IMG/VR virus record: IMGVR_UViG_3300020171_000001
Location: 1-64,000 of that record
Source of the DNA: a virus
DNA: 64,000 nt
Reading direction: 5' to 3' (one strand)
A model generated the notes under the pieces. It worked only from the letters and a program-made list of their open reading frames with translations. It was not told the origin of the DNA and did not search any database. Position 1 is the first letter of the stretch, and every line of letters begins with the position of its first letter. Shown here one piece after another: positions 1-64,000 of the stretch. The position numbers were made by a program, and so were the translations under genes.

Positions 1-500
1 TCGGGCTGATTGCGCACATCGAACACCGTGCCGATGTCCAACGTGGAAACCAGCTCCCTGAGCAAGTCCCTGGCCCGCTTCTCGTTCTCTGCCTTGACCC
101 GGCAGACGGCGAGGAGCGTGATGTCAAAGGCGTACTCGTGTACCTGCTCCAGACCAGCCTCCTCCACGATCTCGATCACGGCACTCGGCTCCACGTCGCC
201 ATCGCGCTTGTACGTCGTGCCGTAGATCCAGCACGAGCGCATGTTCCTGGGCAGGGAGCCGTACTGGACAATCTCCGCGTCCCAGATGGGGTCAAGGCAC
301 TCGTCGTCCATCCACCGCAGGATGCTGTCCTCCCCCGTCTCGCAGACTCGGACGATGGCTGGTTCATCCGGACAGTCGTGGTCCACGGAGTCCTTCAAGA
401 TGTAGCCCATGCAGGAGTTGACCCGTACCAGCTTTCCGAGGTGGCTCAGGTACTCCTCCATTGCCATGCGCTCGCACTCCGTCTTGCTCCGCGGAGGCAC
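1..500 (-). CDS. hypothetical protein (3' end runs off window)
   Basis: GTG at 500 after AGGAG; open frame to window edge (VPPRSKTECERMAMEEYLSHLGK...); absent from ORF track because no stop is in the window. Confidence 0.7.
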   Translation of the reverse strand, partial: MPPRSKTECERMAMEEYLSHLGKLVRVNSCMGYILKDSVDHDCPDEPAIVRVCETGEDSILRWMDDECLDPIWDAEIVQYGSLPRNMRSCWIYGTTYKRDGDVEPSAVIEIVEEAGLEQVHEYAFDITLLAVCRVKAENEKRARDLLRELVSTLDIGTVFDVRNQP

Positions 501-504
501 TGGG

Positions 505-921
505 CTACTCCTGGTTGTCCGCGACCAGTACGTCGTACCAGTCTTTCAGGATGTCGATGACCCCACGTACATCCTCGATCAACTCTTTCGGTGGTACATC
601 GGACTCCTCGGCATCTCGCCAACTGGCGAACAGCACCTTGGCAGCATCGGCTGCTGCGTACTCCCGTAGGTCACACTCGGAAAGGAACTCCGCCAGAGCC
701 TCCGCCCGCTCCGCGAAGCCCGTGAGGAATACCGCTTCTGCGCCGCACGTGTCGCAGGCCCACGTGTTTCCCGTGTCAGGGCCGTGGACTGTCTCGCCAT
801 GGCTGCGATTTTCCAGGAAATCGCCTTTGGAATCCACGAGCCACTCCTCCACCACATGTGCCGAGGTGATGAACTTCTTGTGCGTCGGATCCTTCGGGCA
901 CCAAGCCAGCAGTTTCTTCAT
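505..921 (-). CDS. hypothetical protein (CxxC)
   Basis: MKKLLAWCPKDP...; TGATG coupling with upstream gene. Confidence 0.7.
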   Translation of the reverse strand: MKKLLAWCPKDPTHKKFITSAHVVEEWLVDSKGDFLENRSHGETVHGPDTGNTWACDTCGAEAVFLTGFAERAEALAEFLSECDLREYAAADAAKVLFASWRDAEESDVPPKELIEDVRGVIDILKDWYDVLVADNQE

Positions 922-1388
922 CAGAGGATCTCCTCCCAGAGGACCGTGTAGGACGCCACGACGTGGTCCACGTGTTTGGGGCGCATGCTCCAGTACGCGC
1001 CCCTCCGGGTCACGTGCAGGATGCTGTAGTCGAGCCCCGGTGCAGCATTGGCTGTCTCCACACCGTCCAGTATTTCCTGGGCGTCCTCGGGGCTGATGCC
1101 CTTGCACCCGTCTGCGGTGTCGATCACCTCCATGAGCCGCGAGTGCAACACATCTTCTAGCGGAGTAGCCTCGGGGCCTTGCCCGTCCGTGATGAAGTAG
1201 CTCGGGGTGTAGTCCCAGAAGGTGGCGCCGAGGAAGTCTTCTTCCTCCCGCCCGATCGATTCCGCCAGATCCCGGAGTCGGTGGAGCCGGGCGAGGAACG
1301 CGTCGTCCACTGCGACGATGCAAGCGTCGGGTATGCTCCACCCGGAGTCATCGTCACGGGAAATATGTAGCAGGAAGTGCCTGGTCAT
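921..1388 (-). CDS. hypothetical protein
   Basis: 155 aa, RBS AGGAG, coupled. Confidence 0.7.
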   Translation of the reverse strand: MTRHFLLHISRDDDSGWSIPDACIVAVDDAFLARLHRLRDLAESIGREEEDFLGATFWDYTPSYFITDGQGPEATPLEDVLHSRLMEVIDTADGCKGISPEDAQEILDGVETANAAPGLDYSILHVTRRGAYWSMRPKHVDHVVASYTVLWEEIL

Positions 1389-1391
1389 CTG

Positions 1392-1967
1392 CTACTCCTT
1401 CAGCCCGAGGTGCCTGCGCTTCTCCTCCAGCGGCAGGCCCTCGGCGTACTGCTCGGCCACCTGCCTCATGTAGCCGTGGTCGTTGCGCATGTCCTCGACC
1501 AGGACGCGCACGAGATCCTCTTCCTGCTCGTCGGTCAGGCCGAGGCACTCCGTTGCTTCCTCCAGTTCAGGGAAGCAGCAGCCCACATCGGAGCCGTCCA
1601 TGTCCGTGATCGTCGCAGAGTCCTCTCCCTCGAACTTTACATCAGCGACCGTCAAGATCCGGCTGCACACGCCGTCGTCGGGGTCGTTCCAGCGCACTCT
1701 GTCGTCCTTCGTCAATGACCAGATGAACACCTGATCCTCGGGCACCACGAAGTCCGGGTTGGCATCCGGGCCTGACTCCTCCGAGGAGATAGCCTCTGGC
1801 AGGACCAGGCTCTCGTCCACATCCCAGCCTCCGGGGGCATCTCCGTGCTCCAGGTAGCGGCGGGCCGCACGTGCTGCCCGCTCCGGGTCGTCGGTCGGCA
1901 CGTTCACGACCTTCAGGTGGGACTTGGCGCAGCACTCGCCGCGCACGGAACAGACCACGGTAATCAT
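1392..1967 (-). CDS. acidic hypothetical protein
   Basis: MITVVCSVRG...; ATGA overlap with 1964..2221. Confidence 0.7.
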   Translation of the reverse strand: MITVVCSVRGECCAKSHLKVVNVPTDDPERAARAARRYLEHGDAPGGWDVDESLVLPEAISSEESGPDANPDFVVPEDQVFIWSLTKDDRVRWNDPDDGVCSRILTVADVKFEGEDSATITDMDGSDVGCCFPELEEATECLGLTDEQEEDLVRVLVEDMRNDHGYMRQVAEQYAEGLPLEEKRRHLGLKE

Positions 1968-2221
1968 CGGTCTGCCCCGGTCTCCGGGACCAAGTCGAGC
2001 TGGTACCCGCCGGGGCCATTGCCCTCGAAGTCTCTCAGGATAGCCAGGCTCACTGTCGAGCCGTCCGGCAGCCGGATCACTAGCCCCGGCATGGGGCCTC
2101 CGCCGTAGCCGTCTTCCCCGAGGATGCCGCCGGCCAGAACAGTCCCGCCCTTCAAGCGCCCGAGATCCCGGCGAATCGTTGCGCGTGTCCCCTCGTAGAT
2201 ATCTTTGAGTCTCTTGTCCAT
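1964..2221 (-). CDS. hypothetical protein
   Basis: 85 aa, coupled. Confidence 0.65.
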   Translation of the reverse strand: MDKRLKDIYEGTRATIRRDLGRLKGGTVLAGGILGEDGYGGGPMPGLVIRLPDGSTVSLAILRDFEGNGPGGYQLDLVPETGADR

Positions 2222-2236
2222 TGGGTTTCCCTTTTG

Positions 2237-2506
2237 CTAGAAGTGCTTCGCAGGAATCGTCACGTCGCGGTGCTCTCGGACTACCCCGTCGAGGACAGAC
2301 CAGGCCGTGACGAACCGCTGTGCGCCGTTGGGCTCCACCCGGAACACCCGGTAGAGCTCGTCGTAGCCGTTCGTAGCAGCGCACTGAGCCATCTCCGCGA
2401 TCTCCGAGAGAGCAGAGAAGGGCATCGAGATGTTGGAGCCCTTGTGCTGGCCGTAGACCATGTAGGCGTCCGCCAGGCGGCTCTCCGTGTCGTTGAAGAG
2501 GGTCAT
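2237..2506 (-). CDS. hypothetical protein
   Basis: MTLFNDTESR...; TGATG coupling. Confidence 0.6.
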   Translation of the reverse strand: MTLFNDTESRLADAYMVYGQHKGSNISMPFSALSEIAEMAQCAATNGYDELYRVFRVEPNGAQRFVTAWSVLDGVVREHRDVTIPAKHF

Positions 2507-3120
2507 CAAGGGGTGCCTCCCAGGTTCCGGCAACACCGAAACCCGATGCTGTTGGACCGGTCCGCGGGGTCGTAGCCGTCGCGGTCCGCCGCCCGAAGGA
2601 AGCACGGGAGGTCGTCCCACGACCCGCCCCGCAACACCCGGTGCCCCCCACGATCACTTGCCGTCCACTCCCAGATGTTGCCCAGCGTGTCCCAGAGGCC
2701 CCAGATGTTGGGCCGGTGCTCTCCGACGGGGACCGGCGACTCAGCGTTGCAGTGGGCATAGAGCAGGAGTTCCTGAGGGTCTTCCGGGTACTGGAAGGAT
2801 CCTCCGCAGGTGCAGGCCCACGCCCACTCGGTCTCGGTAGGGAGCCGGTACACGGCAGCCCCGGTCAGCCCCAGCATCTCGGAGAGCCGAGAGCAGAACG
2901 CCTCTGCGTCCAGGGCAGAGACATTCTCCGCCGGGAACTGAAGGTTGCTTGGGTACCCCTCCCCCTGGAAGCAGGCCGGGTTCTCGCCCATCACGTGCAG
3001 GTACAGGTCTTGTGTGACCGGCGTGGCCATCATGACCAGCGGCTTGTCTCTCCCGGTGAGAAGGACTTCTCGGATCGGGGGAAGCAGCAGATTCTTCTGG
3101 GAAGGCTCCATGGTGTTCAC
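2506..3120 (-). CDS. FGE-sulfatase (SUMF1/EgtB/PvdO, C-type lectin fold) domain protein; possible DGR target
   Basis: Motifs TPVTQ..Y, YRLPTETEW, PNIWGLWDTLGNIWEW, RVLRGGSW, IGFRC. Confidence 0.9.
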   Translation of the reverse strand: MNTMEPSQKNLLLPPIREVLLTGRDKPLVMMATPVTQDLYLHVMGENPACFQGEGYPSNLQFPAENVSALDAEAFCSRLSEMLGLTGAAVYRLPTETEWAWACTCGGSFQYPEDPQELLLYAHCNAESPVPVGEHRPNIWGLWDTLGNIWEWTASDRGGHRVLRGGSWDDLPCFLRAADRDGYDPADRSNSIGFRCCRNLGGTP

Positions 3121-3494
3121 GGGAGCATTCCTTCCGGCTGCTCTACCTTGGCATCCTCGTAGCGTACCCAGAGCCACCCCTGGACGTAGGCCCCCATGTC
3201 GCCGCAGGACAGAGACGCGTCGGCGTCCACTTCGATGTCGTCGTCAGAGCCCTCCGCGTACTGCTCTCGAGCGGCATCCCGCAGCTTGTCACAGTCCAGT
3301 AAGGGCAGTGGCGCTCGCAGGCGAGCGATGTACGTCTCTACGATGCGCCGGCTCTCGGGGCCGGGGCACAGAGCGTATCCGTGCTTCTCCAGGCACGTCT
3401 CCAGCCAGCGCGCCACGGACTCCTCTGCTCGTACGTCCCCCTCGCTCAGCGGCTCAAACTCCTTGGGCCGGGTCAGCACACGATGCTGGCTCAT
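3117..3494 (-). CDS. hypothetical protein
   Basis: coupled ORF ending GAYVQGWLWV. Confidence 0.65.
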   Translation of the reverse strand: MSQHRVLTRPKEFEPLSEGDVRAEESVARWLETCLEKHGYALCPGPESRRIVETYIARLRAPLPLLDCDKLRDAAREQYAEGSDDDIEVDADASLSCGDMGAYVQGWLWVRYEDAKVEQPEGMLP

Positions 3495-3832
3495 TCCCGC
3501 GTCCCCTTCGGCAGCAGTCGGCGCTCTGCCAGGAGCAACTGGGCGATGGCCCACGCCTGTGCCTTGCAGCGGTAGCTCAGGATGTCATGCGGCGTGACCG
3601 TGTACTCCGGTTCCTCTTCCAGGAAGCAGAGCACGAAGTCGAGCACGCCGACTTCGGCTGACTCTAGCGCTCGGACCCGCCGTGCATGGGTCTTTCGCTC
3701 CCGAGGAGGACAGCCCATCAGGTCTTCGGCCTCCTGGTCGATGATCCGGTCCAGCGCGGACTCGGCCGAGTCCATCCGGCGAAGTCGCAGTTCTTTCTGG
3801 AGCTTCTTGCCCCGTTCGGTTTTCATGTCCAT
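3491..3832 (-). CDS. hypothetical protein
   Basis: coupled ORF. Confidence 0.6.
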   Translation of the reverse strand: MDMKTERGKKLQKELRLRRMDSAESALDRIIDQEAEDLMGCPPRERKTHARRVRALESAEVGVLDFVLCFLEEEPEYTVTPHDILSYRCKAQAWAIAQLLLAERRLLPKGTRE

Positions 3833-3834
3833 CT

Positions 3835-4176
3835 CTACACGTCCTCCTCGTCGGGCACGATGTCCAAGAGCCTGACGATGCAGTAGGTCAGGCCGGCAGA
3901 CCTGACCGCGTTCTCGATTTTGGCCCATAGCCACCCGGGCATGGCTGCGCTGCCTGCTGGATGCATCTCGGGGTTGTCCGGGCCATCGCCGTGGTCATAC
4001 AGCGTGAATATGTCTCCGGGGTAAAGCACAGACTCGTCGAACGTGGACGTGTCCCACGTCGACCAGGAAGCGACTCCCCCGCCTGCATTCTCCAGCCAGT
4101 GCCGAACCTCGGGCTTGTGAATCCAGTCCCCCGCTTCGATCTGCAAACAGGGGATGACCGTGGCGCGGCGGCTCAC
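3835..4176 (-). CDS. hypothetical protein
   Basis: GTGA overlap start. Confidence 0.6.
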   Translation of the reverse strand: MSRRATVIPCLQIEAGDWIHKPEVRHWLENAGGGVASWSTWDTSTFDESVLYPGDIFTLYDHGDGPDNPEMHPAGSAAMPGWLWAKIENAVRSAGLTYCIVRLLDIVPDEEDV

Positions 4177-4409
4177 TGATCTGGCCCGGTCTGGTCTGAT
4201 ACGACTAGCACTACCCACTTACCGTTGGGCAGCCGAACAGCACCGTTCTGACGAACAATGCGCCAATCATCTGGGGGCTCACCGGCTCCCCAAGCCGAGA
4301 CGAGCACAGCCTCGCTGGGCTCCTTCCAACGCGGATCCGCGGTGCCCATGGTGGCCACTGCACGCCACTGCTCGAAGGTCAGGCCTTCCCTGTTCTTCAT
4401 CTTGAGCAT
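4173..4409 (-). CDS. hypothetical protein
   Basis: 78 aa, coupled. Confidence 0.6.
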   Translation of the reverse strand: MLKMKNREGLTFEQWRAVATMGTADPRWKEPSEAVLVSAWGAGEPPDDWRIVRQNGAVRLPNGKWVVLVVSDQTGPDQ

Positions 4410-4415
4410 CGACCG

Positions 4416-4769
4416 TTACATCCAGCCGGCGAGGCCGAACAACGGGGCTTCAGCGCCCCTGCGCTCCTGCTCCACGAGCGCTTGAGCTATGGCCAGGTTG
4501 GCCATGTAGCCGCCGTGGAAGCGTCGTCCCCGGAAGGCCCGTCCAAGCACGTCACGCCCCGTCAGCAACAGTGCCTCTTCCCGGCTCGCGGCTTCCGGGT
4601 AGCGCTGTTTCGTGGCCATGGTCATGTACCACTCGTTGTAGCTTCCACGTCGGGAAGCATGGTTTGCCACAGCCGCTGCCGCGCAGCGCGCCGAGAGGTA
4701 GCCAAGCGATTCAGCCATCAGGTGCGCCACGAGGCGTGGGTAGCGCCGTAGCGCTTCCTCCCGTGTCAT
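4416..4769 (-). CDS. hypothetical protein
   Basis: MTREEALRRYPRL...; ATGA overlap. Confidence 0.6.
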   Translation of the reverse strand: MTREEALRRYPRLVAHLMAESLGYLSARCAAAAVANHASRRGSYNEWYMTMATKQRYPEAASREEALLLTGRDVLGRAFRGRRFHGGYMANLAIAQALVEQERRGAEAPLFGLAGWM

Positions 4770-5920
4770 CGGGTGGCCCCCAGAAGAACAGGCATGTCTA
4801 CCCTCACCGAGAAGAACGGCAAGAGCGGCTTGATCCGGTCCATGTACCGGGCCACGGTCGCCGTGCCACACGCGCACTTTCGAGACGGGTGACCCAGGTA
4901 GCCGCAGGGGCATGGCATCGCCGAGGCCACCAGTACGAAGCGGGCCGGGAAGGTGATCGGAAAGGCGCTCTGGCCAGGCCGGCTTCCACTCGTGGTCTGC
5001 ACCAAACCCTGTGGGATGATCCGCGCCAGTGCGTCCAGAGTCGCACGCTGGAACTCCGGTAACTCGTCGAGGTACAGGACGCCACCGTGAGCTAAAGTCA
5101 CTTCGCCCGGCCGGCCGCCAGTCCCTGACCCGCCGCCGAGCAGAGCCATCATCGAGCAGGTGTGGTGCGGCGCCCGGAAGGGCCGAGTCATTTTGCCGTC
5201 TTGCAGAATACCGGCTGCCGAGTAGGCCTGAGCTGAGGACAACTGCTCCTCGTTGTCCAGCTCCGGCAAGTCGAGCAGGAGTCGGCGCGCAACCATAGTC
5301 TTGCCGCAGCCGGGAGCAGCAACCAGGAGCACGTGCTCGCCACGGGCCACAGCGATTCGCGCCGGTGCCAGCAGGTCCATGAGCCGCGGATCGACGTCGG
5401 ACCAGGACACCTGCCCCGGCATCGGCATCGGCTTCGCAAGCCGCTTCGGCGTCACCTCCAGTTCGGCCTGCGTGCATCCACGGAGCCACGCAGCGACTTC
5501 GGCCAGCGTGGAGAACGCAGCGATCCGGCACCCCGGCACGAGTTCTGCGTTTGCCCGGTCGCAGTGCGGGACGAGCAGAACAGCGCCGAGCGCTCGCGCT
5601 TCCAGAGCCGCCGATACGACGCCAGGGCACGGTCGCAGTCTACCGTCGAGACTGAGTTCGGCCCACGGCAGCAGCGCGGGGAGCGGCGCCTTCAGGCCCC
5701 CGACGGGGGCCAGAGGGCCCAGGGCCAGAGCCCGGGCGAGGTCCGTGGACGACGCGGCCCGGGGCGCATCCGTCGATGGGCCCAGAGCGCCCACTGGCAA
5801 TCCGGAGGTCTGGAGTGCCGACCGGACCCGCACGTACTGTTCCTTGTCCATTGCACCAGCCAGGGGCTCCCTGCGGAGTTCCAGGCCCAGCAACGCGTAG
5901 CACAGCAGATTTTCCATCAT
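4766..5920 (-). CDS. comM: ComM/YifB (Mg-chelatase-like) AAA+ ATPase, C-terminally truncated
   Basis: ELSLDG, Walker A AAPGCGKT, RPFRAPHH, RPGEVTLAHGGVLYLDELPEF, FPARFVLVASAMPCPCGY; ~385 aa and lacks the C-terminal domain. Confidence 0.88.
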   Translation of the reverse strand: MMENLLCYALLGLELRREPLAGAMDKEQYVRVRSALQTSGLPVGALGPSTDAPRAASSTDLARALALGPLAPVGGLKAPLPALLPWAELSLDGRLRPCPGVVSAALEARALGAVLLVPHCDRANAELVPGCRIAAFSTLAEVAAWLRGCTQAELEVTPKRLAKPMPMPGQVSWSDVDPRLMDLLAPARIAVARGEHVLLVAAPGCGKTMVARRLLLDLPELDNEEQLSSAQAYSAAGILQDGKMTRPFRAPHHTCSMMALLGGGSGTGGRPGEVTLAHGGVLYLDELPEFQRATLDALARIIPQGLVQTTSGSRPGQSAFPITFPARFVLVASAMPCPCGYLGHPSRKCACGTATVARYMDRIKPLLPFFSVRVDMPVLLGATR

Positions 5921-5938
5921 CGTCTCCAATCGCGAAGC

Positions 5939-7405
5939 CTACTTGTGAAGCGTCAGCTTCACGGTGTTGATCCGTGTCCCGGCCGAAGCGAAGGACTCCG
6001 GGGGCAGGTCGCTGAACACCCCGCGCCACTGGTCCCCCTTGTGCTTGTCCGCCCAGGCACGGAACGCCTCATGCTTCGGGCTGTCGCCCAGCTCGGCGGT
6101 CACCGGCAGCACGGCTACCAGCGTCCCGCCGTTGGCCAGGAAGTCAAAGGCATGCATGACGTGCTGCATCCAGTGCGTACCGTAGAACGGCGGGTTCATC
6201 ACCACATGGGTGTACTGTGTGCGCACTGGCATGGACAGGAAGTTGCCCTCGGTCACGGTCACTCGAGAGTCCCGGATCTGCCGAAGCACTCTCACGCGCC
6301 CGGGGTCCACCTCGATGGCGTCCACCCAGCCGGCTCCAGCGGCCAGCAGCGCCATGACGATGCCGCCCTCGCCAGCGGAGGGCTCCAGTACGCGGCTATT
6401 CTCCGAGATCCATACGTCCTTCAGCAGAGCCCCGGCCACTGCCGGCGGCGTTGGGTAGAAGGCCAGGTCCCTGGACAGCGCCGTGCAGCGTGTCACCGTC
6501 GGCTCGTCGCGGTCCACTGCGTCCGGCAGCACCTCGCCGTAGTACGCGGCTAGTACCTTATTGGCCTTCGTCACCAGGTCGTCGCGCTGAAACCACAGGT
6601 GCGCGTTGCCGTTCTTGAAGCCGCGGACTTTGAAGTACGACGTCGTTGTCTCCGACTGGCGCGGCGAGAGACCTCCGCCCTGCCGGCTATCCCGGATAGC
6701 TGCGGCCAACGAGCCGAAGTCACGGCCGGCATCACCGTCGAGCACGGCGAAGACTCGCTCGACGTCGGTCAGTGTCTCACTGATCCGGCTCCCGTAGTTC
6801 AACGAGCCCCATGCGTCGAAGGCATAGGTCAGGATGATGCGAGACCCCAGCTTGAATCCGTCGTGGGACTTGAACCGGCGATCCAGGTCGGAGAACACAC
6901 GAGCGAGACCGCGCTGGAAGATCAGCTCGGCGTCTCCGAGCAAGGCTTGCAAGGTCGCTCGCACGTTGCCCTCGTTCACCTCCGGCACCGAACCGGCCAA
7001 GTCCGCATCGAACTGCTCTCGGGCCGTTCGGTCCATGACGCTGGACATCCCAGTGGCATTCAGCAAGTGGACCCAGATGTCGGCATCAGTGGACTGCCGG
7101 AAGAGCGCAGTGGTGGCCGCCGCGTCCAGACCAGCGAACAGCCGCCCGTATGTCTCCGACTTCGAGCGATCAACCAGGTAGAACCGATGGCCACCGGCTG
7201 CTTCCGCAGCGAGTCCACGGGCCTTCTCCGCTGCTGCGAAGCCCCGCACCAGCGTGGCAATGGCTTCGTCCATGGCAGTCAACGCTGCGTCCCGCAAGGA
7301 GCAGACCCGCGTGATCGTGGTGCTCGGCACCAGGCCTGCCTCGTCCAGGCACCCACTGCCTGCGCCGCGTGCGCTGCTGCTGCTGCTGTTGCTTTGCCCT
7401 GTCAT
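5939..7405 (-). CDS. DUF4942-domain class I SAM-dependent (adenine) DNA methyltransferase
   Basis: DUF4942-like N-part (KSHDGFKLGSRIIL, YFKVRGFKNGNAHLWF); FYPTP, VLEPSAGEG, VMNPPF. Confidence 0.88.
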   Translation of the reverse strand: MTGQSNSSSSSARGAGSGCLDEAGLVPSTTITRVCSLRDAALTAMDEAIATLVRGFAAAEKARGLAAEAAGGHRFYLVDRSKSETYGRLFAGLDAAATTALFRQSTDADIWVHLLNATGMSSVMDRTAREQFDADLAGSVPEVNEGNVRATLQALLGDAELIFQRGLARVFSDLDRRFKSHDGFKLGSRIILTYAFDAWGSLNYGSRISETLTDVERVFAVLDGDAGRDFGSLAAAIRDSRQGGGLSPRQSETTTSYFKVRGFKNGNAHLWFQRDDLVTKANKVLAAYYGEVLPDAVDRDEPTVTRCTALSRDLAFYPTPPAVAGALLKDVWISENSRVLEPSAGEGGIVMALLAAGAGWVDAIEVDPGRVRVLRQIRDSRVTVTEGNFLSMPVRTQYTHVVMNPPFYGTHWMQHVMHAFDFLANGGTLVAVLPVTAELGDSPKHEAFRAWADKHKGDQWRGVFSDLPPESFASAGTRINTVKLTLHK

Positions 7406-7428
7406 CGTTGCTGCCTCGTCCACTGAAG

Positions 7429-7668
7429 CTATATGTAGTCCAACGCCAGGCACGCTGGGCGCTCGGCATCCATGTGGTGCACGGTGAGCAGCTTTCTCTG
7501 CTCTTCACTCCACACCTCGAGCTGGATCCAGGGCCCCTCGCCCAAGAACTCCTCGTGCATGTCCGGCTCGAAAAGCTTCGGCGGGAACATGATGTAGCAC
7601 ACCTCGCCGGTCGCCTTCAGAACAACCCCGTCGTGGTTGCACAGCCGCCGGGCGTCTCGAAGTCTCAT
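7429..7668 (-). CDS. hypothetical protein
   Basis: RBS GAGG, 79 aa. Confidence 0.55.
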   Translation of the reverse strand: MRLRDARRLCNHDGVVLKATGEVCYIMFPPKLFEPDMHEEFLGEGPWIQLEVWSEEQRKLLTVHHMDAERPACLALDYI

Positions 7669-7669
7669 G

Positions 7670-8113
7670 TCAGTCCTCGGCCGCGGCCGTGGCCGCTCTT
7701 GCTCTGGTCTGGCATCCAACAGTGTCCACGCAGACGATGGAGTGGGCCGAGGGGCCGGTATGGTCCTTCCGCTTGAGTGCCCAGCAGGGTGCCCAGCAGG
7801 GCTCGCAGAGCTGGGCTCCGCAGTCCTCACAGGTCACGAACGCTTCCATCGGATCGGCGTGCTGCGATCCACAGGCATCACAGGTGAAGACCCGCAGGAT
7901 CTGCTTCTCCCCATCGTTCAGCGCGTCGAGATAGCCCGTCCAGTAGGCCACGCCGATCTGGCTGTCGTGGGATGCGATCCACTGACGTGGCTTCTCCTCC
8001 AGGGCTTTGCTCCGCAGCCGCTTCAGGGCTTTGCTCCGCAGCCGCTTCAGCAGGTCGAGGACTCCCTGCAGTCGCAGAAGCATCTCCTGTCTCTGCCCTC
8101 GTGTCGTGGACAT
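7670..8113 (-). CDS. Cys-rich (Zn-finger) hypothetical protein with 8-aa tandem duplication
   Basis: CxxC motifs; LKRLRSKA x2. Confidence 0.6.
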   Translation of the reverse strand: MSTTRGQRQEMLLRLQGVLDLLKRLRSKALKRLRSKALEEKPRQWIASHDSQIGVAYWTGYLDALNDGEKQILRVFTCDACGSQHADPMEAFVTCEDCGAQLCEPCWAPCWALKRKDHTGPSAHSIVCVDTVGCQTRARAATAAAED

Positions 8114-8116
8114 CGG

Positions 8117-8632
8117 CTACCACTCCCAGACCCGGAACAGCTCTGGGTGCTCCGATCCATCCCTGTCGAAGTTGATTACGATGCAGTCGTGGTCTTGTGC
8201 GTAGTGCATGATCGGTCGGAACCACCTGGGCGTGCGCTCGTCGCTGCGATCTTCGTCATCACCGTGCACGAACACGGTCCAGCCCATCTCGTGGTCCATC
8301 CACCGGCACTCGCCGAAGTCCGGCGCCTCACTCGGCGCATGGCTTGTGCTCAGGTCGAGCATTGTGGCTACAGCGGGCCCTTCGGGCATGCTGTTCGCTG
8401 ATGCAGATGGAGCAACGTATACCCTGCCTCGCACCAGGTCCTTCTCGGAGTCGAGCTCCTCCTCGCACCCGGAACACAGCAGGGCGTCGATGTCCTCCTC
8501 GCCGCCGGGCTCCAGCATGCCGACGTACTGCCCTGACTCGTTGAGCAGGGCCTCCGAGTTGCAGTTGCCCACGTGGTAGGAAGGAACGATGACCGGAGCC
8601 TCGCAACAGGCGGACCGCGCTCGGTGCATCAC
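8117..8632 (-). CDS. hypothetical protein
   Basis: contains MLDLSTSH; coupled. Confidence 0.65.
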   Translation of the reverse strand: MMHRARSACCEAPVIVPSYHVGNCNSEALLNESGQYVGMLEPGGEEDIDALLCSGCEEELDSEKDLVRGRVYVAPSASANSMPEGPAVATMLDLSTSHAPSEAPDFGECRWMDHEMGWTVFVHGDDEDRSDERTPRWFRPIMHYAQDHDCIVINFDRDGSEHPELFRVWEW

Positions 8633-9009
8633 GCGGGCACCCAGCCCCGCTTCGTGAGCTTTTCCCAGCGGCCATGCATCCAGCGGGTCTCGAGCGTGGT
8701 CTTTGGTCCCCGTACGGGGGTTTCCTCGGTCTTGGCTGGCAGGGTCTGGCCCTCGCCAATCAGCCAGACCGTCATACCGCTGACGGGCTCACGGAAGCAT
8801 CCGCTGCCGGGCCCCACGCCCACCGTATCCAGTTCTCGCCCGTCGAGGCTCATCAAGTCCTCCACCATGGGCTTGTACGCATCGACCCGATGCCGGCCGA
8901 CGGGCCACCAGTGCGTGACCCGGATCGGCAGGGCGTCCAGAGTGCTACTGCCCAGCACGTAGAGCGCTGTGCCCAACGTCTTGGGACAGACCTTGAGGGT
9001 ATAGCGCAT
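8629..9009 (-). CDS. hypothetical protein
   Basis: 126 aa, coupled. Confidence 0.6.
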   Translation of the reverse strand: MRYTLKVCPKTLGTALYVLGSSTLDALPIRVTHWWPVGRHRVDAYKPMVEDLMSLDGRELDTVGVGPGSGCFREPVSGMTVWLIGEGQTLPAKTEETPVRGPKTTLETRWMHGRWEKLTKRGWVPA

Positions 9010-9020
9010 GGTGTGGGGCG

Positions 9021-9413
9021 CTAAGGCGCCCCTTTTGTCGGTTCCCGCAGGGCCGTGACGAACTGCGCGAGCATCTGCTTGGCCAAAACTATGCCCTCCT
9101 CGAAGGTCAGCAGGTCTCCCGTGGCTGTGCAGTGCACAGCGTAGCGCATCCGGATCGGCATGCCGCAGTTGCAGTCGCTTGCACAGTTGCCCTCGCAGTT
9201 ACAGTCCTCCGTCGAACACTGAGCGATCGGGACGACGGCGAAGCCACAGGGCAAGGACCGGTTCAGGGCAACCGCGGCATCGGCGTCACTGTGCAGGCCC
9301 TCCAGCGACCCACAGGTGTCGCACCGCTCGACCCCGGCGATGCCCTCATCAGCATGCCAAGGGAAGGCAACGCCGCGCACCGGTGAGTCCCCGCAGATAT
9401 CACAGGCTGTCAC
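9021..9413 (-). CDS. Cys-rich hypothetical protein
   Basis: CDIC, CDTC, CNCEGNCASDCNC. Confidence 0.6.
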   Translation of the reverse strand: MTACDICGDSPVRGVAFPWHADEGIAGVERCDTCGSLEGLHSDADAAVALNRSLPCGFAVVPIAQCSTEDCNCEGNCASDCNCGMPIRMRYAVHCTATGDLLTFEEGIVLAKQMLAQFVTALREPTKGAP

Positions 9414-10864
9414 TCGGGCGCTCCCGTGGACAGGGCATCGAAGCGGTTCAGGCTGGCAGGGCGGTCCGCAGCGGCGGCAGAGGATGGCACCCGCAGGGGC
9501 GGCGGCGGCACATCGTCGAGGCCGAGATCGAGGCCGGCGAACCGCGCCGTGCTCGCACCGCTGGCGACCTGGGCAGCCTCCATGTCCTCCGGGATGGCAT
9601 ACTTCCCGAACTCGAATCGCGCGGTGTCCACGGCTCGGAGCGAGACAGCCTTCAGGACCTTCTCCACGTCGCCCGTCTTCTCCTTGGTCTCGGCGACCAC
9701 GAGGTTGGCCGCTGCCCGAGCTTCCTCCACGGCTGCCAAGAGCATCTTCTGTTGCGACGTGGACAGCGCGATGGCGAGATCCTTGCTCATGCGTTTGACC
9801 CGCACGGCGGCGTTGCGCGCCCGCCGCACCAGCTCGTCGGGCTTCGTCTCCTGCAGCGCACTGCGCATCTCACCCAGAGCCTGCTGGATGTCGAAGGCCA
9901 CGACCCGCGCGGCCTGCTCCTCCTCCCCAGCCATGGTGGCCAGCAAGTAGGTCACCCGGACGTGATGATAGCAGGCACTCCGGTTCCACTCGGTGGCGCG
10001 TTCCCGGGCCTTCATGACGATGTCCTCGATGGCCGTCCGTTTGTCCAGCGGGCAGATGGGCCCGAGGAGCGAGTGCACGCCGTACCGGCGCACCGACAGG
10101 CGCAGTTCCTGCGCCAGCACACGGGCCTTCTCCTCTTCGTCGGGCTCCACGCACGTCCGCTTGGATGTCCGAACCCGCTCTTCAACCCGCTGGGTCGCAG
10201 GGACTTCGTCCCCGCCGCTCGGCGCCCCCGCGACCTCGTTCAGCGCGGCCACCACGGTGTCCGCGAGTTCCACGTCCGTGCTCTCGACGGACTCGGCGAT
10301 CCTCGTGTACTTCACGGAGCCTTGCAGGTGGATGACCTCCACGGCGCCGCAGACCACGAGTGACGGCGGGAAGGTCAGGATCCGCACCGGAGCACGCCGC
10401 TCGGGCGTGTCAGGCTGCAGGTCCGCCTGCGGCATGGGAGGCCGAGGCGGTGGCTCCGGCGCCGGCTCCAGCGCCGGCGTGAGCGCGGCCACCCGGGGCA
10501 GCAGCGGTGGCGGCGGCAGCGGCGCTGGCTCAGACACCGTGGGCGCCGGCTGCTCGGTTTTTGCGACGGGCTCGGGCGCCTGCGCCATCGGGGCCGGGAT
10601 ACGCTCCAGCGGGGGCGCGACCACCGGGGATACGGTAGCCGGCGCAGCCACCGGACGGGCCGCCGGACGGGCCACCGGCTGCGTCGACTGCGTCGGCGCG
10701 CCACCGGGGATCCGCGGCAGGAACTGACCGCGGGTCGCCTCATCCGGGAAGACCCAGACGGCTGCCTTCGGGTCAAACTTGCATCCTGCGGCGATCATCT
10801 CCTTCCGCAGGCCATCGTTGCGAGACCCGAACAGCCGTCGGGCCTCGATGGTGAGCTTGTCCAT
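9410..10864 (-). CDS. hypothetical protein, Pro/Ala linker plus helical domain (AAA-module partner)
   Basis: 484 aa, strong RBS AGGAG, directly downstream of AAA ATPase. Confidence 0.8.
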   Translation of the reverse strand: MDKLTIEARRLFGSRNDGLRKEMIAAGCKFDPKAAVWVFPDEATRGQFLPRIPGGAPTQSTQPVARPAARPVAAPATVSPVVAPPLERIPAPMAQAPEPVAKTEQPAPTVSEPAPLPPPPLLPRVAALTPALEPAPEPPPRPPMPQADLQPDTPERRAPVRILTFPPSLVVCGAVEVIHLQGSVKYTRIAESVESTDVELADTVVAALNEVAGAPSGGDEVPATQRVEERVRTSKRTCVEPDEEEKARVLAQELRLSVRRYGVHSLLGPICPLDKRTAIEDIVMKARERATEWNRSACYHHVRVTYLLATMAGEEEQAARVVAFDIQQALGEMRSALQETKPDELVRRARNAAVRVKRMSKDLAIALSTSQQKMLLAAVEEARAAANLVVAETKEKTGDVEKVLKAVSLRAVDTARFEFGKYAIPEDMEAAQVASGASTARFAGLDLGLDDVPPPPLRVPSSAAAADRPASLNRFDALSTGAPE

Positions 10865-10951
10865 GACCTATCTCCTGGTTGCTAGTCTGTGTAACTGGCT
10901 AGGGCACGCAGGAGTCAAAGTCCCGTGCCCATCGGCCGGTCTTGCCGTGTG

Positions 10952-12493
10952 TCAAGCGAGGTTGGAGAACCGACTGCCGTCTACCTTCGTCTCCGGCAGC
11001 GACGCCGGTCGGGCTCGGCCCTTGGCCCATTTGCGAACAGCTTCGATGCGCTCCCCGGAGACCTTGGACAGAGGCACAGTGGCTCCGGCGGCCTCGATGA
11101 GATGCGCCGTGGTCACCTCTGTGCCTCCGGCGAACGCCTGGAACATACCGTCCACGACAACAGCCTCAACCTCTGCACCGGAGAAGCCTTCTGTTACCCT
11201 GGACAGGGCGTCGAGATCGAACGCAGCAGGGTCTCGCCGGCGTCGGCCCAGGTGAACCGAGAAGATGGCCCGGCGTTCCAGCAGCGTGGGCAGGTCCACG
11301 AAGAAGATCTGGTCGAAGCGCCCACGCCGTAAGAGCTCCGGCGGCAGACCCTCCACGCCATTGGAGGACGCGACGACAAACACGGGCGCCGTCTTGTCAC
11401 TCATCCATGACAGGATCATGCCGAATGTCTTCTTGCCTACCCCAGAGTCAGCAGCACCGTCGCCCCCGGCGCCGGCCAACAGCTTCTCGATTTCATCGAG
11501 CAGCACCAGGCACGGAGCCACGGCTTCTGCCGTGTTCAACATCTTTCGGACCTTTGCCTCGGATTCGCCGACCAGGCCCCCGCTCATGCGCTCGGCCGCG
11601 GCTACCAGCACCGGCAAACCCCATGACGCGCCGATGGCCAGAGCACCCACCGTTTTGCCTGTTCCAGGTGGGCCAACCAGGAGCACGCCTTTGGGCACGT
11701 CGAGGCCATACTCGCGAGCCGCCGGCGAGAAACCGAGTTGGCGTTCCACGGCCCACGCCTTGAGCAAGTCGAGGCCGCCGATTCCGTCCATCCCGTCTGC
11801 CGGTGGATCGCGCCACTCCAGGGCGCCGCTCCGCTCGACGATGCGCTTCTTCTCCCCGGAGATGATCGCCGGGTCCAGGGTGCCCACCGACACCACAGAC
11901 CGAGCGAAGCAGTCCTCTGCCTCGGCCAGGGTCAGGCCACGAGCCGCCTGCACGATCGGGCTCCGGTCCTCCGAGATACGGTTCTGCACCGCGGGCTCAA
12001 GCGCCGACACGATGTCCGCGACGGCCCGCGTGAGCACTTCCTCGTCTGGCAAGGGCCAGTCGAGAACGACCACCTCGGACTGCAACTCTATTGGCAGCGT
12101 GATCTCCGGCGACACGCAGATCACGCTCCGGCAAGAAGCCGCCGACGACGCCTTCAGGTCGTGTGCCAGCTCCCGCATCCCACGAATGACCGGCGCGTTG
12201 ACCGGGTTGTCGCCGGCCACGTAGGGGTGGAAGTCCCACAGGATGAAGATGTCCGAGGTCGTCTTCTCCCGGATAGTCATCAGCGCCTGCTGTGGATCCA
12301 TCACGGGCTCCGACCCACTCCCCGTGGGCGTTGTGAACCCCGAGGTGATGCTCCAGAGCCACAGGCCCCTGTTCATGGCATTGGCGATAGCCTGGACCGT
12401 GGTCTGGACCCGGCGCTCTTCCGCCGATCGAATCCAGATAATTGAGTACCTGGCTTTCAGGTACAAAGCCAGGGTTTCTTGCATTTTACACAT
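10952..12493 (-). CDS. Ycf46-like AAA+ ATPase
   Basis: degenerate N-terminal AAA (LWDFHPY); IGGLDLLKAW; Walker A GPPGTGKT; Walker B LLDEIEK; SRH PPELLRRGRFD. Confidence 0.93.
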   Translation of the reverse strand: MCKMQETLALYLKARYSIIWIRSAEERRVQTTVQAIANAMNRGLWLWSITSGFTTPTGSGSEPVMDPQQALMTIREKTTSDIFILWDFHPYVAGDNPVNAPVIRGMRELAHDLKASSAASCRSVICVSPEITLPIELQSEVVVLDWPLPDEEVLTRAVADIVSALEPAVQNRISEDRSPIVQAARGLTLAEAEDCFARSVVSVGTLDPAIISGEKKRIVERSGALEWRDPPADGMDGIGGLDLLKAWAVERQLGFSPAAREYGLDVPKGVLLVGPPGTGKTVGALAIGASWGLPVLVAAAERMSGGLVGESEAKVRKMLNTAEAVAPCLVLLDEIEKLLAGAGGDGAADSGVGKKTFGMILSWMSDKTAPVFVVASSNGVEGLPPELLRRGRFDQIFFVDLPTLLERRAIFSVHLGRRRRDPAAFDLDALSRVTEGFSGAEVEAVVVDGMFQAFAGGTEVTTAHLIEAAGATVPLSKVSGERIEAVRKWAKGRARPASLPETKVDGSRFSNLA

Positions 12494-12509
12494 CTGCTGT
12501 TCTCCCTCT

Positions 12510-12794
12510 CTAGTGGCTGTGCGTCTTGGCCACGGCCCCTGCCGTGACTCCCTGCTGCTGCATCTTCGTTCGGGTCAGCCAACTCCCCTCCCGAAACAAT
12601 CGCGCCACCGCGCACGACTCATGCCAGCCGGCTCCGGCGGCCAGCGTCCCGGACCAGCCCACGATGTGGACCCGCCCGTCGCGTCCGACCACCAGCGACT
12701 TCCGCCCCGCCGCGATCTCGGCGTCCAGAGCGGCCAGCGCCTGTTCCCGCAGCAGCTTCTCCTGCTGTTGCAGAGTCTTCACATCGCAAGGCAT
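12510..12794 (-). CDS. small MPCD...HSH protein (AAA-module partner)
   Basis: 94 aa, N-terminal MPCD and C-terminal HSH, immediately upstream of ATPase. Confidence 0.75.
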   Translation of the reverse strand: MPCDVKTLQQQEKLLREQALAALDAEIAAGRKSLVVGRDGRVHIVGWSGTLAAGAGWHESCAVARLFREGSWLTRTKMQQQGVTAGAVAKTHSH

Positions 12795-12803
12795 CGGTGG
12801 CGG

Positions 12804-13028
12804 CTAGTACTCCTCGTGCCCGGGATACCGCTGGGCAAAGTGCCTGAGCCGTTGCTCCACGGCGTCGGCGTGACGCCCCACGACGCAGAGCATGTGGTGG
12901 CCCGTCTCCGGCGCACGTCGAGAGCAGTACTCGGTGCGCCGCAGGCCCAGGAACGAGACCACGTCCAGGATCATGTCCGTGGGCACCAAGCTGTCAGCGG
13001 TCATCAGGCCGAACCAGACGCAGGTCAA
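12804..13028 (-). CDS. hypothetical protein
   Basis: TTGA overlap start. Confidence 0.45.
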   Translation of the reverse strand: MTCVWFGLMTADSLVPTDMILDVVSFLGLRRTEYCSRRAPETGHHMLCVVGRHADAVEQRLRHFAQRYPGHEEY

Positions 13029-13378
13029 TGGTTGCCTAAGCCTCCGGTTTTCGTGCGCTGGCCCCGGAGAAGCTTCTCCAGGAACGCGACGACGATGTAG
13101 CCAGGAGCACGCTTCGACGCGAAGAGCACTAGGCTTTCCCACGACAGTTCCAGACCACATGGATGCCCCGTGCTCAGGATATCTTCCACATGCTCGATTG
13201 CATTCCCCAGCTCCTGCACAGACCGGCCTACGCAGTAGAACGCCTTGCGCTTCTGGGCCAGGTGCTCTGCGATGTCCCACACGGCGGCTTTCAGGGCCTC
13301 ACGCAGTACTCCGTTTGGGACCTCGTGCTTCTGACACAGGGCTTCGAACTGGGCTTCTATTGCTTCTTTGTCCAGCAT
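13025..13378 (-). CDS. hypothetical protein
   Basis: RBS GGAGGAG. Confidence 0.7.
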   Translation of the reverse strand: MLDKEAIEAQFEALCQKHEVPNGVLREALKAAVWDIAEHLAQKRKAFYCVGRSVQELGNAIEHVEDILSTGHPCGLELSWESLVLFASKRAPGYIVVAFLEKLLRGQRTKTGGLGNH

Positions 13379-13392
13379 CCCCTACTCCTCCG

Positions 13393-13590
13393 TCAGTCGA
13401 GATAGATAGCGTTGTCGTGGTGGCATTGGCGTACCCAGAGTCTGTGGGTGCTCCACTGGTAGACCCCATGAGCATCGAACACCGTGACCGTGCTTCGTCC
13501 GGTGACCACCAGGCGGTAGAAGCCCCCGCCTACTGAGTCTACTTCTCCGCCGTAGATAGCCTGCAAGGCGCGGGCCTGGGCCTCGCTCAT
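13393..13590 (-). CDS. hypothetical protein
   Basis: 65 aa. Confidence 0.55.
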   Translation of the reverse strand: MSEAQARALQAIYGGEVDSVGGGFYRLVVTGRSTVTVFDAHGVYQWSTHRLWVRQCHHDNAIYLD

Positions 13591-13669
13591 CCGGGGTCTT
13601 CCCAGCTCACGTTGGCGTGTGCGTCGATGTCGCCTCCGCTGCGGTCCACGGAGAGGGTGTTAGACATTG

Positions 13670-14029
13670 CTATACCTCCTCGTCGTCGATCTTCGGCTCC
13701 TCGCCGAGCAGGTCGCAGACTGAGACATACAGTTCGCCGAGGTCGATCCAGTCCTCGTCGCAGACCGGGGCGTGCAGCCCAGACTCGAGCCGGCGCACGC
13801 CCCCGGTGACGTTCACGAGGTCGACGAGGGCCCGCGCAGCGTTGCGCAGCTTGCCCATCTCGGACAGTTCATCGTCGAGATAGACCATGGCTCCGCACGG
13901 GCACACCCCGGCAGGCACTTCGCAGCCCGGCTCGCAGGCTCCCCACTGTCCGATGCCAAGCGGTTCAATACTGGCGTCTCCTTCCTGGAAGATGGTGTCG
14001 CAGTTGTCACAGACGTACTGCCGCAGCAT
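13670..14029 (-). CDS. Zn-ribbon hypothetical protein
   Basis: CDNC...PAGVCPCG; RBS GAGGAG. Confidence 0.7.
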   Translation of the reverse strand: MLRQYVCDNCDTIFQEGDASIEPLGIGQWGACEPGCEVPAGVCPCGAMVYLDDELSEMGKLRNAARALVDLVNVTGGVRRLESGLHAPVCDEDWIDLGELYVSVCDLLGEEPKIDDEEV

Positions 14030-14032
14030 TGG

Positions 14033-14308
14033 CTACTCCTCCTCAGACTGCGCCGGTACCTCCGGCAGTGCAGCGCGAAGCGATATCATGTACTTCAGCG
14101 TCTCCACGAAGCCGTGCTCGTTGAAGTACGCAGCGGCCTTCTCCTGGTTCGGCCAGGAGACACTCACTGAGCATCTCTCCTCTGCTTCCTGGAGGACCCA
14201 GGCCAGCTCACGAACGAGCTTCATCTCGACGCTGGGCCCTGAGCCATAGGCCAGGTTGTCCCGGGTGATCCGCGTGATACCGCTGCGGATAACGTGCGGG
14301 CGCTTCAC
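14033..14308 (-). CDS. hypothetical protein
   Basis: GTGA overlap. Confidence 0.55.
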   Translation of the reverse strand: MKRPHVIRSGITRITRDNLAYGSGPSVEMKLVRELAWVLQEAEERCSVSVSWPNQEKAAAYFNEHGFVETLKYMISLRAALPEVPAQSEEE

Positions 14309-14583
14309 GAGGAAGGCTCCGAGGCCAGGTCTTCCATGGCTTCTTGCACAGCGTCGAGTTCTCTGGCAGCTCTCTCCATCATGCCAATGGCCTGCATCGC
14401 AGCCTCCTGCGCGGACTCGGCTTCGACGCAGGCGTCCATCAACTCATGGTAGATGAACTTGGCCAGTCCATCTCCCTCCGCGTCCGGCTGGATGAAGTCC
14501 TCGCCGTCGGGGTACGCCGCCTGGGCCGTTGAGATCAACTTTGAGGCGATGCCACTCAGCGACTCTCTGTCCTTGGTTCTCAT
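14305..14583 (-). CDS. hypothetical protein
   Basis: AYPDG...GDGLAKFI; ATGA overlap. Confidence 0.65.
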   Translation of the reverse strand: MRTKDRESLSGIASKLISTAQAAYPDGEDFIQPDAEGDGLAKFIYHELMDACVEAESAQEAAMQAIGMMERAARELDAVQEAMEDLASEPSS

Positions 14584-14828
14584 GCTCTGCTCCCTTTGCT
14601 CCTTCCGGTGGTCTGCTCCAGTCGATGCAAACCGATAAGCGCCGAGCCCCAGTCGCCCTCGTGGGCTTGCCACGTCATGGCGGGCAAGCCCCTGTCGGGG
14701 CGCAGACGCATGCGCTGCTGGGCCCAGCGCTCGGCTGCCTCCGAGGGGGATACACAGCCCCCTCCGAGAGCGATGACCTCGCTGGGCAGCCGCGTATCAT
14801 GCGGCACGATCAGTACGAAGCACTTCAT
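14580..14828 (-). CDS. hypothetical protein
   Basis: coupled. Confidence 0.5.
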   Translation of the reverse strand: MKCFVLIVPHDTRLPSEVIALGGGCVSPSEAAERWAQQRMRLRPDRGLPAMTWQAHEGDWGSALIGLHRLEQTTGRSKGSRA

Positions 14829-15718
14829 TTACTTGCTCCAGCCCCCCGTCCATGTCCCCGCGGGCCGTCCCAGTAGTTGGGCTCGGAGGGACCGTAGATG
14901 ACCTTGAGGTTGGCAGCGCCGCTCACCAGATAGAGTTCCTCGCGATAGAACTCGCGCCAGAGCAGCTCGATCTGCTCGGTGAGCAAGGCTGCCAGGCCCT
15001 TGGGCTCTGGCACGTTGGCCCATATCTCGACGCGGTCGAGGTCGACGCCGTGGTACCGCGCCGGCCCCCGGCGGCCCTTGTCAAGGCGAACAGGCCGCTG
15101 CTCGGCCGTGAAACCCCAGGCGGCCAGAGCCCCGACTACGATGCGCGCCCGGGCTTTGATGTATCCGTCGGAGTCACTCTGGTTTGCAGCGCCCGCGGAC
15201 CATATGTCCGAGGTGAACACATGGGTCAGCCCACGCTCTCGGGGCATCAGCCAGCTCGGACGCCGAATAGCACCGGTCAGGACGACCGGCGACGGCGGCG
15301 ACGACGACGACGGCGCGTTCAGTCCCAATGCCCCCCACAGGGCGCTCCAGATGCGCCAGGATGCCCAGGACCGGCGGGCCCGGCCCTGCTCGTTCAGCGC
15401 CTCCATTCGCAGCAGGAGCCCGCGCTCAGCGATGATCGCGCTGGCCCGGTCGCAGCGCTCTCGCCGGCGCCGATCCGGCAAGTCTCCCTCGAGAGACGCT
15501 CGGCTCTGCCCGGGGCCATAGCCTGTAGCCGGGGGCACGTACGGTAGGGGCTTGCGCCTGGGGTATGCCTGGCGTTCCCACCGGTCCACGAGACGCCACA
15601 CGGCCTCTTGCCAGAGCAGAGTCATGGCCCCCATACGCCGGGCTCCACGCTCGTGCGATTGCCACAGCTCCAACACCTCGTCCCAGGAACTCAGCGGCCA
15701 CGGTTCGGGCTTGCCCAT
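14825..15718 (-). CDS. hypothetical protein
   Basis: ~297 aa; start uncertain. Confidence 0.6.
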   Translation of the reverse strand: MGKPEPWPLSSWDEVLELWQSHERGARRMGAMTLLWQEAVWRLVDRWERQAYPRRKPLPYVPPATGYGPGQSRASLEGDLPDRRRRERCDRASAIIAERGLLLRMEALNEQGRARRSWASWRIWSALWGALGLNAPSSSSPPSPVVLTGAIRRPSWLMPRERGLTHVFTSDIWSAGAANQSDSDGYIKARARIVVGALAAWGFTAEQRPVRLDKGRRGPARYHGVDLDRVEIWANVPEPKGLAALLTEQIELLWREFYREELYLVSGAANLKVIYGPSEPNYWDGPRGHGRGAGASK

Positions 15719-15726
15719 CGCGGTGG

Positions 15727-16188
15727 TTACAGGACCTCTGCTTTGCAGCATGTGCAGACCGAGATCCACTGGCCCACAGGCCCCAATCCGCACCACACCG
15801 GCTTGACCTGCGGGTGCAAGCACGGAACGACGATCGGCACGGGCCCACCGGGTAGCGGGACCACCTGCGCCGCGAGCACCACGCCGTCGGTCTGCCGAAA
15901 GAGCTCAGGGGCATACCCGCCATCGAACTGCCGACCGACCCGAGAGTCCGATTGGTCCCAGCCGATGTAGACGAAGGGCTGCTTCGAGGGAACAGCCAAG
16001 TCCCGAGCGTACCGATCCTCGTCCGGATGCTCGAGGACCCAGCCCCGGGCTCCCGCGCGGGCGCTCACGGTGACGGTGCTCATGCCTTCCCGGAGTTCCA
16101 CAGCGAAGACCCCCGGGTACTTGAGCGTGGTCAGGTCGCCTGCCAGGTTGCGCACCTGGCACCTTGCCAACGCCGCAATGCTATCCAT
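15727..16188 (-). CDS. hypothetical protein
   Basis: 153 aa. Confidence 0.6.
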   Translation of the reverse strand: MDSIAALARCQVRNLAGDLTTLKYPGVFAVELREGMSTVTVSARAGARGWVLEHPDEDRYARDLAVPSKQPFVYIGWDQSDSRVGRQFDGGYAPELFRQTDGVVLAAQVVPLPGGPVPIVVPCLHPQVKPVWCGLGPVGQWISVCTCCKAEVL

Positions 16189-16420
16189 CTGCCACCAGGA
16201 GCTTGTGAAACGTGGTCGCCCACACGTCCCGGCTGCAGATCCAGCCGTTCATCTCACCACGGCGATCACAGCCTCGGTCCCAGTACGGTCTCTCCGGGTA
16301 CTGCTGGTAGACGTATCCGTCCCTGCCGTCGTAGTACCGGAAGCCATGAGCATCGAGTCCCAGGTACTCCATGCCCTCCGGAGTCAGCGGGCCCCCGAAG
16401 CGATTGGCTGGGGGCGCCAT
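16181..16420 (-). CDS. hypothetical protein
   Basis: TGATG coupling. Confidence 0.55.
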   Translation of the reverse strand: MAPPANRFGGPLTPEGMEYLGLDAHGFRYYDGRDGYVYQQYPERPYWDRGCDRRGEMNGWICSRDVWATTFHKLLVADG

Positions 16421-17112
16421 CAGACCGTGGCGCTCGGGGCGCACAAGAACGACTCGCCCGAAGGCACGCCGTGAGGCACCCGGTAGCAGTCTGGGCTCGT
16501 CCCGAGAACCCAGAGGGCCGGCGTGCAGGCCCAGCACTCCTCCTGGCGCGGCTGCCGACGCACGAAGGTCTCTCCGCACTCCGGGCATCGGGTCCAGTGG
16601 ACCGCGGGCATCGCCGGGTCACGGAAGCCATCGGCTTCGATGTGCGCCGGACGCCCGTCCGTCGTCATGAAGGCTCCGGCCACCGAGTCGAAGTACACTG
16701 GCACGAGCCGAACCGGGATCGGTTCAGCCGGGTACCCGTGCACCACGGCATGCGCCAGGTGCTCCATGTACCCCTCGCGAGCCATTGCCCACAGCTGCTC
16801 AACGGCCTCCACCGGCGGCGCGCCAAGGCCGGGCGCCGAGTCGAAGTACACCGTACCGACCCCAGCAACCTGGTAGGGCCACACGCCGCGATTGAAGGAC
16901 GACGGGCACCACGGGGCCGCGTGCCGAGCACGGAGACGCGCGTCACTGTCTTCGCCCCCGCCCCCGCCCCCGCGGTCACTCGCCCGCAGCGCGGCTCCGT
17001 GCCAACGGTACGTGACCTCGCCGTCATACGACAGGTGGAATGAGAACCTGTTGCCCATCTGCGACATCTGAGCAATCACGGGGCGCTCAGACCAGCTTCC
17101 CATGCTGTTCAT
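16420..17112 (-). CDS. hypothetical protein with C-terminal Zn ribbon
   Basis: CPEC...CWAC. Confidence 0.6.
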   Translation of the reverse strand: MNSMGSWSERPVIAQMSQMGNRFSFHLSYDGEVTYRWHGAALRASDRGGGGGGEDSDARLRARHAAPWCPSSFNRGVWPYQVAGVGTVYFDSAPGLGAPPVEAVEQLWAMAREGYMEHLAHAVVHGYPAEPIPVRLVPVYFDSVAGAFMTTDGRPAHIEADGFRDPAMPAVHWTRCPECGETFVRRQPRQEECWACTPALWVLGTSPDCYRVPHGVPSGESFLCAPSATV

Positions 17113-17699
17113 CTGGCCGCAGACGAGCTGTCGGCTTCCGCCGCCACACGGGCGAGGAGGAAGTGCCGGCCGCTCTGCGCCCCGACCCGACTGGGCAAGT
17201 GGCTCCCGGGCAGGTTGCCGAGTACCTCGAACAGCGAGAGGTACCCGCCGTAGAACAGACCGACGAGCATCTTGTGCTCGGTCTTCGGCATGCTACGCCA
17301 TGTGTCGCCCCAGAACACAGGGCAGTGCACGAACGGGAGTCGAGTACTGCTCTGCATCCGGAGCACACGCTCTCGGGCTGGCGTCAGCCCGCGAGATGGC
17401 TGGACCTTCTCGAAGCCCGGCGGCTTGACCCGGGCCGTCCGGTGGCTCGTACGCGCGTACTCGGATACGTCGCGGAGCAGAACCCAGATGCCCGACGGGC
17501 GCTCGGTAATCGCCCCGTCGCAGATCTTGCCGTCTCGAACAGCAAGCTGCCCGGCGTACTCACCGGGCAAGCCATACGGGGCCCAATCGGCGAGAGCAAC
17601 AGGCCCATCAGCCGTGAGCACATGGGTGTAGCCCATGCCCCCGGCCTCTGCGACCACCTCGGCGTGGTTCCGCATCAGCGCCATCTCGCCGCGCGTCAC
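17109..17699 (-). CDS. hypothetical protein
   Basis: GTGA overlap. Confidence 0.55.
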   Translation of the reverse strand: MTRGEMALMRNHAEVVAEAGGMGYTHVLTADGPVALADWAPYGLPGEYAGQLAVRDGKICDGAITERPSGIWVLLRDVSEYARTSHRTARVKPPGFEKVQPSRGLTPARERVLRMQSSTRLPFVHCPVFWGDTWRSMPKTEHKMLVGLFYGGYLSLFEVLGNLPGSHLPSRVGAQSGRHFLLARVAAEADSSSAAR

Positions 17700-18469
17700 A
17701 GCGACACACTCTGCGTGGCTACCACGACAGACACTGCCGGTCGGCTCGGCATGAGCAGACCAACCACGCACCGGGTATCGTCTACCAGGAGCATGGGGCC
17801 TGCGTTGAAGGCCAGCCGGTGCTCGGTCTCCGCGACGCCCGGCTCCAGCCGAGAGTAGAGCTGCATGCCAAGCTTCTCGAGCGCCAGTACGCCCATGAGA
17901 TTGGCCCACGGGAGTACCAGCAACGCCGCAGCCACCGGCTCCGTACCCTGCGTCAGGCCCACCAACTGCGTCGGGTGCTTGGGCGACCAGCGCCCCTGAG
18001 CCGGAATCGTCGTCGTCGTCGTGGCCCAGCGGTAGCGCCCCGAAAGCCCCGGGAGCAGCTCCGCCGTCCAGTTGAACTCGCCCGGGGTGAACCGAGCTGC
18101 GGTATCCCCGGCTGGCAACGAGACGGCTGCGAAGACCCCGCTCGGGGGGAATACCCCTACCAGGCTCTTCGGCACCGCGGTCTCGTAGACGACGGTGGTG
18201 TCCCCGGCGATGAATCGCCAGGGCCGGCCCATGTCCAGCATGTCCAGCATGTCCAGTTTGCCTGCTGCCGTCGCCACCGACCTGACGGCGGCCCGGAAGA
18301 ACTTGCCCACCATCCCTCGATGGGACGCAAGGCCCGGGTGGAACAGGGCCCAGGCGCCCGAGGTGAGCATGGGCATGCTCAGGCCGCCGGGCATTGCCAC
18401 GTTCGGGTGCCACATGATGTGGCCCCCGAGTTCCACAGCGTTCTTCAGGCCGTCCGCTGGAACGCTCAC
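17696..18469 (-). CDS. hypothetical protein (LDM x3 duplication)
   Basis: GTGA overlap. Confidence 0.55.
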   Translation of the reverse strand: MSVPADGLKNAVELGGHIMWHPNVAMPGGLSMPMLTSGAWALFHPGLASHRGMVGKFFRAAVRSVATAAGKLDMLDMLDMGRPWRFIAGDTTVVYETAVPKSLVGVFPPSGVFAAVSLPAGDTAARFTPGEFNWTAELLPGLSGRYRWATTTTTIPAQGRWSPKHPTQLVGLTQGTEPVAAALLVLPWANLMGVLALEKLGMQLYSRLEPGVAETEHRLAFNAGPMLLVDDTRCVVGLLMPSRPAVSVVVATQSVSL

Positions 18470-18840
18470 AGCGCGGCCCCCGAGTCGCCCGGCTCCGGTA
18501 GCGCCACGAACAGGAACTGCCCGCACGCCACGCAGCAGACCACGGCGAGGGCGAGGGCGAGCCCGTCGACTCGCTGGTCGGTCACCAGCACCGGCTGGCC
18601 CCTCCCGGAGCACTCCGGGCTGAGGCAGGCCCATGGCCAGGTCGCGACTTCCACGACCCGTGCCTTGCCGCCCCCGAGCCCCCCGGGCAGCATGACGAAG
18701 TCGGGGGCCTCGGCGAGGCATACGGCTACGCACCCGTCGCCGCCCCCCTCCAGCCCCATCTCCTCGGTCACGTCGTACGCACGGGGCAGAACCCCGCCGA
18801 CGGCCGTTGCCGTTGCCATTGTCGTCGTTGCCATTGCCAT
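18466..18840 (-). CDS. hypothetical protein
   Basis: RBS AAGGAG. Confidence 0.55.
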   Translation of the reverse strand: MAMATTTMATATAVGGVLPRAYDVTEEMGLEGGGDGCVAVCLAEAPDFVMLPGGLGGGKARVVEVATWPWACLSPECSGRGQPVLVTDQRVDGLALALAVVCCVACGQFLFVALPEPGDSGAAL

Positions 18841-18842
18841 TG

Positions 18843-19550
18843 CTACTCCTTTGCAACGCCCAGGAGGGCGTCGCAAGTGCTATCGAGTCGGGCCGAGGCC
18901 ATGCGGAACTCGGCTTCGAGTTCGTGGAGCACGCGCTCGTACTCTTGCTCCTGCGCGGCTAGTTCCACGAGCAACTGGTCGCGGAAGGCCCGGGCGGTCG
19001 TCTTACACACCTCGACCATGGCCTCCGGGGCCAGGCCCTGCATAGCCTTGGAGTGGATCCGGCGCTTCTTCAAGAGCCGGATGTACTCCCCCTGGGCCGC
19101 GGTCTGCACTGTCTCCCGGCGCGCGGCTTTGGCCTTGTCAGAGAGCTTGGCCTGTGCGCTGTAGACCTGGTGCTCCAGGTCTCTGGCTTGCAGGGCGAGC
19201 TTGTGCACCGGGTGCAGCGACATGGACTTGTCGAACCCGGAGTCGCCGGCGAGGGCCAGCAGGGCCTTCGCAGCCGTGGGCTCCGAGTAATACGCACACC
19301 ACAGCCCGGTGTGCGAGTCCACACCGTTGCAGTACTCGGAGTCCTCGTCGTGCAGGTATTGGCACTCCATGCGCCACTTGCCGTCGGGCAACGTCCCAAC
19401 GAGCCGGTAGTCGCACCACCAGTCCCCAGGCGCTCCGTTGGCGTGAGGCCGGCGCGGTCGCCGAGCGACCAGGAGCTGCACCAGCGAGGCTCCAGCCTCG
19501 ACCTCGGCCAATGCCTTAGCCGAGACAGTGGACTGCGCCGGCGTCCTCAC
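18843..19550 (-). CDS. hypothetical protein with coiled-coil C-terminus
   Basis: GTGA overlap. Confidence 0.6.
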   Translation of the reverse strand: MRTPAQSTVSAKALAEVEAGASLVQLLVARRPRRPHANGAPGDWWCDYRLVGTLPDGKWRMECQYLHDEDSEYCNGVDSHTGLWCAYYSEPTAAKALLALAGDSGFDKSMSLHPVHKLALQARDLEHQVYSAQAKLSDKAKAARRETVQTAAQGEYIRLLKKRRIHSKAMQGLAPEAMVEVCKTTARAFRDQLLVELAAQEQEYERVLHELEAEFRMASARLDSTCDALLGVAKE

Positions 19551-20302
19551 GCCAGCACCTCGAACCGCCGGCAGCGCCACTTGTCGCCGGCGCGCAGCAG
19601 GTCGTACGCCTCGACGGCGACGGCGATCACGCCCCCGCCGTTGAACTCGCCGTCCCACCGTTCGGCCTCGGCGCGCCGCGGGAACAGATACAACCCGGGG
19701 TGGCAATCGGTCGTCTCGTCGACCGAGAACCACGGCGCCCCGTAGACGCCCGGCTCGTAGTCGGTAGCGTCAGCGTGCGTGCTCCGACGCGTGCGCCATC
19801 CGCGCAGCCGGCCGTCCGGCAGCCGCCCCCATGCGGACAGGTCCTGCGGCGGCCATCCCGCCGCGGGGTCGAGACACGTCCCTGCCAGGTCGGCGCAGGT
19901 CAGGTCCGCGCCGACCAGGATTGCGCCGGCCAGGACCACGCGGTCCATCTCGGCGTCCACCAGGTCGGCGTCTGACAGGTCCGCGTCTGACAGGTCCGCG
20001 TCGTGCAGGACGGCGCGGCTCATGACCGCGTCGGTCAGGTCGGCGCCGACCAGGTCGGCGTCGGTCATGTCCGCTCCGACCAGGACGACACCGCGCATGT
20101 CAGCGCCCCGTAGTACGACGCCCCGCATGTCGGCGCCGTACATGTTGGCGCCGGCCAGGTCGGCGTCGGTCATGTCCGCGCCCCACAGGTCGGCGCGGCG
20201 CAGGTCGGCCCCGCGCAGGTCGGCGCCGATCAGATGCGGCCGCCACAGGCTGGCGCCGCTGCGGACCTGCCCCCTCAGATAGCACACGAACATCGCGGGC
20301 AT
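19547..20302 (-). CDS. pentapeptide repeat protein with C-terminal phage domain
   Basis: ~23 A(D/N)(L/M)xx repeats, then APWFSVDETTDCHPGLY...KWRCRRFEV. Confidence 0.9.
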   Translation of the reverse strand: MPAMFVCYLRGQVRSGASLWRPHLIGADLRGADLRRADLWGADMTDADLAGANMYGADMRGVVLRGADMRGVVLVGADMTDADLVGADLTDAVMSRAVLHDADLSDADLSDADLVDAEMDRVVLAGAILVGADLTCADLAGTCLDPAAGWPPQDLSAWGRLPDGRLRGWRTRRSTHADATDYEPGVYGAPWFSVDETTDCHPGLYLFPRRAEAERWDGEFNGGGVIAVAVEAYDLLRAGDKWRCRRFEVLA

Positions 20303-20304
20303 GG

Positions 20305-20607
20305 CTAGTAGCCCACCCCGGGGGTCTGGCCCACGCGGTCCGCGAGCCAGTCGTCGTATCGGGCCGCGTGCGTTCGCGACCCGTGCCCGGCCGCAGCCTG
20401 TCCGGTCTCGTCGCGGAACTCGCAACGACCCACCGCAACCTCGCGGGCTTCGTCAAGCACGAGACCGCAGACGTGGTACCGCGGCCCGAAGGGGGCCACC
20501 TGCGCCGTGCAGGCTCCCTTCAGGATCCAATCCTGGAGCGGGCCACGATACACGGTGCGGTTGCCCCCCACGACGATCTCGTACATCGTCGCGGCTAGAA
20601 TCGCCAC
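20305..20607 (-). CDS. hypothetical protein
   Basis: 100 aa. Confidence 0.55.
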   Translation of the reverse strand: MAILAATMYEIVVGGNRTVYRGPLQDWILKGACTAQVAPFGPRYHVCGLVLDEAREVAVGRCEFRDETGQAAAGHGSRTHAARYDDWLADRVGQTPGVGY

Positions 20608-21065
20608 TGGCTCTGCTCCCGGGCCCGCTGGAGGAGCACGGAGATCGGTTCCCCGCCGACCCCCAGTAGCCGCGCACCGGCGCTGGCATGGTCACGGCAG
20701 GTCCGCCCCCGGGGTGCGATCATCAGCATCGGACCGCTCTCCAGGAGCCGTGCCATGGCCTCCTCCCAGTCGGCCGGCTCGGGCGGAGCCAGGGCATCGC
20801 GGAGTACTGCCACGGAGGGCATACTTCGCAACGCATCGACCAGGGCCGGTCGGGCCCAGAGCTGGTCGAGTACCAGGTCCTCGACCTGGTCGAGTACCAG
20901 GTCCTCGACCTGGCCCACCGGCTCGACGTCCGGAAGCCCCTCAAGGGTGCTCCGGTCATCGGCCAGGGCGGCCAGGGCGTCGGCCAGGGCTCGGCGGTTC
21001 TGCTCCCCCCGAGACAGCCCCCGGCGATACCGGGCCCACCCGGTACGGCAGGTAGACCTGGCCAT
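20595..21065 (-). CDS. hypothetical protein (QVEDLVLD x2)
   Basis: TGATG coupling. Confidence 0.55.
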   Translation of the reverse strand: MARSTCRTGWARYRRGLSRGEQNRRALADALAALADDRSTLEGLPDVEPVGQVEDLVLDQVEDLVLDQLWARPALVDALRSMPSVAVLRDALAPPEPADWEEAMARLLESGPMLMIAPRGRTCRDHASAGARLLGVGGEPISVLLQRAREQSQWRF

Positions 21066-21508
21066 CAGGCGCCCAGCCCCTGCCCGCCGGGAGCCGGCGA
21101 TTTCCCAGGAACCACCGGGGCCACCGGATTGGCGACGAACGCGCGCACCCGCTGCAGAAAGCTCTGCAGCCGGGCGTCGCTTGCGTCCCCACGGCCATTC
21201 GTGGCGTGGGGCGCCACGTAGCTCAGTCCCGGCAGGACGACCTGCAGGGACAGGCACCGGCGGATGGGCTCAGTGACCCAGTGCAGGGCCCCGTCCCGCA
21301 GGGCCCGGGAGAGCCCGTTGCAGGCTGACCCGGCCGGGGTCTCCCAGACCACGAGGTCGAAGGAGTCCGGTCGGGCCTCGCTCAGGCTGCAGGGCTCCAG
21401 GAGCAAGCCCGGTCGGGCCCTCCCCCAGGCCATGGAGACCCGGCTGCCGATTACTCGGCCCCCCGCCGAGCGGACGGCCGCCTCCACCGCGGCGCGCTGC
21501 GCGGTCAT
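21065..21508 (-). CDS. hypothetical protein
   Basis: ATGA overlap. Confidence 0.55.
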   Translation of the reverse strand: MTAQRAAVEAAVRSAGGRVIGSRVSMAWGRARPGLLLEPCSLSEARPDSFDLVVWETPAGSACNGLSRALRDGALHWVTEPIRRCLSLQVVLPGLSYVAPHATNGRGDASDARLQSFLQRVRAFVANPVAPVVPGKSPAPGGQGLGA

Positions 21509-22377
21509 CGGGCTGCTCCCGGGGCAGGGGTGCGCGACGAACCCGAGCCCACGGCGTAGCACGCCGTGAGGTAGGCGTTCAGCGCGAGGCGCTGATCCAG
21601 CCCCTCCCGGCTTCCCGGCTCCGCGTCCGGGTTCCAGTTGAGGCCGTCCGCGGGCCTCACGACGAACACCCAGGTCTGGTGCATCGCCGCGTCAGCCGGG
21701 TCGCCCCAGTCGTTGACCACGAGCGGGACAGTGTCCGTCGCGGCCCACGCGGCTGGGTCGAACCCCTGGGTCCGCCCAGGCTCTACGACGCACGCCGCCT
21801 GGATGACGGCGAGGCCGCGATCAGCGAGCCGGGCCGCGAACGCCCGCTGGCGCTCCGGCAGCCCGAGCATCTCAAGCTCGAGCCGCGAGAGCTCCGGCAG
21901 GGCACGCTGGTGCCACTCGCCGTCGGCGCCCACGCCGCCGCATGCATCGCGCTGCCCGGCAAACAGGCCGAACACGCTCTCGACCGTGGCCCGCGCCAGG
22001 CTCAGCTGCGCTCCCAAGCAGAGCGCCGTCAGCGGCTTGTCGGCAAGGGCGCCCCACGTGACCGCCCGGGTGTCCGCGACGGCCCGCGCCAGGTCGGCCT
22101 GAGCCTCCCCCCGACGCGCGACCGTGCGGGAGCCGGCAGCCTGCAGGGCCCGCAGGGCGACCGTCTTGGCCGCGTCGGACACCTCAGCGGCTCGCCGGGC
22201 CGCGTCGTCGAGCAGGATCTGCGCCGTGGTGGCGAGATCCGCTGCGACCCGGAGCGCGTCCAGGGCGGCCACGCAGGCCGCCTGGGCCTCCTGCTCGGCT
22301 CCCCGGTACCGCGACGTGGCGGCCCCCAGCTCGGCGCTGGCCACGCCGAGACGGCACATGTTGTCGGCGGGGTTCAT
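21505..22377 (-). CDS. Ala-rich hypothetical protein
   Basis: RBS GGAGG, 290 aa. Confidence 0.65.
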   Translation of the reverse strand: MNPADNMCRLGVASAELGAATSRYRGAEQEAQAACVAALDALRVAADLATTAQILLDDAARRAAEVSDAAKTVALRALQAAGSRTVARRGEAQADLARAVADTRAVTWGALADKPLTALCLGAQLSLARATVESVFGLFAGQRDACGGVGADGEWHQRALPELSRLELEMLGLPERQRAFAARLADRGLAVIQAACVVEPGRTQGFDPAAWAATDTVPLVVNDWGDPADAAMHQTWVFVVRPADGLNWNPDAEPGSREGLDQRLALNAYLTACYAVGSGSSRTPAPGAAR

Positions 22378-22679
22378 TGCGTCACCTCCCAGGGCAGGAG
22401 ACGACGGCGCGTCGCCGGCTCTGACAGGCCGAGACCGAGACCCCGAGCGTGGCCCACCAGGAAGGCAAGCTCGGCCAGCGACACGGACCGCACGACCACT
22501 TCCCGGCGCCGGTTCGGCCCGGGACGGTTGACCGTGACCGTGCAGTCCGGCACGGCGCCTCCGGGCCCAACCGTCATTTCGGCCACGGCCCAGATCAAGC
22601 TCCGACCCTCGCCCTCGGAGGCCAGGGTGAACCCGCGGCGCGGGCCCCAGACGTAGTCGGGGCCACCGATGCGGCTCAC
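22374..22679 (-). CDS. hypothetical protein
   Basis: GTGA overlap. Confidence 0.5.
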   Translation of the reverse strand: MSRIGGPDYVWGPRRGFTLASEGEGRSLIWAVAEMTVGPGGAVPDCTVTVNRPGPNRRREVVVRSVSLAELAFLVGHARGLGLGLSEPATRRRLLPWEVTQ

Positions 22680-23212
22680 GCCTGCACCGTGCCCGTGCCC
22701 GCCTCGCGGGTCTGGCGGGTCTGGCGGGCGGCGATTCGGCGCAGCCGCCGGCGGCTCTCCTCGTCCTGGGCGAACAGCGCCAGGACCCAGCGGAGTCGGG
22801 CCCACGCGTCCGGCTGCGCGGGGCTCGCGGGGTCCAGGCCCCAGCCCCACGCGAGGGTGGGGACGCGGTCCACGGAGCGCAGCATCCGGCCGAGCTCCGC
22901 GTGGCTCAGCGCTGACCAGCGCTCCGGCTCCGGAAGCCGTCGCAGCATCTCGCTGCGCAGCGCTCGCGCGGCGTGGAACTCCCGCTCCACGTCGCGGAAC
23001 GCCTCGGACGCCCGGGCGAAGTCGCGGCGAGCCGCCGACTCCCCCCGCGTGGCCTCGGCGAGCTCGAGCGCACCGGCCGCTGACAGGGCGCCGTTCTCCC
23101 GGATTACCCGCTGGCGGGCTTCCCGGCAGGTCCGCTCGGCGTCCCGCATGTTGCGGCGGGCTGCCGCTCGGGCATTGGCGAGGCGCCCCATGCGGCGCTG
23201 CAGGGCGCGCAT
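22676..23212 (-). CDS. Arg/Ala-rich coiled-coil protein
   Basis: TGATG coupling. Confidence 0.55.
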   Translation of the reverse strand: MRALQRRMGRLANARAAARRNMRDAERTCREARQRVIRENGALSAAGALELAEATRGESAARRDFARASEAFRDVEREFHAARALRSEMLRRLPEPERWSALSHAELGRMLRSVDRVPTLAWGWGLDPASPAQPDAWARLRWVLALFAQDEESRRRLRRIAARQTRQTREAGTGTVQA

Positions 23213-23439
23213 CACTGCGCGGCCTCGCAGTCGGGGCAGTCGGGGCTCAGATCTTCCGAGGAGATCTCGGCCCCGAGACCAAGCTGGCGCCGGGCCTCGG
23301 TGCGCAGCACGTCGGGCCAGCGACCCGCGAGCTGCAGCGCGGCTGCCATCCCCAGGGACTTGCCCGTGGCCGGGTCTGTCAGTCGCACAGCCCCGAGGGC
23401 CGTGCGGCTCCAGACCAACGCGACGATGGTGGCAGCCAC
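23212..23439 (-). CDS. hypothetical protein
   Basis: coupled; ends CPDC. Confidence 0.5.
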   Translation of the reverse strand: MAATIVALVWSRTALGAVRLTDPATGKSLGMAAALQLAGRWPDVLRTEARRQLGLGAEISSEDLSPDCPDCEAAQ

Positions 23440-23978
23440 TAGCGGTCACCCCGGGCCTCGGCGCGCAGTACGTCAGCGAGCCACTGCGCCCGCTCCGCTG
23501 GCCGGACGTCGCAGGACCAGTAGCCCGACTCCGTCGGTGCGAGGCTCCAGTCGGACGTGGTGTCCCACGGGACACCGCCGGCCGCCACGACGCGGGTCGC
23601 CACGGACTCCAGGGCGGACCCCGGGCCCTCCACGGTCAGACGGACCGTGTGGCCCTGCGTCGTGCCGGTCAGCACGGCCTGGCTGGCTCCGGAACCGTAC
23701 CGGAGTTCCCAGGCGTGCCCCAGCACCCGCACCAGGAACGGTGCGGGCTCCGGGTTGCCGCGGTCCCCCCCGACACCAGCCTCGCCGCAGGCCACGTCCC
23801 AGGCGGCCATTGCGGCTACCCAGACGTCGGCCGGCCGCGTGGCCACCGGGCAGAGATCCACGGCCGCCGCCGGCGTCATGCCGTCGAAGGCTCCGGCCGC
23901 GGCGCAGAACCGCGGCCAGACCGCGCTCAGGGGCCCCTCCACCTGCCAGCGCAGGGGCACCTCCCGATAACTACTCAC
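23439..23978 (-). CDS. hypothetical protein
   Basis: GTGA overlap. Confidence 0.55.
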   Translation of the reverse strand: MSSYREVPLRWQVEGPLSAVWPRFCAAAGAFDGMTPAAAVDLCPVATRPADVWVAAMAAWDVACGEAGVGGDRGNPEPAPFLVRVLGHAWELRYGSGASQAVLTGTTQGHTVRLTVEGPGSALESVATRVVAAGGVPWDTTSDWSLAPTESGYWSCDVRPAERAQWLADVLRAEARGDR

Positions 23979-24247
23979 GGGAGAACCCGGGCCCCGGGCC
24001 CCGGGCCCCAGACTTCCGGGACTTCCGGGATGTCCAGGAGCCCCTCGCCTTGGTCCACGGGCTCCTCGCGGAGCATCGTGGCGGCGGAGTCGAGCTGGCC
24101 CAGGAACAGGGCGAACTCGAGCTCCAGGAAACCGAGGGCGATGTCCTCGGCCTCCAGCTCGGCCGTCAAGGGCAGGAGCCGGACGGCGCCGCAACGCGGC
24201 TCCGTCAGTGCCCAGGCGACCATCAGGTCGCCGTAGGAGTGCGCCAC
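23975..24247 (-). CDS. hypothetical protein
   Basis: TAGTG coupling. Confidence 0.5.
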   Translation of the reverse strand: MAHSYGDLMVAWALTEPRCGAVRLLPLTAELEAEDIALGFLELEFALFLGQLDSAATMLREEPVDQGEGLLDIPEVPEVWGPGPGARVLP

Positions 24248-25299
24248 TACGGGCGGCCCCCCTTCGGGGCGACTGGGGTCACCTTCACCCCGGAGCGCTT
24301 GGCCCCGAAGGACCAGCGCTTCAGGACCACCACGTCCCCCAACCGGGGCAGCGGGGTGACCTCCTTGTCCATGTAGGCCGGGGCCGGGGCCAGGGCCGGG
24401 ATGGCCTCGGCGATCTCGGCCCACCGGGCCACGGCCTTGGGATCGGAGGTGAACTCCATCCCCTGGGCCCCCTGGGCTTGGTGGCGCTGGCCACCCTTGC
24501 GGCCCCGCCGGGCCGCCTTCATGCCGCGAACGCGGCCCTGGGCCGCCTCGGCGGCCCGCCGCTCGGCCTGCGCGGTGCGGAGCACCGCTTGGAGCTGCGA
24601 CAGCAGCTCCAGGGTGGGGGCCGCCTCGGCCGCGGCCTCGCCGGCCGCCTCGGCGGCCTGGCTGGCGGTGCGGGCCCGGGCCGAAGCCCGGGCGATGGCG
24701 TCGAGCTGGGCCGCGCCCAGCTCGCCCAGGTCCTCCGGCTCGCACCGGAGGCTCCGGGCGACCGCACTGACGAGGCCCAGGATCTGGGCCTCGGCCCGGG
24801 CGAGGGCCTGGGCGGCCTCGGCGGCCTCGGCCGGGGCCAGGGCCCCGGCGGCCGCGCCGGCCCACTCGGCCGGCCGCAGCTGGCGGAGCTGCGCCAGGGC
24901 GGCCCGCAGGTCGCCCTCCTCCAGCGCCAGGGCCGCGCGGGCCCCGGCGTCCTCGAGGACCGCGCCGACCCGCAGGTCGGCCGCGGTTCGGGCGGTAGCC
25001 CGGGTCGCCGCCACGTGGGCGGTCCAGGAGGCCTCGACGAGGCCGCCCAACGCCAGGGCCTTGGCCTCGGCGATGCGCCGGGCCTCTGCCTCGGCGCGCC
25101 GGGCCGCGCGGCTGGCCGCCGCGGCGGCCGGGTCGGTCCGGTCAGCGACCGGGCCCCCGTTCGCGGGGGGCAGCGGGTTCCGGGCAGAATTGCGGAGCAG
25201 GCGGGCCTGCTCCTCCTGGACCTTTCTCAGGGCCCAGGCCGCGGCCTTGTCGCCGCGGGCTGCTGCGTCCCGCAGGACGCGTTCGAGTAGTTGGTTCAT
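24247..25299 (-). CDS. Ala-rich coiled-coil protein
   Basis: 350 aa, RBS AAGGAG; first gene after the structured non-coding region. Confidence 0.75.
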   Translation of the reverse strand: MNQLLERVLRDAAARGDKAAAWALRKVQEEQARLLRNSARNPLPPANGGPVADRTDPAAAAASRAARRAEAEARRIAEAKALALGGLVEASWTAHVAATRATARTAADLRVGAVLEDAGARAALALEEGDLRAALAQLRQLRPAEWAGAAAGALAPAEAAEAAQALARAEAQILGLVSAVARSLRCEPEDLGELGAAQLDAIARASARARTASQAAEAAGEAAAEAAPTLELLSQLQAVLRTAQAERRAAEAAQGRVRGMKAARRGRKGGQRHQAQGAQGMEFTSDPKAVARWAEIAEAIPALAPAPAYMDKEVTPLPRLGDVVVLKRWSFGAKRSGVKVTPVAPKGGRP

Positions 25300-25481
25300 G
25301 GTGATGTCTCCTTCGCCCGGGTACTGGCCGGGCTCATCACGGTTGGGGAGCAGCAGCCGATATCAGCGCTCGCTCCGTCTGGTGAAAGTCAGGTAGGGAG
25401 ATGTGGGTCGAGAGACCCCTCCCGTGTGCCTGGCTTTCGGCTGTCGGGCTCGGAGCCGGAATTGGCTCAGAGTCCGCAGCG

Positions 25482-25552
25482 CGGTCCCGGCCGGGGGTGT
25501 CGAACCCCCGGGGCTGGCGGCTTGGGAGCCACCTGCCCGGTCCTCCGCCGGG
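25482..25552 (-). ncRNA. tRNA-like element TLE3 (no D stem, no 7-nt anticodon loop)
   Basis: CCCGGC/GCCGGG acceptor + CGGGGG-TTCGACA-CCCCCG T-arm + ACCG; internal hairpin; 71 nt. Confidence 0.65.
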
Positions 25553-25650
25553 AGGGATAGGGGGCGGGCCAGGTCGGGTGGGAACCCGTGGGTCCTGGCT
25601 CGCCCCCCAGTAGTCGGTTGGGGACCGTGGCCCACAGTTTGGGCCCCGGA

Positions 25651-25742
25651 AACTGACTGGCTGGTCAGCCAGTTAGCCGGGGCTACGAGATGACCGACTG
25701 GTCAGTTTGGTAGTTGGGGCTACGAGATGACCGACTGGTCAG
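25651..25742. repeat. 27-bp direct repeat x2 with TGACC-N4-GGTCA palindrome, plus one variant; operator-like
   Basis: GGGGCTACGAGATGACCGACTGGTCAG at 25679 and 25716; variant TGACTGGCTGGTCAG at ~25654. Confidence 0.8.
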
Positions 25743-25790
25743 GATACCTACATCGCCCTACCTGTGGGGTATGGTAAGGTAAGGTTCTGT

Positions 25791-25970
25791 GGGGCAAAAT
25801 GCCCCGGTGGGGTGTGGCAGAACGCCCCAACTGGGGAGAAATTCCCCAGTGAGGTGCCATGGCGAGGGGGGTGCAGTCACCCCAGTCTCTCCTGGCATAC
25901 CCAATCCACTGGGGCAAAATGCCCCAACTGGGGCAAAATGCCCCAACTGCCCCAACTGGGGCAAAATGCC
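25791..25970. repeat. palindromic GGGGCAAAATGCCCC / CCCCAACTGGGG array
   Basis: copies at 25791, 25911, 25930, partial 25958; variant GGGGAGAAATTCCCC at 25833. Confidence 0.85.
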
Positions 25971-25975
25971 ACACT

Positions 25976-26046
25976 CGGTGGCAGCAAGGGGAGTCGAACC
26001 CCCAGCAGCCCCAAGGCATAGCCCGGGGGCGCGTTCCGACGCTGCC
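25976..26046 (-). ncRNA. tRNA-like element TLE2
   Basis: GGCAGCG/TGCTGCC acceptor + GGGGG-TTCGACT-CCCCT T-arm + ACCG; 71 nt. Confidence 0.7.
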
Positions 26047-26226
26047 AGATGTGCTTGGCCGATTGCGGCCAAGCGTCTGACTGTACCCTTGCTTGCACCC
26101 GGAACCTAGCGACCGCGGGGGACATGAAGCTGGTATCTCCGCGGCAGGACTCCCCATCGGGGTACTGCGGGAACCTTGTAGGTCCGGGTGGCCCATGTCT
26201 GCAAGCCTTGCGGCGAGACATGCGGC

Positions 26227-26247
26227 GTATTCGGTTGTCAAGGTGCC
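26227..26247 (-). promoter_or_regulatory. rrn-type boxA antitermination-like site preceded by boxB-like hairpins
   Basis: GGCACCTTGACAACCGAATAC directly after hairpin GCACTGCCC-GGAAT-GGGTAGTGT. Confidence 0.55.
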
Positions 26248-26324
26248 ACACTACCCATTCCGGGCAGTGCGCTCCGGCAGCAACACCTTCACTGCCAGAT
26301 AGTGTGCCTCAGCGGCACACCTTC

Positions 26325-26876
26325 CTACCGCTCCGACACCCCCCGTGTCGCAGCGGCCACGGCCCGCTGCCGCGTCCGCCCCTTGCCCCGCTTACGCTTG
26401 CCCCGCTTACGGGGGCCGCGGTCCTCCGGGATGGACGCCATGACCGCCGGGATGTCACCTGACATCCGGGCCAGCGCGTCGGGCCGCGGGAAACGGGTGG
26501 ACTGCGCTGCGGTCCACAAAGCCAGGGTGTTGTCCTGGACTTCCCGGTTGCCCGCCGGAACCCCCGAGTGCTTCGGGGACTCCACAACCCGCTTCTGCCG
26601 GGGGCCAGCACCCGAGAGGGCCTTACGGCGCTCCCGTGCCCCGTCCAGCACCGAACGGGCCCGTTCCCGCTCCTGGACGGTTGTGCCCCTCTGTTGCAAG
26701 GTACGCTCGGCCCCCAGCATGGCCGACTCGTACCGGGCCGTGACACGGGACAAGTCCCGCGCCATGTCCTCTGGCACGCCACGCCGACGCAGCGTCCAGT
26801 AGTCGAGGCGAACCCGGAGGGTCGCCTCAACCTGTCGCTGCGGGACGGTCCCGTTGCTACCGTTGCCGCGTGCCAT
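26325..26876 (-). CDS. basic (Arg/Lys-rich C-terminus) hypothetical protein
   Basis: RBS GAGGAG; RKRGKRKRGKGRTRQR tail. Confidence 0.7.
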   Translation of the reverse strand: MARGNGSNGTVPQRQVEATLRVRLDYWTLRRRGVPEDMARDLSRVTARYESAMLGAERTLQQRGTTVQERERARSVLDGARERRKALSGAGPRQKRVVESPKHSGVPAGNREVQDNTLALWTAAQSTRFPRPDALARMSGDIPAVMASIPEDRGPRKRGKRKRGKGRTRQRAVAAATRGVSER

Positions 26877-26890
26877 TGCTCTCCTCTCCT

Positions 26891-26938
26891 CGGTGCCGGG
26901 CCGGGGATTCGAACCCCGCGACTGCGCCTTTGCCCGGC
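26891..26938 (-). ncRNA. tRNA-like minihelix TLE1
   Basis: GCCGGGC/GCCCGGC acceptor, 13-nt linker, CGGGG-TTCGAAT-CCCCG T-arm, ACCG; 48 nt. Confidence 0.7.
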
Positions 26939-26969
26939 AAAGCCCCGGCCCCGAAGGGCCGGAGCTTTT
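26939..26969. terminator. bidirectional terminator-like hairpin with UUCG loop
   Basis: minus: AAAAGCTCCGGCCC-TTCG-GGGCCGGGGCTTT. Confidence 0.6.
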
Positions 26970-26973
26970 GCTG

Positions 26974-27504
26974 CTACACCTTGCCCACCGGGGCCCTTTT
27001 GTCCGGCGCCACGTTGCCCAACGTGGCCAGGGTGGCCAGGATGGCGTTGACCGCATCGAGGTCCTTGGCGCTGTCCAGCGTGGTCATGCGGTCCCGGATG
27101 GCCCCGGGATCCGTCGTTGCCGCCAGGATCTCGGTCATGGCGTTGGCCTTGGCCTTGTCGAGCCCCTTGGGGGCCGGGGCCTCGATCCCGTGCCGCTCCC
27201 GGATCTCCCCGGCCAGCGCCGTGGCCAGGTCCTTGGCCACGGTGCCGAAGCCCGCGCTGACCGCCTTGGCCCGGGCGTAGGACATCTCCTGCTCCGGGGT
27301 GAGCCCGGAGAGGAAGCCCGCGTGGGCCACCGTCTCCTCCAGGTCCGCCGTGTACCTCAGCGTCCTGGTCTGGGCCTGGACGCGGAGCCTGCGCTCCGCG
27401 CCTGCCACCGCCTGCTTGACCAGGGCCGACTGGAGCGCCTCGCACCCAAGGTCTGCCAGGATGGCCTGTGCTTTCTCCGCCGGGGTCTGCTTCGTGCTAG
27501 CCAT
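26974..27504 (-). CDS. hypothetical helical protein
   Basis: MASTKQTPAEKA...; RBS AGGAG. Confidence 0.75.
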   Translation of the reverse strand: MASTKQTPAEKAQAILADLGCEALQSALVKQAVAGAERRLRVQAQTRTLRYTADLEETVAHAGFLSGLTPEQEMSYARAKAVSAGFGTVAKDLATALAGEIRERHGIEAPAPKGLDKAKANAMTEILAATTDPGAIRDRMTTLDSAKDLDAVNAILATLATLGNVAPDKRAPVGKV

Positions 27505-27566
27505 TGTCTTGTCTCCTGTTGCTAGTTGAGCCCCCCAGCACCACGCTGGGGGGCAAGTCGCTTGTC

Positions 27567-28928
27567 CTAGTTGCGGTGGTCCGCCTTGGGCATGGCGTAG
27601 TCGCCCCGGAGGCGCGGGGGCAGGGTCAGGTACCACTGCTTGTATTCTGTTGAGGCGCTCGGGGAGAGCACCCTCCCGGCCAGCAACATGCGGGAGATGT
27701 CCCCAAAGGACATCCCAGTAGTATCCGAGAACTCCCTGTTGTCGGGGCTGTTGTCGGGGCCGGGGTCCGCCGGGTCCGCCGGGTACGCCTGGACCGTCGC
27801 CAGTCCCGCACCCGTCGGGTTCATGTCGGGGGCCGGGGCCGGGGCCTCGGGTCCGTCGTCCTGGAGCCCTGTCACCAGCTCCAGCAGGTCCTGCGCCTCC
27901 TGGAAGTCCCGCGCCTGGCGGGAGTACAGCATCCGCGCCGCGCTCAGCCCTGATGGGGACGCCAGCCAGCTCTCCGTGGTGGCGGCCAGCACCGCCCACT
28001 CCTCCGGACCCACGGCCGTCCCGTGGGCTCGAATCTGCGACAGGGTGTTAAACCTGTCGACCAGCTCCCTAGCCCTGGTGCTAATCCCGTCGGCTAGCAG
28101 GGTGATAAGCCCTACAGCCTCCAGCGCCCGCTGGTATGCCCGGCCCGCCTGCTCCCGCCGGTACTCCTGGACTCGCTCCTTCTCCGACTGGATTTCCTGC
28201 GCCAGTCGGAGGGCCTCGGCCTGTTCCTCCGGGGTCAGCCCCGAGAGAATGCGCTGCCGCTGGTAGCCCCACTCGCAGCCCTCCAGCTGCTGGGCTGCCC
28301 CCCACACCATCTTCCGGGACCCCGAAAGGGGTAGTACCACCGTGGCCAGCGCCAGTGCCTCCGGGGCCAGGTACCCCAGGAGCACCGTGGCCAGTATTGC
28401 GCCGGTGATCTTCGCCACCGCAGCCGCCAAGCTGCCGTGTGTGTCCAGCAGTGAGGGCCGCCCCAGAGCTGGATTCTCGGTTGCCCACATGGCCCCGTCC
28501 ACCTCGTCCTGGACCGCCGACAGGAGCACCTGCTCCGGGGCCGGGGCCGCCTCCAGTGCTAGGACCCACAGGGCCCCCGTCCCATTGGCCAGAGGGACCC
28601 AGGTCCCCCCCGGCTCCGGGGCCGCCTCCGGGGTCGGCTCCGGGGTCGGCTCCGGGGCCGCCTCCGGGGCCGCCTCCAGGTCCGCGGCGTCCGCGGCGAT
28701 AGTGATGGCGGCTCCCGCCGCCACTACTGCGATGGCCAGCAGCCCGAAGGCCGCCGGCTCCAGTGCCCCCGCCACAACGGTGGCTACCAGGGCCCCCGCG
28801 GCCAGTACTGCCACGGTGTACTGTAGGCCCAACAGGGCCCTGGTCAGTGCCCTGTCCAGTACCAGGGCCAGCCCGTCCAGGGCAGCCCCGCCGTCGTGTC
28901 CGTAGTGCCTCGCCATTGTCGTGTTCAT
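27567..28928 (-). CDS. membrane protein (several hydrophobic segments, PEP linker, coiled coil)
   Basis: 453 aa; RBS AAGGAG. Confidence 0.75.
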   Translation of the reverse strand: MNTTMARHYGHDGGAALDGLALVLDRALTRALLGLQYTVAVLAAGALVATVVAGALEPAAFGLLAIAVVAAGAAITIAADAADLEAAPEAAPEPTPEPTPEAAPEPGGTWVPLANGTGALWVLALEAAPAPEQVLLSAVQDEVDGAMWATENPALGRPSLLDTHGSLAAAVAKITGAILATVLLGYLAPEALALATVVLPLSGSRKMVWGAAQQLEGCEWGYQRQRILSGLTPEEQAEALRLAQEIQSEKERVQEYRREQAGRAYQRALEAVGLITLLADGISTRARELVDRFNTLSQIRAHGTAVGPEEWAVLAATTESWLASPSGLSAARMLYSRQARDFQEAQDLLELVTGLQDDGPEAPAPAPDMNPTGAGLATVQAYPADPADPGPDNSPDNREFSDTTGMSFGDISRMLLAGRVLSPSASTEYKQWYLTLPPRLRGDYAMPKADHRN

Positions 28929-28943
28929 GCCCGTCTCCTTGCG

Positions 28944-29345
28944 TTAGCTGTTGAGCGCGGCGCTGTAGCCGCTGCGCCGGTTGATGATGGCCTTGGCAGC
29001 CTGCACGTCTACCGTGCGGCGCACCGTGTTGCGGATGCGGCGGATGATGTCCTCTGCGGCCACGCCGTGGTTCAGGTATGCCGCCACGTCCCGGGCGAAC
29101 GCGGCTACTGACCGAGTGCCCCTGGCGCTGTTGCACCGGAGGCAGCTGGTCACCAAGTTGCTGTTGGCGTGGCTCCCCCCCTTGGAGTAGGGGCGGAGGT
29201 GGTCCAGGGTCAGGACCGCCCCGTCCTCCACCCCGTGCCCGCAGTAGCAGCACGCCAGTCCGTCTCGCGAGTACAGGGCCAGCCGTCGCTCCCTACGGAG
29301 CCACTTGCTGCCCTGGTATCCTGCCCCCTTGCCGCGTGCTGCCAT
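28944..29345 (-). CDS. HNH endonuclease
   Basis: RDGLACCYCG...LTLDHLRPYSKGG...NLVTSCLRCN. Confidence 0.92.
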   Translation of the reverse strand: MAARGKGAGYQGSKWLRRERRLALYSRDGLACCYCGHGVEDGAVLTLDHLRPYSKGGSHANSNLVTSCLRCNSARGTRSVAAFARDVAAYLNHGVAAEDIIRRIRNTVRRTVDVQAAKAIINRRSGYSAALNS

Positions 29346-29828
29346 GGTGTGCTCCTTGTGCGAATGAACTTGAAATCGAACTATGAAAATTTTGGGCCAA
29401 AGGTCGAATGCCCGGAATCATTCGGGTTTTTTCGGATCGATTGGGGTTTCACTATGCAAATTTTTCGCAGTAAAACCCGAAAAAAAAATGAAAAATGGCA
29501 GAAAACGGAAGGAAACCGAGAGTTTGCAAACTACGAAAATCTGTTCGTGGTGCGAAAACTTTTCATAGTTTGCAATTTTTCTTGCTTTGTCATGAGATCT
29601 GCGAAAAAATCTATTTCGCAAACCCACGGAATCAATCAAGAAAAAAATCCGCCGTGGTCCATTCCCGCGCGATCAAGCCAGTAATGCAGATCCGCTGTGC
29701 ACCGGAGAATCGACTTGACGAAACCCGCGGAAATTTCACAGGGATCTGGCAAACTGGCAGAAAAGCAATCCAGGGAAACCCCGCAATCCAGCGCGAGCCA
29801 TGGACCGCCAGGAAACCACGAATCGCCG
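29346..29828. other. AT-rich non-coding hub at the transcription divergence point (candidate origin, terminus or control region)
   Basis: abrupt drop in GC, A/T tracts, recurring GCGAAAA/TTTCGC; strand switch. Confidence 0.6.
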
Positions 29829-29910
29829 CCGAGTACCGAGCACCGAGCACCGAGCACCGAGCACCGAGCACCGAGCACCGAGCACCGAGCACCGAGCACC
29901 GAGCACCGAG
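29829..29910. repeat. heptamer tandem repeat (CCGAGCA)x10 plus variant and partial units
   Basis: direct reading. Confidence 0.97.
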
Positions 29911-29989
29911 TCCCTAGGGGTATTCCCCCCTACCCCTACGCAGTACCGAGCCAGTAGTACGGCGCGGGGGTACATCCTCCCGTGCACCT

Positions 29990-30040
29990 ACAGGCCCCCA
30001 TGCGTCCACAGGCCCCCATGCGTCCACAGGCCCCCGTGCA
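29990..30040. repeat. 18-bp tandem repeat ACAGGCCCCCATGCGTCC, ~3 copies
   Basis: direct reading. Confidence 0.85.
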
Positions 30041-30098
30041 CCCACGGGTCTTTCCGGAACCCGTTTGCCCATGTGTCTCGGCTGTTACCCCGATTTAC

Positions 30099-30126
30099 TT
30101 GACACGCCTGCCATGCCTGCCATACT
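30099..30126 (+). promoter_or_regulatory. sigma70-like promoter with (CCTGCCAT)x2 operator in the spacer
   Basis: TTGACA-N16-CATACT; ATG follows 8 nt later (near-leaderless). Confidence 0.7.
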
Positions 30127-30134
30127 CTCTCCCC

Positions 30135-30464
30135 ATGGACCTCCACCAGCGTATCCGCCAGTACCTCGGGGACGTGCACTCCCGGGCCCTCCACAAGACG
30201 CCCGGACCCCTCCGCATCCCCCTGAACACCACCGTGGACCCAGGCCAACTCGAGGCCCTGGACACACTCGTCGAGGAGACCGGTGTACCCCGGTCGCGCC
30301 TCGTGGACCGTATCCTCGCCGAGGGTATTCCCCGCGTTCGCAAGCGTCTCGGCCTGAAGGCGGAGGCCCCACCGGCAAGTCGCCCCACGGGCCCACGGAA
30401 GGCTCCCAAGGCTCCCAAGGCTCCCAAGGCTCCCAAGGCTCCCAAGGCTCCCGCGAGCGAATGA
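30135..30464 (+). CDS. ribbon-helix-helix DNA-binding protein with KAP x6 tail
   Basis: LNTTVDPGQLEALDTLVEETGVPRSRLVDRILAEG. Confidence 0.8.
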   Translation: MDLHQRIRQYLGDVHSRALHKTPGPLRIPLNTTVDPGQLEALDTLVEETGVPRSRLVDRILAEGIPRVRKRLGLKAEAPPASRPTGPRKAPKAPKAPKAPKAPKAPASE

Positions 30465-30474
30465 GCCGCCGCCG

Positions 30475-32082
30475 ATGATCGTTCTGCTCCAAGGAGACCT
30501 CTTCGACCTCTTCGACCTCTTTGGCCCAGCCGCAGCCGCAAGCCCCCCGAGCTTTACCGCGGACGCCGTGGTGGTCGACGCGCCATACTCCGAAGCCACG
30601 ACCAAGGGGCACAACGCAGGCGCCTCCGATGCCAACGATGGGCACACACGAGGGCTCATCGGGTACCCGCCGTGGGCCGCGTCCCACGTCGAGAGCTTCT
30701 GCCGGGTCATCCCCCCGCTCGTGCCCAACGGCTGGATCGTCTCCGTCACCGACGACATCCTGGGCCCGCACTGGCGCTACGAGCTTCAGCAAGCGGGGCG
30801 CTACGCCTTCCACGGGGTACCTGCCATCATCCCCGGCGGCCGCTTCCGGATGCAGGGCGACGGACCGCCCTGCGTCTCCTACCTGGTGTACGCGGCGAGA
30901 CCGCGCACCCGGGCCTTTATCGGTGGGTGGACCCCGGCCGGCTACTACATCGCGGAGGGTCCGCCCAAGGCCGGGCCCCTCGGCTCGCGACTCCGCGGCG
31001 AGAAGTCCGTGGACCTCATGACCCAGATCCTGCGGGACTATGTCCCGCCCGCGGGGGGCCATACGCCGAAGCGCCGCCTGGTCCTCGACCCGTGCTGCGG
31101 CCGTGGTTCGACCCTCGTCGCCGCGCACCAGCTCCACCACGACGCCCTCGGGGTCGAGGTGGACCCAGGCACGTTCGAGCTACTCACGCAGCGCCTGGGC
31201 GCCGAGGGGGCGCCCTTCCGCGTCGTAAGCGACCTGGCCGGAGTGCCCGACGCGCTGGAGCAGATGAGGCCCTGGCCCGCAACCCGCAACCCGGGGGCGC
31301 AAGGAGCAACGGTTACCCATGAGACACCGTACGGAAGAAGTCACGCGGCGCCGCCAGGCCATCCTGGACTACCTCCGACAGCACCCCGAGAGCCCGACGC
31401 GGGACATCCGCGCGGTCCTGGCCCTCGACCACCGGGTTGCCAACCTCACCCTGTTCCAACTCCGGGCAGACGGCCTGGTCCGGTCCACGCGGGCCACAGC
31501 AGCCCCAATGGCCTTCGGCCGTCGGCACAAGCAGATAATCAACCTCTGGGCGCTGCCCACCGGCCCAGAACTCCCGTAAGGGGCGGAGGAGCTACGATGG
31601 ACCACGCAGAACTTGGGGCCCTGGAGCAAGCCTTGGGCGAGGCGCCGCACGTCGGCCTCCGCGAGGACCTCACGAGAGATATCTGGACCAGGCTCTTGCT
31701 CCGCGACGCCAATCAGCCCCTGAACGACCTGCGGCTGGTCCTGGCGGCAGAAGACCACGCCCCTGAGGACGGGTACCGGTGGCACGCGGTGTTGGACGCG
31801 GCTAAGCGCATGCCTCGCCTGTACGTCAACTTCGAGGCCTTGCGTGAGGCCGCCACGCCACAAACGTGCTGGGCGCTGCTCGCAACGTGGCTGATCGACG
31901 CCCTGCAGTTCCCGCTGCTCACCACCGCCGCTTGTCACCTCGGGCCGGCGAGCGCCTGGGGCAAGAGCAGTACCCTCGTGCTCCCGCGGGCCCTCCTCCT
32001 CGAGCGCGTCGACGCACATCCGCAGCGCACCGCGTTCTCCCTGCAAGTGCCCCTCAAGGTCATAGCGTTCAGGACCGCTTAG
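30475..32082 (+). CDS. N4C/N6A DNA methyltransferase (beta-type order), reading through into downstream gene
   Basis: VVVDAPY catalytic motif; KSVDLMTQIL; VLDPCCGRGST; MTase domain ends near 31200. Confidence 0.75.
   Translation: MIVLLQGDLFDLFDLFGPAAAASPPSFTADAVVVDAPYSEATTKGHNAGASDANDGHTRGLIGYPPWAASHVESFCRVIPPLVPNGWIVSVTDDILGPHWRYELQQAGRYAFHGVPAIIPGGRFRMQGDGPPCVSYLVYAARPRTRAFIGGWTPAGYYIAEGPPKAGPLGSRLRGEKSVDLMTQILRDYVPPAGGHTPKRRLVLDPCCGRGSTLVAAHQLHHDALGVEVDPGTFELLTQRLGAEGAPFRVVSDLAGVPDALEQMRPWPATRNPGAQGATVTHETPYGRSHAAPPGHPGLPPTAPREPDAGHPRGPGPRPPGCQPHPVPTPGRRPGPVHAGHSSPNGLRPSAQADNQPLGAAHRPRTPVRGGGATMDHAELGALEQALGEAPHVGLREDLTRDIWTRLLLRDANQPLNDLRLVLAAEDHAPEDGYRWHAVLDAAKRMPRLYVNFEALREAATPQTCWALLATWLIDALQFPLLTTAACHLGPASAWGKSSTLVLPRALLLERVDAHPQRTAFSLQVPLKVIAFRTA
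31319..31579 (+). CDS. winged-helix DNA-binding protein nested out of frame in the MTase ORF
   Basis: RBS AAGGAG; RQAILDYLRQHPESPTRDIRAVL...LFQLRADGLV. Confidence 0.7.
   Translation: MRHRTEEVTRRRQAILDYLRQHPESPTRDIRAVLALDHRVANLTLFQLRADGLVRSTRATAAPMAFGRRHKQIINLWALPTGPELP
31597..32082 (+). CDS. hypothetical protein (own start, in frame with MTase ORF)
   Basis: RBS GGAGGAG before ATG 31597. Confidence 0.6.
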   Translation: MDHAELGALEQALGEAPHVGLREDLTRDIWTRLLLRDANQPLNDLRLVLAAEDHAPEDGYRWHAVLDAAKRMPRLYVNFEALREAATPQTCWALLATWLIDALQFPLLTTAACHLGPASAWGKSSTLVLPRALLLERVDAHPQRTAFSLQVPLKVIAFRTA

Positions 32083-32225
32083 CTGAGAACGCAGCTAGCG
32101 GGTTGCGCATTCGGAGAGTTCCGAAGCGCTGGGTCTGCAGAGTAGCCATCGGCCATACCACAGCCGAGATACTCCCGACTCCAAGAGTCGCATGCAGGCC
32201 TCGGCCCTGTCCAGGTTTTTCGGGG

Positions 32226-32275
32226 TTGACAGGCCCCGGGCTCCTTCTCTATATTAACATGCCATGTCTGACATG
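32226..32275 (+). promoter_or_regulatory. sigma70-like promoter plus CATG-repeat operator
   Basis: TTGACA-N18-TATATT, then CATGCCATGTCTGACATG. Confidence 0.75.
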
Positions 32276-32328
32276 GTATGAGAAGACGCTGCGCCGGGCG
32301 CACATCTGCCTACACGGAGGCAGGGCTT

Positions 32329-32970
32329 ATGCTCGAACGAGTATACTGTGACATCGATGGGGTCATCGCTGACATCGTGGGCGCCGCGTGCCTGAAGCTC
32401 TACCGCGTCTTCCACTTCGTGCTGCCCCCGGAAGCCATCCGGGTGTGGGACATCGCTGACGCGGCCTCGAGCTATCTGGGGGGGCTCCCGGAGGACCTGC
32501 GACCCGAGCTGTGCTCTCGGGACGCCATCGATGCGGTCCTGCAGGAGTTCTGGGCCAACAATGACTTCCTGCGGTCCGAAGTTCGCCCGTACCCTGACAC
32601 ACACGCAGTCCTCCTGGCCTACTGGAAGCTGGGCGGGGACCTGCGATTCGTCACGCGGCGGGCCGACCGGCGCCTCACGATGCTCGCGACTCGGGCCTGG
32701 CTCGCGGCCCATGGCTTCACTGATAGAGTCCCCTGCGACCATGTGAGCAGCAAGGCTGACTTCCTCGCCAGGGACTCCGGCCCATGGCTGCATGTGGAAG
32801 ACCACGCGGCGGAGGCCGAGGAGATCCGCGCCGTGATGCCGCCGGCGTGCCGCGTCGTCGTCCTCCGGAGGCCGTGGAACGCCCAGAGCCCCGTCGCCGA
32901 CCGACTGACGCCGTACGAACTGGCCCGTGTTCTGGGCCTGCCCGAGAGCATCCTGCCAGGAGTTGTTTGA
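32329..32970 (+). CDS. HAD-superfamily 5'(3')-deoxyribonucleotidase (NT5C-like)
   Basis: YCDIDGVIAD; FVTRR; K; HVEDH; RPWN. Confidence 0.85.
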   Translation: MLERVYCDIDGVIADIVGAACLKLYRVFHFVLPPEAIRVWDIADAASSYLGGLPEDLRPELCSRDAIDAVLQEFWANNDFLRSEVRPYPDTHAVLLAYWKLGGDLRFVTRRADRRLTMLATRAWLAAHGFTDRVPCDHVSSKADFLARDSGPWLHVEDHAAEAEEIRAVMPPACRVVVLRRPWNAQSPVADRLTPYELARVLGLPESILPGVV

Positions 32971-33140
32971 GGGGCCGCAGGGGGGCCATCGAGCTACAAC
33001 AGGGCGCAGCTATCGGGTTTGGCTTCGGAGACAGGATGCCGTCGAAGCCACTGGGTGCTGGGGCAGCAGACCATTACTCGGGTCGTTTGCCACTGCCGAA
33101 CAGCGTAGCAAAGAGCTTTGACCGGTGCAAGAGTTCTCTG

Positions 33141-33191
33141 TTGACAAGGCCCGTCCAAGGCCCTATTCTCTAACATGACATGCCTGACATG
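33141..33191 (+). promoter_or_regulatory. sigma70-like promoter plus CATG-repeat operator
   Basis: TTGACA-N17-TATTCT, then CATGACATGCCTGACATG. Confidence 0.78.
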
Positions 33192-33204
33192 CAGAGGAGC
33201 CGCG

Positions 33205-33546
33205 ATGACGAGAATAGCAGGGACGGCAGGGCTGGTGCTGGCTGGGTGCCTGGGGCTCCTGGGGTGCGGCGATGCCGTGGACCGGGGCGCGCAGATTGAC
33301 CGCATCTGTGCTCGGATGGACACCTGCAAGGCGGACGCACGCGACCAGACCACGTACCGCGAGGTGTACGCTGCTGGGTGCGGCGAGCACCCCATCCCGA
33401 AGTTCTGGGATCCTGTCGACGTCGAGTGCGTCGCCACTATCTACGACCGCGCCCCTTGCGCGGTACTAGCAGATCACATCGCCGACCGGTGGAACATGGG
33501 CCCCGGCGACCCTGCTACCGCAGCGGCCGAACAGGCGTGCGACTGA
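33205..33546 (+). CDS. Cys-rich lipoprotein
   Basis: hydrophobic signal peptide with lipobox LLGC; spaced Cys residues. Confidence 0.7.
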   Translation: MTRIAGTAGLVLAGCLGLLGCGDAVDRGAQIDRICARMDTCKADARDQTTYREVYAAGCGEHPIPKFWDPVDVECVATIYDRAPCAVLADHIADRWNMGPGDPATAAAEQACD

Positions 33547-33607
33547 CACGGAAGCCCGGGGGCACGGTACAGGCTCGTACTCAGCCCCAACGGGGCAGAC
33601 AGGAGAC

Positions 33608-34426
33608 ATGCCGATGGCAGACAACAAAGCAGAGAAAGCAGAGACAACCGGGGGTTCCAAGCTGCCTGCCCGGCTGGGCGCCATCGCTGTCCTGAAGGAC
33701 GGTATGATCATCTCATGGACACGCGGAGTGATGACCACGAGGCGCAGCAGCGAAACCCTCGGCAACCGGTACTTCGGGCCTTTCAAGCCCGAAGAGTGCG
33801 AGGTTCTCTACGTGGAGTTCAAAGCGCCCAACATGTGGTCCGACGCAGACGCCTGGTACGCGCAGTTCCCTGTGCATCCGTGGCATCTGGGTGATGCAGC
33901 GCCCCGGGGTCGGACAAACGCAAGTTCTCTCGCCGATGGCCTCGCCGGTCGCGAGGCGGAGCCCGAGTACACCACCCGGGCCCCGGAGAGGCAAATGAGG
34001 CTGGTCAAGCAACAAGCCTACGGCGAGTGCGGATTGGCCGCCGCGGCCACAGTACTGGGCGTGGACCTCGAGACCGTCCGTGAGGGCTTCCCCGACGCGT
34101 GCCGAGACGGGGTATCTGAGGAAGCCCTGGCGGCATACCTCACAGTGCACGGGGTCCCCGCGCTCCCATCGCTCGTGTGGCCGTCCCTGCGCATTCCGGC
34201 CATCCTCACGGTGCCTAGCCTCAACCATCCCGGCGTCTTGCACTTCGTGGTCTGGGACGGCGAACGGATCCTGGATCCGACCCACGAGGCACTGCGCTAC
34301 CCAGACGACAGGCCCGATCACGGTCGGGCCCCGGGTTCCGTTGCACCGTGGGCTTCAGCTATTCTGCTGTGGCTCCCGCGCGCTGAGACTTCCAAAGCTA
34401 CATCCGAAGCTTCAAAGGAGAGATAG
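33608..34426 (+). CDS. hypothetical N-domain plus peptidase C39-like domain (possible internal start at 33995)
   Basis: VKQQAYGECGLAA...LHFVVWDGERILDP (Q-C-H-D). Confidence 0.8.
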   Translation: MPMADNKAEKAETTGGSKLPARLGAIAVLKDGMIISWTRGVMTTRRSSETLGNRYFGPFKPEECEVLYVEFKAPNMWSDADAWYAQFPVHPWHLGDAAPRGRTNASSLADGLAGREAEPEYTTRAPERQMRLVKQQAYGECGLAAAATVLGVDLETVREGFPDACRDGVSEEALAAYLTVHGVPALPSLVWPSLRIPAILTVPSLNHPGVLHFVVWDGERILDPTHEALRYPDDRPDHGRAPGSVAPWASAILLWLPRAETSKATSEASKER

Positions 34427-34427
34427 G

Positions 34428-34949
34428 ATGCCAGATGATCTGCCCACGCACGTTACCAAGCGCTACGCGGTCTTCCTGTCCCCGGGGACTTTCTTCGACG
34501 AGGAGACCGCGCGGGAAATCCCGGACCTCCCACTGCCCCAATCCGTGGAACTCGCTGTTGCAATGGCCAAGGACGTCACAGAGCGGCACGGGGCCAAGCC
34601 CTATGGCTTCGTCTTCCACGTGAAGGAGTGGGACGAGTTCACGCAAAATGGCCAAGCCTTCAAAACCGACGTCCGGGTAACCCAGCGACCGGGGATCTTC
34701 TTCCTGGGGGGTACCGTCAAGACCCTCGATGACATCCCGGATACACCGGAGAACCACATCCTCCGCAGCAACATGCGCAACAACGGATACCAGAAGGTCA
34801 TCGAGAACAACAACTCTTGGCGCGTGACCAAGCCCTTCGGTGACGACGACGTGTTGCTGGAAACCCCCCGGGGGGCCGATGCCGATGCCGATGCCGATGC
34901 CGATGATGACGATGACGATGCCTGCTGCGCCGGGGATGGCGCGTTGTAA
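34428..34949 (+). CDS. phage hypothetical protein with AD/D tail
   Basis: FLSPGTFFDE...KPYGF...ILRSNMRNN. Confidence 0.75.
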   Translation: MPDDLPTHVTKRYAVFLSPGTFFDEETAREIPDLPLPQSVELAVAMAKDVTERHGAKPYGFVFHVKEWDEFTQNGQAFKTDVRVTQRPGIFFLGGTVKTLDDIPDTPENHILRSNMRNNGYQKVIENNNSWRVTKPFGDDDVLLETPRGADADADADADDDDDDACCAGDGAL

Positions 34950-34963
34950 CGAAGGAGCCGTCG

Positions 34964-35287
34964 ATGACCAAACTGCGTACGATAGTTGACCTGGAGGACT
35001 TGCTCCCGCCCGACGGCATGGCGCATACCACGCGCTTTCGCCCCCTGGAGACGAGCTGGGTCAATTTAGATTATGCCCTGGACGCGCTCCGGCGTCGGGG
35101 CTTGCCATGGATCGCGAATGGACTTCTGCGTAACGGAACCTACTACGTCGCCGTCGATGTCGATGGATACACAGGCATCGCCCGGGCGTTCGGGGTCGCA
35201 CTGAAGAAGGCAGAACAAGCATGGAACGAAGCGAACAAGCCCAAGCCCAAGCCCAAGCCCAAGCCCAAGCCCAAGCCCGCCCGATGA
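34964..35287 (+). CDS. hypothetical protein with KP x7 tail
   Basis: RBS AAGGAG. Confidence 0.7.
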   Translation: MTKLRTIVDLEDLLPPDGMAHTTRFRPLETSWVNLDYALDALRRRGLPWIANGLLRNGTYYVAVDVDGYTGIARAFGVALKKAEQAWNEANKPKPKPKPKPKPKPAR

Positions 35288-35874
35288 CCAAGCCCATCGC
35301 GCTGGTGAAGCAAACCAACCCCGACGAGGTCGTGGCCTATGCCTGCGGCTCGTGCGGCACCGTGGTCGGAACCGCCAAGTCCCACGGGAGCAACGCACAG
35401 GGCATGGCCGAGCGATGCTGCGCACCGCCTGCCTGCCAGCAATGCGGAGCGGTGCACGACCGGAAGCACCGGCTGTTCTGTGGCCCCTGCGAGGTGGCTC
35501 GCGAGGCGGCTCGCGAGGCCAGGCGGTTTGCGGCTGCCGAGCACATCCCGGCGTCGGACTACGACGGTCCCGTGTACTGGGACGGGACGGGGAACGATGG
35601 CTACTCCCCGTCTGTCGCGGACCTGCTCGATTGGTTTGCCGACGAGGAGACCGAGCCGCCGGCCTACGTCTGGGCATGCTCGGTGCGCCACCCGAGCCTG
35701 GACGCAGATGATCTCCTGGAACACGCGCTGGACGACCACCACGAGGACTGCGACCTGGACGCTGTTGACGAGTTGCGGGCGTTCGTCGCGCGCTGGAACG
35801 CGCAGCAAACCGACGAGACATGGGACGTCGACGTTACGTGTGCTGTGCTACTGACCAACGAGGTGGAATCATGA
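35284..35874 (+). CDS. Zn-finger hypothetical protein
   Basis: CGSC, CQQC, CGPC; acidic C-terminus. Confidence 0.7.
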   Translation: MTKPIALVKQTNPDEVVAYACGSCGTVVGTAKSHGSNAQGMAERCCAPPACQQCGAVHDRKHRLFCGPCEVAREAAREARRFAAAEHIPASDYDGPVYWDGTGNDGYSPSVADLLDWFADEETEPPAYVWACSVRHPSLDADDLLEHALDDHHEDCDLDAVDELRAFVARWNAQQTDETWDVDVTCAVLLTNEVES

Positions 35875-36024
35875 CTCGAGCTACTTGCCCCGGCCCCAGC
35901 CTGGGGCAGCTGGAACGGTTCCCAGAGATGCTCCACGTCGCGGCCCTGGAGGTTAAAGCCGCTTCCAAGAAAGTTGGATAAACTTGGACAAAGGGGGCTT
36001 GACAGGGCTAACAGGAGGACTAAA

Positions 36025-36249
36025 ATGAGGGTGGTTTCAGTGAGCAGGACAGAGTTCAAAACGGAAGATGGCCAAGTTTACCCAATCGATCCGCCACTTA
36101 CGGAGGACATGACGCCGGATGAGTTCCAAGAGCACTATGACCTCGCTGCTGCCCTTGTCGGAAGCCTCCAGGCTTCTGGGGACAACGCCCCGAACACTGA
36201 GGCGCTGGGACGCAGCCGGAAAGATCAAGACGGTAAGGAGCCCCGGTAA
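36025..36249 (+). CDS. small ORF overlapping tnpA 5' end in another frame
   Basis: RBS AGGAGG; MRVVSVSRTEFKTEDG... Confidence 0.55.
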   Translation: MRVVSVSRTEFKTEDGQVYPIDPPLTEDMTPDEFQEHYDLAAALVGSLQASGDNAPNTEALGRSRKDQDGKEPR

Positions 36250-36763
36250 TCACCGGCTCATCCCCATGTCCGAGATTGAACGACTCCGAGGCGAAGACGC
36301 CATTCGTCGGACAGTTACGCTGACATACTGTCGCTGTTCCACACATAAACAAAAAGAGAACCTGGACAGACAGGTAGGCAGGCTCCTGGAGCACTGCCTC
36401 CAAGAAGGCTGGAAGCCAGAATTGTTCAAGGACATCGGCAGCGGCCTAAATGACAACCGCAAGCAGTTCAAGAAGCTCCTCAAGCGGATACCTGGCGGGG
36501 ACGTGAAACGGGTGTTGGTGGAGTACAAGGACAGATTATGTCACTATGGATTCACGGTGTTCCAGGGTTACTGCGAGGGCTTGGGTGTTGACGTGGTGGT
36601 GCTAGAGGAGCAAGAGCATAAGGAATTTGAGCAAGAGTTTGCCCAGGACGTAGTGGCTCTAATCGCGTCCTTCTCAGCCAGACTGTATGGGAGAAGGGGC
36701 GGTAGGAAAAAAGTGTTAGTTGCTGCCACGGAGAAGCCAACGGGAGATGGAAACGATGGCTGA
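36119..36763 (+). CDS. tnpA: IS607 serine transposase TnpA
   Basis: MerR-like HTH (RTLRRWDAAGKI) + YCRCS, DIGSGL, KDRL, FSARLYG. Confidence 0.95.
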   Translation: MSSKSTMTSLLPLSEASRLLGTTPRTLRRWDAAGKIKTVRSPGNHRLIPMSEIERLRGEDAIRRTVTLTYCRCSTHKQKENLDRQVGRLLEHCLQEGWKPELFKDIGSGLNDNRKQFKKLLKRIPGGDVKRVLVEYKDRLCHYGFTVFQGYCEGLGVDVVVLEEQEHKEFEQEFAQDVVALIASFSARLYGRRGGRKKVLVAATEKPTGDGNDG

Positions 36764-36980
36764 ATCCTGGGAGCGCGGACATCGCACCTTTTGGGATGGC
36801 AAAGTGTGGCGCTATAAGGACACGGGAGAGGCGGCGACGGGAAAACGCTCGTGTGCTCGTTGCGGGAAACCCCCTACAGGGGATGGGCACGATGCCTGCC
36901 TTGGCTGTGTTCCTGGGGCCACATCAGCCTGTTGTGGGCATGGCGTCCACAATCCTATTTGCTGCGTAATGAGTAGTTGA
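36756..36980 (+). CDS. Cys/His-rich cargo protein
   Basis: CARC...GHDACLG...ACCGHG. Confidence 0.7.
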   Translation: MAESWERGHRTFWDGKVWRYKDTGEAATGKRSCARCGKPPTGDGHDACLGCVPGATSACCGHGVHNPICCVMSS

Positions 36981-38180
36981 GTGATCCTCTCCCACAAAAT
37001 ACGGCTGATCCCATCTCCGGCCCAGGAAGACTACTTCCGACGGGCCTGTGGTACAGCCAGGTTCACGTACAACTGGGCACTGGCTGCTTGGAAGAAAGCC
37101 TACGAGGCGGGAGAGAAACCCAATGGGCGAAGCCTAAAGATCAATTTCAACGCTCTTCGGAAAGTTGAACTGCCCTGGACTTACGACGTTCACCGAGACT
37201 GTACTGCGGGTGCCTTTGACAATCTCCAAGGTGCCTTCCAACACTTCTTCAGGCGAGTGAAAGCGGGCGAGAAACCGGGCTATCCAAAGTTCAAGAAAAA
37301 GGGATTGGCGAAGGATAGCTTCAGCATCGCCAATGACAAGTTCAGCCTCGATGGCAAGAATATCCGGGTGCCCAAGTTGGGCTGGGTCAAGATGCGGGAG
37401 ACTCTTCGCTTCACTGGGAAGATCATGTCCGCCGTGGTGAGCCGAACGGCGGGCCAGTGGTTTGCGGCTATCGCTGTAGATACTGAAGTCATCTCCCAGC
37501 CCCCGAAAGCCAAAGGGGCTATTGGAGTTGATCTTGGGATCTCAGCATTGGCCACGATGTCCGATGGAAGGAAGGTTCAACATTCTAGCAAGTGGGGGAA
37601 TCTGGAGAAACAAGTCAGGCGACTTCAGAAATCCGTGAGCCGGAAACAAAAAGGATCTGCAAGTAGACGCAAAGCCGTAGGCAAGCTGGCTCGGAAGCAC
37701 CTGGAGTTAGCCAACCTCCGAAATGATCTGCTGCACAAAACCACAACAGACTTGGTGCAGGGGCACCAAGGGATTGTAATTGAAGATCTCAATGTCCGAG
37801 GAATGGTCAAGAACCATTGTCTGGCACGTTCCATCTCCCGACAGGGGTGGGCTGAGTTTCGTCGCCAGCTTGAGTACAAGTCCTCGATGCACGGCAGGGA
37901 TTTGGTAATTGCGGACAGGTATTACCCTTCGACGAAGACATGCTCGGGTTGCGGGGCGATCAAGCCTGTTGCTCTATCCGAACGTGTTTACAAGTGCCCT
38001 GTCTGTGGGTTGGCCATAGACAGGGATTTCAACGCAGCAATAAATCTTTCAAGACTACGGGCGGGTAGCTCGGATGTTAAGCCGGTGGAGATGGAAGCTC
38101 TGGCCAGTGGTAGTATCGCTGGTGAAACTGCTGTCTATGAAGCCGGAACAGGGAGTGGACCGCTTTGTCCAACTTCTTGA
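36981..38180 (+). CDS. tnpB: RNA-guided endonuclease TnpB
   Basis: RuvC D (GVDLG), E (IEDL), D (DRDFNAAINL); CSGC/CPVC Zn finger. Confidence 0.96.
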   Translation: MILSHKIRLIPSPAQEDYFRRACGTARFTYNWALAAWKKAYEAGEKPNGRSLKINFNALRKVELPWTYDVHRDCTAGAFDNLQGAFQHFFRRVKAGEKPGYPKFKKKGLAKDSFSIANDKFSLDGKNIRVPKLGWVKMRETLRFTGKIMSAVVSRTAGQWFAAIAVDTEVISQPPKAKGAIGVDLGISALATMSDGRKVQHSSKWGNLEKQVRRLQKSVSRKQKGSASRRKAVGKLARKHLELANLRNDLLHKTTTDLVQGHQGIVIEDLNVRGMVKNHCLARSISRQGWAEFRRQLEYKSSMHGRDLVIADRYYPSTKTCSGCGAIKPVALSERVYKCPVCGLAIDRDFNAAINLSRLRAGSSDVKPVEMEALASGSIAGETAVYEAGTGSGPLCPTS

Positions 38181-38433
38181 AACCAGCTGTCAGAGATGCT
38201 GGAAGCTCTTCGACATGGGGATCCGCAGAGCAAAAGCATTCCGGGTTTCACACACGTCGCTGAGGAAGCGGCTGACCTCATGATCCGGCTGCTGGACTTC
38301 TGCGGCGCTCGGGGTATTCCGTTGGGTGCAGCTGTTCTGGCCAAGCATGCCTTCAACCAGACCCGCCCGCGCAAGCACGGCAAAGCATTTTAATCGCGGG
38401 CCTGCGGGCCCGCGGGTCCAGCGCAGCCCTTTG

Positions 38434-38473
38434 AAAAAAAATAGTTGACGTGCCCTGCCCCGTCGGGCACACT
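38434..38473 (+). promoter_or_regulatory. sigma70-like promoter with A-tract UP element
   Basis: A8, TTGACG-N17-CACACT; GTGCCC/GGGCAC inverted repeat spans the spacer. Confidence 0.65.
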
Positions 38474-38479
38474 TCTGGG

Positions 38480-38900
38480 GTTCATCAGTGGCGGGTGCGG
38501 GTTGGGGCGGCCGGTAGCCCGGGCGCCTTCCGATGTGGGCAAGCGCGGAGCAGCTTCGGCTGCCCTGAGGCTCCCAGTGAGGTCCGCACCGGTCCCAGTA
38601 AACCCTTCGGGGGCTACTGAGACGCCATGCAGCGATGCTTCAGGACAAAGCTCACCTGATATGGCATCGAGGCTAAGGCGCCAGGGACGCCAAGCGCTTG
38701 CGCTTGACACCGAGCTTTTTGCTGGTGGAACGCGAACGGGGGCGCAGCGGTTTGGAGGGCACGGGTGCCAGGCGAGTTCTGCAAGCCCGGCTCTCCGCCA
38801 AAAGCCCTGGTTAGCCTTCGGGCGCCGGGGACAAAGCCCGCTGTAGCCCAGTAGACTCAAGGGAAGCCATGTTGGTCCGCGAGGCCCTTCAGGGCTTTTT
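38480..38900 (+). ncRNA. candidate ~400-nt structured non-coding RNA
   Basis: three cUUCGg-capped hairpins and several other stems; flanked by promoter and terminator; no credible RBS/ORF. Confidence 0.65.
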
Positions 38901-38907
38901 CTTTTTC
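38881..38907 (+). terminator. intrinsic terminator
   Basis: GAGGCCC-TTCA-GGGCTTT followed by TTCTTTTT. Confidence 0.8.
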
Positions 38908-38920
38908 TGTGCTTGTCCAG

Positions 38921-38972
38921 CGTCTGTCGCTGTTTGCCGCTGTTTGCCGCTGTTTGTCGCTGTTTGTCGCTT
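38921..38972. repeat. 10-bp tandem repeat (GCTGTTTGYC), ~5 copies; probable operator
   Basis: abuts -35 of RHH promoter. Confidence 0.85.
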
Positions 38973-38977
38973 TGCGG

Positions 38978-39006
38978 TTGACAAACCATGCCATCGTCGC
39001 TACTCT
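38978..39006 (+). promoter_or_regulatory. sigma70-like promoter
   Basis: TTGACA-N17-TACTCT. Confidence 0.75.
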
Positions 39007-39047
39007 CTCCGAAAGCGCCAAACACCGCTGAAGATGGAGCGCATCGA

Positions 39048-39248
39048 ATGGCAACGCAACAAGTCGCATTTCGCATCCCGGAAGATATGCTCACCGAGGT
39101 AGACCAGGTCGCTGCTTGGATGGCCGCGAGCAACCCTGGGGTGCGGGTCACCCGGGCCGACGTGATTCGGTACCTCCTGGCTCGCGGGCTCAAGGCTCTG
39201 GATCGGCAGAAGCGCGGCCGCGTCCAGATACAGGAGGACCGGTCATGA
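39048..39248 (+). CDS. ribbon-helix-helix protein
   Basis: QVAFRIPEDMLTEVD...TRADVIRYLLARGL. Confidence 0.85.
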   Translation: MATQQVAFRIPEDMLTEVDQVAAWMAASNPGVRVTRADVIRYLLARGLKALDRQKRGRVQIQEDRS

Positions 39249-39652
39249 CCCGTTTGCCGCAAGCGCTGCTCTGCGTCGTCGCCGCCTTTGCCGGCGGGGT
39301 AGCGGCGCAGTGCGGTAGTGATCCCCGCAGCTTCGGATCCGATGGTCTGCCTGACGCGGGAACCGACAGTAGTTCAAAGCCCGGGGTGGGCCAGCGATAC
39401 GACTACACGTTCGCGCTTCAGCCAAACATACCCAAAGAAGTCTGCCCCCCAGCAGGCGCGCCACCGGATAAGTTCCCCGTAATACAGCAGTGGGTTTGGC
39501 TGCGCTCCGGAATCGGCCCTGCCTACCTCAATCGTTGGCTCTTGCTGGATTGGGCGTCCGTTCGACAATCCACGAACGCCGGGTGTCTCACCGTGTCGGT
39601 TTCCAACAACTCAACAGATGCTCATGATGTTCACCTGGTCTTGATCTACTGA
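39245..39652 (+). CDS. secreted/lipoprotein-like protein
   Basis: N-terminal signal peptide, then CGS and PDAG linker. Confidence 0.65.
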   Translation: MTRLPQALLCVVAAFAGGVAAQCGSDPRSFGSDGLPDAGTDSSSKPGVGQRYDYTFALQPNIPKEVCPPAGAPPDKFPVIQQWVWLRSGIGPAYLNRWLLLDWASVRQSTNAGCLTVSVSNNSTDAHDVHLVLIY

Positions 39653-39727
39653 CGGCAGAGCCATGACGACCGATCAATGCCAGTACGCAGTGTGCATCCA
39701 TGAGACGCAGAAGTCCGGAGGCCGCTA

Positions 39728-40252
39728 ATGCGCGAAAGACGCTACCAGGTTTTGTACCACTCCGGGATCGACCAGTACGTCGGGGACAAGGGCTTCGGCG
39801 TGCACGTGGCAGACGTGGACCGTGCGCAGCCATGGCCCCTGGGGCACTTCCAGGGAGACCGCTACGAGGTCCACCGGATGCCTTCCTGGGCTCTGCAAGT
39901 CTGGCCGACGCTGGGTGGAGGCTTGCCAGGGACGCAGCCCTCATGCATTCGGACGGTCTATGACGTCCGGGAGCACACCTTTGCCTCCTGGACGGACCCG
40001 GCGCTGTGGCGGGTTGCTCGCCATGCCGCTTGGGCCTTCTGTGAACGCTGCCAAAGGCTCCGAGACGGTGGCGCAGATGTGGACTATCCCACGCAGGTCC
40101 TGGACTTGCCAGATGCGGAGCGACCGCAGCTCGCCCGGGCCCTCGTGAGCCTGGAGAGCGCGCTTCGGGGCCCCGGGGAGGTCCACGACGATGTACGGAG
40201 GGCCACCGCGGATATCCTCGGCGAGCTACTGATGCTAATCGAGAGGAGCTGA
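39728..40252 (+). CDS. hypothetical protein
   Basis: RBS GGAGG. Confidence 0.7.
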   Translation: MRERRYQVLYHSGIDQYVGDKGFGVHVADVDRAQPWPLGHFQGDRYEVHRMPSWALQVWPTLGGGLPGTQPSCIRTVYDVREHTFASWTDPALWRVARHAAWAFCERCQRLRDGGADVDYPTQVLDLPDAERPQLARALVSLESALRGPGEVHDDVRRATADILGELLMLIERS

Positions 40253-40255
40253 ACG

Positions 40256-40579
40256 ATGTCAAAGGCACGCGCGCAGGCTGTTGCACGAGACGCCCAACGT
40301 CTTGCAGTCCAACTCGGGATCCGAGATCCGTCGGAGCAGATCCGGTGGGCCAAGAAGCTTCTTGACTGGTGCAAGCTCCAGCCCGGCGCCGACGTGGCTG
40401 GGTTGAAAGCCGCGGAGCACGTCCTCGGGTTACATCTCGAGGGCGGGGAGGGCCGGGCGATGAAGAAGCACATCACAAAGGACGACGGAGATTGCGTGTC
40501 CTGGTGCCCCGCTTGCGGTCCTGCCTGCAAGCACGGAGAGAACTCCAAGGAGTGCACCAAGTGCGAGACGGAACGCTGA
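40256..40579 (+). CDS. hypothetical protein with Cys-rich C-terminus
   Basis: RBS GAGGAG. Confidence 0.6.
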   Translation: MSKARAQAVARDAQRLAVQLGIRDPSEQIRWAKKLLDWCKLQPGADVAGLKAAEHVLGLHLEGGEGRAMKKHITKDDGDCVSWCPACGPACKHGENSKECTKCETER

Positions 40580-40796
40580 TGCCCGGGAACAGCAACAGAT
40601 AAGCCGATCACAGCGGCTCAGGCTCCGCGTTGCCATGAATTCCGCAGACTGCGCAAGGCCCTGGCAGGCGCAGGAGGGGGCATCGGGTCTCGCCCCAAGT
40701 CACAGCAAAAGGACGACCGTGGCTCCCGCTGAATAAGGAGAGCATCGGGCAACCTCGGCAATGCCAGATTCGGGGCCTTGTGATACCTTGGGGTGC

Positions 40797-42614
40797 ATGA
40801 GAACGAGCGTAAAGCCCATCATCGGAATCGACCTGGGGACCACGCACACGGTCATGGCCTGCGTGGACGAGCTGGAAGGGCCCGCGCGGGTCGTGGCGAT
40901 TCCGCAGGTGACGGGGCCCGGAGTCGTGGAGTCCCGGGACGTACTGCCCTCCTTCATCTACCTGGCGGCTGGACCCGAGCTGCCGCCCGGGGCCCTGCGC
41001 CTGCCGTGGTCGGAAAGCGGTCGTGACTACGTCGTGGGTGAACTGGCCCGGTCGCAGGGCTCTGCGGTGCCAACCCGTCTGGTAGCGTCAGCCAAGTCGT
41101 GGCTGTGCCACCCAGGTGTGGACCGCACGGCGCCTGTGCTGCCGTGGCGGGCCCCGGCAGACGTGGCAGGCATCTCTCCCTTGGACGCCACCACGCGCAT
41201 CCTGGAGCACCTCCGAAGCGCCTGGGGCCATGCCCACGGGCACGGGCACGTCGCTGCGGGGGCCGCGCTGGGTGCGTCGGGTTCGCTCTTGAGCGATCTG
41301 GACGTGTTCTTGACTGTGCCGGCGTCCTTCGACGCGGTGGCTCGAGAGATGACCATGACCGCGGCCCACCGGGCAGGTCTGGAACGGGTCACCCTGCTGG
41401 AAGAGCCCCAGGCCGCTTTCTATGCTTGGCTCGCCGCAACCGGGGAGACATGGCGGGACCTACTGAAGGTCGGGGACGTGGCGCTGGTGTGCGACGTGGG
41501 TGGGGGAACCACTGACTTCTCCCTCATCGAAGTGGCGAGCCGGGGCGGGGACCTCGCTCTGGAACGCGTGGCGGTAGGCGACCACCTGATGCTGGGCGGC
41601 GACAACATGGACCTAGCCCTGGCGCACGTCCTGGCGGCTCGCCTCGGGGGCGGCTTGGACGCTTGGCAAGCCCGTTCCCTGTGGATCGTGGCTCGGGATG
41701 CCAAGGAGCAGCTCCTGGCAGATCCAGAGCGTCTGTCGGCGCCGGTGACCGTGCTGGGACGCGGATCCCGTGTCGTGGGCAAAGCAGTGACCACTGAGCT
41801 CACGCAGGCCGATGTGCAGCAGGTGATCCTGGACGGTTTCTTCCCACGGTGCACTGCAGATGCCCGGCCGGTCGTGGGCCGGCGCTCCGGTATTCAGGAG
41901 GCGGGGCTGCCCTACGCCTCGGACCCGGCGGTTACGCGGCACCTCGCCCGGTTCGTGGGGGACCATGGCAAGATGCCTACAGCCATCCTGTTCAACGGGG
42001 GCGTGATGAAGGCCGCAGCGCTTCGCCAACGGATCGCTGAGGTGCTGGAAAGCTGGATGCCCGACTCAGGGACTCTCCGAGTCCTCGAGAGCGTGAGCCT
42101 GGACTTGGCCGTGGCGCAGGGCGCTGCAGTCTACGGCCGGGTGCGCCAGAGCGGCAAGGGCGTTCGGATTCGGGGCGGGACGGCTCGGTCGTACTACCTC
42201 GGCATCGAGGGCGCCATGCCAGCGATCCCAGGCCTCCCGCCGCCGCTCAAGGCCCTGTGCGTGGTGCCCTTCGGCATGGAGGAAGGCACCGAGGCCGATG
42301 TGCCGGGGCCCGAGCTGGCCCTGGTGGTGGGCGAACCGGCCGAGTTCCGATTTCTGTCCTCCACGGTGCGCAAAGACGATGGACTGGGCGCTCTGTTGGA
42401 AACCTGGTCTTCGCAGGAAATCAAGGAGCTGGCACCCGTCAGGGCCGCGATGGAGGGCCCGGGCAGCGCCACGGTCCTGGTCACACTGCATGCCCGGGTC
42501 ACCGAGGTAGGCACCCTGGAGCTCGAGCTGCGCTCGCTGCAGGATGACCATGTCTGGAAGCTGGAATACTCAGTGCGGGAGCAGCAGGACACGGCTCCGC
42601 CCATTGGCTCGTAG
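40797..42614 (+). CDS. Hsp70-family protein (atypical DnaK-like)
   Basis: IGIDLGTTHT, TVPASFD, LLEEPQAA, DVGGGTTD, GGDNMD, LFNGG. Confidence 0.93.
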   Translation: MRTSVKPIIGIDLGTTHTVMACVDELEGPARVVAIPQVTGPGVVESRDVLPSFIYLAAGPELPPGALRLPWSESGRDYVVGELARSQGSAVPTRLVASAKSWLCHPGVDRTAPVLPWRAPADVAGISPLDATTRILEHLRSAWGHAHGHGHVAAGAALGASGSLLSDLDVFLTVPASFDAVAREMTMTAAHRAGLERVTLLEEPQAAFYAWLAATGETWRDLLKVGDVALVCDVGGGTTDFSLIEVASRGGDLALERVAVGDHLMLGGDNMDLALAHVLAARLGGGLDAWQARSLWIVARDAKEQLLADPERLSAPVTVLGRGSRVVGKAVTTELTQADVQQVILDGFFPRCTADARPVVGRRSGIQEAGLPYASDPAVTRHLARFVGDHGKMPTAILFNGGVMKAAALRQRIAEVLESWMPDSGTLRVLESVSLDLAVAQGAAVYGRVRQSGKGVRIRGGTARSYYLGIEGAMPAIPGLPPPLKALCVVPFGMEEGTEADVPGPELALVVGEPAEFRFLSSTVRKDDGLGALLETWSSQEIKELAPVRAAMEGPGSATVLVTLHARVTEVGTLELELRSLQDDHVWKLEYSVREQQDTAPPIGS

Positions 42615-42684
42615 CGTAGAAAGCGCTGGGAGCCACTGCCAGCTAGTATCCGGCGATCAGAGCCGGGTGTCCAGAGTAATCTGC

Positions 42685-42845
42685 TTGACGCCGAAGACCG
42701 CCGCCGGGTAGGGTTTCCCTGGCATGTCAGGCATGTCAGGCCACGGGCCACGGGCCAAATGCCTGGCGTTCAATCCAGCGAGAAAAGGGGCTTGACAAGG
42801 GCCTGCGGAGGATGTACAAACTCCTGTATGTCATGCATGTCATGG
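42685..42845 (+). promoter_or_regulatory. tandem sigma70-like promoters with inverted CATG-repeat operators
   Basis: TTGACG (42685) and TTGACA-N17-TACAAA (42792); GGCATGTCAGGCATGTCAGG and GTATGTCATGCATGTCATG. Confidence 0.6.
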
Positions 42846-43384
42846 AACAGCAAAAAGCAAAGCGGAGGTCGACGATGAGCCGGGGTCAGAAGCGCGCATT
42901 TCAACGCCGCGTTGCAGAGCATGCCAAGCGCTTGCTCAAGAGCACCGTCTCTGGGGAGTTTCGGGGGGCCCTGGACGGCGCCGACCAGAGGTATCTCAGC
43001 CAGTGCATGTTCGCGGATGCCGAGGGCGGCCTGGGCATTCTGCTCACTCGGGACTGCGTGGGGGGCCAGCGGTTCTTGCATCTGTGCATCTCTCCTGTTC
43101 CTGGGGAGACCACGGTGATCGACAGGGACGCCGAGCGCGCGTGGCTGATGGCCGTGTTCGGAGACAACCTGGATCGCGTCTGGGGCGAACATGCTCGAAG
43201 CACCCCGGGGCAGCACCGAGGCATGAGGCACTGGCGTCTCCCCTGCGATGAAACCGCGGACTGGAATGCGACGGAGTTGGACGCTGCAGTGGCTACTGAG
43301 TTCCGGAGGCGCAGGGCTCGCCCGGCCCTGGAAATTCTCGCAGTGGTCGACCAGGCCCGTGATGGCAGAGCAAGTCCATCATAG
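42842..43384 (+). CDS. hypothetical protein
   Basis: LLTRD...LHLCIS...HWRL. Confidence 0.65.
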   Translation: MEQQKAKRRSTMSRGQKRAFQRRVAEHAKRLLKSTVSGEFRGALDGADQRYLSQCMFADAEGGLGILLTRDCVGGQRFLHLCISPVPGETTVIDRDAERAWLMAVFGDNLDRVWGEHARSTPGQHRGMRHWRLPCDETADWNATELDAAVATEFRRRRARPALEILAVVDQARDGRASPS

Positions 43385-43419
43385 TTCTTGTTTCTCGTGG
43401 GCCCGGAGTCCGCGAGGTC

Positions 43420-43457
43420 CCACGGAGTTCCACGGAGTTCCACGGAGTTCCACGGAG
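43420..43457. repeat. 10-bp tandem repeat (CCACGGAGTT), ~4 copies
   Basis: direct reading; last unit supplies GGAGG RBS. Confidence 0.9.
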
Positions 43458-43464
43458 GCGGGCA

Positions 43465-44139
43465 ATGCGAGTACCTGACGATAGCGTGCGCCGATCCACG
43501 TTTGCGTTCCTCCGGGAGCATGCATTCGCTGGTCTACTGCAGGCAGTACAGCGCATACGAGACGATGTCCCTGGGGCTCTCCAGAACCCCGGGGTGGACC
43601 TGGACCTGATCGATTTCCATCGGTGCTACGTGGAGCGACGGCAGGCCGTGATTGACGCGCTGAACCGAGACCTAGCGGCTGAAGACGCTGTGTTTGCGCT
43701 GCTGCTCCACGAGTGGCTCGTCCCGCAGTCTCGGGGGGACACCGTGGACGCAGTGGGTCTTGACGCGCGTCTAGCTCTGCTAGCCTGCGAAGGCCTACGT
43801 GGGTCGAAGCAGACGAGCTCCGTAGTTGCGCCCGAGGCGGCACCGATGACAGCGAGATCTGCGGCAAAGCCCGCGGGCTCGCCTGGGGCCCGGTCCCAGG
43901 CCACGGCGGACTCGGGTGCATACTCGGAGGGCGACTGGGAAGAGGCTCTGGGCGCCATTGAGGAGGCCCTCGGCCTTCTGGACGATCTGCCTGAGCGCGC
44001 TGCCGGGTTCCGCGTGGGTGTGGAGGAGAAGTTGACTAGCATCGCAGAGTGGATCGTGGACAACGAGCATGTGACCGGGGCCCAATGCGATGCCATCAGC
44101 AACATGCTGAGGGGGGTCAACAAGTGGCTGCACCGATAG
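43465..44139 (+). CDS. hypothetical protein
   Basis: 224 aa. Confidence 0.7.
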   Translation: MRVPDDSVRRSTFAFLREHAFAGLLQAVQRIRDDVPGALQNPGVDLDLIDFHRCYVERRQAVIDALNRDLAAEDAVFALLLHEWLVPQSRGDTVDAVGLDARLALLACEGLRGSKQTSSVVAPEAAPMTARSAAKPAGSPGARSQATADSGAYSEGDWEEALGAIEEALGLLDDLPERAAGFRVGVEEKLTSIAEWIVDNEHVTGAQCDAISNMLRGVNKWLHR

Positions 44140-44747
44140 CAACAGAAGCGCAAAGACTGCTGCAAGACCTGAAAGAGCGCGCACTTGCAGCCTTCTGCGA
44201 GCACCGAGTCACGCAGGTTGGTCCGGGGCACTGGGTCTTCCGGCGGCTTGGCACAGGCGCATTCTACGTGGAAGTTGTGGCCCTGACAGGATGCGGGCAC
44301 CTGCTTGTCGCCGGCGACATCGACACGTGCGCATTCAGTACCTTCTCGCGGCCCCGGGAGGCAACTGACGAGGATCTGGCGTTGGCCATGCTCCGGTGGA
44401 TCGGCGGGCAGACTTCTCCGTCAGGATACGTGGAGGAGAAGGCCCGGATCGGCCTGACAGACCGTGGCCAGCTCGCCCAGGTCTACGAGTCGGAAGTGGC
44501 CCGCGAGGAGATCCAGGGGCTTCTACGCGAGGAAGACGACGAGGACCGCCGCGGGGTCTTCGCCGAGGCTCTGCACTACACCGATGAGCGCCAGCCGCTC
44601 CTGACGTTTCTGTACGAAGCGACGGGGGACGCTGAGCTGGTTTCTGACCTTGGCATGGTCACCAGCCCGCGCGTGATTTGGGCATGGGCGGCGGTGCGCC
44701 AGCTCATGCTGGCACTGGTAGAGGTTGAGGCTGAGGCTGGGACGTAG
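44124..44747 (+). CDS. phage hypothetical protein
   Basis: FRRLGTG...LLVAGDID...GYVEEK. Confidence 0.65.
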   Translation: MAAPIATEAQRLLQDLKERALAAFCEHRVTQVGPGHWVFRRLGTGAFYVEVVALTGCGHLLVAGDIDTCAFSTFSRPREATDEDLALAMLRWIGGQTSPSGYVEEKARIGLTDRGQLAQVYESEVAREEIQGLLREEDDEDRRGVFAEALHYTDERQPLLTFLYEATGDAELVSDLGMVTSPRVIWAWAAVRQLMLALVEVEAEAGT

Positions 44748-44773
44748 AATCTAGCAGAGGGCTTATTCAGCCC

Positions 44774-44803
44774 TTGACAAGGCCCTTTTGCAGGAGATAT
44801 CAT
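44774..44803 (+). promoter_or_regulatory. sigma70-like promoter
   Basis: TTGACA-N18-TATCAT, overlapping RBS and start codon. Confidence 0.5.
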
Positions 44804-45029
44804 GGCATCCAGGAGCAAGAAGAAAGGCGGGGAAGAGAAGACCGGTGGGACTGCACCCAAGGCTCGAAGTCATCGGGTGCCCAACGTAGTACGGAACACG
44901 AAGGTGAACCTGCTCGACCGGCACATCCAATGGCTGGAGGGCCAAGCGCAGGAACGCGGCTGCTCGCGGTCGCAGGTCCTGCGGGACCTGATCGACAGGC
45001 TAATGAACTGCGCGTGGGACACGCCATGA
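44802..45029 (+). CDS. ribbon-helix-helix (CopG-like) protein
   Basis: TKVNLLDRHIQWLEGQAQERGCSRSQVLRDLID. Confidence 0.82.
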   Translation: MASRSKKKGGEEKTGGTAPKARSHRVPNVVRNTKVNLLDRHIQWLEGQAQERGCSRSQVLRDLIDRLMNCAWDTP

Positions 45030-45283
45030 CGCTCATCGGCAATTGCATCCTGCGGTACCTGGCTGGCGGCAAGCCGCGGGACCTCAAGGCCATTGCGAAT
45101 ACCTGCCGCTGCCGCGCGGAGGACGCTGCGGTAGAACTGACCGGCTTTCAAGCGCGTGAACTGGTGTCGCGTGTCGGACGCGGGTACGTCTTGACCCCTA
45201 TGGGGCTGGCCGTCGCCAATCGCTTGAAGCCCTGCGTGGCAACTGAAACGCGGGGAGACAATGGGGAGCTCGTGCCATGTTGA
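45026..45283 (+). CDS. winged-helix protein
   Basis: ILRYL...ELVSRVGRGYVLTPMG. Confidence 0.6.
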   Translation: MTLIGNCILRYLAGGKPRDLKAIANTCRCRAEDAAVELTGFQARELVSRVGRGYVLTPMGLAVANRLKPCVATETRGDNGELVPC

Positions 45284-45930
45284 CCAAATCTAAATCGGTC
45301 GAATCAGCCAAATCAGTGGGCTCAGTGGGCCCGACGATCCGGGATTGCCACGACCTGATTCACCAACGAGACGTGTTGCGCCAGGGCAAACTGTCCATTG
45401 CTGCGTTCGCTACGGGGTACTCGGATGCTACGGCGCCCACGGATTCAGACACGACGGTCTTCGGGTGCTGGGTCCGGGTAGGCAGCACACGGGCTATCTT
45501 GGCTGCGCCGTGCAAGTCAAATAGCCGTTGGACGGCTGTAACGGACGCAGAGCTCTGCGGGGTCTACGGCGCTGTCTACATGGCCATGTCCTTGCTCGAG
45601 GAGTACCCGGGCTTGCCCAGGGCGCAGAACTTGGTGGTCGAAACCGGCTCGCTGGCGGTCCGCAACTGGTTCCAGGGTCGCGGTCTGAAGGGTACTGACT
45701 CCTACGTGCTCGAGCGCGTGTACTGGAGTTTGCGCTGGCCCCTTGAAGCCCATGGGATCAAGGTCGTGGTCAAGTGGGCCAAAGGTCATCAGTCTCCCGG
45801 TACAGGCACCGAGGCCTATCTCAGCAACCGGGTAGACGTACTGGCCAAGGAAGTCTGGCGCACGGGCCAAGAGCGCCGGTGGGTTGGCCACGGCGCGAGG
45901 CCAGGACCCGCTCGATCCGCGAGTGCATGA
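45277..45930 (+). CDS. RNase HI-like protein with third catalytic Asp replaced
   Basis: YSDA, DAELCG, ETGS (expected TDS), KWAKGH, NRVDVLAK. Confidence 0.75.
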   Translation: MLTKSKSVESAKSVGSVGPTIRDCHDLIHQRDVLRQGKLSIAAFATGYSDATAPTDSDTTVFGCWVRVGSTRAILAAPCKSNSRWTAVTDAELCGVYGAVYMAMSLLEEYPGLPRAQNLVVETGSLAVRNWFQGRGLKGTDSYVLERVYWSLRWPLEAHGIKVVVKWAKGHQSPGTGTEAYLSNRVDVLAKEVWRTGQERRWVGHGARPGPARSASA

Positions 45931-46478
45931 TGGCGCAACGGAGCTTCCAGATCCCCGAGCTTGTTACCCGCGTGAGACGAGCAGGCTTGAGCCCGAACCA
46001 GGTCCTGGCCTTTGGGTCGAACCACGCGGGGTTTCACGGAGCTGGAATAGCCGGACTGGCGTTTCGCGGTACGCCAGAGAACACGTGGCGTTGCGACTCT
46101 GCGTTTCTGCGCGCCATGCGGGCTCAGCCTGGGTCTCCGGACCGCGTTGGTTTGCGAGCCGTATACGGTGTGGGCAGAGGACCGCAGCAGGGCCGCGAAG
46201 GGCTGGGCTATGCCATCGAGACCGTGCGCCGCCCTGGGGCTCGTTGCTCCGTGCCCCTGAGTGAGATTCGCGAGCAAGTCATGGGCCTCGTGCGGTGGGC
46301 TGCTGAGCATGCAGATCTCGAGGTCTTTTGCTGTGTCTCCGGTGCCGGGTACAACGGGTGGAGCACATGCGAAGTACGCAACGGAGTCTACTCCGGTGTT
46401 GATTTTCCGGAGAACATTTGCATCCCGGCAGACATGGCGATGACGCCAACAGGTCTCACAGAGAGCGAATGCTGCTAG
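45927..46478 (+). CDS. A1S_2505-family phage non-structural protein
   Basis: AFGSNHAGFHGAGIA...YGVGRGPQ...YAIET. Confidence 0.75.
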   Translation: MMAQRSFQIPELVTRVRRAGLSPNQVLAFGSNHAGFHGAGIAGLAFRGTPENTWRCDSAFLRAMRAQPGSPDRVGLRAVYGVGRGPQQGREGLGYAIETVRRPGARCSVPLSEIREQVMGLVRWAAEHADLEVFCCVSGAGYNGWSTCEVRNGVYSGVDFPENICIPADMAMTPTGLTESECC

Positions 46479-46552
46479 CGGCTTTGCTGGCTGCCAAGGG
46501 TGATAGGGCCGACGTTCAACTGCCCGGCGTCCACGGGCAAAGGGTGTGAAAA

Positions 46553-47242
46553 ATGTCTCGTGCTCTGACTGGTATGCTCTTGCTGTGCAGTTCCCTGCTG
46601 TGCTCCTGCGACCGCGGGGCATCTGCAGCGGTGCCCGATGTGGTCCGCGCGCACCGTTTTGAACTGGTTGATAACGCAGGGAAGGTGCACGCAAAACTAG
46701 AAATGGGGCCAGGCGGAGAGGGTGCGGTGCTCGCGCTGTTTGATGCAGCGGGGGGGAGGCGCGCGGGGGTGGAAGTGCACGCCAACGGTGCTTCTCAGCT
46801 CACGCTGTACGATGCTGCTGGGAAGGCGCGGGGCGGACTGGGCGTTGACGCTAACGGTACGCCAGGGCTCACACTGCAAGACGCGGCAGGAAAGGCCCAC
46901 GTGGCTATAGGCGTCACTGAACGCGGCACCCCGGGGCTCTCGCTGTACGACACAACGGGGTCAATGCGCGCGTTCGTCCTCCCGACAGGGCTTGTCCTAA
47001 ACGATGCAGCGGGGAAGGCCCTCGCGGGGGTAGTCCTGCGCGAAAACGGCACTCCAGGGTTCATGCTCTACGACGAAGCAGGAACAGCCCGCGCGGGTCT
47101 GGCCGGGGCCGCAGATGGCAGCGGAGGGCTCGTGCTGTTGGACGCGAGGGGAACGACTCGCGCGTTTTTAAGTGTGACGGATGGCGCTTCGGGGCTCACG
47201 TTGTGGGATGCAACGGGCAAGGTAACACGCTCGTTACCTTGA
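46553..47242 (+). CDS. lipoprotein with ~23-aa beta-repeats
   Basis: lipobox LCSC; repeats like GTPGLTLYDAAGKARAGL. Confidence 0.8.
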   Translation: MSRALTGMLLLCSSLLCSCDRGASAAVPDVVRAHRFELVDNAGKVHAKLEMGPGGEGAVLALFDAAGGRRAGVEVHANGASQLTLYDAAGKARGGLGVDANGTPGLTLQDAAGKAHVAIGVTERGTPGLSLYDTTGSMRAFVLPTGLVLNDAAGKALAGVVLRENGTPGFMLYDEAGTARAGLAGAADGSGGLVLLDARGTTRAFLSVTDGASGLTLWDATGKVTRSLP

Positions 47243-47249
47243 CGCAGGA

Positions 47250-47804
47250 ATGCACGATGGGCAACTCGGACACAGGCAAATGAGCAGGCCTGCGGGGCAC
47301 TGCCGGTTCATTGCTGCGGTCTGCACTGTCTGCGGCCGCGAGCACTTGGCGAAGTCGAAGTCCAAACTCCGTTGCGATGCGTGCACAGCAGTACGTGAGC
47401 AGGGCCGCATTCGGCCGGGGGCCAGGCGACGGGCAAGTTCCCGACGCGCGGACATTATCAAGGGTATCGAAGCAGGCACCACGCGCGCTGGTGCCCTCGC
47501 GGCACAATTGCGCAGGACGCCGCAGTCAATTGGACTAATGCTGCGCTTCATGGCCCTCGACGGGCTGGTAACGCAGACTGAGTCTGGCGCGTGGGCGCTG
47601 GTGACAACGAAGCCGGTTCCGCGAGCAGGGCCTGTTCTACCCGCTGATAGCGCTCCGATGCGGGGCCGAGCAGGGGCTGTGCAGCGGCGCAACGAGGTCT
47701 GCCCAGCGTTCTCTGCATGCGGTGCATATGCTTGCCGTGTCAGGTGGCCTGCGTGGCACTGCGCTGATTGCCCACGTGCGGGCGAGGGGGCAGGGCAGCG
47801 ATGA
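47250..47804 (+). CDS. Zn-finger plus HTH protein
   Basis: CTVC/CDAC; LAAQLRRTPQSIGLML. Confidence 0.55.
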   Translation: MHDGQLGHRQMSRPAGHCRFIAAVCTVCGREHLAKSKSKLRCDACTAVREQGRIRPGARRRASSRRADIIKGIEAGTTRAGALAAQLRRTPQSIGLMLRFMALDGLVTQTESGAWALVTTKPVPRAGPVLPADSAPMRGRAGAVQRRNEVCPAFSACGAYACRVRWPAWHCADCPRAGEGAGQR

Positions 47805-47835
47805 CCGCCATTTACGCGACGCTGAGGAGGTCGTG

Positions 47836-48057
47836 ATGAGCGCATGTGAGAGATGCTGGGCCGAAGCCGGGGGCAACGCAGGCGAGTACCGGCGGCTGTT
47901 GTCGCTTCGCTCCTGCACACCTGAGCAGCAGGCGGGGCCAGACGCGGGGCTGTGCCTGCATTGTGGCCGGAGAACTCGGCACCAACACACCGGCGAGTGC
48001 ATGGTCCATGGCTGCGACGAGCGCCGGATGATGCTCAACGAGGAGCCAAGACGATGA
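47836..48057 (+). CDS. Cys-rich hypothetical protein
   Basis: RBS GAGGAGG. Confidence 0.6.
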   Translation: MSACERCWAEAGGNAGEYRRLLSLRSCTPEQQAGPDAGLCLHCGRRTRHQHTGECMVHGCDERRMMLNEEPRR

Positions 48058-48413
48058 CCACCAAGCGCAAGCCGACCAAAGATTTCCCGCCCATCGGGTG
48101 GCGTGGCCTGAAACGTCACGGCAAGGGCGCGTGGCGAGAGACAAGACGGCATGATGACACCTCCTGGAGCGTGGGGCATGGGTGGCCGTGCGGTGGAATG
48201 CCATCTGAGGTCGCACCTCTCCCGGGCGAGACATGGCCAGGCGAGGATGCGCCCGAGCAAGAGATCGAGCGGCTGCGCAATGCCATGACGGCTGCGCTTG
48301 CCATCTTCGAGGACCGGGAGCGGTTCATGGTGATGGGGCCGCTCGGGACACTGCAAGCGACGCGGATTTTACGGGCGGCGCTGGAGACGGCCCGACACGG
48401 GAGCGACCGATGA
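48054..48413 (+). CDS. hypothetical protein
   Basis: ATGA overlap. Confidence 0.6.
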   Translation: MTTKRKPTKDFPPIGWRGLKRHGKGAWRETRRHDDTSWSVGHGWPCGGMPSEVAPLPGETWPGEDAPEQEIERLRNAMTAALAIFEDRERFMVMGPLGTLQATRILRAALETARHGSDR

Positions 48414-48592
48414 CGACGAAAAACCTTGAGACGATCTTGGCCCGAACGCTACTGGCGTTGCAAGGATACCGGCGCGGCGATCATGGCGACTGGCATGACC
48501 CGGCGCATGCGGCGGCCGTGCGCGCGAGCCTGGACGCCACGAGGGCGCTAGCCGCGTGGCGGCAGACCCCGAAAGTGGACAAAAGGCGATGA
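48410..48592 (+). CDS. small protein, paralog of 50078..50284
   Basis: HAAAVRASLDATRALAAWRQT. Confidence 0.65.
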   Translation: MTTKNLETILARTLLALQGYRRGDHGDWHDPAHAAAVRASLDATRALAAWRQTPKVDKRR

Positions 48593-48834
48593 CCGCCGTG
48601 TATGCGATAGACCCCGGCCCGGTGCAGAGCGCCTATGTGCTGATGGTCGAGCGCGAGATCGACGACCACGGCATTGTGGAGAACGTCGAATTGCTGGAGC
48701 GCATCTGGCGCCGCGATGCGCCGCAGACGTTGGCCATCGAGATGATCGCCAGCTACGGGATGCCCGTCGGTCGTGAGGTGTTCGAGACGTGCACGTTTTT
48801 CATTTCAACAGTTGGCTTTGCGGCGCCCATGTGA
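48589..48834 (+). pseudogene. 5' fragment of RuvC-like Holliday junction resolvase
   Basis: AIDPGPVQSA...IEMIASYGMPVGREVFETC, then AT-rich foreign sequence. Confidence 0.82.
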
Positions 48835-48947
48835 ATATGATGTTTTTGCGTGTGGCTATACCTGTAACCCGTTATGTCTCCTCTCCGGCGGTGACCCTCC
48901 TGGGCCACACGCAACCGCCGGTTGAGGGGGCATCATCGGCGGATGTC

Positions 48948-49484
48948 ATGGAAACAAAAGTATGTTCAAGATGTAGGACGCCAAAAGCAATATCATTTTT
49001 TAGTAAGCACTCCCGTGGAACATTTGGCGTACAAGCATACTGCAAAGAATGTGTACACAGCCACTATCTTGAACACAAAGAGGATGTTTTTGCGCGTGCG
49101 CGCAGGCGCAGATCAGCCGAGTCCGGGAGAGAGCAAGAACGCAAGTGGCAGCGTGATAGAAGAACAAACTTCCCTATTAAGCGAATGATCCAAGAGGCAT
49201 CTGTACGTGCGCGAAAACGTGGATTTGATTTTAATTTAACTGAAGATGATTTAACAATGCCTGAATTTTGTCCAGTTCTTGGAATAAGGCTTGAGCGCAA
49301 GGGTTTTCCAAGAGCTGATTCCAGTCCATCTATTGATCGGATTGATTCACACAGGGGGTACATAAAGGGGAATGTTATTATTATAAGTTGGCGGGCGAAT
49401 AGAATTAAAAGCGATGCAACGCTTGAAGAATTGGAACTTATCGCGGCGTTCTATAGGAAAATTCATGAGAATTCTTGCAGTTGA
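48948..49484 (+). CDS. free-standing HNH-type (His-Me finger) homing endonuclease
   Basis: KVCSRC..CKEC; RARKRGFDFNL; CPVLG; SIDRIDSHRGYIKGNV..ISWRANRIK; low GC. Confidence 0.88.
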   Translation: METKVCSRCRTPKAISFFSKHSRGTFGVQAYCKECVHSHYLEHKEDVFARARRRRSAESGREQERKWQRDRRTNFPIKRMIQEASVRARKRGFDFNLTEDDLTMPEFCPVLGIRLERKGFPRADSSPSIDRIDSHRGYIKGNVIIISWRANRIKSDATLEELELIAAFYRKIHENSCS

Positions 49485-49971
49485 TCCAGGCCCGCAGCGT
49501 TCTGCGTGGGTCGTAATTAACGAAGATGGATCCAGTCATCCTCTGGTTGTAAGTTTTGCACTGGAGCCAAACGATGATTTGCTAGCCCGTATTCGAGAGC
49601 AGCGTTTTTGCTCACCACCGCTTCCTATGCACTGCGCTATGGAGATGGTGGCCAGTTACGGGATGCCCGTTGGGCGCGAGGTGTTTGATACGGTGTGGTG
49701 GGCTGGTCGATTTGCGCAGTGCTTCGGAGCGGACTCAGTTGATCGGATTTACCGATTACAAGTCAAGTTGGCGATATGCAAAGACAGCAGGGCGAAAGAT
49801 AGCAACGTCCGCCAGGCGATCATTGACCGCTACCCGGCGACGGGCGGCGGCCGGGTGCCGCAGATCGGGACCAAGGCGAAGCCCGGACCGCTGTACGGGG
49901 TGCGGGCGGACGAGTGGGCCGCGATAGGCGTGGCCCTCACTTGGCTTGGACGGGCATCCAAGGAGAACTAA
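49465..49971 (+). CDS. RuvC-like Holliday junction resolvase (complete, chimeric)
   Basis: ILAVDPG, MEMVASYGMPVG, VKLAIC...KDSNVRQA, DEWAAIGVA. Confidence 0.85.
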   Translation: MRILAVDPGPQRSAWVVINEDGSSHPLVVSFALEPNDDLLARIREQRFCSPPLPMHCAMEMVASYGMPVGREVFDTVWWAGRFAQCFGADSVDRIYRLQVKLAICKDSRAKDSNVRQAIIDRYPATGGGRVPQIGTKAKPGPLYGVRADEWAAIGVALTWLGRASKEN

Positions 49972-50077
49972 AACGATGACCGCACCGTTTGCGCTCACGC
50001 CCCCGCTCTACGGCGGGGCACGGGACAACGATACTCCGCGTCCGAGATGAGCACGGGGCACAGAGCGAGGTGAAGCC

Positions 50078-50284
50078 ATGAGAAAGACGAAGACATCGAA
50101 CAAGGCCCTGTTCAACGAGGCGCGGCGGTTCCTGTCTGCTCTCGCGGACTACGATAACGCGGCAGATGTGAACCACTTCCATTGCCCCGAGCACGCGGCG
50201 GCGATGCGCGCATCGATGGACTTGTACCACGCACTGGCCCAGTGGCGACAGACGTCGCCCTACGACAAGCTGGAGAAAAAGTGA
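50078..50284 (+). CDS. small protein, paralog of 48410..48592
   Basis: HAAAMRASMDLYHALAQWRQT. Confidence 0.7.
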   Translation: MRKTKTSNKALFNEARRFLSALADYDNAADVNHFHCPEHAAAMRASMDLYHALAQWRQTSPYDKLEKK

Positions 50285-50562
50285 TGATGAAGCTACTCGA
50301 CTCGGTATTGCGTATTTCCGACCAAAGACCGCCGTTGTGGCTCGTGCAGGATGCCGAGCAGTTGGCACGACGGCATAACCGCCAAATTGACGAGCCGTGG
50401 CGGCACAGCTTCCGCCCGCTCCCCCGAACGCCGGGCGTGTGCGCCATCTGCTACCAGGTGGAACGGCGGCACCGGCTGCCGTTGTGGCGCCGGCTCGTTG
50501 CGTGGCTGGTGGGGGACGGAGCCATGCGCGAGACCCTGAGCAAGCGCGACAAGGATCTGTGA
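50281..50562 (+). CDS. small protein, paralog of 51812..52039
   Basis: PWRHSF...CAIC...PLWRRLVAWLVG. Confidence 0.65.
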   Translation: MMMKLLDSVLRISDQRPPLWLVQDAEQLARRHNRQIDEPWRHSFRPLPRTPGVCAICYQVERRHRLPLWRRLVAWLVGDGAMRETLSKRDKDL

Positions 50563-50567
50563 AGACC

Positions 50568-50759
50568 ATGGCGAAGACCGAAGCGAAAAGACTGGCCGCA
50601 AAAGGGGTCGTTTCGAGACTGCAAGGAATCCTCGACGCAGGGTGGCCCCAGAACATGCGCGACGACAAGGACCCGCCCGAGAAGGGCGCAGATCTCCAGA
50701 GGACGCGGGATGGGATGGAGCAGCTGATCGCGGGCACCGAACGGACGTACCGAATTTAA
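50568..50759 (+). CDS. hypothetical protein
   Basis: coupled. Confidence 0.5.
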   Translation: MAKTEAKRLAAKGVVSRLQGILDAGWPQNMRDDKDPPEKGADLQRTRDGMEQLIAGTERTYRI

Positions 50760-50777
50760 CGTGCAGAGGAGCAGCCA

Positions 50778-50975
50778 ATGAACAAGCGCAGCGCCACGAA
50801 ATTGTGCCGGATCCTGGTAGACAGAGTAGTCGCGCAAGAGCAGGAGATCAACGTGCATCTCGGGCATCCGAGCGACTACCAGATCGGGTCGCTGACCGTG
50901 AGCGTGCGCTGGGATGTGCTCGCCACTGCCATCGGGTATTGCCCAAAGCCGCGGCCGGAAGGAGACGCGCTATGA
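50778..50975 (+). CDS. hypothetical protein
   Basis: RBS GAGGAG. Confidence 0.6.
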   Translation: MNKRSATKLCRILVDRVVAQEQEINVHLGHPSDYQIGSLTVSVRWDVLATAIGYCPKPRPEGDAL

Positions 50976-51634
50976 GGCTAACCCTCGCCCGCATTTTTCT
51001 ACGGGACGCATCGCCCGCGCGCAGCCGCCAGGCTGCGCAGTTCGTCGCGCTATACCCACGCGGCGCTCCACCGTCGATAGAGGTGCTTGCACGACTCGCG
51101 GCCCACGAGTTCGACGTGATATCGCTGTTGCATCTTTTGCCAGTGCCACTGCTCCGCGGGTGGCTGCACGCAGTAGCCGGCGCTGACGCGCCCCGATATA
51201 TCGCAGAGTCTGCAACGCTGCTAGAGGCAGCGGAGACCGCGGCGACAGACGCAGAGGAAAACGCGTGGACGGCAGCGGCAGAGGCCGCGTCCGATGGCCG
51301 CCCGGACGTGCCCGATGGCGTCTGGCAGGCGGCCGGCGACAGCGCGGCAACCGCCGAGGAGGGGCGGCAGCTCGCGCTGCTCACCGGCGCGCTGGAAGAC
51401 GCGCGAGAGCACACCGCGGCGGGCGCCCGAACCAGGGTGCGGTCCGGTAGCAAGAGCAGCTATGGACTGCACCGAGGGCGAGGCACTGGCCGTGGCTCTG
51501 CGGGGGCAGTGCGTGGCGGCGCAGTGCCCGCGCGAGGACGTGCGGACGTGCGGCACTGCGAGCACGACGGCCCGCCGTGCGTGTGCGCCGGCGGCGGATG
51601 CCCTGATGACGAAATCAACGACCCGAGGAGGTAG
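50972..51634 (+). CDS. hypothetical protein
   Basis: ATGA overlap. Confidence 0.5.
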   Translation: MRLTLARIFLRDASPARSRQAAQFVALYPRGAPPSIEVLARLAAHEFDVISLLHLLPVPLLRGWLHAVAGADAPRYIAESATLLEAAETAATDAEENAWTAAAEAASDGRPDVPDGVWQAAGDSAATAEEGRQLALLTGALEDAREHTAAGARTRVRSGSKSSYGLHRGRGTGRGSAGAVRGGAVPARGRADVRHCEHDGPPCVCAGGGCPDDEINDPRR

Positions 51635-51636
51635 CG

Positions 51637-51825
51637 ATGCGCGAGATGACGCTGATCTTGATGTTGCCAGTCCGCGTGGACGTGCAGGTCGACGACGACG
51701 GGCGTGTCGCCCACGTCTTGTCGGCTGAAACGGACACCCCAAGTGAACGGGAAGTCGAGGAGGCCCTCGACGCGGAGGACCGGCTCCACGAGCTGGATGA
51801 GGGTGCGACCGATGAGACGGAATAA
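51637..51825 (+). CDS. acidic hypothetical protein
   Basis: RBS GAGGAGG. Confidence 0.6.
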   Translation: MREMTLILMLPVRVDVQVDDDGRVAHVLSAETDTPSEREVEEALDAEDRLHELDEGATDETE

Positions 51826-52039
51826 CACCGTGACCCGCATCACCGGCTGGCGCCCGCCGCTGCGCCTGGTGCGCGACGCGGAGCGGCTGGCCATGGACGC
51901 CTCGACGCCGTGGCGGCACGTCTTCCGGCACCACCAGCAGCTCCCCGGGATCTGCGACCTGTGCCTGCAGCCGCTGCACCGCCACCGGGCGCCGCTGTGG
52001 CGGCGGATCGTCGCGTGGCTGGTGGGGGTGGAGCCATGA
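51812..52039 (+). CDS. small protein, paralog of 50281..50562
   Basis: PWRHVF...CDLC...PLWRRIVAWLVG. Confidence 0.65.
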   Translation: MRRNNTVTRITGWRPPLRLVRDAERLAMDASTPWRHVFRHHQQLPGICDLCLQPLHRHRAPLWRRIVAWLVGVEP

Positions 52040-52590
52040 GGCGGCTAATCCGATACCGCCCATACGGCCCTGGCCACGTGCGCTCTAGCGCATGGCTGGA
52101 GTGGCGCGACCCGTCCGAGGCCGACCTGACGGGGGCCGACCTGGTCGGCGCCGACCTGCGCGGCGCCGACCTGCGCTGGACAGACCTGACCGGGGCAGAC
52201 CTGGCCGGGACGTGTCTCGACCCCGGCGCGGCCATCCCGCCACAGGACTTGAGCGGGTGGGAGGTGCTGCCCGACGGCCGACTGCTCGGGTGGCGCACGC
52301 GGCGGAGCATGCACGCAGGCAACACCATCTACGAGCACGGCGTCCACTACGAGGCGCCGTGGTTCTCGGTCGATGAGACGACCGAGTGTCACCCGGGCCT
52401 GTACGCGTTCCCGCGCCGCGGTGACGCCGAGGGTTGGGCGCGGATCTATCCCTATGGGCTACCCCGTGGGCCGCACCCGTCGGTCGTACAGGTGGCCATC
52501 GAGCCGGCAGACATCCTGCGCGCCGGCGACAAGTGGCGCTGCCGGCGGTTCGAGGTGCTGCTGGACCACGCGCGGGAGTTGACGCGATGA
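52036..52590 (+). CDS. pentapeptide repeat protein (short), paralog of 19547..20302
   Basis: ~6 repeats + APWFSVDETTECHPGLY...KWRCRRFEV. Confidence 0.88.
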   Translation: MRRLIRYRPYGPGHVRSSAWLEWRDPSEADLTGADLVGADLRGADLRWTDLTGADLAGTCLDPGAAIPPQDLSGWEVLPDGRLLGWRTRRSMHAGNTIYEHGVHYEAPWFSVDETTECHPGLYAFPRRGDAEGWARIYPYGLPRGPHPSVVQVAIEPADILRAGDKWRCRRFEVLLDHARELTR

Positions 52591-52949
52591 CCCGAGACCT
52601 TACCATCGGCGCCCTCGTGACGGTTCGACGCGACGGCCGCGTTTACGTGGGTGAGGTGTTGCGCCGCACCGCAACGCTGGCCATCGTGTTGGTCGACGGC
52701 GAGCCGGCGCGCTATCGTCTTGCGACGGGCCAGAGGGTTGGCAGCAGTATGTCTGCGTGGAGCGAGGACAGCCTTGGCGCGCCGGACCCGATGGCGAGCG
52801 TCAACCGCGTCGCGCTGCGCAAGGCCCCCGTGCCCGGGTGGGCGCCCACCCGCTGGACGGCCTGCGGAGACGGTGGGTTTCTGGTTTTTGGCGGCGCGGG
52901 CGCGTGGGTTCGCGTCACCCGCGCAGAGATAGAGGAGGAGGAACGATGA
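52587..52949 (+). CDS. hypothetical protein
   Basis: ATGA overlap. Confidence 0.6.
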   Translation: MTRDLTIGALVTVRRDGRVYVGEVLRRTATLAIVLVDGEPARYRLATGQRVGSSMSAWSEDSLGAPDPMASVNRVALRKAPVPGWAPTRWTACGDGGFLVFGGAGAWVRVTRAEIEEEER

Positions 52950-53129
52950 GCGCCGGCGACTGGTGGACCGCGGTCTCGTGCCCGTGGACGGGGTGCGAGC
53001 GGCTAGCACTGGCGCCGGCCGACCGGCCGATTGGGTGCCGGCAGGGTGGCCGGCGTGATAGCACACCGCGGCGGGCACCCGCACCAGGAGGTGGCCCGGC
53101 ACGGAATCAAATGTCTGGCCCGCCGCGGG

Positions 53130-53165
53130 GCCTCGCCGGTGTCTCCCGAGCCGGCGGGGCTTTTT
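53130..53165 (+). terminator. intrinsic terminator upstream of dnaN
   Basis: GCCTCGCCGG-N10-CCGGCGGGGC-TTTTT. Confidence 0.65.
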
Positions 53166-53188
53166 GCACACAGCAATAAGGAGATCCA

Positions 53189-54277
53189 ATGCTCGACCTC
53201 ACGACGAAGAAGGACCAGTTTCTGAAGGGCCTGCACCTGGCGCAGAGTATCGCGGACCGCAAGAGCACAATGCCCGTCCTTGGTCACACGCTCATCCGGA
53301 GCGTGGGCAAGGATGCGATCTGCTGCGCGGCCACGGACCTGCAGGTCAGCGTGACGGCGGAGGCGCGGGCGGATGTGCTGTCGGACGGCAGCGTTGCCGT
53401 CCCGGCCGACCTGCTCTATAGCGTTGTGCGCAGTCTGCCCGGCTGCGACGTAACGCTGACCGAGGCGCCGGCCGGGCGCGTGACGGTCGCGTCGGACGGC
53501 GCGTCTGTCGAACTGGCGTGTTTGCCGGGCGCCGACTTCCCCGCGCTGCCGGAGCACCGGGAAACCGAGTTCCGCGAGGTGGACGGCAATGCCATCTCGG
53601 ACATGATCGCGAAGACGATCTTCTCGGTCTCGACGGACGAGACGCGGCGGCACCTCAGCGGCATCCTGATGGAGTGGGAAGGCACCACGGCGCGCATGGT
53701 GTCCACCGACGGGCACCGGCTAAGCAAGGCGGAGATGGAGCTCGAGGGGGGCCTGGACCTGCCCAAGGGCGTCATCATCCCGCGCAAGGGCGCGCTGGAG
53801 ACGCGGCAACTGTTGGACGGCCAGGATTGGACGTGCGGTTTGGCGGTCAAGGAGGAGAACCTGGTGGTGTGGGCGGGCGACGTCATCCTCACCGTCAAGC
53901 TGGTGGAAGCCAAGTTCCCGCCGTACCGGCAGGTGGTGCCGCCGGCCGCGGCCGAGCAAGCGGCCGTAGACCGTGCGGCGGTCATGTCGGCGGTCAAGCG
54001 CGCTGCGATACTCGCTGAGGCCGTCACGCTGGCGGCGGCGCCCGGCCGGCTGGTGGTGTCGGGCGAGAACCTCGACACGGGGGCGGCGCGTGCGGAGATC
54101 GAGGCAGACTACAGCGGGCCGGCCGCACAGGCACAGGTCGCTGCGCGCTATCTGCTTGACGCGCTGGGGGCGTGTGAGGGCGACGTCGTGCGGCTGGATA
54201 TCACGGGCCAGCTTTCGCCGGTGGTCGTCCGCGATGCCAGCGGATATGTGGGCGTGATCATGCCCATGAAGGTGTGA
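53189..54277 (+). CDS. dnaN: DNA polymerase III beta sliding clamp
   Basis: STMPVL, ATDL, DFP, STDETR, VSTDGHRL, IIPRK, FPPYRQV, VIMPMKV; 362 aa. Confidence 0.96.
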   Translation: MLDLTTKKDQFLKGLHLAQSIADRKSTMPVLGHTLIRSVGKDAICCAATDLQVSVTAEARADVLSDGSVAVPADLLYSVVRSLPGCDVTLTEAPAGRVTVASDGASVELACLPGADFPALPEHRETEFREVDGNAISDMIAKTIFSVSTDETRRHLSGILMEWEGTTARMVSTDGHRLSKAEMELEGGLDLPKGVIIPRKGALETRQLLDGQDWTCGLAVKEENLVVWAGDVILTVKLVEAKFPPYRQVVPPAAAEQAAVDRAAVMSAVKRAAILAEAVTLAAAPGRLVVSGENLDTGAARAEIEADYSGPAAQAQVAARYLLDALGACEGDVVRLDITGQLSPVVVRDASGYVGVIMPMKV

Positions 54278-54678
54278 CCATGCGGCCCCTCACGAAAATC
54301 CAGACGGACGCGCTATTGTCGTTGGCCGGCCACGATGTGTTCAGCGCGGCGATCCCACTGGCCGCGCATCGGGCGCTGGCAAAGCGTGGCCTGGTCGAGT
54401 TGCGCGAGCGCAAGTGGTCACCACTCGTCCCGCCCTCGCGGCGGCGACCGACACACGACGCGCGCATCACAGCCGTCGGCCGGGCGCTAGCGCAGTCCAT
54501 CATTGCCGCGCGGCCCGTCGAGTGGCGGCTGTCGGCCTACTGGCACTGCCCGCTATGCGGCCGGCTGCGAGATGCCCGGCTTGTGCCTCTCGCCGGCCCG
54601 GAACGGGAGATAACCTGCCAGTGGTGCGATACCACCTACATGCTGGCCGACGAGCCGGCCGTGACGCCATGGAAATGA
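54274..54678 (+). CDS. hypothetical protein (Zn ribbon)
   Basis: CPLC/CQWC. Confidence 0.6.
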   Translation: MTMRPLTKIQTDALLSLAGHDVFSAAIPLAAHRALAKRGLVELRERKWSPLVPPSRRRPTHDARITAVGRALAQSIIAARPVEWRLSAYWHCPLCGRLRDARLVPLAGPEREITCQWCDTTYMLADEPAVTPWK

Positions 54679-54911
54679 CGCCGCACGACGTGTTCCCGGA
54701 ACTCACGGCCCACGCCCGGGCCACGATCTCCGGGCTGCCCGCCGACTGGCGGGTGTTCCGCGCCGAGGTGCTGGACGACGGGTCCACGCTCGCAGAGGGC
54801 GCGGTGGCCTACGTCGTCACACGCGGCCCGCGCAAGGGCCAGACGACCTGGCGCACGCCGCTGCAGCACCACCGCCGGCTGATGGCGCCTGCGCCCGGGG
54901 GCGGACGATGA
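54675..54911 (+). CDS. hypothetical protein
   Basis: ATGA overlap. Confidence 0.55.
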   Translation: MTPHDVFPELTAHARATISGLPADWRVFRAEVLDDGSTLAEGAVAYVVTRGPRKGQTTWRTPLQHHRRLMAPAPGGGR

Positions 54912-55351
54912 CCGACACCCTCACCCTGCCCGCCCGAGTGCCGCTCCCGGACCACCGGCCCGGGGTCACCCACCACCTCACGATCCAGCACGCCGACGGC
55001 GAGCTGGACCTCTACCTGATTTGCAACACGTACCCGGACGGCCGGCTGGGCGAGGTCTTCGTCAAGGCGGCCAAAGCGGGCTCAAGGGTGCACGCGTACC
55101 TCGACCTGCTAATGCTTACGTTGTCGGTGGCGATCCAAAGCGGCGTGCCGCTCGCGACCCTCACGAGCAAGTACCGCGGCACGCGGTTCCCGCCCGAGGG
55201 CCGCGTGAACAACTACCCGGAGGAGATGGTGCGTGCCGAGCAAGCAACGCTCAACACGGCGCGGCCATACATCCTGGTGTCAAGCCCGGTGGACGCGATA
55301 GCGCGCTATCTGGATTGGATGTTTCCGGACGGCAAGGAGAGAGGACGATGA
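54908..55351 (+). CDS. stand-alone TSCPD domain (class II ribonucleotide reductase C-terminal domain)
   Basis: YPDGRLGEVF..K.GS; SVAIQSGVPL; GTRFPPEG; SPVDAIAR. Confidence 0.85.
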   Translation: MTDTLTLPARVPLPDHRPGVTHHLTIQHADGELDLYLICNTYPDGRLGEVFVKAAKAGSRVHAYLDLLMLTLSVAIQSGVPLATLTSKYRGTRFPPEGRVNNYPEEMVRAEQATLNTARPYILVSSPVDAIARYLDWMFPDGKERGR

Positions 55352-55779
55352 GCGATACCATATATTATTCCACGCGCCCCGACGAGGAGCGCCTCCTGCA
55401 CGAGACCGCAGAAGATGCCGTTGAGGCACTACTGGACGACATGAGCGAGGATGCACTCGCAGCCCTCCCGGACACGGTCCCTGTCTACGGGTGGGTACGG
55501 ACGAGCATCAAGGGACACCTGACACCGGAGGAGACGGTAGACGACATGCTGGAGTATCTCGACGAGGAATATGGAGACCCAGACGGCAACATGACCAATG
55601 AGCGAACACCTGCAATGGTCGAGGCTGCTAAGGCGTTTATCGCGGCCATCGAGGCCGACTATATCCCGTGGACGTGCGAGAGAGGGCCAGTGGAGACATT
55701 CGACATCCGGGAGATGCGGGCGCGGATGCTGAGATCGAACCCACCGGGAAAACCGGATGGTTCGGACGGCAAGGAGTAG
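55348..55779 (+). CDS. acidic hypothetical protein
   Basis: ATGA overlap. Confidence 0.65.
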   Translation: MSDTIYYSTRPDEERLLHETAEDAVEALLDDMSEDALAALPDTVPVYGWVRTSIKGHLTPEETVDDMLEYLDEEYGDPDGNMTNERTPAMVEAAKAFIAAIEADYIPWTCERGPVETFDIREMRARMLRSNPPGKPDGSDGKE

Positions 55780-55782
55780 ACC

Positions 55783-56043
55783 ATGATCAACGAATCCCCC
55801 AAGCAATTCTGGCAACGTTACGGCACCGTAGACTATCTGCGGATCGAGACCCGGCCCCCGCGCAAGCGCCCGAAGAACGACGGACGGTGCCAGGTGATCA
55901 TTGAGTCCACCCCGGACGGCACCCTCGGAGGGCATGACGCACTCGAGGCCATCATCCGGTGCAAGCTGCGGCTGGCGACCGGGGAGCAGGCCCGGCGGTT
56001 CTATGCGGCGCTGAAGGTGTTTGCAGAGGAGTGGGTGCCATGA
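55783..56043 (+). CDS. hypothetical protein
   Basis: RBS AAGGAG. Confidence 0.65.
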   Translation: MINESPKQFWQRYGTVDYLRIETRPPRKRPKNDGRCQVIIESTPDGTLGGHDALEAIIRCKLRLATGEQARRFYAALKVFAEEWVP

Positions 56044-56549
56044 ACATCAACCAGGCGCTGGACGTGTTGAGCGGGTTGTGCCTCGGAGACGCGGGGGCGA
56101 GCAACGCGCTGGCCGTGGTGCGGGCGCGCCTTGATGTGCTTCTTGCCGCGCTCGATGAGCAGCGTGAGATGTCGGCAGATCTGGCCCGTGGGCTGACACT
56201 GGAGATGGAGCGGTCAACGGCACTGAACGGAATCATCCGCAACAACGCATGGAGTTCAAAGACGACAATTGGTCGACTGGAGCATGAGTGCGATAGCCTG
56301 GGTGCTAAGGTCGCCCAGTGGCAACTCGCGTCCGGCCTGGAGCGCGGCGGCGACCCGGACGGCGTGACGCCCGACGCCATGCGAGCATACTGGGAGGAGC
56401 AGGAGCGCGAGCTGGCGCTGTGCAAGGAGGCGCTGCGCGGGCTGTTGCGCATCCTGGACTCGTGCGTGTACTGGCCCGGGGATGGACGCGATATGACCGT
56501 CGAGGACGGGGCCGCGGTGGGGCTGGCGCGGGGGCTGGTGGAGAAATGA
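56040..56549 (+). CDS. coiled-coil hypothetical protein
   Basis: ends LARGLVEK. Confidence 0.65.
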   Translation: MNINQALDVLSGLCLGDAGASNALAVVRARLDVLLAALDEQREMSADLARGLTLEMERSTALNGIIRNNAWSSKTTIGRLEHECDSLGAKVAQWQLASGLERGGDPDGVTPDAMRAYWEEQERELALCKEALRGLLRILDSCVYWPGDGRDMTVEDGAAVGLARGLVEK

Positions 56550-56893
56550 CGAGCGACGACAAGTGCAGGCACGGCAAGCCTCTAAACGCCGACTGTGGAC
56601 TCTGCGATCTTGGCCCGGACCCACGCGAGATGCGCCAGCTAAACACCCTCAGCAAGAGCGACTTCAAGAACCTCGGGTGCGAGGACGTGTCCGGCGCCCA
56701 GCTCCGCGCACGGGTGTTCGACCTGGAGGGGCTGGCATCCGAGCTGGCGCTGACCCTGGAGGAGTGCAAGCGGCTGGCGCGCTGGGTCGGTGAGCCTGGG
56801 GTTGGGTCTACGATTCACAGGAGAGAGTTCGCCAAGATGTCGATGACACGCATAGACGAGGTGCTGGAGAGCGCAAGGGAGAAGCTGAAATGA
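56546..56893 (+). CDS. hypothetical protein
   Basis: ATGA overlap. Confidence 0.6.
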   Translation: MTSDDKCRHGKPLNADCGLCDLGPDPREMRQLNTLSKSDFKNLGCEDVSGAQLRARVFDLEGLASELALTLEECKRLARWVGEPGVGSTIHRREFAKMSMTRIDEVLESAREKLK

Positions 56894-57162
56894 CCGACGA
56901 CAACTGGACCGGATCCTGGTGCCCGCAGTGCGGCCCCGACGTAAAGGTTGATGAGGACGGGTGCTGCGTCCACTGCGGCTGCGATTGCACGGGGGAGGGC
57001 GCAGAGCTGGCGCTGAGACATGCCCGGCACATCCATCTACTTCACGAGGCGATCCGCGGGCTGCTCGGGATGGTACCCGAGGCCGTTGACACAACTGATT
57101 GCGAGGACCGCGTCAACAAGGCGTGCATCATCGAGCTGGCGCGGGAACTGGTGGAGAAATGA
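56890..57162 (+). CDS. Zn-ribbon hypothetical protein
   Basis: CPQCG..DEDGCCVHCG; ends LARELVEK. Confidence 0.7.
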   Translation: MTDDNWTGSWCPQCGPDVKVDEDGCCVHCGCDCTGEGAELALRHARHIHLLHEAIRGLLGMVPEAVDTTDCEDRVNKACIIELARELVEK

Positions 57163-57512
57163 TGAAACATGGATGCCGCTGTCAAAGGTGCGGAAATCTA
57201 TACACCGTGGATGTACTGATAGCAGATGCACTGTGGGAGAGAATCAGATTGCGAGGACCTTCTGCGGGGTCTGGGCTTTTATGCGGCCCTTGCATCATGT
57301 CCAGGATTGAGGATCTGGCTGAGTTCGCGGCGTATAGACTGGACCCAATTGTAGATAAGCATGCAATCGACATCGACCTCGGCTCGGTCGCCATTGGACC
57401 TGGCCCTCGGCCTTCAACTATCTGGCTCATGAAGCCGGATGGCGAGGGCGGGGAATATCCCATGGATGATTTCGCCGCGCATGTCCTGGCGTTTGTCAAG
57501 GAGAGGTTCTGA
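57159..57512 (+). CDS. Zn-binding hypothetical protein
   Basis: CQRCG...LLCGPCI. Confidence 0.65.
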   Translation: MMKHGCRCQRCGNLYTVDVLIADALWERIRLRGPSAGSGLLCGPCIMSRIEDLAEFAAYRLDPIVDKHAIDIDLGSVAIGPGPRPSTIWLMKPDGEGGEYPMDDFAAHVLAFVKERF

Positions 57513-57778
57513 TGGGCAAACAGGACGAAGCTATTTTCCTGCTCGCGTTCTCGCTGGCCGAGTGCGTGTCCCTGCTGAAAAGGCAAGGGCGCCACAGGTA
57601 TCAAGGTGGCTGGCAACGGACGCCGCAGGACGACCCCAACGCCTGCCCTGCCGCATGGGATAGCCGGTACGATGCAGAGAAGGATGACTATGTCCCCGGC
57701 CACTGCGACTGCGGACTTAATGCCGCCATTGACAAGGCCGAGGCGTTGCTGGCCACGGCAGACCGAGAGCAGTCATGA
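57512..57778 (+). CDS. hypothetical protein
   Basis: coupled; CDCG. Confidence 0.6.
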   Translation: MGKQDEAIFLLAFSLAECVSLLKRQGRHRYQGGWQRTPQDDPNACPAAWDSRYDAEKDDYVPGHCDCGLNAAIDKAEALLATADREQS

Positions 57779-58044
57779 CCTGCCCCGTCTGCCGTGGCAC
57801 CGGCGACGACCCCGCCGGCTGGCCTGACACCGTACAGCGACCCACGCCGGAGGCGGTGTGGCGGTGCTGGTGCTGCGCCGGATCTGGCGAGCTGCCCGAG
57901 GGTGCGCAGTGGGACCCCGATTGCGGTAAGTTGTCGAGGCTCCGTCGCATTGCAGCCCGCATTACGCTTCGAGCCCAGGCGCGGAACCTGGGTATCACGA
58001 TGGCCCGGCTCTCCGAGCAGGAGCGCGGGCTTTGGAGGAGATGA
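57775..58044 (+). CDS. Zn-finger protein (CxxCxGxG x2)
   Basis: CPVCRGTG...CWCCAGSG. Confidence 0.65.
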   Translation: MTCPVCRGTGDDPAGWPDTVQRPTPEAVWRCWCCAGSGELPEGAQWDPDCGKLSRLRRIAARITLRAQARNLGITMARLSEQERGLWRR

Positions 58045-58574
58045 TGAGAACTGCGGGTCTTCCTGGAATGCTCCCGGAGCCGCGTAAGTATTGGTGGTCA
58101 CGCGCTTCGCTGAGCGATTGCGGGAACTATCGCTACGGGCTTGTTCGCATCTGGCGCAATGGCGATCCGCTCGTAACGTGGTGCATGCTCAATCCGAGCA
58201 AGGCAGATGCAGAGATGGACGACGCTACGATTCGCAAGTGTGTTGGGTTCTCACGGCGTTGGAACTTCGGCGGCATTCAGGCGATCAACCTGTTTGGCTT
58301 GCGAGCCACGGACCCCACGGAGTTGCTGGTCCCGGGGCGTGACATCCAGGGGTTGAACCTAGCCGCGCTCGCGGGGTTTTCGGGGCGCCGGCTCGTCGTT
58401 GCATGGGGATCGCATGCAACGAAAGTGCCCGGATACGACAAGGCTCTAGCAGCGCTGCTCGATGGAGTGGACCTCGGCAACGTGTGGTGTCTCGGCACCA
58501 CTAAGTCAGGCCAGCCTCGGCACCCGTGCCGTCTTGGATACGACACCGAGCTTGCTCGATGGAGGAGAGGATGA
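58041..58574 (+). CDS. DUF1643 family protein
   Basis: SDCGNYRY.L.R.W; MLNPSKAD..DDATIRKC; NLF.LRATDP; VVAWG; G.TK.G.PRHP. Confidence 0.9.
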   Translation: MMRTAGLPGMLPEPRKYWWSRASLSDCGNYRYGLVRIWRNGDPLVTWCMLNPSKADAEMDDATIRKCVGFSRRWNFGGIQAINLFGLRATDPTELLVPGRDIQGLNLAALAGFSGRRLVVAWGSHATKVPGYDKALAALLDGVDLGNVWCLGTTKSGQPRHPCRLGYDTELARWRRG

Positions 58575-59098
58575 ACTACCCCGACGACGACCACGAGACC
58601 TACGAGGAGTACCTGGATCGCCAGGAGGAGCACGAGCAGGCGCAAGAACTGCGCTGGACTTGCCAGTTCCCGGGAAGGTGCGTCGTGCCCGACGAGCACA
58701 TGGCGTGCGAGTGCGCGACGGCTGAGATGATGGATGAGCACAGCCGGGATGCAGCCCACAACACCTGCCTCTGGCTGGACAACACCGAGTTGCTTTCGGC
58801 GGCTGACTGCCTCGACGACCTGGCGGTTGCCTGCGACGACGAGGGCGTGCCTGACGCGGCAGATGCCGCCAGGGGCACCGCGGATGCCATGAGGCGCATC
58901 GCAGACGCCGCCGAGAGGGGCGCGCCGCAGAACATCGGCGTGCTGACGCTGCCGTGCATCACGGTGACGGTGCGGGCCACGACGTCGCTGGAGGGGTCGC
59001 GGGCGCGGCTCTGCTTCGCCCGCATCGAGGACTGGAACTGCAACCTGCCCGCTGGGCACGACGGGCCGCACCAGCAGCCGGGAGGATGTGCGCCATGA
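58571..59098 (+). CDS. hypothetical protein
   Basis: ATGA overlap; ends CNLPAGHDGPH. Confidence 0.6.
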   Translation: MNYPDDDHETYEEYLDRQEEHEQAQELRWTCQFPGRCVVPDEHMACECATAEMMDEHSRDAAHNTCLWLDNTELLSAADCLDDLAVACDDEGVPDAADAARGTADAMRRIADAAERGAPQNIGVLTLPCITVTVRATTSLEGSRARLCFARIEDWNCNLPAGHDGPHQQPGGCAP

Positions 59099-59418
59099 GC
59101 ACCGATGTAGGGATCAAAACCATCTCCGAGATCGTCGGCGCTTGCCAAGAGCTTGAGCCGGTGAGCGAACATGACCTGCGCCTAGCCGTACTGGCAATCT
59201 ACTACCGGCTTCAGAACGTCTGCTACGCCGAGCCGAAGAGCTTGGCCACGGGGCTGTGTGAGATGCCGCAGGAACGATACGACGCCTGGCGGAAGTTCAT
59301 GAATGCCACTCCGGCCAAGTGGCTCGGAGACGGATGGACTCCGGGGACCGAGGAGAACATGACGCGCCGCCGCGTTGCGAAGGCCATCTTCGAGAAGGCC
59401 ACAGTGGAGAAGCCATGA
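59095..59418 (+). CDS. hypothetical protein
   Basis: ATGA overlap. Confidence 0.65.
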   Translation: MSTDVGIKTISEIVGACQELEPVSEHDLRLAVLAIYYRLQNVCYAEPKSLATGLCEMPQERYDAWRKFMNATPAKWLGDGWTPGTEENMTRRRVAKAIFEKATVEKP

Positions 59419-59609
59419 GCAAGTCACGAGAGATAGCCACCTGCGAGAGGGACGCCATCGTGGCGTTCCTGCGGCAGAAGGCGAAGGGGATAGAGCAGCA
59501 GATCGAAGATGACCCCGGCGGCCCTGTCAAGAATTCGTCTCGGCGGATTACCGCCGAAGCGCTGAAGGCGGCGGCGGCTGCCATCGAGAAAGAGGTGCAC
59601 TGGCGATGA
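59415..59609 (+). CDS. hypothetical protein
   Basis: ERDAIVAFLR. Confidence 0.6.
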   Translation: MSKSREIATCERDAIVAFLRQKAKGIEQQIEDDPGGPVKNSSRRITAEALKAAAAAIEKEVHWR

Positions 59610-59875
59610 GCACCCCACCCGGGCGGCCAACCGCCTACCAGGTCAGGCTCATGCGGCACGCTTGCGGCATGGACTCCCGCGACCCCTACTATCAAGACTA
59701 CTTCGCAGCCGAGCCGGGCTTCGAGGACGATGAGCACTGGGGCGACCTAGTACGTAAGGGCCTGGCCGATGTGCGCCGGGAGCCGTGCGACTACAGCCCA
59801 TATCGTATCTACGGTGTGACGCCGGCGGGCAAGGAACTGATCGGCCACCACAACCAGGAGGAGTGCTTCAAATGA
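59606..59875 (+). CDS. hypothetical protein
   Basis: MRHACG...LVRKGLA...VTPAG. Confidence 0.65.
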   Translation: MSTPPGRPTAYQVRLMRHACGMDSRDPYYQDYFAAEPGFEDDEHWGDLVRKGLADVRREPCDYSPYRIYGVTPAGKELIGHHNQEECFK

Positions 59876-60078
59876 AACAAGGCGACGCCAACGCTCTAAG
59901 GATGTGCTTGTGCTGCGGAGCATGGGGGGCGGGGCTGTATCGGCTGTCCGGCGGTCGCGCAGTTCGTATCTGCCAAGAGTGCGCGAGAAACTGCCATGGG
60001 TGCAGGAACTGGCTGAATATGTCGACGGAGCGCAAGCCCATCGGGCGCGAGGTTGAGTGGGGTATCTGCGATGAGTAA
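59872..60078 (+). CDS. Cys-rich hypothetical protein
   Basis: ATGA overlap. Confidence 0.5.
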   Translation: MKQGDANALRMCLCCGAWGAGLYRLSGGRAVRICQECARNCHGCRNWLNMSTERKPIGREVEWGICDE

Positions 60079-60322
60079 GTGCATCTGCCCAACCCCCGAT
60101 TCAATCGAGTGCTTCAATCTGAGATATGGCCGGAGTGACTTCTGCGAGGAGTGCCACTGCGCCTGTCACGATGGTTGCCCCGTGTGCGGCGGGACGGGCG
60201 AATACGACCCAGGGCGTTCGTCTGTGGACGATACAGGGTGGATGATGGACTGCGAGGAGTGCATAGGAACGGGGGTCCTTTGGGGGATTGAGCACAAGCA
60301 AAACACGGAGGAGAAATCATGA
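60071..60322 (+). CDS. Cys-rich Zn-finger protein
   Basis: CPVCGGTG...CEECIGTG. Confidence 0.6.
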   Translation: MSKCICPTPDSIECFNLRYGRSDFCEECHCACHDGCPVCGGTGEYDPGRSSVDDTGWMMDCEECIGTGVLWGIEHKQNTEEKS

Positions 60323-61014
60323 GCACCACACCCACGTACCACACCGGTGGCTCAACCTACAGCGTGCCCACCGCCGCGCAGGGCGATGACCGCGTCTACG
60401 GCACCTTCCGCAACTGCGCCGTCCTCGGCCACTGGTGTACTATCCACGTCGATCGGCTGCCCGACGGCGACCCGCAGGTCGCGGACATGCTCGGCTTCGG
60501 GGGCGTGTTCACGCGGGGCGGCGTGGCCATCCATATCAGCGGAAAAGACGACTACGGAGCCAAGACCGGCCCGGGGTTCATCCGCGCCATCGGGCTCTAC
60601 CGCGTGGAGTGGATCGGGGCTGGAGACCACGCGGCCGGCCTCGGCTGCTACAAGCCGGAGCCGGCGGTCATCGCGTCGTGGGACTCCGGGCCGGCGGGGA
60701 ACGGGCACCGCAGCAATATCTGGCAGCATCACGCGTTCTTCGGCGGGGCCAGCCACTTCGTCGCGCTGAAGGGCGTCTATCGGTGGTGGCAGGTGCACCG
60801 CCGGGGGTTCGGCGCACAGGACGTGTGCGAGGCCATCGACAATGTGCGCGGGCACAAGCGGGGCGACACCGGTTCTGTCCAGGATCGGCAGCACATCTCG
60901 GCGGTCCGCCGGCTCCTGGATGGGTGCGTCAACGTCCAATCTGTGGCCACGCCGCTGGGCGCGATGCTGGTCCGCGTCGGGCGGTGGACGTATGCGTTCG
61001 AGGAGCAGCCCTAG
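60319..61014 (+). CDS. hypothetical protein
   Basis: RBS GGAGGAG; last plus-strand gene. Confidence 0.7.
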   Translation: MSTTPTYHTGGSTYSVPTAAQGDDRVYGTFRNCAVLGHWCTIHVDRLPDGDPQVADMLGFGGVFTRGGVAIHISGKDDYGAKTGPGFIRAIGLYRVEWIGAGDHAAGLGCYKPEPAVIASWDSGPAGNGHRSNIWQHHAFFGGASHFVALKGVYRWWQVHRRGFGAQDVCEAIDNVRGHKRGDTGSVQDRQHISAVRRLLDGCVNVQSVATPLGAMLVRVGRWTYAFEEQP

Positions 61015-61706
61015 CCCGCCTCGCAGACACCCCACCCTGCCCCCGCCGCCGCCCACAGAAACCGCCGCCACGCGGGCAGGTGTGCGAGCCCTAGCCCGGA
61101 GTCGTCCACCTGCTCCAGGATGTGCGTCGCCGCCGCCGCGGTGAGCGGGCCGAACACGCCATCAAGCACCAGGCGCTCGCCCCACAGCTCCACAAGCGCG
61201 GCCTGCACGAACAGCACGCGCGACCGGGACCGCACGTCGAACCCGACGTCCGAGCCGAGGTCGCAGTGCCAGTGGTCGCGGTGCGCCCGGTTGTACTCCC
61301 AGCCGAGGACCGTCCCGAACTCCATCCTCAGGCACGCCTCGACACCGAGGTATCGCCGCATGTCGCCGCGACTGTGCAGCGTCACCACAGCCGGGATGGC
61401 CGACCGATCCCACCACAGCGAATCGATATCCACTGCCACGCCTTGCCGGTGCCGGTCGTCAGGCGCCCGGGGCGAGCCGTCCGGCCGGCGGTCTGCCTGA
61501 CACCCGGCAGTCACGAGGTGCGTCGGGCGGCCGGCGGGGCAGACCTCCCCGATGGCCGTCAACGCACGGTCCAGCGCAGTGCACATCTCAGGCGTGGATC
61601 GAACCCGGCGCGACCTGTGGCCCATCGAACCGTAGACTCCCACGGGCTCGCGGGCGTAGCGCAGGTCCGTGGCGCCGACGGCGGTATAGCTGACAAGGTC
61701 TGACAT
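61011..61706 (-). CDS. extensin-like/M15-type Zn peptidase with peptidoglycan-binding domain (endolysin candidate)
   Basis: RH..G.AVDID; YNRAHRDHWHCD; VQAAL...DGVFGPLT. Confidence 0.8.
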   Translation of the reverse strand: MSDLVSYTAVGATDLRYAREPVGVYGSMGHRSRRVRSTPEMCTALDRALTAIGEVCPAGRPTHLVTAGCQADRRPDGSPRAPDDRHRQGVAVDIDSLWWDRSAIPAVVTLHSRGDMRRYLGVEACLRMEFGTVLGWEYNRAHRDHWHCDLGSDVGFDVRSRSRVLFVQAALVELWGERLVLDGVFGPLTAAAATHILEQVDDSGLGLAHLPAWRRFLWAAAGAGWGVCEAG

Positions 61707-61716
61707 GGGTGGCCTC

Positions 61717-61932
61717 CTAGTCGTGGATGCGGCCGAGCAGCTCGCCGGCCCGCAGCCGCGCCTGCGCCGCCAGCTCGAGCCAGAGTGGGGCGTGGTCTTC
61801 GCGGTCGCGCTCGGCTACGATCTCCGCGTCGATGGCGTCGAGCAACTTGGCGGCGAGGGCACGCAGCGCCATGGCGCGGTCTTCAGGCGCGTTGAATTCG
61901 GATAGGATGGCGGCGATATTGTCGTCATGCAC
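61717..61932 (-). CDS. hypothetical protein
   Basis: 71 aa. Confidence 0.55.
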   Translation of the reverse strand: MHDDNIAAILSEFNAPEDRAMALRALAAKLLDAIDAEIVAERDREDHAPLWLELAAQARLRAGELLGRIHD

Positions 61933-62500
61933 CGGGCACCTCCTGTGGCGCGAGCAGCGCGCGGCGGATGGCCTGGACCCGCCCGCACCATGTGGCCGAG
62001 CCTGAGTTGTACAGCGCCGCGGGACACCGGCGGCAGGCAGCCGGCGGGGCCGGCGCGGCGCATCGCTCCCGGCTGCGCATGAGCAGGTAGGCGCCCGCCC
62101 GGAGGTTCTCGCCGAGCGGCCGGATCAACCGAACCAGGTGGGGTAGGCAGTCAGGGACGTGGATCTGAGCCACGCCAACGTCGCAGCCACGGCGGCCCCG
62201 GCCGCGGCGCCAACCCATGACGGACGGCCGCCAGCCCGACTCTGCCCCCGCCACGGCCACGAGGAGCCCGCCTGGGAGCCCGTGTGCGCGCTCGGCTGCC
62301 AGGGCCAGGCGTACTACCCGGGCGCAGGTCTGGCGGGCGCAGCGGCGCGCTGGGTGCGCCAGGACCGCACTCACGAGCGCGGCCTCCGTCGGCGCTATTA
62401 AGTGCGGCCGCGCGCTGGCCACGGCAGCCAAACTGCAGACCACGGACACTGCCATAATCACCGCCCACGGCGCCGCATCTGCGCACAGGCAGCGCTGCAA
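61925..62500 (-). CDS. lytic transglycosylase (SLT domain) with N-terminal hydrophobic segment
   Basis: LLVAVAGAESGW, DVGVAQI, NLRAGAYLL, LYNSG; start uncertain. Confidence 0.82.
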   Translation of the reverse strand: MQRCLCADAAPWAVIMAVSVVCSLAAVASARPHLIAPTEAALVSAVLAHPARRCARQTCARVVRLALAAERAHGLPGGLLVAVAGAESGWRPSVMGWRRGRGRRGCDVGVAQIHVPDCLPHLVRLIRPLGENLRAGAYLLMRSRERCAAPAPPAACRRCPAALYNSGSATWCGRVQAIRRALLAPQEVPGA

Positions 62501-62507
62501 CCCGCGT

Positions 62508-62861
62508 CTAGTGCTCTTTGTTAGCACCCAGGACTCCGGCCGCCTGGCGGGCTGCCACGCGGTCCGCCAGCGCCCTCCGCGCAGTGCGGATGGCATCAAG
62601 CGCCCGCTCATTCTCCTCACAAGCGAAAGGGCCCGTCTGGAACGCCGCCATGCGGTGTTCCTCGATGGCGAGCAGGGCGTCATCGAACACGCCAGGCGTG
62701 GCGCCGGGGGCGCCGCGCGCCCCGTGCTGGAACTGCACCTTGCAGACATCATCGGGGCCACCGTACTGGATCGCGTACAGGTGGCAGGCATTGCCCGCCT
62801 TGTGGTCTGGCTCGTCGATCGTTGATACGTTACATGGGGCGTAAACGGCGATGGATTCCAT
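62508..62861 (-). CDS. tad1: Tad1-like immune-signal sponge (anti-Thoeris/CBASS)
   Basis: G.ACHLY; VQFQHGAR; GVFDDALLAI; FQTGPFACEEN; DRVAAR..GVLGANK. Confidence 0.8.
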   Translation of the reverse strand: MESIAVYAPCNVSTIDEPDHKAGNACHLYAIQYGGPDDVCKVQFQHGARGAPGATPGVFDDALLAIEEHRMAAFQTGPFACEENERALDAIRTARRALADRVAARQAAGVLGANKEH

Positions 62862-63087
62862 GGGTTTCTCCTTTGCAGACTTTGTCTCTATAACAAACAA
62901 CACTCTCCGCTGGCACGGCATATTGGGAGGCGCCCCGCCGTGCGGCATCACGCACCGGCTGGCAGTGCCCGGAGCCGGCGAGGGCCAGGAGCACGAGCGC
63001 CACCGCGCAGCCGGTGATCATCAGCATCACGCCGGCACGGGTGAGGCGGTACGACCACGGGGCGGGCGGGATATCGAGCGGGGTCAC
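62830..63087 (-). CDS. small membrane-anchored protein
   Basis: hydrophobic VMLMITGCAVALVLLALAG; GTGA overlap. Confidence 0.5.
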   Translation of the reverse strand: MTPLDIPPAPWSYRLTRAGVMLMITGCAVALVLLALAGSGHCQPVRDAARRGASQYAVPAESVVCYRDKVCKGETHGIHRRLRPM

Positions 63088-64000
63088 GGCAGCCGCCCTA
63101 TCTGTAGGCAATCCATCACCGCCCGGACGAACGTCGCCGCGAGCTCCGGGACGATCGCGTTGCCGTAGGCGCGCAGTTTGCCCACGCGGCCGGGAACCCC
63201 TGCAGCCAGCGGGAATGTTCTGCGTTGAGCTGGCCTGATTTTCCCGTCCCGGCAGAGCCACCAATCGGCGTCTGCCCATGTTCCGCCAGTAGCGCCTGGA
63301 GGGATAAACTCGTCAGGGACACGCCAAGCCTGGACCCGCGTTCCACTGCCGAGGTCTTGCGCGCAAGAAACTGCTCGGGCGTCCACCCCGCCTCCTGCGC
63401 CGCTGGGGTCGCCCGCCCCGTCAGTGGGGCTTGCTGGCTCAGCGGCACTCCCGTGTCCTGCGGTCTCGCGTCCGCCCCGCCCCGGCTGTGGTCCTGCGCC
63501 ATCGGACTGCACCAGCCCGCCAACTGAACCTGGACTGACAGGTCCTTCGCTGACGACTTGCCGCCCGTGTTCGGATTGCTCTCCTGCCGGGCTCTCCACG
63601 TCTCCGGTGTGTTCGCATTGTGCGAATCGAATACCGTCGGGGTGACCCACCCCGCCAGTCGCGAAACCTCGTTCAGCGGTCGGCTGTTTTTTCCGTGCTT
63701 GTTGCTCGCGGAGGACTTCCAGTCCCGCGCCGTGGCGCACGGCCACCCAGTAAAGCCGTTGCCGGATGTGCGGCGCACCGACGCCCGCAGCGCACAGATC
63801 GGCTCCCCCGACGGCATATCCCAGCGCTTCCAGGTCATCGCGTACAGCCGCGAGCCACGCCCGTCCAGCCGGGCTCGCAACCTGCTCTCCAACGACGACC
63901 AGAGGTCGGCACTCGCGGATGAGCCGGAGCCATTCGGGCCAAAGGTGCCGCTTGTCGGCGGCTCCCTTCCCGCGACCGGCGATGGAGAACGGTTGGCAGG
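63084..64000 (-). CDS. dcm: C5-cytosine DNA methyltransferase alpha chain (5' end outside window)
   Basis: frame open to edge: (P)CQPFS (IV), EQV (VI), APHIRQRLYWVA (VIII), LRAYGNAIVP (X). Confidence 0.9.
   Translation of the reverse strand, partial: CQPFSIAGRGKGAADKRHLWPEWLRLIRECRPLVVVGEQVASPAGRAWLAAVRDDLEALGYAVGGADLCAAGVGAPHIRQRLYWVAVRHGAGLEVLREQQARKKQPTAERGFATGGVGHPDGIRFAQCEHTGDVESPAGEQSEHGRQVVSEGPVSPGSVGGLVQSDGAGPQPGRGGRETAGHGSAAEPASPTDGAGDPSGAGGGVDARAVSCAQDLGSGTRVQAWRVPDEFIPPGATGGTWADADWWLCRDGKIRPAQRRTFPLAAGVPGRVGKLRAYGNAIVPELAATFVRAVMDCLQIGRLP
63116..63892 (-). CDS. overlapping alternative-frame MTase beta chain (TRD-like repeats + motif IX); may start upstream
   Basis: repeated GW(P/V)TP...L..Q/E units; GQLNAEHSRWLQGFP. 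Confidence 0.75.
   Translation of the reverse strand: MESRLRARLDGRGSRLYAMTWKRWDMPSGEPICALRASVRRTSGNGFTGWPCATARDWKSSASNKHGKNSRPLNEVSRLAGWVTPTVFDSHNANTPETWRARQESNPNTGGKSSAKDLSVQVQLAGWCSPMAQDHSRGGADARPQDTGVPLSQQAPLTGRATPAAQEAGWTPEQFLARKTSAVERGSRLGVSLTSLSLQALLAEHGQTPIGGSAGTGKSGQLNAEHSRWLQGFPAAWANCAPTATRSSRSSRRRSSGR

Follow-up and report, generated by a model that had tools for sequence, protein, structure and literature searches.

The DNA analyzed here (the window) is the initial 64 kb of an IMG/VR phage record of 157,287 bp, which has a GC content of ~65% and direct terminal repeats. Within the plus-strand early region of this high-GC phage lies a stretch of ~430 bases that we consider to be a candidate non-coding RNA (ncRNA). 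Upstream are the two genes of an IS607 element and the remnant of a gene that it interrupted, and downstream is the gene for a ribbon-helix-helix (RHH) repressor. The features of the locus are as follows:

36119-36763: tnpA of the IS607 element
36981-38180: tnpB of the IS607 element
38181/38196-38393: C-terminal fragment of a MazG-like pyrophosphatase gene, interrupted by IS607
38396-38413, plus strand: GC-only hairpin (GCGGGCC-TGCG-GGCCCGC), 3 nt past the stop codon of the MazG-like fragment
38434-38441, plus strand: A8 tract, 3 nt 5' of the -35 hexamer, in an UP-element-like position
38445-38473, plus strand: promoter-like TTGACG-N17-CACACT (-35, 38445-38450; -10, 38468-38473)
38478-38907, plus strand: predicted untranslated transcript of ~430 nt, its start deduced from the -10 hexamer and its end from the terminator
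38881-38907, plus strand: intrinsic terminator, stem GGCCC-UUCA-GGGCU followed by U5CU5C
38922-38971: four to five tandem 10-bp repeats, GCTGTTTG(C/T)C, downstream of the candidate ncRNA
Between the 10-bp repeats and the RHH gene: TTGACA-N17-TACTCT promoter of the RHH gene
39048-39248: RHH (CopG-like) repressor gene, 66 aa

The GC-only hairpin at 38396-38413 has no U-tract and is possibly the end of the upstream transcript. On the other side of the stretch, the tandem repeats lie directly 5' of the promoter and gene of the RHH protein (38922-39050) and are probably the operator array of this repressor, for which no relatives were found among 5.8 billion proteins. The RHH stop codon is overlapped (ATGA) by a 135-codon ORF on the plus strand (39245-39652), with an N-terminus resembling that of a signal peptide or lipoprotein (MTRLPQALLCVVAAFAGGVAAQC...), atypical codon usage, and no Pfam match. 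The cumulative GC-skew minimum of the genome lies a few kb upstream of the candidate stretch. Since the GC content of the stretch (0.63-0.68) is like that of the phage and unlike that of the IS607 island (0.52-0.55), the candidate ncRNA appears to originate from the phage backbone.

The stretch was reported in a preliminary description to contain no credible coding sequence, and our results agree. Three-base GC periodicity was absent from 38390-38930, and when all six frames were scored for codon usage, with 51 long genes of the phage as the training set, no frame was coding; the mean log-odds over 38391-39011 was -0.02, vs. a genome median of 0.23. In a list of the genome's low-coding stretches, which includes foreign genes of atypical codon usage like those of IS607, only about five were longer than 38391-39011. 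Public gene callers identified the flanking 65-aa and 66-aa genes and left 38394-38868 empty, and a dubious 77-aa call (38869-39102), which spans the terminator, was found in one Logan assembly only. With thresholds as permissive as E≤1, the open frames on both strands of the stretch matched neither Pfam nor PHROGs. An ORF of 133 codons with a TTG start (38445-38846) contains an internal 61-codon ATG ORF, and its translation is rich in Arg, Gly, Ala, Ser, and Pro, which is typical of off-frame, GC-rich DNA. Protein-coding potential, whose absence is generally expected of an ncRNA gene, was therefore lacking.

The signals that flank the stretch are strand-specific. The A-tract and the TTGACG-N17-CACACT motif of the preliminary description were both located, and the A8 run is one of six runs of at least six A's in the 157-kb genome. 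Sites of the form TTGAC[AG]-N16-18-NANNNT occur 23 times in the genome, vs. 9.8 ± 3.3 expected from Markov simulations, and nine of them form a significant plus-strand cluster at 30-45 kb (0.47 expected); the site at 38445 is among the nine. Membership of this cluster and the rare A8 run speak for a promoter belonging to the unit itself; however, its -10 hexamer (CACACT) is weak, and a strict sigma-70 scan did not call a promoter at 38445-38473. The spacer harbors a palindrome, GTGCCC-N9-GGGCAC (38450-38470), that is possibly an operator, and a search for a corresponding regulon showed it to be essentially unique. At the other end, the intrinsic terminator at 38881-38907 was confirmed; it is canonical (hairpin and T5CT5) and is on the same strand as the candidate ncRNA.

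To rank the stretch's UUCG hairpins, a 34-nt window at each of the 151 CTTCGG sites of the genome (both strands) was folded with the cUUCGg loop forced. The three hairpins of the stretch had energies of -16.9, -16.5, and -15.4 kcal/mol, ranking sixth to eighth of 151 genome-wide, and were the three most stable on the plus strand of the whole 157-kb genome. The number of top-eight hairpins expected in a 474-nt, single-strand window is ~0.012. These hairpins, as originally described, are therefore present and clustered beyond chance. Four of the genome's five most stable cUUCGg hairpins are on the minus strand (24305, 24681, 26951, and 28744), within 4.5 kb of each other, and surround a 965-nt non-coding stretch (25363-26327). 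The latter was described as a site of tRNA-like elements; ARAGORN and Rfam detected no tRNA there. By raw ORF coordinates, some of the phage's other UUCG hairpins appear to fall within minus-strand ORFs or shortly behind them. Since such hairpins occur elsewhere in the phage, they do not necessarily point to a complex fold.

A partition-function fold of 38478-38907, i.e., a single-sequence prediction, consists of the following elements:

38478-82/38854-58, plus strand: predicted 5'/3' closing helix
38488-38628, plus strand: predicted 5' domain, with helices 38488-92/38624-28 and 38494-501/38583-90
38550-38563, plus strand: first cUUCGg hairpin (UUCG-1), -15.4 kcal/mol, in an arm at 38536-38576
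38592-38623, plus strand: second cUUCGg hairpin and arm (UUCG-2), -16.5 kcal/mol
38633-38669, plus strand: hairpin CGAUGCU-UCAGG/CCUGA-GGCAUCG with a 10-nt loop, ACAAAGCUCA; probability ~1.0
38676-38699 and 38701-38734 (core 38708-38727), plus strand: two smaller hairpins; probability 0.68-0.96
38740-38849, plus strand: predicted 3' domain, with helix 38740-50/38838-49; probability 0.85-1.0
38805-38830, plus strand: third cUUCGg hairpin and arm (UUCG-3), -16.9 kcal/mol, the genome's best plus-strand UUCG hairpin

The predicted 5' domain encloses a hairpin at 38504-38529 and the UUCG-1 and UUCG-2 arms, with pair probabilities of 0.55-0.99, while the predicted 3' domain encloses a 43-nt arm (38754-38796) and the UUCG-3 arm. 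Several arms of the predicted fold have ensemble probabilities of at least 0.95. Two of the stems in the preliminary description, CGATGC..TCAGG/CCTGA..GCATCG (38633-38669) and CACC.GAGC/GCT.GGTG (38708-38727), were recovered. A third, CAAGCGC/GCGCTTG, is present but has a competitor in AGGCGC/GCGCTT, and the suggested closure of the molecule by its 5' GTGGCGGGT and 3' GCCCGCTGT segments, although these can pair, is disfavored in the ensemble and missing from the predicted fold. As read from the sequence, several arms contain G-U pairs that become A-C mismatches on the minus strand; given these pairs and the UUCG loops, structure would matter on the plus strand, if it matters at all. Compared to shuffled sequences, the whole unit's minimum free energy (MFE) had z-scores of -1.41 (plus strand) and -1.97 (minus strand), and local 150-nt windows across the stretch reached z = -2 at best.

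The most striking suggestion of the preliminary description was that the RNA might be a divergent RNase P-fold RNA. The covariance models of bacterial and archaeal RNase P had no match in the 751 bases from 38300 to 39050 (E≤10) or in the window (E≤1). The RF00010 (RNaseP_bact_a) model likewise had no match in the entire phage at E≤10, while the same search was positive in 11 of 14 control genomes. The universal CR-I segment, GAGGAAAGUCC, which forms P4, had already been noted as missing, and we found it to be absent from 38434-38907 even with up to two mismatches allowed. The proposed P1 and P4 pairings do not occur in the predicted ensemble fold, and the segments likened to RNase P RNA are without statistical support. 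Thus, while the candidate resembles RNase P RNA (RF00010/RF00011) in its length, high GC content, and UUCG-capped arms, it differs in having no covariance-model signal, no universal CR-I, and no supported P4 helix, and we set aside the claim of an RNase P-like ribozyme.

Other known families fared no better. No family of Rfam 15 reached its gathering score within the window; at E≤10, the region 38300-39050 gave only trivial terminator look-alikes, and at E≤1, the whole window gave nothing relevant. ARAGORN and Rfam detected no tRNA, tmRNA, or tRNA-like gene over the window, leaving the suggested connection of the RNA with tRNA-like elements unsupported. Models for GOLLD, ROOL, HEARO, OLE, and raiA, searched together with the RNase P models and the full Rfam collection, had no match in the stretch even at E≤10. 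Every Rfam family, RNase P included, is therefore excluded for this stretch. GOLLD, ROOL, HEARO, OLE, and raiA are families defined by many covarying homologues, and GOLLD and ROOL are larger than the ~430-nt candidate. The candidate is like these RNAs in being non-coding, multi-hairpin, hundreds of nucleotides long, and phage-carried, but differs from them in that it has neither an Rfam match nor a homologue among the sequences searched. GOLLD and ROOL are among the RNAs discussed as phage-associated ornate RNAs (bioRxiv 10.1101/2024.12.08.627333; PMC5737381).

Stand-alone phage RNAs with their own promoter and terminator are known, e.g., the pRNA of phi29 and phage sRNAs. With these the unit shares a promoter-RNA-terminator arrangement, a location in the early region, and the lack of an ORF; however, it has no sequence or model similarity to them and is longer than typical phage sRNAs. 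Stand-alone ncRNA cassettes of phages are hence a known kind of element, while this unit matches no described family.

Since the stretch lies downstream of an IS607 tnpB on the same strand, it invites comparison with the omega RNA (reRNA) of TnpB. RAGATH-18-derived reRNAs belong to IS607 TnpB elements (PMC11061315). The scaffold of such an RNA overlaps the 3' end of tnpB and stops at the right end of the transposon, and the candidate RNA does neither. The right end of IS607 was placed at ~38181-38190 by the direct repeat, the subterminal inverted repeats, and MazG homology; as this homology begins again at 38181, immediately 3' of the tnpB stop codon, the element ends ~290 nt upstream of the RNA. 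Neither RAGATH-18 nor other omega RNA models matched in the stretch or window. An omega RNA of the adjacent TnpB was therefore rejected as an explanation, given a candidate that starts at ~38478, has the GC content of the backbone, and lies this far beyond the IS end. The most significant local fold of the neighborhood (z of about -3 in 150-nt windows) is instead at the 3' end of tnpB, in 37900-38150 on the plus strand. This segment, which had no match to RAGATH-18 or any other Rfam family, is likely the omega RNA scaffold, judging from its position and predicted folding, and a guide would be expected immediately beyond the element's right end (~38181-38200).

The IS607 element itself is an island of low GC (0.52-0.55 vs. 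0.65) between the two copies (35923-35932 and 38191-38200) of a 10-bp direct repeat, CAGAGATGCT, and has subterminal inverted repeats at 35971-35996 and 38160-38185. It splits the MazG-like pyrophosphatase ORF, which starts at 35871 and is ATGA-coupled to the gene upstream. Since the two copies of CAGAGATGCT are in the same codon phase, excising one copy and the intervening DNA would yield an ORF of 84 codons. The tnpB gene and the MazG remnant are in the same frame, with only the tnpB stop codon between them. Relatives of the TnpB in genomes were 38% identical or less, so TnpB gives no information about the host or about other copies of the element.

Searches for homologues of the stretch were uniformly negative. 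It had no blastn match among GenBank phages, and a search of its own genome for paralogues and antisense targets gave nothing beyond chance matches of up to 13 nt. No relative was found in IMG/VR, JGI metagenomes, or GTDB genomes using six degenerate 24-mers from the pseudo-ORF as translated patterns, and in IMG/VR, a pattern of the spacing of the three UUCG loops and another of the doubled GGACAAAGC motif each gave chance matches only. The lineage is sparsely sampled; an exhaustive search with PolA yielded one 78% relative, present on a 2.6-kb contig only and found in JGI sample 3300022553, and relatives at 59% in IMG/VR. The nearest complete relative (IMGVR_UViG_3300024259_000016; 114 kb, direct terminal repeats, 59% GC, PolA 59% identical) is collinear with the phage over 81-144 kb, i.e., the structural and replication modules, and shares almost nothing of 1-80 kb. 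The region of the candidate RNA is missing from it entirely, with no match and no comparable UUCG cluster. Because so little of 1-80 kb is shared, the whole window is a lineage-specific accessory arm. Over 13.9 kb, a second assembly of the phage, obtained from another run, is 100% identical and thus offers no SNPs. An attempt to reach syntenic loci by way of the phage's Hsp70-like protein led only to bacterial chromosomes.

The explanation that we propose, and to which we would give slightly less than an even chance, is an early, trans-acting structured RNA of an undescribed family, carried on the phage backbone, transcribed by host RNA polymerase, and selected for stable hairpins. Host RNA polymerase would initiate near 38478 from the A-tract/TTGACG-N17-CACACT promoter, which would be part of an array of plus-strand early promoters, and transcription would end at the intrinsic terminator (38881-38907). 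The ~430-nt product might then fold into a multi-branched structure with three central hairpins between a 5' and a 3' domain, its body nucleated and stabilized by the three cUUCGg-capped arms. Such a stable RNA could work in trans during early infection, most plausibly as a protein-binding scaffold or decoy. Transcription of the unit, both ends of its transcript, the overall fold, and a function or partner in trans, if any, are what we infer. The original view of the unit as a stand-alone phage ncRNA is thus sustained by its intrinsic properties, i.e., the lack of a coding sequence, the flanking signals, and the hairpins, but not by its MFE z-scores, which are unremarkable, or by any homologue. 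With no relatives found and no sign of RNase P, the unit stays a candidate only.

Some weight, albeit clearly less, must be given to the possibility that the stretch is a hairpin-rich, untranslated spacer with no function in trans. According to this explanation, it would be a long 3' UTR and terminator/insulator zone by which the MazG-side transcript is ended and stabilized and early cassettes are kept apart, and its hairpins would be purely local, serving as exonuclease blocks or U-less terminators. An MFE no better than that of shuffled sequences speaks for such a spacer, as do the U-less GC hairpin right after the MazG stop codon and the lack of a detectable homologue, and other strong UUCG hairpins do lie after, or apparently inside, ordinary minus-strand ORFs (by raw ORF coordinates). 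However, a promoter-like site with a rare A8 run is interposed between the upstream gene and the hairpins, all three of the top plus-strand UUCG hairpins are concentrated here, and at 430 nt with eight or more hairpins, the stretch is long for this genome, where only about five of the listed low-coding stretches are longer. It is unlikely that the stretch is instead a cis-acting leader of the downstream RHH operon, in which the structured RNA would decide whether transcripts from the 38445 promoter stop at 38881 or continue into the repeats and the RHH gene (attenuation or antitermination). The 10-bp repeats (38922-38971) and RHH gene (39048-39248) are on the same strand and directly adjacent, and the hairpin of the terminator is short; nevertheless, the RHH gene is preceded by a TTGACA-N17-TACTCT promoter of its own, 3' of the terminator, no known leader, riboswitch, or antiterminator family was matched, and an alternative terminator/antiterminator pairing is not evident in the predicted fold.

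A decayed gene or an unrecognized small-protein gene seems less probable still. Open frames do exist on both strands, including the 133-codon TTG, internal 61-codon ATG, and 77-codon ORFs, and the 77-aa ORF was called in one Logan assembly. Spurious long ORFs are nonetheless common at 65% GC, and here no frame shows codon bias or a family match, the ATGs have no preceding Shine-Dalgarno sequence (by eye), and the Arg/Gly/Ala/Ser/Pro-rich translation is as would be expected of off-frame, GC-rich DNA. We consider it very improbable that the RNA is incidental to a DNA-level element, e.g., a replication or partition locus with iteron-like 10-bp repeats and an RHH protein. Although four to five such tandem repeats and the RHH gene follow immediately downstream, and the cumulative GC-skew minimum is a few kb upstream, the repeats are outside of the stretch in an operator-like position before the RHH promoter, the stretch is not AT-rich and has no good DnaA box, and the UUCG loops and G-U pairs are strand-specific features of RNA. 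A divergent RNase P-fold ribozyme or tRNA-binding RNA, as first hypothesized, is scarcely credible, since the similarity of short segments by eye and a size of ~400 nt are all that speak for it, against the failure of every RNase P model at E≤10 with working positive controls, the missing CR-I, and a predicted fold that does not produce the P1 and P4 pairings.

Returning to the trans-acting structured RNA, a bolder form of the proposal is that the unit is the founding member of an undescribed class of ~0.4-kb structured phage RNAs, expressed early from a host-type promoter and directed against a host function as an RNP scaffold, a decoy, or a ribozyme; this we regard as doubtful, if worth keeping in mind. 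If real, the RNA would contribute a new family to the few large, structured RNAs known from phages, the functions of which are mostly unknown, and from a high-GC, environmental, jumbo-like phage lineage with almost no studied relatives. As an orphan candidate, and with RNase P, the most striking of the original suggestions, refuted, it should hold no surprise for the specialist. Its present value as a single-sequence candidate is mainly as a target for transcriptomics of the samples that the phage came from, such as the one behind SRR6976411, and, once a relative appears, as a seed for covariance-model searches.

Other observations were made in the course of these searches. The Hsp70-family gene of the phage (40761-42614, and 39728-40579) is 63% identical to bacterial genes found in conserved DUF2760-Hsp70-GH172-Hsp70(DUF3731) loci of uncultured bacteria, and the named relatives are from Myxococcales, Planctomycetes, and Deltaproteobacteria. 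Capture from a host is the probable origin of the gene, which may be a clue to the host's phylum. The sole relative of the MazG fragment is in one unrelated, small metagenomic phage locus (L011:4105-6348; also L012 and L013), in which a YrlA-like Y RNA, a TROVE/Ro60 gene (465 aa), and a gene for a 115-aa MazG-like protein are consecutive, i.e., a Ro60-Y RNA module carried by a phage and joined to a pyrophosphatase. The YrlA-like RNA of that locus had an Rfam E-value of 5e-4, under the gathering score. This shared MazG-like neighbor is the one likeness of our candidate to the YrlA/Ro60 system; the candidate is three to four times longer than YrlA, the YrlA model had no match in the stretch or window, TROVE (PF05731) had none in the phage although the controls worked, and there was no further synteny, so the lead was dropped. 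Elsewhere in the genome, on the minus strand at 125668-127947 (L009:1668-3947), a 759-aa ORF carries intein splicing and LAGLIDADG homing endonuclease domains.
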